NCBI RefSeq assembly: GCF_009914755.1
Contig: NC_060936.1
Source of the DNA: the human T2T-CHM13v2.0 reference genome, Homo sapiens
Length of the DNA: 64,000 bases
Strand: one strand, 5' to 3'
Below the pieces are notes generated by a model. It saw only the letters and a program-made list of their open reading frames with translations. It did not search any database and was not told the DNA's origin. The position numbers were made by a program, and so were the translations under genes. Below, piece after piece: positions 1 to 64,000 of this stretch (its first letter is position 1; every line of letters begins with the position of its first letter).

Positions 1-1051
1 AAAAGGAAGAAAACAGAAAACAGAAAAAGGTTCAACAGAACCAGAAACTGATTTCTTACAACTATTCTAATCACAGTAAAATCCATTTAACAAAAGGCAT
101 GCGCACATGTACACAAAAAGTAGGAAACACAAAAGGGAACATAACTACAGATACAGCCCTTGGGCTTCTATTTCAAGGGATTATTTTTTCAGTAAATTTC
201 CGTTTTAAATGGATAATTTTCTAAAAATTATGTAACTTTGAAAATTCACTCAAGAAATAGAAAATCTGAATTTCACCACACTCACAAAGCAAATAAAAAT
301 CCTATTTTCATATATAAAAGAAAAAGCCATCCAACTAATCTTACCAACTTAGTATAAGGCAGATACCAAAGTCACACTAAGGCAGTTTTTAAAAATTCTA
401 AATCAATCTCACTTGAGAAAAGACACAAAATGATAAAGTCTAGGCCAGGCATGGTGGCTCACACCTATACTCTTCAGGCCAAGGTAGGAGGATGGCTTGA
501 TACCAGGAGTTGGAGACAAGGCTGGGGAACTTAACGGGACCCTATCTCTAAGAAAAAAAAATTAAAAATAGCTGGGCATGATAGCACGCGTCTGTGATCC
601 CAGCTACTTAGGAGACTAAGGCGGAGGATCACTTGAGCCCAGGAGTTTGAGGCTGCAGTGAGCCATGATTGTGCAACTGTACTCCAGCCTGGGCAGCAGA
701 ATGAGATCCTGTCTCATAAAAATAAAAATCTCAGTGTTTCAGTGATTTATTGCTGTGTAACAAACCACCCCAACTTAGTGGCATAAACCACAGCTGAGTA
801 GAAAGTGATATAAAGTGAGCATCCTCCTCACAGTCTTGACTTTTCTAGTAGTGCTTCTGAAGTATCACCATTGTGTATTCTTCTTACTATATGTTGTTGA
901 TAGATGTGCTTTGTCAGTTAAAGAATTCTAGGCCAGGTGCAGTGGCTCACGCCTGTAATCCCAACACTTCAGGAGGCCAAGGTGGGCGGATCACCTGAGG
1001 TCAGGAGTTTGAGACCGGCCTGGCCAACACAGTGAAACCCCATCTCTACTA

Positions 1052-1555
<504 letters not shown>

Positions 1556-1558
1556 TCA

Positions 1559-1861
<303 letters not shown>

Positions 1862-2083
1862 TCATTAGTGTTGAAGTTTATCTTTTCCTCCCCACTGGGT
1901 CTATGAGAGGATCACATAGTTTTTTCCTTTAAGCTGTTAAGATGTATTATATAAATAGATTTTACTAATTTTTTAACATATCTGTAGCAGCCAGAGATGA
2001 TTCTAATATTGAACCATCCTTGATTTGACCCCTTTTGATCGTCATCTACTATTTCTTATACACCACTGGGTTTGCTTTGCTAA

Positions 2084-2420
2084 TGTGGAGACGACTGTAT
2101 TTTCCAATATATCTTCACATATTATCTTCCATCCCATGTGCTCTTTGCAATGTTACCCTGACATTCCCTCAAGAGGTACAGTCCTTTCCCCTCAAATATG
2201 GTCTGATCAATAGAATGTGGCAGAAATAATGTGCATGACTTTTGGTGTGGATGAGCAGCAGCTTGAGCTTAAAATGCTGACTTTCCTGATGCTCCCTTTT
2301 AGAACCCAGCGCTATACTGTAAGAGGCCCAAGCTCTGAAGAGGCGCTATGTTTAGGTTCTTTGGTCAATAGTCCCAGCTGAGCCCAGTCTGCGAATTATC
2401 CTAGCCTGGGTCTCAGATGA
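2084..2420 (+). mobile_element. MLT1-family (ERVL-MaLR) LTR fragment
   Basis: MLT1-like motifs (caatagaatgtggcagaa; agtcccagctgagcccag); boundaries approximate. Confidence 0.6.
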
Positions 2421-2570
2421 GATTATAGCTAGCATAGTTAGGGAAAAATAAGTGAACCTCCCGAGTACCTGGGATTCCAGGCACCCGCCACCACGCCCAG
2501 CTAGTTTTGTATTTTTAGTAGAGATGAGGTTTGTTGGCCAGACTGGTCTCAAACTCCTGACCTCAGGTGA

Positions 2571-3875
<1,305 letters not shown>

Positions 3876-4026
3876 CAGTCTGTGACTTATGATGGTTCAA
3901 CTTAACAATTTTTCAACTTTACAATGGTGCAAAAGTGATGCAGTCAGTAGAAACCATACTTTGAGTACCCATAAAACCATTCTGTTTTTCACTTTCAGTG
4001 TAATATTCAATAAATTAAATGAGATA
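3876..4026 (+). mobile_element. Tigger-family DNA transposon fragment (MER47/Tigger5-like)
   Basis: gacttatgatggttcaacttaacaatttttcaactttacaatggtg resembles a Tigger-type terminus. Confidence 0.55.
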
Positions 4027-4045
4027 GGGAGCCATGGGTGGGGAG

Positions 4046-4929
<884 letters not shown>

Positions 4930-5045
4930 TCACCTGAGGTCAGGAGTTGGAGACCAGCCTAGCCAACATGGTGAAACCCCGTCTCTACTAAAAATACAAA
5001 AATTAGCCAGGCATGGTGGTGCATGCCTGTAATCCCAGCTAGTCA

Positions 5046-5222
<177 letters not shown>

Positions 5223-5263
5223 TCACAAGAATCTCAAGGGAGACTAGCCTGGATAACATTTAT

Positions 5264-5264
5264 A

Positions 5265-5303
<39 letters not shown>

Positions 5304-5304
5304 A
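5264..5304 (+). repeat. (TAAA)n microsatellite in an Alu tail
   Basis: Read directly. Confidence 0.95.
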
Positions 5305-5553
5305 TTTAATCAGTGCAAATTCATACACTGAAAACCACAAAACGCTGTGAAATTGAATGAGATCCAAATTAAAGAAAAGTCATGGTGGGGCATGGTGGCT
5401 CACGCCTGTAATCCCCGCACTTTGGGAGGCCAAGGCAGGCGGATCACGAGGTCAGGAGATCGAGACCATCCTGGTCAACATGGTGAAACCCCATCTCTAC
5501 TAAAAATATGAAAATTAGCTGGGCGTCGTGGCACATACCTGTAATCCCAGCTA

Positions 5554-6012
<459 letters not shown>

Positions 6013-6281
6013 TGTGAAACCTGCAGGCTGCTCTGACCAACATCAAGAAGGTTCTGGCCAGGCTCTGTGGCTCACGCCTGCAATCTCTACACTTTGGGAG
6101 GCTAAGGTGGATAACTTGAGCTCAGGAGCTCGAGACCAGCCTGGGCAACATAGAGGGACCCTATCTCTACAGAAAACTTTTAAAATTGGCCGGGCACGGT
6201 GGCTCATGCCTGTAATCTCAGCACTTTGGGAGGCCAAGGCAGGCGGATCACGAGGTCAGGAGATCGAGACCATCCTGGCTA

Positions 6282-6584
<303 letters not shown>

Positions 6585-6795
6585 TCAAGGCTGCAGTAAG
6601 CTGAGATCGTGCACCACTGCACTCCAGCCTGGGCGACACAGCAAGACCGTCTAAAAAAAAATCCAACATTTATTTAGTGCTTACTATATACTAGGCACAG
6701 CTCTAACTTTACGTGTATCAAAGTAATTCAGTCTACAAAACCCTATGGGATAGGCAGTGTTATTAAATCCATTTCATTATAACCTCTTTTTTTAA

Positions 6796-7172
<377 letters not shown>

Positions 7173-7513
7173 TAGTCTCAAACTCCTGACCTCAGGTATC
7201 CACCCGCCTCGGCCTCCCAAAGTGCTGGGATTACAGGTGTGAGCCAATGCCTGGCCACATCTCTCTTTTCTAACAACAAAAAAGTGTGCCAGAAGAGCCA
7301 AAGTGGTGCTACCACAGGCTTGCCCAGTTTATTTTAAAAAAAACAATTACTTTTGGCCAGACACGGTGGCTCACACCTGTAATCCCAGCACTTTGGGAGG
7401 CTGAGGCGGGCGGATCACCTTAGGTCAGGAGTTCGAGACCAGCCTAACATGGTGAAACCCCATCTCTACTAAAAATACAAAAATTAGCCAGACGTAGTGG
7501 TAGGCGCCTGTAA

Positions 7514-7886
<373 letters not shown>

Positions 7887-8237
7887 TGAATTCCTGACCT
7901 CAAGTGATCCACCCACCTTGGCCTCCCAAAGTGCTGGGATTACGGAGGACGTGAGCCACCCTGCCCGGCCATGGCTCTAAGTTTCTTTGTTTCACTTTCC
8001 TTGCTTCTAATATTAAAGATCTGTCCATCTGATTCTTATGAAACTTACTATTCAGATAAACTGCATGCATCAGAACCAAGACCTCTTTTTTTTTTTCATC
8101 TAGTTATCACAGTTCAGAAGACTGGTAGGCACAGTTTATGATACTTCAATGAGAAAGAGACAAGAAAAGCAGAAGTATTTTTGAGGGGCAGTGTTGAACA
8201 AGCATAACTTTTTTTCTTCTCTTCCTCTGTCAACTGA

Positions 8238-8529
<292 letters not shown>

Positions 8530-8755
8530 TAAGCCACCGTGCCCGGCCTGAGTTGTTTTTTAAACAATTTTAAAAAAAATTATTTTAGAGGCTAGGTGCC
8601 GTGGCTCATGCTCGTAATCCCAGCACTTTGTGAGGCTGAGCAGGCGGATCATTTGAGGTCAGCAGTTCGAGACCAAGACTGGCTAACATGGTGAAACCCC
8701 GTCCCTACTTAAAAAACTACAAAAATTAGCCAGCTGTGATGGCACACACCTGTAA

Positions 8756-9070
<315 letters not shown>

Positions 9071-10073
9071 TAAGGAAGAGGAGCTAAAGAAGTAGTCAAG
9101 GCACATTTTGAAGGTTTCATTTTTCAATAAAATTTCCAGGTTTTTATTTTTTTTCTTTGGAGACAGTCTCCCTCTGTGGCTCAGGCTGGAGTGCAGTGGC
9201 GTGATCTTGGCTCACTGCAACATCTGCCTCCCAGGTTCAAGCGATTCTCATGCTTCAGCCTCCTGAGAGGCTGGGATTACAGGTGTGTGCCACCACACCT
9301 GGCTAATTTTTGTATTTTTAGTAGAGACGGGGTTTCACCATGTTGGCCAGGCTGGTCTCGAACTCCTGACCTCAGGTGATCTGCCCTCCCCCACCTCCCA
9401 AAGTGCTGGAATTACAGTCATGAACCACGACGCCTAGCCCCTCCCCCGCTTTTTACTGATCAACTTTTGTTAAGCATTCTGTGGTCCACGGAAGAAAAAA
9501 CCAAACACCAAAGAACAATAAACTTGTACAACCAGCCTTCCAGCCATCAATATTCTGGATTCCAGAATGATTGAGGCTGGACTTTGTTAATCATCGAAGG
9601 CTGGTATCTGAGAAACTCTTCCTCTCCCTTACCTTTATAGGCCACTTTTCTTTCAGTAATGCTGAAACACTGACTTAATAACAGTTGTCCCCTGGTCTAG
9701 CATTTAATAGGTAATCCACAATTTTTGCTGAATGTCAATAGCTAAACGTTAGTGACCTCTTAAGACTGTCTGGCAGAGTAAATCTTCGGCTTTATATCAC
9801 ATTCTCCGACCCAAAGGGCCAAAAATAGGCAAAGCTCTCTCCACTAAATCGGTTTCCTAAATTGGGGATCTCAAACTAGTAAAATTTCAGAAAACTTTCG
9901 GAACTTTTGTCAAGAGCATACTAAAAAAGTTTATCTTTTGTCGTTTACTATCATTAAAGCCATAAAACAGCATTTTACAAGGAAATTTTAAAAATTAAGA
10001 ATAAGGCATAACTCCCTTCCAGAGAGGTAGACCCAAAAATATTCTGAAAAGTTTTTGTAATGCATTAAAATGA

Positions 10074-10424
<351 letters not shown>

Positions 10425-10869
10425 TAAGTCCGTTTCTGTAGAAAATCCTTCCACATGGGTTAAAGGACACAACTCAATGTTACTTTATGGGATTAAGAAA
10501 AATCTGAGTAAGGCCGGGCACGGTGGCTCACGCCTGTAATCCCAGAACTTTGAGAGGCCGAGGCGGAGGATCACTTGAGCCCAGGAGTTCAAGACCAGCC
10601 TGAGCAACATAGAGTCCTCATCTCTTCAAGCCGAGCGTGGTAGCGCGCGCCTGTGGTCCCAGCTGCCCCATAGGCTGAGGTTGGAGAATCGCTTGAATCC
10701 CGGGGTTGGAGGCTGCAGTGAGTCGAGATCGAACCACTGCACTACAGCCTGGGCCACAGACCCCCGTCTCAATCTCGGAAAAAAAAAAGAGACTCCATCT
10801 AAAAAAAAAAAAAAAAAAAAAAAGCTGAGGAAGTCAAAGCCTTCACTCTTCATTTCTCCTTCCAAGAGG

Positions 10870-12230
10870 ACAGGGCCGGCGTCGGTCAAGGTCAATTGGC
10901 AGGTGAGTTGACAGCGCCGCCACTAATCGATGAAAACGCCCCCCGCGAGCACCCAGCTGCTCATGGCCTCCGGAAGCGGACGTAGGGCGGGTGGGGTACA
11001 GCTCCTAAGGAGAAACGGAACCGCAGGCACCGTCCCTCTCCCGCTGCAGCCTGAGGAACGCGTTCCGAGGAACCCCTAGCCACAAGTCAGGACCGCGTAC
11101 AAGATGGCGGCGCGTCACGTGGGCAGCGCGGTGACGCAGGACGGCGGCCCGCGCGGAGGCAGCGCCATAGCCTACCCCAAACGCACACTAGTGCTCAGTT
11201 TTGCCCCCCTCCCCTCCCCCGCCCCCGCCCCCGCCCCCAGTCTTGTGTAGATCATGCCGCCAGTAGCGGCCCTGACTGCCGAGGAAACGGTAGCTTAGGA
11301 CAGTTGGCTGTTAAGTGACACTGATTCTCCCCGCCCCGCCTGACCCCCGAGAAGGAGGCTTGTCCCCCGCTGCGTGAGGGGGTGGGGAAGTGGGTAGTGA
11401 ATTCGGATCTACCTGGGAGGGGGGAGTGGAAGTTCCCGCCCCGGAGAGCGGCGAGGCGGCAGCCACAGGTAAGTGGGGGGCGGGGAGGGACGTGCCCCGT
11501 GGCCCGGGCGGGGAAGGACGCGGGAACGTGGCGCCGGCGGGGACGCAGCGCGGGTCGCGCGCCTGGTGGGGGTCGCGCGCGGTGGTGGCGGTGGGGGAGG
11601 GGCGCAGCGGCAGGGGGAGGGGCCGCCCGCGCTTCCGGCCTCCGCGCCTCGGTGCAGAGCTGCGCTGCGCCCTTCCAGTCGTGCGTCTCCTCCTTTCCCT
11701 CGCCCCCAAATAAAAGTAAAGCCCGAAACCGCCCGCCGCGGGGTGGCTTTCGCCTCAGAAGCCGCCCTTTGCAGTCGCAGGCGCTAGCTCTCCGTGGGAG
11801 GTCTCGAGGTTGGGCCCGGAGCCGGGCGGAGGGCGGCGCGGATATGGCCTCGGCGCGGTGTCCGCCGAGCGGAGCCCGGGTCTGGTTAACCCCGCGACAG
11901 GGTCCTCGAAGCGCGTCGGCGCTGGCGACCCTGAGGGAAGAGGCGCGCCCCTTACCCTCCTGGAGCTTGCAGTCTAGCGGGCAACCGACGCACGGGCATT
12001 GCGCACGCCCCAGACAGTCCTGGAGAGATGCGCCTGGCAGCGGAGACAGAGTGGGGACAGTAGGCGGCTTTACCCCTGGCTAGGAATGACACAAGGGCGT
12101 CTGTACCCTTTGGGATGGGCGACCCAGCCGAGGGTGACTTTCTCTTTGATCTTGTATGTCAAAAAACGAAGCCTGGCATTTCTCACTTTGATCGACGCCG
12201 TGCAGCTGGCGGCTGAATCGCTTTGAAATG
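10870..12230 (+). promoter_or_regulatory. ATF1: CpG island / ATF1 promoter
   Basis: Dense CpG, very GC-rich, repeat-free. YY1 motif CAAGATGGCGGC (11100-11111), half-CRE CGTCA (11113-11117) overlapping E-box CACGTG (11116-11121), half-CRE TGACG (11132-11136), tandem GC boxes (CCCCCG)n at ~11216-11238. Boundaries approximate. Confidence 0.92.
11245..11468 (+). other. ATF1: ATF1 non-coding exon 1 (5' UTR); 5' end approximate
   Basis: Perfect donor CAG|GTAAGT at 11468/11469 inside the CpG island, downstream of the GC boxes. The TSS cannot be read from sequence. Confidence 0.85.
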
Positions 12231-12711
12231 ATTGCAATGTGAAATAATGTCTGGTTGTGGCGCTAGTGTTTTGAAGAGATTGGGCAACTGGTAGTCTTTG
12301 AGAACCTTTAGGGTTCAGAAGCTCGGCGTGGATCTGGCAGGCATCTTTGTCAAACTGGCCTCACCTGTGATGAGTTCGTAGGCATTTATGTCTCAGAATG
12401 CATTTTAACCTGAGGTTTTTGTTAACAGAAATGCGTTCTTCTAAAATGCTCTTTTTTCTTGGAGTTTATCATATGCAGTTATCTCCGTGTCTTAATTAGA
12501 ATCAATACTGTTGCCCTAAAGTCGAATGTATTAGCTCTTTAATACTTGCCGTTATCTTTTAGGGTTAGGTTTGGTCTGTGAGCTATCTGTCCATTCCTAC
12601 CCGATCACCAGCAGGTGGCAGTCCCTTCTGACTTTAAATATAGGGTGTGCTATCTTTGCCAGTTTTTGTTTTGTTTTGTTTGTTTGTTTGTTTGTTTTTA
12701 AATAGAGATGG

Positions 12712-13247
12712 TGTCAGAGGCGTGTGAACTAGAACAACTCCATCTTAAACAGGAGCTGGGTAAAATGAGGCTGAAACCTACTGGGCTGCATTCCCAGACA
12801 GTTAAGGCATTCTAAGTCACAGGATGAGACAAGTCAGCACAAAATACAGGTCATGAAGACCTTGCTGATAAAACAGGTTGCAGTAAAGAAGCCGGCCAAA
12901 ACTGAAATGGCCACAAGAGTGACCCCTGGTTATCCTCACTGCTACACTCCCATCAGCGCCATTTACAAATCCCATGGCAATGTCAGGAAGTTACCCTATA
13001 TGGTCTAAAAAGGGGAGGCGTGATTAATCCACCCCTTGTTTAGCCTATCATTGAGAAATAACAGTAAAAAGGGGTAACCAGCAGCCCTTGGGGCTGCTCT
13101 GTCTATGGAGTAGCCGTTCTTTTTATTCCTTTACTTTCTTCATAATGTTACTTTTACATCGCACTGTGGACTTGCCCTGAATTATTTCTTGCGCGAGATC
13201 CAAGAACCCTCAGTTGGGGCCTGGATCAGGACGCCTGTCCTGTAACA
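12712..13247 (+). mobile_element. MER41A 5' LTR
   Basis: TGTCAGAGGCGTGTGAAC...CCTGTAACA matches recalled MER41 consensus; lacks the GAS-containing segment of MER41B. Confidence 0.9.
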
Positions 13248-13253
13248 TATTTC

Positions 13254-13271
13254 TGGCGACCACAAAGGGAC
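13254..13271 (+). other. Primer binding site, tRNA-Arg type
   Basis: TGGCGACCACAAAGGGAC, one mismatch from the complement of the tRNA-Arg(TCG) 3' end GTCCCTTCGTGGTCGCCA (recalled). Confidence 0.75.
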
Positions 13272-13674
13272 TATAGTGCAGAAACCCTGACCCAACGGCT
13301 ACCTTTGGGTAAGTGTTGGGGTCCTGTAACGTATTTGTGGTGGCCACAGAAGCGACTATACTGCGGAAACCCAGTATTTATGTTTAGGAGTCTCTCCTAA
13401 GACAGTGGGTTCGAGGCCCCTCTTAATAAAAGGCAAGGACGCTTAAGCTTGACTGACCTTGGGTTGGAGGCCCTTCTAAGATATAGGGAGTTAGAGTCCC
13501 TCTCAGGTAACTCCCTCTCAGCTAAGAACAGGTTTGGCACTATGGGATATTAACTGCTGTTCTCTTTGGATTAATCTGCCTTGCGCTCTTTGCTGATGGC
13601 TGTGGGTGACAGAGTTAGGCATGAACAGGATCGTGGGACATGGGGAGCTTTTTCCTCTCTAAAAGGGGAGTCTT

Positions 13675-13825
13675 TTTTTTTTTTAATTTAAGTTTTAGGG
13701 TACATGTGCACATTGTGCAGGTTAGTTACATATGTATACATGTGCCATGCTGGTGCACTTCACCCACTAACTCGTCATCTAGCATTAGGTATATCTCCCA
13801 ATGCTATCCCTCCCCCCTCCCCCCA
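13675..13825 (-). mobile_element. Very short 5'-truncated young L1 (L1PA2/3-like 3' end)
   Basis: L1 3' UTR with GAG (non-Ta) diagnostic; 15-bp TSD taaaaggggagtctt (13660-13674) / taaaaggggaatctt (13826-13840). Confidence 0.9.
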
Positions 13826-14470
13826 TAAAAGGGGAATCTTGAGAGCTGATGGGACTGCTGGAAAAGGTCCCTTTGCTGCGTACAAGCGGCTGCCTGAGGT
13901 TTTCATTGTCGGCTGCAATGAGTGGGTCTTTTCTCTGGCCTCCCTAAGCTCTTCAGCTTCCCCACCCTGCCACAGGCAATACTTTTCTTCTCTACTTTGC
14001 GTTTCTTATTTTTTCTATTACTCAGGGCAACCATCTTACCTAGAGGCCACATGTTGAAACTCCAAGTCGGAGGTTGAATTAAAGATGACAGGTCCATCTG
14101 GGGGCAAATTTAAGCCTTGCTAGTTTGATATTGGGTGCTAAGCGGAGTGGCTAATGTCTTTGTTTTATCACACGTATTTTGCTCTGGCCAGAATGGAAAA
14201 AACATAATTTTCCTTTATGATACGGCTTGGCCCCCAGGGCAATGATGCTGCAAGCTTGAACACTAGGACCACTAAGGGAAAGGGAACCCAGAAGCCTGGG
14301 ATGCTGGCAAAAGGGTAAGAATGTATTACCAGTCAGATTTCTGGCTTCTCTCTCACTGTACAAATGGTTAAGTGAATGGTTAAAAAAAAAAAAAATCAGC
14401 CTGGCACGGTGGCTCAGGCCTGTAATCCCAGCACTTTGGGAGGCTGAGGCTGGTGGATCCCCTGAGGTCA

Positions 14471-14872
<402 letters not shown>

Positions 14873-15023
14873 TCAGAGAACAGGAATTTCAGGATTCATG
14901 TCATAGTTAGCTCTAAAAATAATATTAAATAGTTAAAAGCCCTTATAAGCTCAAAATTAACTACTCTAGACTCCTTCTGGGAAGGTCAACAGAGACTGCC
15001 CTGTGCTGTAGCTCAGTAGCTAA

Positions 15024-15293
<270 letters not shown>

Positions 15294-18118
15294 TAAACTG
15301 ATGGGATTACAGGCATGAGCCACCGCACCCAGCCAGCTTTTGCACTTCCGTGGCAACAGTCCAGGTTCAATTACCCACCTAGGAAGTAAGTCGTTTCTGG
15401 TTTAATATCTGCATGACTTTGTCTATTCTCTTCTCCTCTGTGAACTGTCTTATATTTTCCTTTTTCTAAGCACCTGGGAGGTTACCTTTGATAAAATTCA
15501 AAAGCCAGAAATACCAGCCGTTTGGCATAAAAACTTCTAAAAGGACTTTATTAAAGAGTGCTATGGTTAAAATAAGTTTAATTAAAAGTGGATATTCAAG
15601 CTCTAACAGCCTGGACTCCTTGGGAAAAACAAGAGGCACCAGAGACCCCTTTCGTGGCCCTGTTCTTCCAAGGGCTCCACCCTGAAGCCGGTAATCCAAT
15701 TAAGAAACTTAAAAACTGGCAAATGAAAAATCTTACAACCACTGTTATCATCATCATCTGTCTTTCTGTGTAGCTATATAGGTGTCGTGTGTAATATTTA
15801 TATAAAAGAGCTCTGATTAATCAGCTTAAACAAATAAACATTTAAATCAAATATTTTGAAAGCAAAATAACTAATGCCTTTTAGTTCATGTAACTTTAGT
15901 AATCTTTAGGAAATAAACACATCTTTAAAATTGATAAAAATGTTAATCTTAATTATGCAGGTCAGATATTAAGTTTGTTAAATGATTTGAGGTCATAAAC
16001 TGTTTCTTTGACTTTTAAAAATTGTTCAATTTACCCTACCTTAAAGCCATTAGATTCTAGATAAGGCCTGGGGACATGTGGAGTTAGCCACGCCCCTAAG
16101 CTGTGCTGGAGAGTCAGCTCTTATCTGCACTTCTGCCTGGTGTGTCCTAGGCTAGGCTCCACACCTAGTACATAATTAAAATTGCTTACTAACCAGGGTT
16201 TTCACCAAAAGTAAAAGTCGCTAAAAGTTAAAATTGGAACATGTAACTGAGACTATTGAAGAGACAGTTTTACATGTAAGGTGTGTAGTAAGGAAAATAG
16301 AATGTACTTTTGGTAAAAGATTATAAGAAGGCATGGAAATGTGGGGTTTTTTGGCTAAAGAGTTAAATAATTATTCTAAGTTGGCCGGGCACAGTGGCTC
16401 AAACCTGTAATCCCAGCACTTAGGGAGGTCGAGGCAGATGGATCACCTGAGGTTAGGAGTTTGAGACCAGTCTGGCCAACATGGTGAAACCCCATCTCTA
16501 TCAAAAAATACAAAAGTTAGCCGGGCATGGTGGCGCACACCTGTAGTCACAGCTACTCGAGGCTGAGGCAGGAGAAGCGCTTGAACCTGGGAGGGGGAGG
16601 TTGCAGTGATCTGAGATTGCACCACTGCACTCTATCCAGCCTGGGTGACAGAGCGAGACTCCATCTCAAAAAAAAAAAAAATTCATACAGGAAGCATTAT
16701 CAAATGTCAAATGGTGTTTTGCTTTCTTTGGATTATATTTACATAACTGTATTATTGGTATATGTTCCAAAGTTATGGGAAACTCCTATAATTCTAATAT
16801 GATTTAGTGTATGTTATTAATAATTATAATTGTTATGCAAAATATTGTGTGCCACAGAAGTAACCAAATTTCCTTATCATTTCTGGCTTTAATAGTGGCT
16901 CTCCTAAAACTTTTTATCATCCACAGACAATTGTTGTCTTGTTTTAATCCTGTTTAGAAGATGATTTATAATCAGCTATAGAACTCTAGCAGGTGTTCTT
17001 AAATGCAGGTTTCTAATAACTTTGGAAATTGTAACATTAGAATAGAGGAAACAACTTTCAGAACTCATGAAGAGCTAGAATGTTCATGAATATCAAATGA
17101 AACATGAGTTAATTGAATCAACTGAACCAATAGAAAACTGAAGTAATCTTTGATTAAAATGTTGCTGATCCTTTGTTTTGTTTTTCAGAGTCAAGGAAAC
17201 TTTTCATTTGAGCTATTTACAGTTCATAGCAATTGAGTAAAGTATACTGCTGTGAACGAAATTTGGAACATATTTGTTTCTCTATATCAGATTTCTCCAG
17301 AATTTGGAAACTAGTTGTGAGTATTCTTAACTTATGGCAATGTAATTATTTGCATAAGTGCAATAAGAATCTGTTTTCTTTTGTAACAGAATACAATTGG
17401 AGAAAGTGGTTATTTTACCAAGGCTTTGACTGAAATGGTGTGCTTTTCTTTAAGGAATCAAACTTGACTTGTAGAGCCAATAAAAGCCCTTTGGGGAACT
17501 GGCCTCATACCTTGCCTACACAGTGCCTGTACAGGGTTTCTGACCTATGGTAAGTAAAGAATGTCACTTTCTCACCTGTCCAGGAGCCCCAAGTTATCTT
17601 GGGACCTCAAAAGGAGAGAAATTTACCCAACTTATAGGTATTTAAGGGTACAAACCCATGTCAGGGCTTGGCTTTTAAAAAAGTCTTATCTGAGATTCCT
17701 TATGAAACAGAGTTCCATCAAAGCCAATTAAAAAGCCTATGTGAAAAATTATTATTCTTGCTGCACTTTATACAAACAATCAGGCCAAGTATAATAAAGC
17801 AAGTCAGTCTTACCATAATTTGTCTTTAGTAAAAATGGGAAACTGGAGAGAGAAATACTATGTTTCAAAAACTATGGTACACTTGTTATTAAATTCTGGT
17901 CTCATTAATTGTTTTTAAGTTTGTTTCTGCAATTTAGGCTAACCCTGCGTATTCTTGTAAACCAACCAGTAATCTCTAATTGTTGCTCAGAAGAAATAAG
18001 AGGGATGGGTAATTTAAAAATCTGGATCAGTATTCTGATTCTGGGCACATTACAATCAGCTAACAACCCGATATCAGCTTAGTTCCAGTGGTTGCCTGGT
18101 TCATGAAAAGTCTTCTAA

Positions 18119-18445
<327 letters not shown>

Positions 18446-18765
18446 TGAGCCACTGTACCCAGCCTATTTTGCTTTACTCTTGTGGAATATATTGCTGTTA
18501 TACTTTTTGTGTAGGAATACAGGACAAGCTTACTGAACGTTTTCTTACTAATTTTCCAGATACCACCTTTTGTTGAAACTTGAGTTATGAATGAACCTTA
18601 CCATACTGATGCTTTCTGACTGAGCTCCTTTTTACCCTGAATGCAAGAGACCCTCATAGGCAGGCAGGAATATCATTGCCCTATTTAGCCTGAAGAAGTT
18701 ATAGAAGATGGATCTTCGTCCCTCTGCAACCCTTAGGATTAAGGGTTCTCTTAGACGGGGGGAAA

Positions 18766-19313
18766 TGTCAGAGGCGTATGAACCAGAGCAACTCCATCTT
18801 AAACAGGCTGGGTAAAATGAGGCTAAAACCTACTGGCCTGCATTCCCAGATGATTAAGGCATTCTAAGTCACGGGATGAGATAGGAGGTCAGCACAAAAT
18901 ACAGGTCATAAAGACCTTGATGATAAAACAGTTGCAGTAAAGGAGCCGGCCAAAACCCACCAAAACCAAAATGGCCACGAGAGTGACCTCTGGTCGTCGT
19001 CACTGCTGTGCTCCCACCAGCGCCATGACAGTTCACAAATGCCATGGCAAAGTCAGGAAGTTACCCTGTATGGTTTAAAAAGGGGAGGCATGAAAAATCC
19101 ACCCCTTGTTTAGCATATCATCGACAAATAACCATAAAAATGGACAACCAGCAGCCCTCGGGGCTGCTCTGTCTATGGAGTAGCCGTTCTTTTATTCCTT
19201 TACTTTCTTAATAAACTTGCTTTTACTTCACACTGTGGACTTGACCCATTATTTCTTGTGCGAGATCCAAGAACCCTCTGTTGGGGTCTGGATTGGGACC
19301 CTGTCCTGTAACA
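18766..19313 (+). mobile_element. MER41A 3' LTR
   Basis: TGTCAGAGGCGTATGAAC...CCTGTAACA; AATAAA at 19210-19215. Confidence 0.9.
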
Positions 19314-19317
19314 ATAG

Positions 19318-19815
<498 letters not shown>

Positions 19816-19909
19816 TAACTGTCTAAATATATTTTTCTCTCTCTCTCTCTCTCTTTTATTTTAAGAGACGGGTGTCTCACTTTGTTACCCAGGCTGGAGT
19901 GCGCCTAGC

Positions 19910-21130
19910 CTTTTTTTTTCCCTTCAACTTTTAAGTTCCAGGGTACATGCACAGGATGTGCAGGTTTACTACATAGGTAAACATGTGCCATGATGGTTTG
20001 CTGCACAGAACAACCCATCACCTAGGTATTAAGCGCAGCATCCATTAGCTGTTCTTCCTGATGCTCTCCCTTCCCCCACCGCACCCTCCTCCACAGGCCC
20101 CAGTGTGTGTTGTTCTCCCACCATGTGTCCCCGTGTTCTCACCATTCAGCTCCTACTTATAAGTGAGAACATGCAGTGTTTGATGTTCTGTTCCTTTGTT
20201 AGTTTGCTGAGGATAACAGCTTCCAGCTCCATCCATGACCCTGCAGAGGACATTATCTCTTTCCTTTTTATGGCTGCATAGTATTCCATGATATATATGT
20301 ACATGTTCTTTATCCAGTCTCTCATTGATGGGCATATGGGTTGATTGCATGTCTTTGCTATTGTGAATAGTGCTGCAGTGAACATATGTGGGCATGTATC
20401 TTTATAATAGAATGATTTATATTCCTTTGGGTATATACCAATAATGGTATTGCTGGGTCAAATGGTATTTCTACCTGTAGGTCTTTGAGAAATTGCTGCA
20501 CTGTCTTCCACAATGGTTGAACTAATTTACACTCCCACCAACAACGTAAAAGCATTCCTTATTCTCCAAACCTCGCCAACTGTTGACTTTTTAATTGCCA
20601 TTCTTTTTTTTTTTTTTTTTTTTTTTCGAGACAAAGTCTCATTCTATTGCCCAGGTTAGAGTGCAGTGGCACAATCTTGGCTCACTACAACCTCCGCCTC
20701 CTGGGCAGCCTCCCAAGTAGCTGGGACCACAGTCACCCACGATGCCAGCTATTTTTTTTTTTTCTTGAGACTGAGTCTTGCTCTCTTGCCCACGTTGGAG
20801 TGCAGTGGTGCAATTTCTGTTCACTGCATCGTTTCCGCCTCCTGGGTTCAGGCGATTCTCCTGCCTCAGCCTTCCAAGTAGCTGGGACTACAGGTGCCCA
20901 CCACCACGCCTGGCTAATTTTTGTATTTTTAGTAGAAATGGGGTTTTGCCATATTGGCCAGGCTGGTCTCAAGCTCCTGACCTCAAGTGATCTGCCCGCC
21001 TCGATCTCCCAAAGCGCTAGGATTACAGGTGTGAGTCACCATGCCAGGCCGGTAATCGCCATTTGACTGACGTGAGATGGTATCTCATTGCGGTTTTGAT
21101 TTACATTTCTCTAATGATCAGTAATGTTGA
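19910..21130 (-). mobile_element. L1P (older L1PA/L1PB) 3' end interrupted by Alus
   Basis: ORF2 C-terminal remnants in the ORF track (CWWECKLVQPLWKTV; MFTAALFTIAKT; MEYYAAIK) plus L1 3' UTR. Confidence 0.85.
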
Positions 21131-21159
21131 GCTTAAAAAGCTCTTAGTTTATTGCCTAA

Positions 21160-21526
<367 letters not shown>

Positions 21527-21858
21527 TGACATTCTCTCTATGTCAGCAAGATCTCAGCCCACCATTTCTCAGTTCCTTCTATTCCCATTGATGGTGCTTT
21601 TGAAGCGGTGTTTCACTACTCCCTTGTTTCTGCCTGACTTTGGGTTATCTCCTGTTAAGCTTATATATGCTAACTGGGGGCTTACTTTATTTTTACAGAA
21701 AATGCATTCGTACATATAAAATTTATTCTGTATTGAACAAGTTTTTAACACATTGTTAATCTTAACCTTAATTTTAGAAATAATAGCTTTAAAAAAGTGA
21801 ACAAATAAAGGTTACATTCTGATAACATCAGTAAAACAGTATGTACTGTTGTTTATGA

Positions 21859-22185
<327 letters not shown>

Positions 22186-25100
22186 TGAGCCACCGTGCCT
22201 GGCCAAGAGCTTTATTTGATATGTTGATTCTTCATGTATACAATAATGGAAAATATGTTATCTTTTGTTTTTTTTTTTTAATTGAGATAATGGGCTGTCT
22301 CTGTGTTCCCCAGGCTGGTCTCGAACTCCTGGGGGACTCAAGCAATCCTCCTGCCTCAACCTCCTAAGTAGCTGGAATTACAAGTATGCACCCTGTTAGT
22401 TATCTTTTTTGTAGGAAAGGTGGTTATAATTATTGTCTAAAATGTTACTTGCTGATTATAGTGGCTTTTACTGTTGATATGTGTGGTTTTTTTTTGATCA
22501 TATTAGTTTCTATTAGAAGTAGGAATGTATCTTACTTTTCTGAAACAGGGTCTTGCTGTCACCCAGGCTGGAATGTTAGTGGCATGATAATGGCCCACTG
22601 CAACCTCAACCTCCTGGGCTCAAGTGATCCTCCAGTATCAGTGGGCACCCCCATCTCCAGCACCCCCACCTCCTGCAGTATCTGGGACCACAGGCATGCG
22701 CCACCACACCTTGCTAATTAAAATTGTTTTTTTTTTTTGTAGAGACGAGGTCTTGCTACATTGTCCAGGATGGAGAAGTAGGAATTCTTAAGGATATTGT
22801 TATGGAGGGAAAAAAATCAGTGAGTCAGAGCAAAACAAAAGTATCATTTCTAGTAATTAACAAGATTATAAAAACTCTTTTATAGTTTCAGTGCTTTAGG
22901 ATTACATCTTTTTTCTTCTTTGCTCTGTATTCTAATTTATGTCTTCTGAAGTGGAGTATTTAAAAGGTATTTTTAGTAGAGATATTTGCAGAAGGTACAT
23001 GATTTTGTCTTTTCTGTTTTTATATTAGTCTGTGGGATTACCTTGTATTAGTGTAGATTAAAAAGCACTGAATTGGCCAGTGTGGCTGATGGCCTGTAAT
23101 CGCAACACTTTAGGAGGCCAAGGTGGGTGGATCGTTTGAGCTTAGGAGTTCAAGGCCAAAACCTCGTCTCGACAAAAAATTTTAAAAATTAGGCTGGGCA
23201 CGGTGGCTCACGCCTGTAATGCCAGCACTTTGGGAGGCCGAGGAGGGCGGATCATGAGGTCAGGAGATCAAGACCATCCTGGCTAACACAGTGAAACCCC
23301 GTCTTTACTAAAAATACAAAAAATTAGCTGGGCATGGTGGCGGGCGCCTGTAGTCCCAGCTACTCAGGAGGCTGAGGCAGGAGGGAGAATGGTGTGAACC
23401 CGGGAGGTGGAGCTTGCAGTGAGCCGAGATCGTCCCACTGCACTCCAGCCTGGGTGACAGAGTGAGACTCTGTCTCAAAAAAGAAAAAAAAAAATTTTTT
23501 TTAATTAGCCAGATATGGTGATGCATGCCTGTGGTCCTAGCTGCTTGGGAGGCTGAGGTGTGAAGATCACTTGAGCCCAGTAGATTGAGACTGCAGTGAG
23601 CTGTGATCACACCACTGCACTCCAGCCAGGGTCACAGAGCAACACCCTGTCTTTAAAAAAAAAAAAAAAAAAAGAAGGAAAACACTTGAGACTCTGGTAA
23701 ATGGATGGACAAATGATATGACCAGATAACTCATACAACTAATGGAGAATTAAAGAAATATGAAACAATGTATATTTTTTACCTATCATTAATTATTTTA
23801 AAAAAATTTCTATTGCTTTCTTACGTGCTTTTGATAAACTACAATTCATTCAGAAAACTTTAAATATTTCCAATTCCCTTACATTAAGTAATTCTCTTTT
23901 TTGGAACTTACAGAAAAAAATCTTAATTACAGAGAAAGGTTTATGCACCAAAGATGTTCATGACAGTATTGTTTTAGTAAAAAATACAATTTATGCACAT
24001 TCCCTGGATGCTGTATTATAAAGCCTTTATTTATTTATTTTTGAGATGGAGTCTGGCTCTGTTGCCCAGGCTGGAGGGCAGTGGGCAATCCCAGTTTACT
24101 GCAACCTCTGCCTCCCGGGTTCAAGCGATTCTCCTGCTGAGTAGCTGGGATTACAGGCATGCGACACCATACCCAGCTGATTTTTTGTAATTTTAGTAGA
24201 GATGGGGTTTCACTGTGATGGCCAGACTGATCTCGAACTCCTGACCTCAGATGATCTGCCCACCTCGGCCTCCCAAAATGCTGGGATTACAGGCATGAGC
24301 CACACTGCCCAGCCTATGTAGCCTTTAAATATGTTTCTATTTAAAACCTAGAAAATATGTATGATAAATGAAAACAGGATACAAAATATGAGGATACAAA
24401 GTAGTACATGTAGTATGGTTATGACTTTAAGAAGTTGTGGAAATAGAAGACTAAAAGAAATTAGACAGTAATGTGATTAATATCTGTCATCCTTTTTTCT
24501 TTCTATTGTGTATTTTCCATGTAAGAAGAAAAAGACTAGTGGTGTATTTGAGGGGAAAAAAAATTTAAACTACTTTCTGTCTGAAGCGATTTCATGCTTT
24601 TTTCCATTGACTAAAAACAAGAGCTTCAATTCATTTGTTAAAAATGAATTTGGGCTGGGCATGTTTACTTATACCTGTAATCCCAGCACTTTGGGAGGCC
24701 GAGGCAGACAGTAATTACTTGAGCCTACGCATTCAAGACCAGCCTGGGCAACATGGCAAAACCCCATCTGTACAGAAAAGACCCCCCCCAAATTAACAAG
24801 GCATGGTGGTATGCACCTGTAGTCCCAGCTACTCAGGAGGCTGAGGTGGAAGGATGGGTTGAGCCTGCGAGGTCAAGGCTGCAGTGAGCCGAGGTTGCAC
24901 CACTACACTCCAGCCTGGGCAACAGTGTGAGACCCTGTCTCAAAAAAAAAAAAAATGTTTTCTGACTTAGAAAAAAGGAAGAAGAAAATATGTAGGCTTA
25001 AACTCCACAGTTATTAATTCAATGAAGCCTGGCAGCTACCTAGCTGCCCTCTCTCTCTCTAATTGTGGAGAAATATACGTACCGTGGAATTTACTATCTT

Positions 25101-25345
25101 TTTTTTTTTTTTTTGAGACAAGGCTGAAGTGCGGTAGTGTGATCTCAGTTTACTGCAGCCTTGACTCCTGGGCTGCAGCAATCCTCTCGCCTCAGCCTCC
25201 TGAGTAGCTGAGACTACAGGGGCATACTACCACGCCCAGCTAATTTTTTATTTTTTGTAGAGACGGGCTCTCACTATGTTGCCAGGTCTGGTCTCAAACT
25301 CCTGGGCTCATGTTATTCTTGTGCCTCAGCCTCCCAATGTGTTGA

Positions 25346-25564
<219 letters not shown>

Positions 25565-25684
25565 TAGTAGAGACATGGTTTCACCATGTTGGCCAGGATG
25601 GTCTCGATCTCTTGACCTCGTGATCCACCCACCTCGGCCTCCCAAAGTGCTGAGATTACAGGCGTGAGCCACCGCGCCTGGCCA

Positions 25685-26700
25685 TATTAACCATTTTTAA
25701 ACATACAGTTCTATAGTGTTAAGTACATTCACAGTGTGTACAACCAATGTCCAGAACTTTTTTTTTTTTTGAGACAATCTCCCTCTGTCACTCAGGCTGG
25801 AGTGCAGTGGCACAATCCACTCACTGCAACCTCCACCTCCCGGGTTCAAGCAATTCTTGTGCCTTAGCCTCCCAAGTAGCTGGGATTACAGGTGCTTGCC
25901 ACCACCCCTGGCTAATTTTTTTTGTATTTTAGTAGAAACCATGTTGCCCAGGGCTGGTCTTGAGCTCTTCAGCTCAGGCAGTCCGCCCATATTGGCCTTC
26001 CAAAGTGCTAGGATTACGGCCTTGAGCCACCATGCCCAGCCCAGAACTTTTTCATGCCCATTAAACAGCAGCTCTCCATTTGCTCCTTCCCTTAGTCCCT
26101 GATAGCCACCATTCTATTTCCTGTTTCTGTGGAGTTTTGCTACTCTAGATACGTCAAGTTAGTGGAATCATAAAGTTTTTGTATTTTTATGACTGGGTTA
26201 TTTGACTTAGCACAATATGCTCAAGGTTCATCCATGCTGTAGCATGTGACAGGAGTTTCTTCCTAAGGCTGAACAATATTCCATTGTATGTACAGTCACT
26301 ATTTTATTTATCAATTCATCCACTGATGAATATTTGGGTTGCTTCCACCTTTTGGCTATTGTGAATAATAATGCTGCCATGAACATAGGTGTACAAATAT
26401 TCTTCTCCTTGAGACCGTGCTTTCAATTCTTCTGGATATATACACCACCAAGTGAAATTGCTCTATTTTTGTTTGAGGAACTGCCATAGCGTTTTCCATA
26501 ATAGCTGTACCACTTTACATTCCCACCAGCACAGTAGTGTACCAGGGTTCCAGTTTCTCCACATCCTTGCCAACACTTAGTATTTTCTGTGTCTTGATAT
26601 TACCCATTCTAATGGGTATGTATGAGGTGATATTTCGTTGTAGTTTTCAGTGCATTTCCTTAATAGTGATATTGAGCATCTTTTCATAAGCTTTCTGGCT
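25685..26700 (-). mobile_element. L1MB-like 3' region
   Basis: Typical L1M 3' text (gggttgcttccaccttttggctattgtgaataa; cattcccaccagca). Confidence 0.75.
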
Positions 26701-27306
26701 AGCCCTCTCTCTTTTTTTTTTTTTTGGCCTTTCCAGGTAACCTTTAAAAACATTAAATTCTGTCTAAATCTTTTACCAGCTTGTTAGTGGTTCTCTCCCT
26801 ATTTGCCGTATTTGATCTCTCATAGCTCATTTATTCTCATTCTTACCTAGCCTACATATCCTGAAGTTGATTATCTAAGTTTTCTAGAACTTATTTAGAA
26901 CCTCCTTAGGTATAGTTTTATTTATTTGTTCAACTTTTACTCAGTAAATTCTCTATATAAAAAACTATATGTACACTTAGAAACTTCCCTAGACTAGAGA
27001 CAGATATGTTTGTGTCCATAGACAGGAGGACTGTCATCATTCTTCAATGGGATAACGTTTGCAAACTTAGTCATCATAATTTATGTTTATATGTGCCTTT
27101 TATTAAACTTAAACATGTTTTTGTGGGCCAAAATTCAAAAAATTTAAAGAAAATGCACAGTCCCCTTTCTATCTCTATACCATTGCTACCAGTTCTTTTC
27201 CATTGAGGCAACTAAATGATCAATTTTTATATGATTCTATAGTATACTGTAAACATTCTGTATCATATTTAATTTTAACGGACTTTTTTCCCCCTTATAG
27301 TTGATT

Positions 27307-27399
27307 ATGGAAGATTCCCACAAGAGTACCACGTCAGAGACAGCACCTCAACCTGGTTCAGCAGTTCAGGGAGCTCACATTTCTCATATTGCTCAACAG
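27307..27399 (+). CDS. ATF1: ATF1 exon 2 coding part (aa 1-31; exon starts 27301)
   Basis: Acceptor ttttttcccccttatag|TTGATT, strong Kozak attATGg; translates MEDSHKSTTSETAPQPGSAVQGAHISHIAQQ; donor CAG|gtaagg; phase 0. Confidence 0.98.
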
Positions 27400-27481
27400 G
27401 TAAGGGAGGGACTGGCCAAAATACTGAGCTTGTTAGGAATATTTTATATGCAGATTAATCTCGTTTCAGACTGATTATTAA

Positions 27482-27806
<325 letters not shown>

Positions 27807-27956
27807 TAATGTTAAAAAAAAAAAAAACAAAACAAGCAAAGGCCAGGCGCAGTGGCTCACGCCTGTAATCCTAGCACTTTGGGAAGTCAGGGCGGGCGGA
27901 TCACGAGGTCAAGAGTTCAAGACTAGCCTGACCAACATGGCGAAACCCTGTCTCTA

Positions 27957-28244
<288 letters not shown>

Positions 28245-28258
28245 TTAAACGAAGTATA

Positions 28259-28926
<668 letters not shown>

Positions 28927-29104
28927 TAGCTGGGTGTGGTGGCACTACAACACCTGTAGTAACAGCTACTTGGCTGAAGCAGGAGGATTGTTTGAGCCCA
29001 GGAGTTCAAGGCAGCAGTGAGCTATAATCATGCCACTGCACTCCAGCCTGGGTGACAGAGTGAGACGCTATCTCCAAAAAAAAAAAAAAAAAATCATGCA
29101 TGAG

Positions 29105-30432
<1,328 letters not shown>

Positions 30433-32033
30433 ACCCAAAGGGGTTAGTCCTTTAAGCTTGATATATCCTTCTGCCTTATTTGGCTATATCTGTGAAGAAT
30501 AGCAGTGTCTTCTCCAGATGGTGCTAGAAAAATAAGGTGGAGTCTTTCTTTGATTATTTTTCTGTTAATAGAGCACTTTACAGAAATGTTCTAATTCAGT
30601 TGGCTTACTTATATCTATATTTCAGTTATTTTAGTTAGATGTGACTCTTCAAATTTCCTCAGAAGCATATTTACGGTGAAGTGGAATAAATACATTTCTA
30701 GATAGTAAATCATTTTATAGTGATTTTTAAAAATAATATGGTTGGCAGGCTGGGCACAGTGGCTCATGCCTGTAATCCCAGCACTTTGGGAGGCCGAGGC
30801 GGGTAGATCACGAGGGCAGGAGTTCAAGACCAGCCTGGCCAAGATGGTGAAACCCCGTCTCTACTAAAAATACAAAAATTAGCTGGGCATGGTGGCATGC
30901 ACCTTTAATCCCAGCTACTCGGGAGGCTGGGATAGAGAACTGCTTGAACTGGGGAGGTGGAGGTTGCAGTGAGCCGAGATCATACCACTGTACTCCAGAC
31001 TGGGCGACAGCGCAAAACTCCGTCTGAAAAAAAAAAAAAAAAATGGCTGGCCACGGTGGCTCACACCTATAATCCCAGCACTTTGGGATGCTGAGGATCA
31101 CTTGAGCCCAGGAGTTTGACACCAGCCTGGGCAACATAGTGAGACTCTGTCTCTACTAAAAAATAAAAAAATTTAGCCAGGTGTGGTGGCGTTTGTCTGC
31201 AGTCCCAACTACTCAGGAGGCAGAAGGGAGAGGACCACCTGAGCCCCAGAGGTCAAGGCTGCAGTGAGCCGTGATTGCACCATTGCACTCCAGGCTGGGT
31301 CACAGCATGATCCTGTCTCAAAAAAAAAAAGAAAAAAATTATGTAAAGGAAACAGTATTTTATAATAATTCAGTATAAACTGGGGATATAGCAGTGAACA
31401 AAATTCTCAGCTTTCATGTATCTTATATTCTAATTTTGGAGAGACAGGCAACAAAACCTATCAGTTGGTAATATGTGCCATGGAGACAAATAAAGCAGGA
31501 TAGGAGAGATAGGGAGTTGGTGGTGGGGACAGGGGACTTCTCTTTTTATACAAGGTAGACAGAGACATTTGTCTGAGGAAATACTTGTTCAATTATATGG
31601 ACCAACAGTTGTAAAACTGTGAGACTAATATGTGCTTGATATGGTCAAGGAACACTGAGGTGGCCAGTGTGTTGGGAGAGGGATGGATAGAGGATGAGGC
31701 AGAGAGGGTTGGGGTGCGAAGAGGGGAGAGTGCCAGATAATGTAGGCCATATACCACTGTAAAATTTTTGTGTTTTGATCTGGGTGACGTGGGGAACCTT
31801 TAGAGTGTTTTGAGTAGAAACGTTATCTGGCGTATCTTAAAAGAATCACTCAGACTGCTTTGTGGAATAGAAACAGGAAACTAGTTAGAAGGCATTACAG
31901 TAATGTACATGGGAGATGACAATGGCTTGGACCAGTGTGGTAGCTGGGGTAGTGATGAGACAAAGTTAGATTCTGGATATATATTGGTTGTAAAGCCAAT
32001 AGTATTTGCTTTTGGATTGGATGTGGAGTTTTA

Positions 32034-32213
32034 TTTTTTATTTATTTATTTATTTATTATTTATTATTATTATACTTTAAGTTTTAGGGTACATGTGCAC
32101 AATGTGCAGGTTAGTTACATATGTATACATGTTCCATGCTGGTGTGCTGCACCCATTAACTCATCATTTAGCATTAGGTATATCTCCTAATGCTATCCCT
32201 CCCCCCTCCCCGC
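32034..32213 (-). mobile_element. Very short 5'-truncated L1PA (3' end)
   Basis: L1PA 3' UTR with perfect 16-bp TSD tggatgtggagtttta (32018-32033 and 32214-32229). Confidence 0.9.
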
Positions 32214-32439
32214 TGGATGTGGAGTTTTAAATAAAGGAACGAGCCAAGATTGACGTCACAGTTTTGGTTTGAGCAACTGTTAAGAATGAAATTACTTGAC
32301 CCGGGCGTGGTAGTGCATGCCTATAATCCCCTCTGCTTGGGAGGCTCAGGTGGGAGGACTCCTTGAGCCCAGGAGTTCCAGACCAGCCTGGGCAACATAG
32401 TGTAGACTCACCCCATCTCAAAAAAAAAATTATATATAT

Positions 32440-32444
<5 letters not shown>

Positions 32445-32490
<46 letters not shown>
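32445..32490 (+). repeat. (CA)23 microsatellite
   Basis: Perfect dinucleotide run read directly. Confidence 0.97.
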
Positions 32491-32493
<3 letters not shown>

Positions 32494-33354
32494 GTATATA
32501 TATAATTGCCATTTATTGAGATGGACAATGCTGGATGATGTTTTCCATTTCTTTTTGGGGGAATGTTGGCAATCAGGAATTTGGTTTTTAGGCATGTTAT
32601 GTCTGTAATATTATCTGTGTTGGTTTTCTGTGCTGCAGAACAAATCACCACAAAGCTAATAGCTTAAAACAACACACATTTATTATCTCACAGTTTGTGT
32701 GGGGTCAGGCATATCTTAACTGGGTTCTTTGCTTTGCGGTCTCACACCAAACTGCAACTGAGGCATTGGCTAGGGCTGAGTTCTTAGCAGGAGGCTAGAC
32801 TAGAGAAGAATCTACTTCCAAGGTCACTTAGTTTGTTGGCAGAATTCTTTTCACTGTGGCTGTAGGACTGAGTGCTTCAGTTTTTTGGTTGGTTCTTGGC
32901 TGGAGGCTGCCCATAGCTCCTAAAGGCCACCAGTAACTCCCTGCCACGTGATCCTCTCCGTATGCAGTTCACAGCATAGCAGCCTGCTTCAAGTCCAGCA
33001 GGAGAGTGAGAGCAAGTCTGCTAGCAAGACAGTCTTATACATAATATAATCAAAGGAATGACATCCCATTTCCTTGTGATAAAACATGACATCCCATCAT
33101 CTTTGCTTAATAAGGTTGGTTAGAAGCAAGTCACAAGTCCCTCCCACTCTCAAGGGGAGAGGATTAGACAAAGTCCCAAACACCAGGAGCTGCAGATCAT
33201 GGGGGCCACCCTAAAATCTGTTGGGCAGACCATCCAAGTAGATTTATCCAGTAGGCAGCTAGATATATGAGTCTGGGGTCCAGGAGAGAGGTCCAGACTA
33301 GAAATCTAAATTTAGGAGTTGTGGCTATATAGGTGGTATTTATAATTATGGGAT

Positions 33355-35085
<1,731 letters not shown>

Positions 35086-35772
35086 GTGTAGTGTGATCAA
35101 AGTCATGTGACTAGATGGGATTACTGAGAGGTAAGTATTGTAGAGATGAGTCAATGGATCTGGGCTTCTTTAGCATTTGGAGTTTGGGGACATTGAAGAG
35201 GGATTGTCAGTGAGGTAGGAGGAAAATCAAGAGTAACTCAAATATTGGAAATCAGAATGAGTGATGGTCAGCTGTGTAAAATGTGGCTGATAGGTCAAAT
35301 AAGATGAGGAATAAAAATTAACTATTTTATAGCCAATCTTTTTTTTTTTTTGACATAGGGTCTCACTCTGTCACCCAGACTGGTGTGCAGTAGTGTGAAC
35401 ATAGCTCACTGCAGCCTTGACCTCCTGTGCTCAAGCAATCCTCCTGCCTCAGCTCCCCAAGTAGCAGGGACCACAGGTGTGTGCCATCATATCCGGCTAA
35501 ACTTTTTGTATTTTTTTGTAGAGATGGGGTTTTGCAGTGTTGCCCAGGCTGGTCTCAAACTCCTAAGCTCAAATAATCTGCCCACCTCAGCCTCCCAAAG
35601 TGCAGTGCTGGTATGCGTGAGCCACTGCACCTGGCCCTGTTTTTTTTTTTTTGGAAACCGAGTATTATTCTGTTGCTTAAGCTGGAGTGCAGTGGCATGA
35701 TCATATTTCTTTGGCCTCAAATTCCTGCCCTCCAGTGATCCTCCTGCCTTTGCCTCCTGAGTAGCTAGAGCT

Positions 35773-36215
35773 GGTTCCTGTTATTCACAGATTCTGTATT
35801 TGCAAATTTGCCTACTTGATAAAATTTATTTCTAACTCCAAAAACACTCACGGCACTTTTGCGGTCATTCATGGACATGTGCAAAGTGGCAAAAAATTTG
35901 AGTCACTCCTATATTCCTGGCTGAGGTCAAACAAGGTGATGCTGTGTCTTCTTGCATCAGCTCTCATAGTATAAACAATTGGCCTCTTTGCGGTCTAGTT
36001 AGTATAACTACATTTTTTGCATTTTTCTCCTTTTTGTTGGTGATTTTGCTATTTAAAATTGACTCCCAAGTGTAGTACAAAGTGCTATCTTGTGTTCTAA
36101 GTGCAAGAAGGCTGTGATGTGCCTTATGGAGGAAATACATGTGTTAGATAAGTTTCATTCAGGCATGCGTTACAGTGCTAGCGACTGATACGTAGTTCAG
36201 TGTTAATGTATATTA
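35773..36215 (+). mobile_element. Tigger-family element (MER82-like)
   Basis: ttattcacagattctgtatttgcaaatttgcctact...gctgaggtcaaacaagg matches a recalled Tigger-derived consensus. Confidence 0.55.
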
Positions 36216-36589
36216 AATGAGGTTTTTTTTGTTGTTTTTTTTTTTCGGAGACAGAGTCTTGCTCTGTTGCCTAGGCTGGAGTGCAGTGGTGCAATCTCAA
36301 CTCACTACAACTTCCACCTCCACTTCCTGGGTTCAAGCAGTTTGGGTAGCTGGGACTACAGGCGTGCGCCACCATGCCCCGCTAATTTTTGTAATTTTAG
36401 TAGAGACGGGGGTTTCGCCATGTTGGCCAGGCTGGTCTTGAACTTCTGACTTCAGGTGATCTGCCCACCTCGGCCTCCCAAAGTGATTACAGGTGTGAGC
36501 CACCATGCCTGGCCTGTTTACTATTTATTTTTATTTGTTCCTGCTCTATTTTAGATTTTGGACTGATAATTTAGAATCTAGAATCTTTA

Positions 36590-36977
<388 letters not shown>

Positions 36978-37371
36978 TTAGATTATCAGGTTTGAGAGTG
37001 GGGTTGGGAAGAGAATCAGGACTTTGAGACCCTGAGTAATGAGCATTTTGTGAGGTTAGACGAACCGTAGTAATAAGGGATAGGGACTACCACTAGCTAA
37101 ATCAAAATCTGGTGCCTATTTTCCTTTTCAACCTGACAGACCCATAGCCTGCATTAAATCACATGGATTGCCAGAAACCTTTGAGGAATGATGGCCCTTA
37201 GTCTTTTAGAAATGTAGATTAATCCTATCATACGCTCTCTCCATTAGCTGAGTGGCTTCAGTTATTGAAAGGTGGGGAGACGTTTTGTTAATGTTTTCCA
37301 AGTGTAATGGTAACTCTAGAGCTGGACTCTCAAGACTTGTGGGTTCTATTTTTTTTTTTTTTTTTTTTTGA

Positions 37372-38288
<917 letters not shown>

Positions 38289-39554
38289 GTTCTTAGTGGC
38301 TGGATAAATTTTATACAGAATTTCATGACCCTAGGCATTTTGAGGGATGATGAGACTGGGGTTTGTTTAATCTAGTCTTGGGATGAGGAAAAGAACTTTC
38401 AGTGAAAGAAGAAAGGGAACAGGAAGGCTGGGTGCGGTGGCTCACGCCTGTAATCCTAGCACTTTGGGAGGCGGAGGTGGGCGGATCACCTGAGGTCAGG
38501 AGTTCGAGACCAGCCTGGCCAACATGGGGAAACCCCGTCTCTACTAAAAATACAAAAATTAGCTGGGCGTGGTCACGCATGCCTGTAATCCCAGCTACTC
38601 TGGAGGCTGAGGTAGGAGAATCGTTTGAACCCAGGGGTGGAGGTTGCAGTGAGTCTAGATCGTGCTACTTCACTTCAGCCTGGGAAGGAGTGAAACTCAG
38701 TCTCAAAAAAAAAAAAAGAAAAACAGGGAAAGCAGTATTCTTGGAGCCCAATGTGAAGAAGGAGAACAGGGGAGCAGGAAGGAAGCTTACTTTCAAGTCC
38801 TGAGAAGTAGTCCAGGATTTTATTTTGTGATTTAAATCCAAGAGTAATGGTATGGACCAGAGTAGTCCAGAGGAAGGCATGAGATCTCTGTTAACTGAAA
38901 ATATTTGAGAAAGCTTTTTGGAAGAGGTAGGACCTGAGGTGAGCCTGGAGGGATGATGAGTGGACTTTTCTTAGTTTAGCATTTTATCATGGTATTTCCA
39001 TGAAACCGCATCTGATTTCAACAGAAATAAATTACAATTTCATGATTCAGTCATTTACTTGAAATATATATATATATTTTTTCAAGATGCTGCCCGAAGT
39101 TGGTGTTTCACTCACTTTTTGTCTCTTGGTTTCTTGGTTAGTTTTCAACCATATCTCTTCAGAATAGCATGTGCTAAAGATTCTCCATGTTTTTGCACAA
39201 TCAGTTCCTCTGCCTAAAATACCTTCCAGTCCCCTAACTCCTGCCCCTCCATACATACCCTCAGGTAATTGTTAATTATTCAAAACCCAGATGAAATAAC
39301 ACCCTTTCTTTGCTCCCACAGAACAGTACTTTGTAATTTTCCTCTATTATAACTCTTACTCTATTTGTTATAGTTAGTTTGTACTCTCAATCCCTAGTTC
39401 AGCCTCTGGTCAATAGAAGGTACCTAATGTTTGGTTAATGATGCGATTAAATATAATCAGCTCTGAAATGTGTTTCCAGTGTTAAGAACTCAGCTATCTT
39501 ATGTGCATAGGTACAATATATATTTTGTTAATTGAATTTGTATTTGTTCTATTG

Positions 39555-39680
39555 ATGTCATTAAATGGATCTGCGCCAGTGACAATTATACGTCTTCCTG
39601 GAGAGCAAGTACAGATTCAGGGGGTCATCCAGACAGCCCAGTCTTCTGTAATTCACCCACCACATGTGCAAATGATACAG
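39555..39680 (+). pseudogene. Vestigial ATF1 exon homologous to the CREB1/CREM Q1 exon
   Basis: 42 open codons MSLNGSAPVTIIRLPGEQVQIQGVIQTAQSSVIHPPHVQMIQ align with CREB1 ..SSAPTVTLVQLPNGQTVQVHGVIQAAQPSVIQSPQVQTVQ (recalled). Correct position (before the KID exon) and phase 0/0. Flanks are ttctattg| and |aaattt instead of AG/GT. Confidence 0.88.
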
Positions 39681-40667
39681 AAATTTGAAGACTTAGTGGT
39701 CGAGAGTTGGAACTTTTATACCCTGAGTCTTCAGATACATTTCAGTTGCTGTACCTATAATATTATAAACCAAGATAAAGTTGTCTTACAAATTAGACTG
39801 CAGACCAAATCAGGCAAATAGAAAAGTTTTAGAATTTCTAGTTTCATGTATATAATACCTAGTGAAAATAGAAGACAATTTTAGGGAAAGTTATTGCTTA
39901 TGATTTAAGGAAATGAGGGACTTTTTTTTTTTAAAGGGAAAGCACCCTTTTATCCCAGGTATTTTCTATATGCTTTATGGAGTTAGTACCTACCTACCAC
40001 ATGCTTTATGGAGGTCAAATAAAAGAGTTCTCTTGTAGTAGAGGAAAGTTCTTATTTGTATTTATCTACCTTCATATTAACACCTTACAAAAGTACGAAA
40101 GAAAGAGCCATCCTAGATTCCTTTTCTTTCTACTTTTCCCATTTTATAGTCCCAGAATACCTTTGGTCATCTCTCGTTTTTAGAAGCAGCTCTCCTAGAA
40201 GAAAAGCTATATTCCTCCTTTCTTCTCCTGATTATGGCAATGTTGTAAAAACTAGAGCTGCATCTTTATGTGGTACTCCCATGTGAAAGGAGGTGGCTGC
40301 ATGGATTTTTTTAGTGTTTATATGGAAATTTTAGTCTTATTTGCTGGTGCTGTTATTAAAGATAAATTTTTGATTTTAATTACAAGTAATTCCTTAGTTT
40401 TACAATTTATTTTCTTAAGTTCAGTGGAAGGCTTTGGAGTAAGCTTAGGAACAGACAGTGTAGTTAAAGAATTAGATTAGAAATGAAGTATTTTATGGCC
40501 AGGTGCGGTGGCTCATACCTGTAATCCCAGCACTTTGGGATGCTGAGGTGGGCGGATCACGAGGTCAGGAGTTCGAGACCAGCCTGGCCAACATGGTGAA
40601 ACCCCATCTCTACTAAAAAATACAAAAATGAGCAAGGCATGGTGGCAGGTGCCTGTAATTCCAGCTA

Positions 40668-40784
<117 letters not shown>

Positions 40785-41080
40785 TCAAAAAAAAAAAAAA
40801 AAATTTATGATGCTTGAGGAAAAGAAAAGTGACAGATTTTTCTTAAATAATTATTGGTTATTATTTCTTAATTATTATTGGGTTATGACTAATTCTTTTC
40901 TGTATAATGATATAGATTTAATATGAAATATAAATGAGTAGTTATATACTAGAACTCATTTTTGAAGGAAATAACATATAAAAGAAGCCTCTCTGGAAAT
41001 TTCATGTCTAAATAGTTTAGGGGAAGGCTTTCTATAGATAGTAACTAATGTGGAGAATTGATTTCTTATGTCCCTTCTAA

Positions 41081-41314
<234 letters not shown>

Positions 41315-41613
41315 TAGCCAGGATGTTCTCAATCTCCTGACCTCGTGATCCACCCACCTCGGCCTCCCAAAGTGCTGGGATTACAGGCGTGAGCCACCGC
41401 GCCTGGCCTGGGTTATTTTATTTTTAAAAATTAAGATGAAGTCGGCCAGGCACAGTGGCTCACACTTGCAATCCCAGCACTTTGGGAGGCTGAGGCAGGT
41501 GGATCATGAGGTCAGGAGTTTGAGACCAGCCTGACCAACATGGTGAAACCCCATCTCTACTAAAAATACAAAAATTAGCTGGGCGTGGTGGCACGTGGCT
41601 GTAATCCCAGCTA

Positions 41614-41737
<124 letters not shown>

Positions 41738-43067
41738 TCAGATGAAGTCGGATATCACAATCTAACTTTGGATAAATGTTGGAAAGTTTTAATACGCTTA
41801 AAAAATTGAGGCCAGACATGGTGACCCATACCTGTAATCCCAGCACTTTGGGAGGCCTGCTTGAGCCCAGGAGTTTGACACCAGCCAGGGTAACATAATG
41901 ATACCCTGTCAGAATAAAAAAAAATGAATTAGCTGGGCATGGTGGTGTGCACCTGTAATCCTAGCTACTCAGGAGGCTCAGGCTGGAAGATTGCTTGAGC
42001 CCAGGAAGGCGACGCTACAGTGAGCTGTCATTGCACCACTGCACTTCAGCCTGGGTGACAGAGTGAGACCCTGTCTCAAAAATAAAAAAATTAAAAATAT
42101 TTAAAAAAAAATTGAAAACAACTTGTTTTCTCAATTGTAAAATATTGCTATAACTTGCATATTATATTGATGTAGTTTATAAAAATTAACATTGTATGCA
42201 TGCCAAGTGTTGCATGTATTAACTTGTGAAATGAGATAAAATTGAATCATACAGATTTTAAAATGGCATATATTTATACCTGCCATTGCCAGTGACCTCC
42301 ACCTTGCTAAATCGAATGGTCTGTTCTCAGTCTTTATTTTATCTCAGCTTGTAAACAGCATTGGACATGGTTGATCATTCTTTTCTCCTCAGTATGCTGT
42401 CTTCACTAGTTTTCCATGGACAGCTCAATCATTTGGTTCTCTTCTTTACTGGTGACTCCTTAGTCTCATTTGCTGGTTCCTCCTCTTCATCCAGTCTCTT
42501 AGTGTTCCTGAGGTTAGTCCTCAGTCCTCTTCTATTTACCCCTATGAGCTCATCCAGTCTCATGGCTTTAAGGACTCTAAAAAGCTAGACCTCCAAAATT
42601 TATGTATCTAGCCCAGACCTCTTCCCAGACCTACAGGCTTGTATATTTAATATTCGTCTCAATGTCAGCAGTTGAATATATAACAGGTTTTTCAAACTTA
42701 GCATGTCAGGTAGATTAGTAATAAAACAACACTTTTAAGTAATGTGCATCAGTGTAGAAATAGGGTGGAGAATGACATCAGAGCCTGGTCTTTTTAACTC
42801 TGGTAAAATAGTACTGCTTCATTTGGGGGACAGACTTTATTCTCAGCTCTGGGCCTGCTATATTTGATATTCCTTTAATAGGTTGGGCTCCTGGAATAAA
42901 CTTTCTCATTTTTCCTTTTCCTTTTGTTCCTTTCTTTTAGACTTTAGATTTAATGTACAAATGAATTGGAGTGGCAGGAGACAGATCATTTTTTTCTAAA
43001 AGTAAAAATTCAGTTGTTTCTTTTCCCACCTGCATTGTTCATCATGTTAATGCCAGTTCTTTTTTAG

Positions 43068-43168
43068 GTATCATCTTTATCAGAAAGTGAGGAGTCCCAG
43101 GACTCATCCGACAGCATAGGCTCCTCACAGAAAGCCCACGGGATCCTAGCACGGCGCCCATCTTACAG
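43068..43168 (+). CDS. ATF1: ATF1 exon 3 (kinase-inducible domain, RRPS63 PKA site)
   Basis: tttttag| VSSLSESEESQDSSDSIGSSQKAHGILARRPSY(R) |gtgagt; 101 nt. Confidence 0.98.
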
Positions 43169-43513
43169 GTGAGTACTCTCTTGTATGAAGCCCTGCATGT
43201 TATGATAGTACCAAATGAGTTCAAGAGGTGCTGTGCAAAGTACACTAAAGAAGTTAGCACGCGTCAGTGTTAAGAATGAAATTGGTTGGCCCTCGCCTAT
43301 AATCCCAACCCTTTCGGAGGCCGAGGTAGGATTGCTTGAGCCCAGGAGTTCAAGACCAGCCTGGGCAACATGGCAAGACCCTGTCTCTTCAAAAAATACA
43401 AACCTTAGCTGGACATAGTGGCGCACGCCTGTAGTCCCATCTACTTAGAGGCTAAGGCGGGAAGATGGCTTGAGCCCAGGAGTTTGAAGTTACAATGATC
43501 TGTGATTGTGTCA

Positions 43514-52432
<8,919 letters not shown>

Positions 52433-52552
52433 AAGGCTAGGCACGGTGGCTCATGCCTGTAATCCCAGCACTGTGGGAGGCCGAGGTGGCCAGATTGCTT
52501 GAGCCCAAGAGTTTGAGACCAGCCTGGGCAACATAGGGATACCTTGTCACTA

Positions 52553-52681
<129 letters not shown>

Positions 52682-53503
52682 TTACTCCAGCCTAGGTGAC
52701 AGAGTGAGACCCTGTCTGTCTCAAAAAAAAAAAAAAAAAAAAACCTTTTGTGATTCTTAACCCATTGTGACCAAATGGTTCTTAGGTAGGGAATGTCTAT
52801 GTAGTAAGTCTCCTTATTAATATTTTCAAGCATGAATAATTAGTTCTTTCCAGTGTGGTTCTTACAGACATTTGCAGGGTTACCATGTTTTCCTTCCTTA
52901 TGAACACTCCCATCTTTACACTGAATTTGGAGTTTTCAGGTCTTGCTCTTAAGTCAGATATCAAAAGAAAGACTGAGAAGCAGACTTGGTGGCCAATTAT
53001 TTGCATTACAGTGTTGAGAAAAAAAATAAAGCCAGGCACAGTGGCTCACATCTGTAATCCCAGCACTTTGGGAGGCCCAGGTGGGCAGATCACCTGAGGT
53101 CGGGAGTTCAACACCAGCCTGGCCAACATGGTGAAACCCCGTCTCCACTAACAATACAAAAATTAGCCGGGTGTGGTGGCGCACGCCTGTAATCCCAGCT
53201 ACTCAGGAGGCTGAGGCAGGAGAATTGCTCGAACCTGGGAGGCAGAGGTTGCATTGAGCCGAGATTGCACCACTGACTCCAGCTTGGGCAACAAAAGCGA
53301 AACTGTCTCAAAGAAAAAAAAAAAAAAGAAAAAAATAATTGCTAGTAGATGTTTTTTCCTAAATCATTTAGCATTTACCAACTGTCCAGACCAAAGGTCA
53401 TTTTCAGCTAGGAAAGTTCTGATTTCAACCTCTCCATTGGCCCATACGCAGCACAACTTATCCTGTTCCCAAGTACTCATTGAAGAACTTGTTTACTTGG
53501 CTG

Positions 53504-53722
53504 TCATTGACACCAGATGGGCTTGTAGACACAAAATGCCATAAGGATGACAGTTATCAGCAGGATGCTGACAATGGTTCCCATCAACACCAGGTTCTGC
53601 CTGCACAGCACCACACAGGGCGGGCTTTGCTCCAGCAGATCCATGGGGCTCAGGGCCTCTGCCTGCCCCACCAGGAGGCTGCACAGGCCAAGGCACAGCC
53701 ACGGCAACGCCAGATGCAGCAT
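53504..53722 (-). pseudogene. C12orf76: Retrocopy of C12orf76 (short signal peptide + TM isoform) with intact 72-aa ORF; putative 3' UTR extends to lower coordinates
   Basis: MLHLALPWLCLGLCSLLVGQAEALSPMDLLEQSPPCVVLCRQNLVLMGTIVSILLITVILMAFCVYKPIWCQ* is colinear with recalled C12orf76 MLRPALPWL.LGLCSLLVGEAEAPSPVDPLERSRPYAVLRGQNLVLMGTIFSILLVTVILMAFCVYKPIRRR; intronless. Confidence 0.85.
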
Positions 53723-54887
53723 CTTCCCCTGTACTTTTCTTTATACTCAAAGTGTTTCATAATTTAAAATGGAAAAATAAATGGGTGCAGCATTCCACAG
53801 TCTCATGATAGACTGGCTGTAGGACCATGCAGGCATTGGACAGAGGTGTACTTGTGAAAAAAAAAAAAAGACCATGCAGGCAGTTTGTTAAATGGATCTG
53901 GAGCTCTACTCTAGACCTACTTACTCAATGATTATGGCCACCAGATGGGAATCTAGATTCAACAAACCTCTCCAGAATGATTCTGTTACATAGGCAGGTT
54001 TAGGAAGCACTCTGACTATTCTACAGAAATGCCTAAAACAGAGTCCTATAGGACTGACACCTCCATTGTGCTTCCTGTGGAACTTCTCTTAATATAGTCT
54101 ACAGTTGTATTAGCTCTTGGTGGGACGACAGTCCACAGAAAGGAGACAAACTGGAGAAGGATCTTCAACATGTTATAGAAGAACACGTGAAAAAACTGAA
54201 AGTATTTGGCCTAGAATAAGGAAGACATGTAGCAATTATCAAATATCGCAAAGTAGGGCATGGATATAGAATTGGGATTAGGCTTAAATTTCTTGCTGTG
54301 ACTCATGCCTGTAGTCCCAACACTTAAGGAGGCCTAGGTGGGAGAATCACTTGAGCCCAGGAGTTCAAGAACAGCCTGGGCAACATAGGCCCCATCTCTA
54401 CTAAAAAAATAAAAAATTAGCCAGGTATGATGGCGTGTACCTATATTCCCAGCTGCTTGGGAGGCTGAGGCAGGAGGATCGCTTGAGCCTGAGAAGTCAC
54501 GGTGGGGTGAGCCATGATCATGCCACTGTACTCCAGCCTGGGCAACAGAGTGAGGCTCTGTCTCAAAAGAAAAGAAAAAAATAATAAATAAATTTCTTTA
54601 GTTTCACTGGATGGAACCAGTTTTGGACCCAAAGAAGGAAAGGCTCTAACTATTCAATAATAGAATGGTTTACTTTTTGGAAATAGTGGGTGCCTTTTTC
54701 CTGGAAGTAGAGGTTTTCAGGAATGTTAGAGAATTTCTCCATGGGCTGGGAAGTTGGCATAGATAAAATAAAATAGCCATTTTCATTCTAAGGGCTTTCT
54801 TTTTCCTTTGTGGATTCTTTTTTGTTGTTGTTTTCACGTAAGTATTTCAGTTTTCTCATTTTTCTACAGTGAACATAGAATTCTTAA

Positions 54888-55187
<300 letters not shown>

Positions 55188-55394
55188 TGAACTCCGGACC
55201 TCAGGTGATCCGCCTGCCTTGGCCTCCCACAGTGCTGGGATTATAGGCGTCAGCCACTGTGCCCATCCCCAATTGTCTTGAAAGACCTTTCTTTTCAGCA
55301 AGGAATACTTTTTCCATCCCTTATTCCTGTCATTAGTGCCATTTCACCAAGTCTGAGGGATACCCATGGGATCATATTTACCTCTTTTTGTTAA

Positions 55395-55715
<321 letters not shown>

Positions 55716-55892
55716 TGACCTCAAGTCATTCGCCCACCTCAGCCTCCCAAAGTGTTGGGATTACAGATGGGAGCCACATGCCCAGCCCTCTTTACTCTTT
55801 AAACTAATATGTAATCAGCCTGGAGCACATCATTATAATAATATATGCTAAATAAAAGCATTCTTTGGTGTAATAGTTTAAGTGTCTGGTAG

Positions 55893-56177
<285 letters not shown>

Positions 56178-56613
56178 TGAGCCACCATGACTGGCCCGAT
56201 TATTATAACTTTTACCTGAGATTGAAAAAGTTTTAGGAATTTCTTTTTGTGGCCGGGCATGGTGGCACATGCCTGTAATCCCAGCACTTTGGGAAGAGGA
56301 GATGAGTGGATCACTTGAAGCCAGGAGATCAAGACCAGCCTGGCCAACATGGTGAAACCCCGTGTCTACTGAAAATACAAAAATTAGCTGGGTGTGGTGG
56401 CTCACACTTCTGGTCTCAGCTACTTGGGAGGCTGGGGCACAAGACTCTCTTAAGCCAGGGAAGCAGAGGTTGCAGTGAGCCATGATGGCGCCACTGTACT
56501 CCAGCCTGGGTGACAAAGCAAGATCTTGTCTCAAAAAAAAAAAAAAAAAAAAAATTATTTTTGTGAAGTCATTCACATTACCAATGTTTAATAGAGTTCT
56601 GGTTTTTTTACAG

Positions 56614-56747
56614 AAAAATTTTGAAAGACTTATCTTCTGAAGATACACGGGGCAGAAAAGGAGACGGAGAAAATTCTGGAGTTTCTGCTGCTGTCACTTC
56701 TATGTCTGTTCCAACTCCCATCTATCAGACTAGCAGCGGACAGTATA
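56614..56747 (+). CDS. ATF1: ATF1 exon 4 (end of KID, linker)
   Basis: ttttttacag| (R)KILKDLSSEDTRGRKGDGENSGVSAAVTSMSVPTPIYQTSSGQY(I) |gtacgt; 134 nt; phases match exons 3 and 5. Confidence 0.97.
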
Positions 56748-57010
56748 GTACGTATAGGAATCAGTTTCCACATTATAAACACACAAAACCTGACTTTTCT
56801 GTAGAAAGAAATGGTGTTAGGAAAACTGTAATACTTTGATAGTGATGATTATTAAAGGATGTTTTCAGCCAGGAATAATGCGAAGTACTGTTTCAGCATT
56901 ATTTACTCCTTATAACAACTTTGTGACATAGGCAATTATCAATGTATGAGGGAACTGAGACCTACAACATTAGATACTGTTTTGTTTTGTTTTGTTTTGT
57001 TTTGTTTTGA

Positions 57011-57217
<207 letters not shown>

Positions 57218-57355
57218 TGACCTCAGGTGATCCGTCCACCTTGGCCTCCCAAAGTGCTGGGATTATAGACATGAGCCACTGCGCCTGGCCTTATTTTGTT
57301 CATTCTTATATCTATGTAGTTCCGTACATAATTGCTGTATATTATATTAGTATAA

Positions 57356-57610
<255 letters not shown>

Positions 57611-57879
57611 TGAAGTGATTCACCCACCTTGGCCTCCCAAAGTGCTGGGATTACAGGCGTGAGCCACCACGCCTGGCCCCTGCCTATTCGTTAAAAATAT
57701 TTATTGTTTGATTTATATACAGTAAAATTCACTCTTTGGGGAGTTTAAGTCTATGAGTTTTGACAAATGTGTAGAATAGTATAACACCGCCAATCAAGAT
57801 TGAGTTCTGTCACCCTAACGAATTTACTTGTGCTGCCCATTTGTTATCTCCCCCTCCACTCCTAACATTAATCTGTTTC

Positions 57880-58625
57880 ATTCAGTCTTGCCACAAAATA
57901 TATGTCCCATCTGACCACCTCTTGCCGTCTCCAACCACCACCGCCTTGGTTTAGGCTCTCATCTTAATTACTGAAGTAGGCATCCAGTTGGTCATCTTGC
58001 TTCCATTCTTGCTCTAATAATCAGTTTTCCATACTGTGGCCAAAGTGATTTATTTAAGATGTCAACTAGATCACATCGCTCCTGCCCAAAATCCTCTAGT
58101 GACATTTTATCACACTTAGAATAAAATCCGGATCTTACAAGGCATTACATTTAGGATCTGCCTACCACTCTGACCTCATCTCCTGCCACTTGGTGGCATT
58201 CTGACCACCCCAGACTTCCTTACTGTACCTCAGACACACGAGCTTGTTTCTGCCTCAGGATCTCTGGAGTTGTCATTGCTCATGCCTGGCATGTTCTTCC
58301 CCCAGATCCTTACGTGGCTACTCTGCTTAAGTGTCACCTCCACAAAGAGACCACTCTCTTCAAATATGTGGCTCCTCCCTTTAGTTTCCCTTAACCTCCT
58401 ATATTTTTCTTTATAGCATTTACATATAACTAAGTCAGTACATATTAGTTTAATTATAGATTGTATGTATGTAATTATAGATTAGCTTATTCATGATCTG
58501 TTTTCCCCACTAGAATATAAGATCCTTAAGGGAAAGAACCTTTTGTTTCATTCACAACTACATCCTTGACATATAGGACCTGGCATATAGTAGGCTTTCA
58601 GTTGTTTGTTATGAATTAATTAAAT
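57880..58625 (-). mobile_element. L2 3' region
   Basis: Typical L2 text (cttagaataaaatcc; ccccactagaatataagatcctt; cctggcatatagtagg). Confidence 0.7.
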
Positions 58626-59084
58626 AATATATATATAGAATACCTCTTGAGAAACTGGGGGCCAGGCACTGTAGTTCATGCCCGTAATCTCAGTACGTTG
58701 AGAGGCTGAGGCTGGAGGATTGCTTGAAGCCACATTCAGGACCAGCCTTGGCAACATAGCAAGACTGTGTCTTCACAGAAAAATGAAGAAAAAAAAAAAA
58801 AAAAAAAGCCGGGCATCATGGCATGTGACTAGTCCCATCTACTCGGGAGGCTGAAATGGGATCTCTTGAGTCTGGGAGTTCGAAGTTACCGTGAACCGTG
58901 ATCGTACCACCGCACTCCAGCCTGGGCAATAGAGCAAGACCAGTCTCAGAAAAAGAAGAAAGAAAGAAAGAAACTGGGAGCAGTGGTTGCAAGGAAAGAA
59001 GCTTGGGAGCAGAGATCAGAGGTAGTGGGGAGGTTCACATGTTATCACTGAAATAAGTGTAGTACAAACTAGTATTTAGGGCAA

Positions 59085-59280
59085 CATAGGCCAATAGAAC
59101 TTCGTATGATAATGGGAATGTTTATATCTGCATTGTCTCAGAATAGTAGCCACTAAACCATGTGTGACTGTTGAGTGCTTGAAATATGGCTGGTGGGACT
59201 GAGAAACTGAAATTTTAATTTTGTTTAATTTTAGTTAATTTAAATAGCCACATGGAGCTAATACCCTATCAGACAGCTCA
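59085..59280. mobile_element. MER3 (hAT-Charlie)
   Basis: ccaatagaact...tagtagccacta...aatttaaatagccacatg. Confidence 0.7.
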
Positions 59281-59416
59281 GTTTTAGAATAAATACAGCA
59301 CATTAACAGGTAAATACAATGTTAAGAACAGGAAGATATGTTGCAAAAATGAAAATATGTATTCACACATATTTAATATCAAAACATTTGCATCTACAGG
59401 TATGTATTTTGATATA

Positions 59417-59469
59417 TTAGGTTGGTGTAAAAGAAATTGCAGTTTTCACCACTGAACATAATGGCAAAA
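59417..59469. mobile_element. MADE1 (mariner MITE), partial
   Basis: ttaggttggtgtaaaagaaattgcagtttt matches the Hsmar1/MADE1 TIR; right arm truncated. Confidence 0.7.
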
Positions 59470-60751
59470 GTATATAAGTCTGTATAAGCACAGGAAAATA
59501 ATGGGAAGGATGTGCACCAAAAACAATAATTATCTCAGGATGGCGGTAAAAGGGGGAAAATGAAATAGAGATAGATAATGGGACCTTTAATTTTATTTAT
59601 GTTGATACTTATATAAATAAATGTGTATGTGTATATATGTATATAATAATGTGTTGCAGGGAAGAAGATTGAAACTAATTGCTAATATAACTTCACAGCA
59701 AATCTCAGCCTGGCGTGTTGGATCACGCCTGTAATCCCTGCACTTTGGGAGGCCAAAGTGGGAGGATCACTTGATTTCAAGACCAGACTGGGCAATATAG
59801 GGAGACCCTATCTCTATAAAAAATTTAAAAATTAGCTGAGCATGTCCGTGTGCATCTATAGTTCCAGCTACTTGGGAGGCTGAGGTAGGAGGATTGCTTG
59901 AGCCCAGGAGGTAGAGTGCAGTGGTGAACCAGGACCACACCACTGCACTCCAGCCTGGGTGACAAGTGAGACCCTGTCTCAAAAAAAATAGCCAACATAT
60001 CCCTGTATCTAACATTTAAAAAAATATTTTGAAACTCATAAATTAAAGTTGGGGCAGTTGGGGAGGGATAATTATGAATGCGTGAAAAAAAATATTTTTC
60101 CATCACACACATATACATATACATGTATTTTGGCTTCCTGGTAGCCAAAGCATAAAAGGAAAAAAAAATGTTTCATAACTGTAATCTGAAAAGAGGGTAC
60201 AGAGATGAGGCATTCGATTCTGAAGAGTATATGGGAATTGAATAATGCTAAAATGTTTTCTATTTGATCATGCCTTATGGGCATTTAAGGGCTGAGGAGA
60301 AAGCATGAACACAGGTATAATTCAGTGAAAAAATGTTTGTGGGGAGCTAAGTAGTATTTTCTACACAGTGGCTTTCTGCTATCTTTATTAGTGATTTTCA
60401 CTAGGAAGTAAATGAATAGATTACATTTCTTAACTATCACTTAAGTAAATATCTTAATAACATGTAATACATTTAACAGTGGTACCACTAGAAAATGAAG
60501 CTAAGAAACCATATAAAGATGACTTATTTTCTCATTATATAACCTTTTATTCTATTGAATTTTTTCCATAAGCATGTTATCTATTCAGAAATATTTTAAA
60601 GTAATAATATTTTTAATGCTTTTGACTCAAAATTACAAACTATGTTTATGTTTCCTTTTTATTTTTTCTTAAAAATTAACTATCATGGGGCCAAGTGCAG
60701 TGGCTCATGCCTGTAATCCCAGCACTTTGGGAGGCTGAGGCGGGTGAATCA

Positions 60752-61063
<312 letters not shown>

Positions 61064-61165
61064 TCATACCTGTTTTAGTAAATAGTGTTTGTGGGCTTTT
61101 TGCCACTCCTTTGAATTAGTGTATTATATAACCTTACAATAGCTATTTTCTCTTTTTGATTAAAG

Positions 61166-61348
61166 TTGCCATTGCCCCAAATGGAGCCTTACAGTTGGCA
61201 AGTCCAGGCACAGATGGAGTACAGGGACTTCAGACATTAACCATGACAAATTCAGGCAGTACTCAGCAAGGTACAACTATTCTTCAGTATGCACAGACCT
61301 CTGATGGACAGCAGATACTTGTGCCCAGCAATCAGGTGGTCGTACAAA
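61166..61348 (+). CDS. ATF1: ATF1 exon 5 (Q2 glutamine-rich domain)
   Basis: taaag| (I)AIAPNGALQLASPGTDGVQGLQTLTMTNSGSTQQGTTILQYAQTSDGQQILVPSNQVVVQ(T) |gtaagt; 183 nt. Confidence 0.98.
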
Positions 61349-61435
61349 GTAAGTATGCTTTCTGTCTACAGAAAGTCTCCTAACACTGTCAGAGACACTT
61401 ACTAACTAACTCATTCACTCTTGTTTACCATCTAG

Positions 61436-61595
61436 CTGCATCAGGAGATATGCAAACATATCAGATCCGAACTACACCTTCAGCTACTTCTCTGCCACAA
61501 ACTGTGGTGATGACATCTCCTGTGACTCTCACCTCTCAGACAACTAAGACAGATGACCCCCAATTGAAAAGAGAAATAAGGTTAATGAAAAACAG
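61436..61595 (+). CDS. ATF1: ATF1 exon 6 (to start of bZIP basic region); the CDS continues beyond the window
   Basis: catctag| (T)ASGDMQTYQIRTTPSATSLPQTVVMTSPVTLTSQTTKTDDPQLKREIRLMKN(R) |gtaggt; 160 nt. Confidence 0.98.
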
Positions 61596-61677
61596 GTAGG
61601 TAGTAAAATCGTAGTACCAGAATGGGTAATGTTTTTACAAATCTCACAACATAACCAGATGTTAACTGGAACTGTAT

Positions 61678-62530
<853 letters not shown>

Positions 62531-62552
62531 AAGTTATATTTGGTTTTTGTGA

Positions 62553-62756
<204 letters not shown>

Positions 62757-62867
62757 TAGGCTGGTCTCAGACCTGGGCTCAAGTGATCCATCCACCTGCC
62801 TCAGCCTCCCAAAGTGCTGGGATTACAGGCATGAACCACTGCACCCAGCCCCCAAAAATTTAAAATT

Positions 62868-63904
<1,037 letters not shown>

Positions 63905-64000
63905 TTAGCTAGATGTGGTAGAGGCAGGAGAATCACTTGAACCTGGAGGCAGAGGTTGCAGTGAGCCATGATCACGCCATTGTACTTCAGCCTGGGCAAC

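What the first reader, a model, noticed from the sequence alone, without database searches (positions are those of the whole stretch)
39555..39680. Fossil Q1 activation-domain exon inside ATF1 intron 2
Seen: a repeat-free, stop-free 126-nt frame MSLNGSAPVTIIRLPGEQVQIQGVIQTAQSSVIHPPHVQMIQ between exons 2 and 3. It is phase 0/0, so inclusion would add 42 aa in frame. It has a T-rich tract upstream, but the acceptor reads TG (ttctattg|) and the donor reads AA (CAG|aaattt). Known: CREB1 and CREM have a Q1 glutamine-rich exon (..APTVTLVQLPNGQTVQVHGVIQAAQPSVIQSPQVQTVQ) upstream of the KID exon, and human ATF1 is described as lacking Q1. Inference: ATF1 ancestrally had Q1 and lost it by splice-site mutation rather than deletion. 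The intact frame and good similarity suggest a recent, lineage-specific loss or continued constraint, so other vertebrates may still make a Q1-containing ATF1.
Basis: partly seen in the sequence, partly recalled or inferred. Interest (0 to 1): 0.88.

Follow-up and report, generated by a model that had tools for sequence, protein, structure and literature searches.

The report
Dead Q1 exon in human ATF1
An intron of the human ATF1 gene holds the barely decayed remains of a coding exon that most other vertebrates still splice into ATF1, so the textbook "ATF1 lacks the Q1 domain" describes a loss seen in apes and not a property of the gene family.

Summary
Window 39555-39680 encodes the quoted 42-aa peptide. 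It is homologous to the Q1 exons of CREB1 and CREM and far closer to a Q1 exon spliced between exons 2 and 3 in annotated ATF1 proteins of birds, reptiles, amphibians, a fish, a monotreme, a marsupial and 20 non-primate placental clusters.

New evidence comes from the human genome itself. The processed pseudogene ATF1P1 on chr6 carries exon 2, a 120-nt Q1 and exon 3 joined without introns. An ancestral ATF1 mRNA therefore did include the exon.

The acceptor reads TG. Human, chimpanzee and gibbon models all read through the acceptor, so it was lost before those apes split.

The human peptide departs from the placental consensus at 5 of 40 residues, against 2 of 238 in the rest of ATF1 (p = 8e-4). 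That indicates relaxed constraint.

Nothing in print was found. This is a solid, modestly surprising case of recent exon death.

The parts
39555..39674 (+). Relic of the 120-nt placental-type ATF1 Q1 exon (40 codons, open)
   Evidence: Translation. Colinear with the Q1 block of retrocopy ATF1P1, which abuts exon 2 and exon 3 exactly. Same 40-aa unit lies between exon 2 and exon 3 in 15 of 20 non-primate placental ATF1 representatives.
39675..39680 (+). Last two codons of the older 126-nt form of the exon. 39675-76 is the placental proximal donor position and reads AT in human.
   Evidence: Birds, reptiles, marsupial, monotreme and one rodent (P0063) include these two codons. The CREB1 and CREM exons end at the homologous CAG followed by GT. 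The gibbon model has Val here, which is a GT-initial codon; human and chimpanzee have Ile.
39553..39554 (+). Former acceptor position, reads TG (no AG)
   Evidence: The human, chimpanzee and gibbon models all translate Leu-Leu-Met across this point, which excludes an AG there.
39681..39697 (+). 15-nt extension (5 codons) ending at an intact GT donor at 39696-97
   Evidence: Exon end 39695 of XM_054372109.1. Sequence. The same 5-residue extension is used in seal and dolphin models that carry exon 2 upstream, and in the three ape models.
38689..39695 (+). Alternative first exon of RefSeq Gnomon model XM_054372109.1 (protein isoform X3, P0076). CDS starts at ATG 39501.
   Evidence: It is the only one of 29 ATF1 transcripts that overlaps the relic. 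Its 5' end lies inside a masked Alu tail (38400-38731).
27301..27399 (+). ATF1 coding exon 2, the upstream partner of the exon in other species and in ATF1P1
43068..43168 (+). ATF1 exon 3 (start of the KID region), the downstream partner

Best explanation
Window 39555-39680 is the orthologue of the Q1 (glutamine-rich, N-terminal activation region) exon of ATF1. The exon is shared with the paralogues CREB1 and CREM, so it most likely predates the family's duplication (inference). It is still spliced between coding exon 2 and the KID exon in annotated ATF1 of most tetrapod groups, including many placentals.

In placentals the exon is usually 120 nt. It uses a donor inside the penultimate codon of the older 126-nt form, with alternative donors 6 nt and 21 nt further on.

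On the lineage to humans the exon was still spliced when the retrocopy ATF1P1 was made. Later the acceptor AG was lost; this state is shared by human, chimpanzee and gibbon. The proximal donor was then lost in human and chimpanzee. Since then the segment has drifted without constraint but has not yet acquired a stop or frameshift.

Shown: the homology, the position, the phase, the splice-site states, the spliced retrocopy, the orthologous annotated proteins and the excess amino-acid change.

Inferred: the order and dates of the events, that the proteins predicted in other species are really made, and that the human segment contributes no meaningful protein today.
For: - Peptide and splice-site bases.
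- Genome-wide search: 4 of 4 hits are this site, ATF1P1, CREB1 and CREM.
- CREB1 and CREM exons are 147 nt, flanked by AG and GT, in the same position relative to the KID exon.
- 7 of 7 candidates matched (10 unnamed left out). Among them are bat and mole-rat ATF1 fragments that read exon 2, Q1, exon 3.
- 110 of 115 candidates had E <= 0.01 (14 unnamed left out), spanning birds, crocodilians, turtles, squamates, tuatara, amphibians, one fish, echidna, an opossum, xenarthrans, bats, cetaceans, horse family, goat, carnivores, rodents and 4 primates.
- 80 of 110 have the exon-2 end directly before Q1. Among 20 non-primate placental representatives, 17 carry exon 2 upstream. Junction types are 15 proximal donor, 1 at the 126-nt end and 4 extended.
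- Retrocopy: exon 1 part, exon 2, Q1, and exons 3 to 7 are colinear and intronless on chr6. Exon 2, Q1 and exon 3 occupy positions 2421-2519, 2520-2639 and 2640-2740 of the reverse-complemented L006.
- The Q1 block differs from the parent at 16 of 120 nt, similar to the pooled canonical coding exons (97 of 795).
- Polarised with a bat sequence: 5 nt changes on the parent lineage (all amino-acid changing), 8 on the pseudogene, 3 synonymous unpolarised and 1 codon changed in both.
- Relaxed constraint: human differs from the consensus of 12 non-primate placentals at 5 of 40 Q1 residues against 2 of 238 from exon 3 onward, Fisher p = 8e-4. Four of the five sites are invariant in 12 of 12.
- None of the 26 curated RefSeq transcripts includes the segment.
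Against: - One RefSeq predicted transcript (XM_054372109.1) does include the whole relic in frame through the GT at 39696, and matching models exist for chimpanzee and gibbon. Some transcription and splicing from this segment may therefore persist. I could not see any RNA evidence.
- The proteins from other species are almost all automatic predictions. I saw no transcript data for them. The Xenopus tropicalis entry carries an NP_ accession in its listed name.
- The protein database is clustered at 90% identity, so I cannot tell which primates, or whether mouse and rat, sit inside the placental clusters. No muroid and no non-catarrhine primate name appeared among the representatives.
- The acceptor state outside apes was not read at nucleotide level, because no non-human vertebrate genome is available here.
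- The Q1 block's divergence from ATF1P1 is no higher than that of constrained exons. With 120 nt this cannot separate a loss about 25 My ago from a somewhat older one.
Confidence: 0.87

Rival explanations
1. The segment is not dead in humans. It has been converted from an internal cassette exon into the 3' part of an alternative first exon. Transcription would start in intron 2, translation at ATG 39501 or at the conserved ATG 39555, and splicing would run from the old alternative donor at 39696 to exon 3. The product would be a Q1-containing ATF1 (RefSeq isoform X3).
For: - XM_054372109.1 and its protein P0076 exist, with equivalents in chimpanzee and gibbon.
- The frame is open for 111 codons.
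- The 39696 donor position is also used in seal and dolphin models.
- 19 of 110 ATF1 proteins from other species start at the Q1 Met, so that ATG may be an old start codon.
Against: - Five of 40 residues changed at sites that are otherwise near-invariant in placentals, including a Pro to Arg change, which points to relaxed constraint.
- None of the 26 curated transcripts contains the segment.
- The model's 5' end falls in an Alu A-rich tail. That is what unspliced or internally primed RNA would give (inference).
- The donor matches the consensus only at +1 to +3 (consensus from recall).
- The predicted N-terminus is a hydrophobic read-through of former intron.
- Open frames of this length are common in the window: 51 ORFs of at least 90 aa.
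Confidence: 0.1
2. The segment is a copied or retroposed fragment of CREB1 or CREM that landed in the ATF1 intron, not an ATF1 exon.
For: It is homologous to the CREB1 and CREM Q1 exons.
Against: - Protein identity is only 57% to CREB1 and 40% to CREM, and the segment is 7 codons shorter. Identity to bat ATF1 Q1 is 85%.
- It sits at the syntenic position and in the same phase.
- The same ATF1-type sequence is spliced into ATF1 in many species.
- It is present in the ATF1 retrocopy.
Confidence: 0.01
3. The exon was never used in placental ATF1, and the placental models are annotation artefacts produced by homology to CREB1 or to bird ATF1.
For: Nearly all placental entries are automatic predictions, and I saw no RNA evidence for them.
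Against: - ATF1P1 in the human genome is a physical record of an mRNA with exon 2, Q1 and exon 3 joined at exactly the junctions the placental models use.
- The 40-aa peptide is identical in bats, a dolphin and an anteater, and differs by 1 to 4 residues in the other 8 of the 12 placental representatives compared. This is purifying selection that an unused intron segment would not show.
Confidence: 0.02

Closest known systems
Q1 exon of CREB1 (chr2) and CREM (chr10)
   Same: Homologous peptide with 15 invariant columns across the three. Same place in the gene, upstream of the KID exon. Same phase 0/0. The same exon end at a CAG, followed by GT in CREB1 and CREM.
   Different: The ATF1 version is 42 (or 40) codons against 49. 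Protein identity is 57% and 40%. In human it has no acceptor AG and no GT at either ancestral donor position.
Q1 exon of ATF1 in other vertebrates (annotated proteins, e.g. P0065 Myotis isoform X1, P0031 cormorant, P0037 alligator, P0048 echidna, P0072 Xenopus)
   Same: Orthologous. It shares the same flanking exons and is 85% identical to the bat peptide.
   Different: Those genes are predicted to splice it. The human copy cannot be spliced as an internal exon, and it carries 5 of 40 lineage-specific replacements.
Processed pseudogenes as fossils of past splice forms (general concept, recalled; I read no paper on it here)
   Same: ATF1P1 preserves a splice form that the parent gene no longer makes.
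   Different: Here the preserved form contains an exon since inactivated in the parent, and the RefSeq ATF1P1 annotation (chr6:94099259-94100051) does not cover the Q1 part (chr6:94100362-94100481).
Lineage-specific exon death by splice-site mutation (pseudoexons in general; recalled category)
   Same: Intact sequence, dead splice sites, relaxed constraint and absence from curated transcripts.
   Different: The lost exon encodes a named region whose absence is treated as a defining trait of the human protein (passage in PMC4810002).

Membership tests
Q1 exon of the CREB/CREM/ATF1 family | Sequence homology to the CREB1 and CREM Q1 exons | tested here: met
   E 0.002 to CREB1 in a whole-genome search, 57% and 40% identity, 15 invariant columns.
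Q1 exon of the CREB/CREM/ATF1 family | Position between the N-terminal coding exon and the KID exon, phase 0/0 | tested here: met
   coordinates. for the paralogues (147-nt exons).
Q1 exon of the CREB/CREM/ATF1 family | Working splice sites (AG acceptor, GT donor) so that it is an exon | tested here: not met
   Human reads TG at 39553-54, AT at 39675-76 and AA at 39681-82. Only the distal GT at 39696 remains.
Q1 exon of the CREB/CREM/ATF1 family | Contributes to transcriptional activation | not testable with these tools
   Only review statements about CREB Q1 were seen (passages).
Orthologous ATF1 Q1 exon | Spliced between exon 2 and exon 3 in ATF1 of other species | tested here: met
   80 of 110 proteins have the exon-2 end directly before it; 17 of 20 non-primate placental representatives do. 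These are predicted proteins, not transcripts.
Orthologous ATF1 Q1 exon | Was spliced in the human ancestry | tested here: met
   The ATF1P1 retrocopy has exon 2, Q1 and exon 3 abutting exactly.
Decayed exon (pseudoexon) | Relaxed selective constraint relative to the rest of the gene | tested here: met
   5 of 40 against 2 of 238 departures from the placental consensus, Fisher p = 8e-4.
Decayed exon (pseudoexon) | Absent from mature transcripts | tested here: inconclusive
   Absent from 26 of 26 curated transcripts but present in 1 of 3 Gnomon models. No RNA-seq is available here.
Processed pseudogene (ATF1P1) | Intronless, colinear copy of the mRNA with disabling changes | tested here: met
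   Seven exon blocks in order at 79-92% identity. There is a stop at Q1 codon 5.
Processed pseudogene (ATF1P1) | Poly(A) tail and target-site duplications | tested here: inconclusive
   The match to the 3'UTR ends at window-equivalent 67843, where L1-like sequence follows. No tail was identified.

The most novel reading that the evidence does not exclude
Apes did not simply lose Q1. The exon was re-plumbed: after the acceptor died, an intronic start and the old distal donor at 39696 kept a low-level Q1-containing ATF1 (isoform X3), translated from the conserved Met at 39555 or from the ape-specific upstream ATG at 39501. Humans would then make a CREB-like ATF1 in some tissue that nobody has looked for. 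Separately, most placental mammals make Q1-plus ATF1, so experiments on human ATF1 would miss an isoform class that is normal elsewhere.
Probability: 0.1. Interest if true: 0.7.

Novelty: new member of a known kind. Interest (0 to 1): 0.5.

Why it matters
Reviews state that ATF1 differs from CREB and CREM by lacking Q1 (passage in PMC4810002). The evidence here says this difference is not ancestral. The ATF1 gene of most vertebrates, and of many placentals, is annotated with a Q1 exon, and the human gene carries its corpse.

This has three consequences:
- The domain architecture of the family becomes Q1-KID-Q2-bZIP for all three paralogues.
- Q1-plus against Q1-minus ATF1 isoforms in other mammals become a natural experiment on what Q1 does.
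- Results on ATF1 may not transfer between species that keep the exon and species that lost it.

It is also a clean teaching case. A retrocopy preserves a splice form that its parent gene can no longer make, which independently supports the direction of the change (loss, not gain).

The practical weight is modest. Q1 is described as a secondary, basal activation region (passages), and human ATF1 works without it.

Tried and rejected
- Openness of the frame as evidence. Rejected: 51 ORFs of at least 90 aa occur in the window, and a handful of neutral changes would rarely close 42 codons (inference).
- CREB1 or CREM fragment insertion. Rejected.
- Dating the loss from parent-retrocopy divergence. 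The Q1 block (16 of 120) does not differ from the canonical exons (97 of 795). With so few sites this only says the parent copy was not neutral for the whole time since retroposition. No calibrated date could be derived, and the ages in the report rest on recalled substitution rates and split times.
- Reading the acceptor or donor in non-human genomes. Not possible, because no vertebrate genome other than the human reference is reachable. I used predicted proteins as proxies.
- The langur protein P0095. It proved to be an ab initio chain of intronic pieces within the ATF1 locus. I used it only for the Q1 residues and the Q1 to exon 3 junction, not as evidence of a real isoform.
- A possible homologue of the CREB1 alpha exon after the relic. 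The sea otter extension matches the CREB1 alpha peptide at 7 of 9 residues, but E is 0.27 and no separate human match was found. Left unresolved.
- The roughly 86-nt block between exons 6 and 7 of ATF1P1. It has no match in the parent locus, only chance 10-15-mers. Unexplained.
- Literature. Six searches were run and passages were read in five papers. I found the statement that ATF-1 lacks Q1, but nothing on a relic exon, on Q1-containing ATF1 in other species, or on Q1 in ATF1P1 (4 papers name ATF1P1; from their titles and abstracts they are GWAS or genetic-association studies and I did not open them). Subscription journals and supplementary files were not searched, so an older report could exist.
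- The third protein search, structure prediction, the Atlas search and RNA tools were not used. They would not have answered the open questions.

Full report
**1. What is there**

- The segment lies in unmasked sequence. The nearest masked repeats are 38400-38731 and 40491-40881.
- It sits in the intron between ATF1 coding exon 2 (27301-27399; CDS from 27307, 93 nt) and exon 3 (43068-43168) of the MANE-type transcript NM_005171.5. A 126-nt or 120-nt insert would therefore stay in frame.
- The open frame is longer than reported: 39486-39821, with an ATG ORF of 106 aa from 39501. This is not evidence in itself, because the window contains 51 ORFs of at least 90 aa.

**2. Homology**

A six-frame search of the whole human reference with the peptide returned four places:

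| Place | Identity | E-value |
|---|---|---|
| The site itself | - | - |
| chr6:94100359-94100481, minus strand | 68% | 8e-11 |
| CREB1, chr2:208034252-208034371 | 61% | 0.002 |
| CREM, chr10:35204460-35204579 | 44% | 0.28 |

The CREB1 and CREM hits are 147-nt exons bounded by AG and GT. In a three-way protein alignment the ATF1 segment is 57% and 40% identical to them, with 15 invariant columns and 7 fewer codons near the N-terminal end (DNA alignment). The segment is therefore a diverged paralogue of the Q1 exon at the syntenic place and not a recent copy of CREB1 or CREM.

**3. Other vertebrates splice this exon into ATF1**

The protein word search only sees proteins of 0.55 to 1.75 times the query length. 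I therefore queried with the 111-codon open frame, scoring only residues 24-65.
- 7 of 7 candidates matched; 10 unnamed candidates were left out.
- A fruit-bat ATF1 fragment (P0001, 85% identity, E 2e-13) and a mole-rat fragment (P0002) read exon-2 end, Q1, exon-3 start.

I then used a 191-aa bird fragment (P0004, residues 1-40) to reach full-length proteins.
- 110 of 115 candidates had E <= 0.01; 14 unnamed candidates were left out.
- Nearly all are named ATF-1. The groups represented are:
  - many birds (clusters of 196, 84, 71 and 52 members), alligator, turtles, lizards and snakes, tuatara, frogs, salamanders, caecilians and one flatfish;
  - echidna and an opossum;
  - among placentals: anteater, armadillo, sloth, bats, sperm whale, a dolphin, donkey, goat, seals, bear, sea otter, beaver, guinea pig, porcupine, pocket gopher and naked mole-rat.
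- Of the 110 stored proteins, 80 have the exon-2-type end directly before the Q1 start, 19 begin at the Q1 Met and 11 do neither.

**4. Exon ends in placentals**

Among the 20 non-primate placental representatives:
- 17 carry exon 2 upstream.
- 15 join Q1 to exon 3 after residue 40.
- 1 (porcupine) joins after residue 42, as birds, reptiles, marsupial and monotreme do.
- 4 (goat, dolphin, monk seal, sea otter) run on through a further 5 or more residues.

The usual placental exon is thus 120 nt, equal to window 39555-39674. Its donor is the GT that begins the penultimate codon of the older 126-nt form.

In human that position (39675-76) reads AT. The older position (39681-82) reads AA. The distal one (39696-97) still reads GT.

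**5. An independent witness in the human genome**

The chr6 hit lies just 5' of the annotated processed pseudogene ATF1P1 (chr6:94099259-94100051, minus strand). BLASTN and per-exon alignment of the chr6 locus against the ATF1 locus show the following blocks in order and without introns.

| Block | Window coordinates | Identity |
|---|---|---|
| Exon 1, first 91 nt | 11262-11352 | 79% |
| Exon 2 | 27301-27399 | 91.9% |
| Q1 segment | 39555-39673 | 89.0% gapped; 16 of 120 mismatches ungapped |
| Exon 3 | 43068-43168 | 87.1% |
| Exon 4 | - | 88.2% |
| Exon 5 | - | 88.3% |
| Exon 6 | - | 88.6% |
| Last-exon CDS | - | 83.2% |
| About 0.9 kb of 3'UTR | - | 85.5% |

In the reverse-complemented locus, exon 2 occupies 2421-2519, Q1 occupies 2520-2639 and exon 3 occupies 2640-2740, so the three abut exactly. 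The Q1 block is 120 nt with the placental junction.

An ATF1 mRNA containing Q1 was therefore reverse-transcribed into the germ line of a human ancestor. The RefSeq ATF1P1 annotation omits this 5' part. The copy is dead: it has a stop at Q1 codon 5 and an Alu inserted at the start of the last exon.

**6. When and how the exon died**

RefSeq-type models for human (P0076), chimpanzee (P0060) and gibbon (P0059) all start upstream in the former intron and translate Leu-Leu-Met across the acceptor position. No Leu codon ends in AG, so all three lack the acceptor.

| Character | Human | Chimpanzee | Gibbon | Langur (P0095) |
|---|---|---|---|---|
| Position 12 | Ile | Ile | Ile | Val |
| Position 13 | Arg | Arg | Arg | Pro |
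| Position 21 | Ile | Ile | Val | Val |
| Position 40 | Met | Leu | Met | Thr |
| Position 41 | Ile (donor reads AT) | Ile | Val (GT-initial codon) | Q1 joins exon 3 after residue 40 |
| Position 4 | Asn | Arg | Arg | not read |

The langur 'hypothetical protein' P0095 is an ab initio chain of pieces of the ATF1 locus. Apart from the residues above, it has two changes of its own.

By parsimony the acceptor was lost before the gibbon and great-ape split, and the proximal donor was lost later. Several replacements post-date the Old World monkey and ape split. Whether monkeys still have the acceptor is unknown.

**7. Constraint**

The 40-residue peptide is identical in two bats, a dolphin and an anteater, and differs at 1 to 4 residues in the other eight placental representatives compared.

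Human differs from the consensus of those 12 at 5 of 40 residues, four of them at sites invariant in 12 of 12. From exon 3 onward it differs at 2 of 238 (Fisher exact p = 8e-4, odds ratio 17).

Polarising the 17 parent-retrocopy base differences in the codon table with the bat peptide gives:
- 5 changes on the parent lineage, all amino-acid changing;
- 8 on the retrocopy;
- 3 synonymous and unassigned;
- 1 codon changed on both.

The relic is drifting. The intact frame reflects youth and not selection (inference). The Q1 block's overall divergence from ATF1P1 (13%) matches that of the constrained exons (12.2%, 97 of 795). This fits an exon that stayed under constraint for a good part of the time since retroposition. 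With 120 sites this is only suggestive.

From recalled neutral rates, 12-16% divergence puts ATF1P1 at several tens of millions of years. I did not calibrate this.

**8.

Of 29 annotated ATF1 transcripts (26 curated, 3 Gnomon), one overlaps the relic: XM_054372109.1. It has a first exon at 38689-39695, a CDS from 39501, and splices from 39695 to 43068. Its protein is in public databases as ATF-1 isoform X3 (P0076).
- Its 5' end sits in the A-rich tail of an Alu.
- Its donor matches the consensus at only three intron positions (consensus recalled).
- None of the curated transcripts supports it.

I therefore rate a functional human Q1-ATF1 as unlikely (about 0.1) but not excluded. No RNA data were available.

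**9. Literature**

[quoted passage not shown] Two others describe Q1 as a basal or auxiliary activation region (passages in PMC11333461 and PMC12060161).

Six full-text searches were run. They turned up no paper describing a Q1 relic in ATF1, Q1-containing ATF1 in other species, or the content of ATF1P1. The four papers that name ATF1P1 look, from their titles and abstracts, like GWAS or genetic-association studies; I did not open them. Subscription journals and supplements were not covered.

**10. Verdict**

- the placental exon is 120 nt, with a proximal donor that reads AT in human;
- the loss is shared by apes and was stepwise;
- a predicted isoform already carries the segment through a surviving distal donor.

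This is a new, well-documented instance of a known process, exon death by splice-site decay. It affects a named domain whose absence is usually presented as intrinsic to ATF1.

Noticed in passing
chr6:94098204-94100672 (L006; not in the window): The ATF1P1 retrocopy is about 2.5 kb and runs from the NM_005171 exon-1 start through the 3'UTR. RefSeq annotates only chr6:94099259-94100051. It contains an Alu with a 12-13-nt target duplication at the start of the last exon, and L1-like sequence where the 3'UTR match stops.
   Followed up: partly
L006 reverse complement 3214-3299 (chr6, between the exon 6 and exon 7 blocks of ATF1P1): A block of about 86 nt has no match anywhere in the present ATF1 locus, only chance 10-15-mers. 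It could be a lost alternative exon or a later insertion.
   Followed up: partly
window 11262-11352 versus ATF1P1: In the retrocopy, exon 1 ends at about window 11352 and then joins exon 2. The annotated exon-1 donors are at 11309 and 11468, and no GT is present at 11353 today.
   Followed up: no
window 39681-39734; L007 about 1116-1160 (CREB1): The five codons after the relic, and the longer extensions in sea otter and goat ATF1 models, resemble the CREB1 alpha-exon peptide, which lies about 750 nt downstream of the CREB1 Q1 exon (7 of 9 residues for the otter, E 0.27). ATF1 may once have had an alpha-like exon or extension. This is not significant on its own.
   Followed up: partly
window 39555-39557: The first codon of the Q1 exon is Met in almost all vertebrate ATF1 proteins, and 19 of 110 proteins start there, including the Xenopus tropicalis entry with an NP_ accession. 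It may double as an alternative start codon when exon 2 is skipped.
   Followed up: no
window 38689 (start of XM_054372109.1): The predicted transcript start falls in the A-rich tail of a masked Alu (38400-38731). This suggests the model's first exon is built from intronic or internally primed RNA and not from a real promoter.
   Followed up: no
window 34485-34559, 44315-44383, 46832-46903, 48569-48630, 52828-52953: These intronic stretches match pieces of the langur 'hypothetical protein' P0095 at 83-100% identity. That database entry is an ab initio chain of intron fragments around a real Q1 and exon 3.
   Followed up: yes
window 39564-39566: Codon 4 differs from the retrocopy and from all other species by two adjacent bases (Arg to Asn) and is human-only among the three ape models. 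It could be a dinucleotide change or a reference-specific allele. No population data were available.
   Followed up: no
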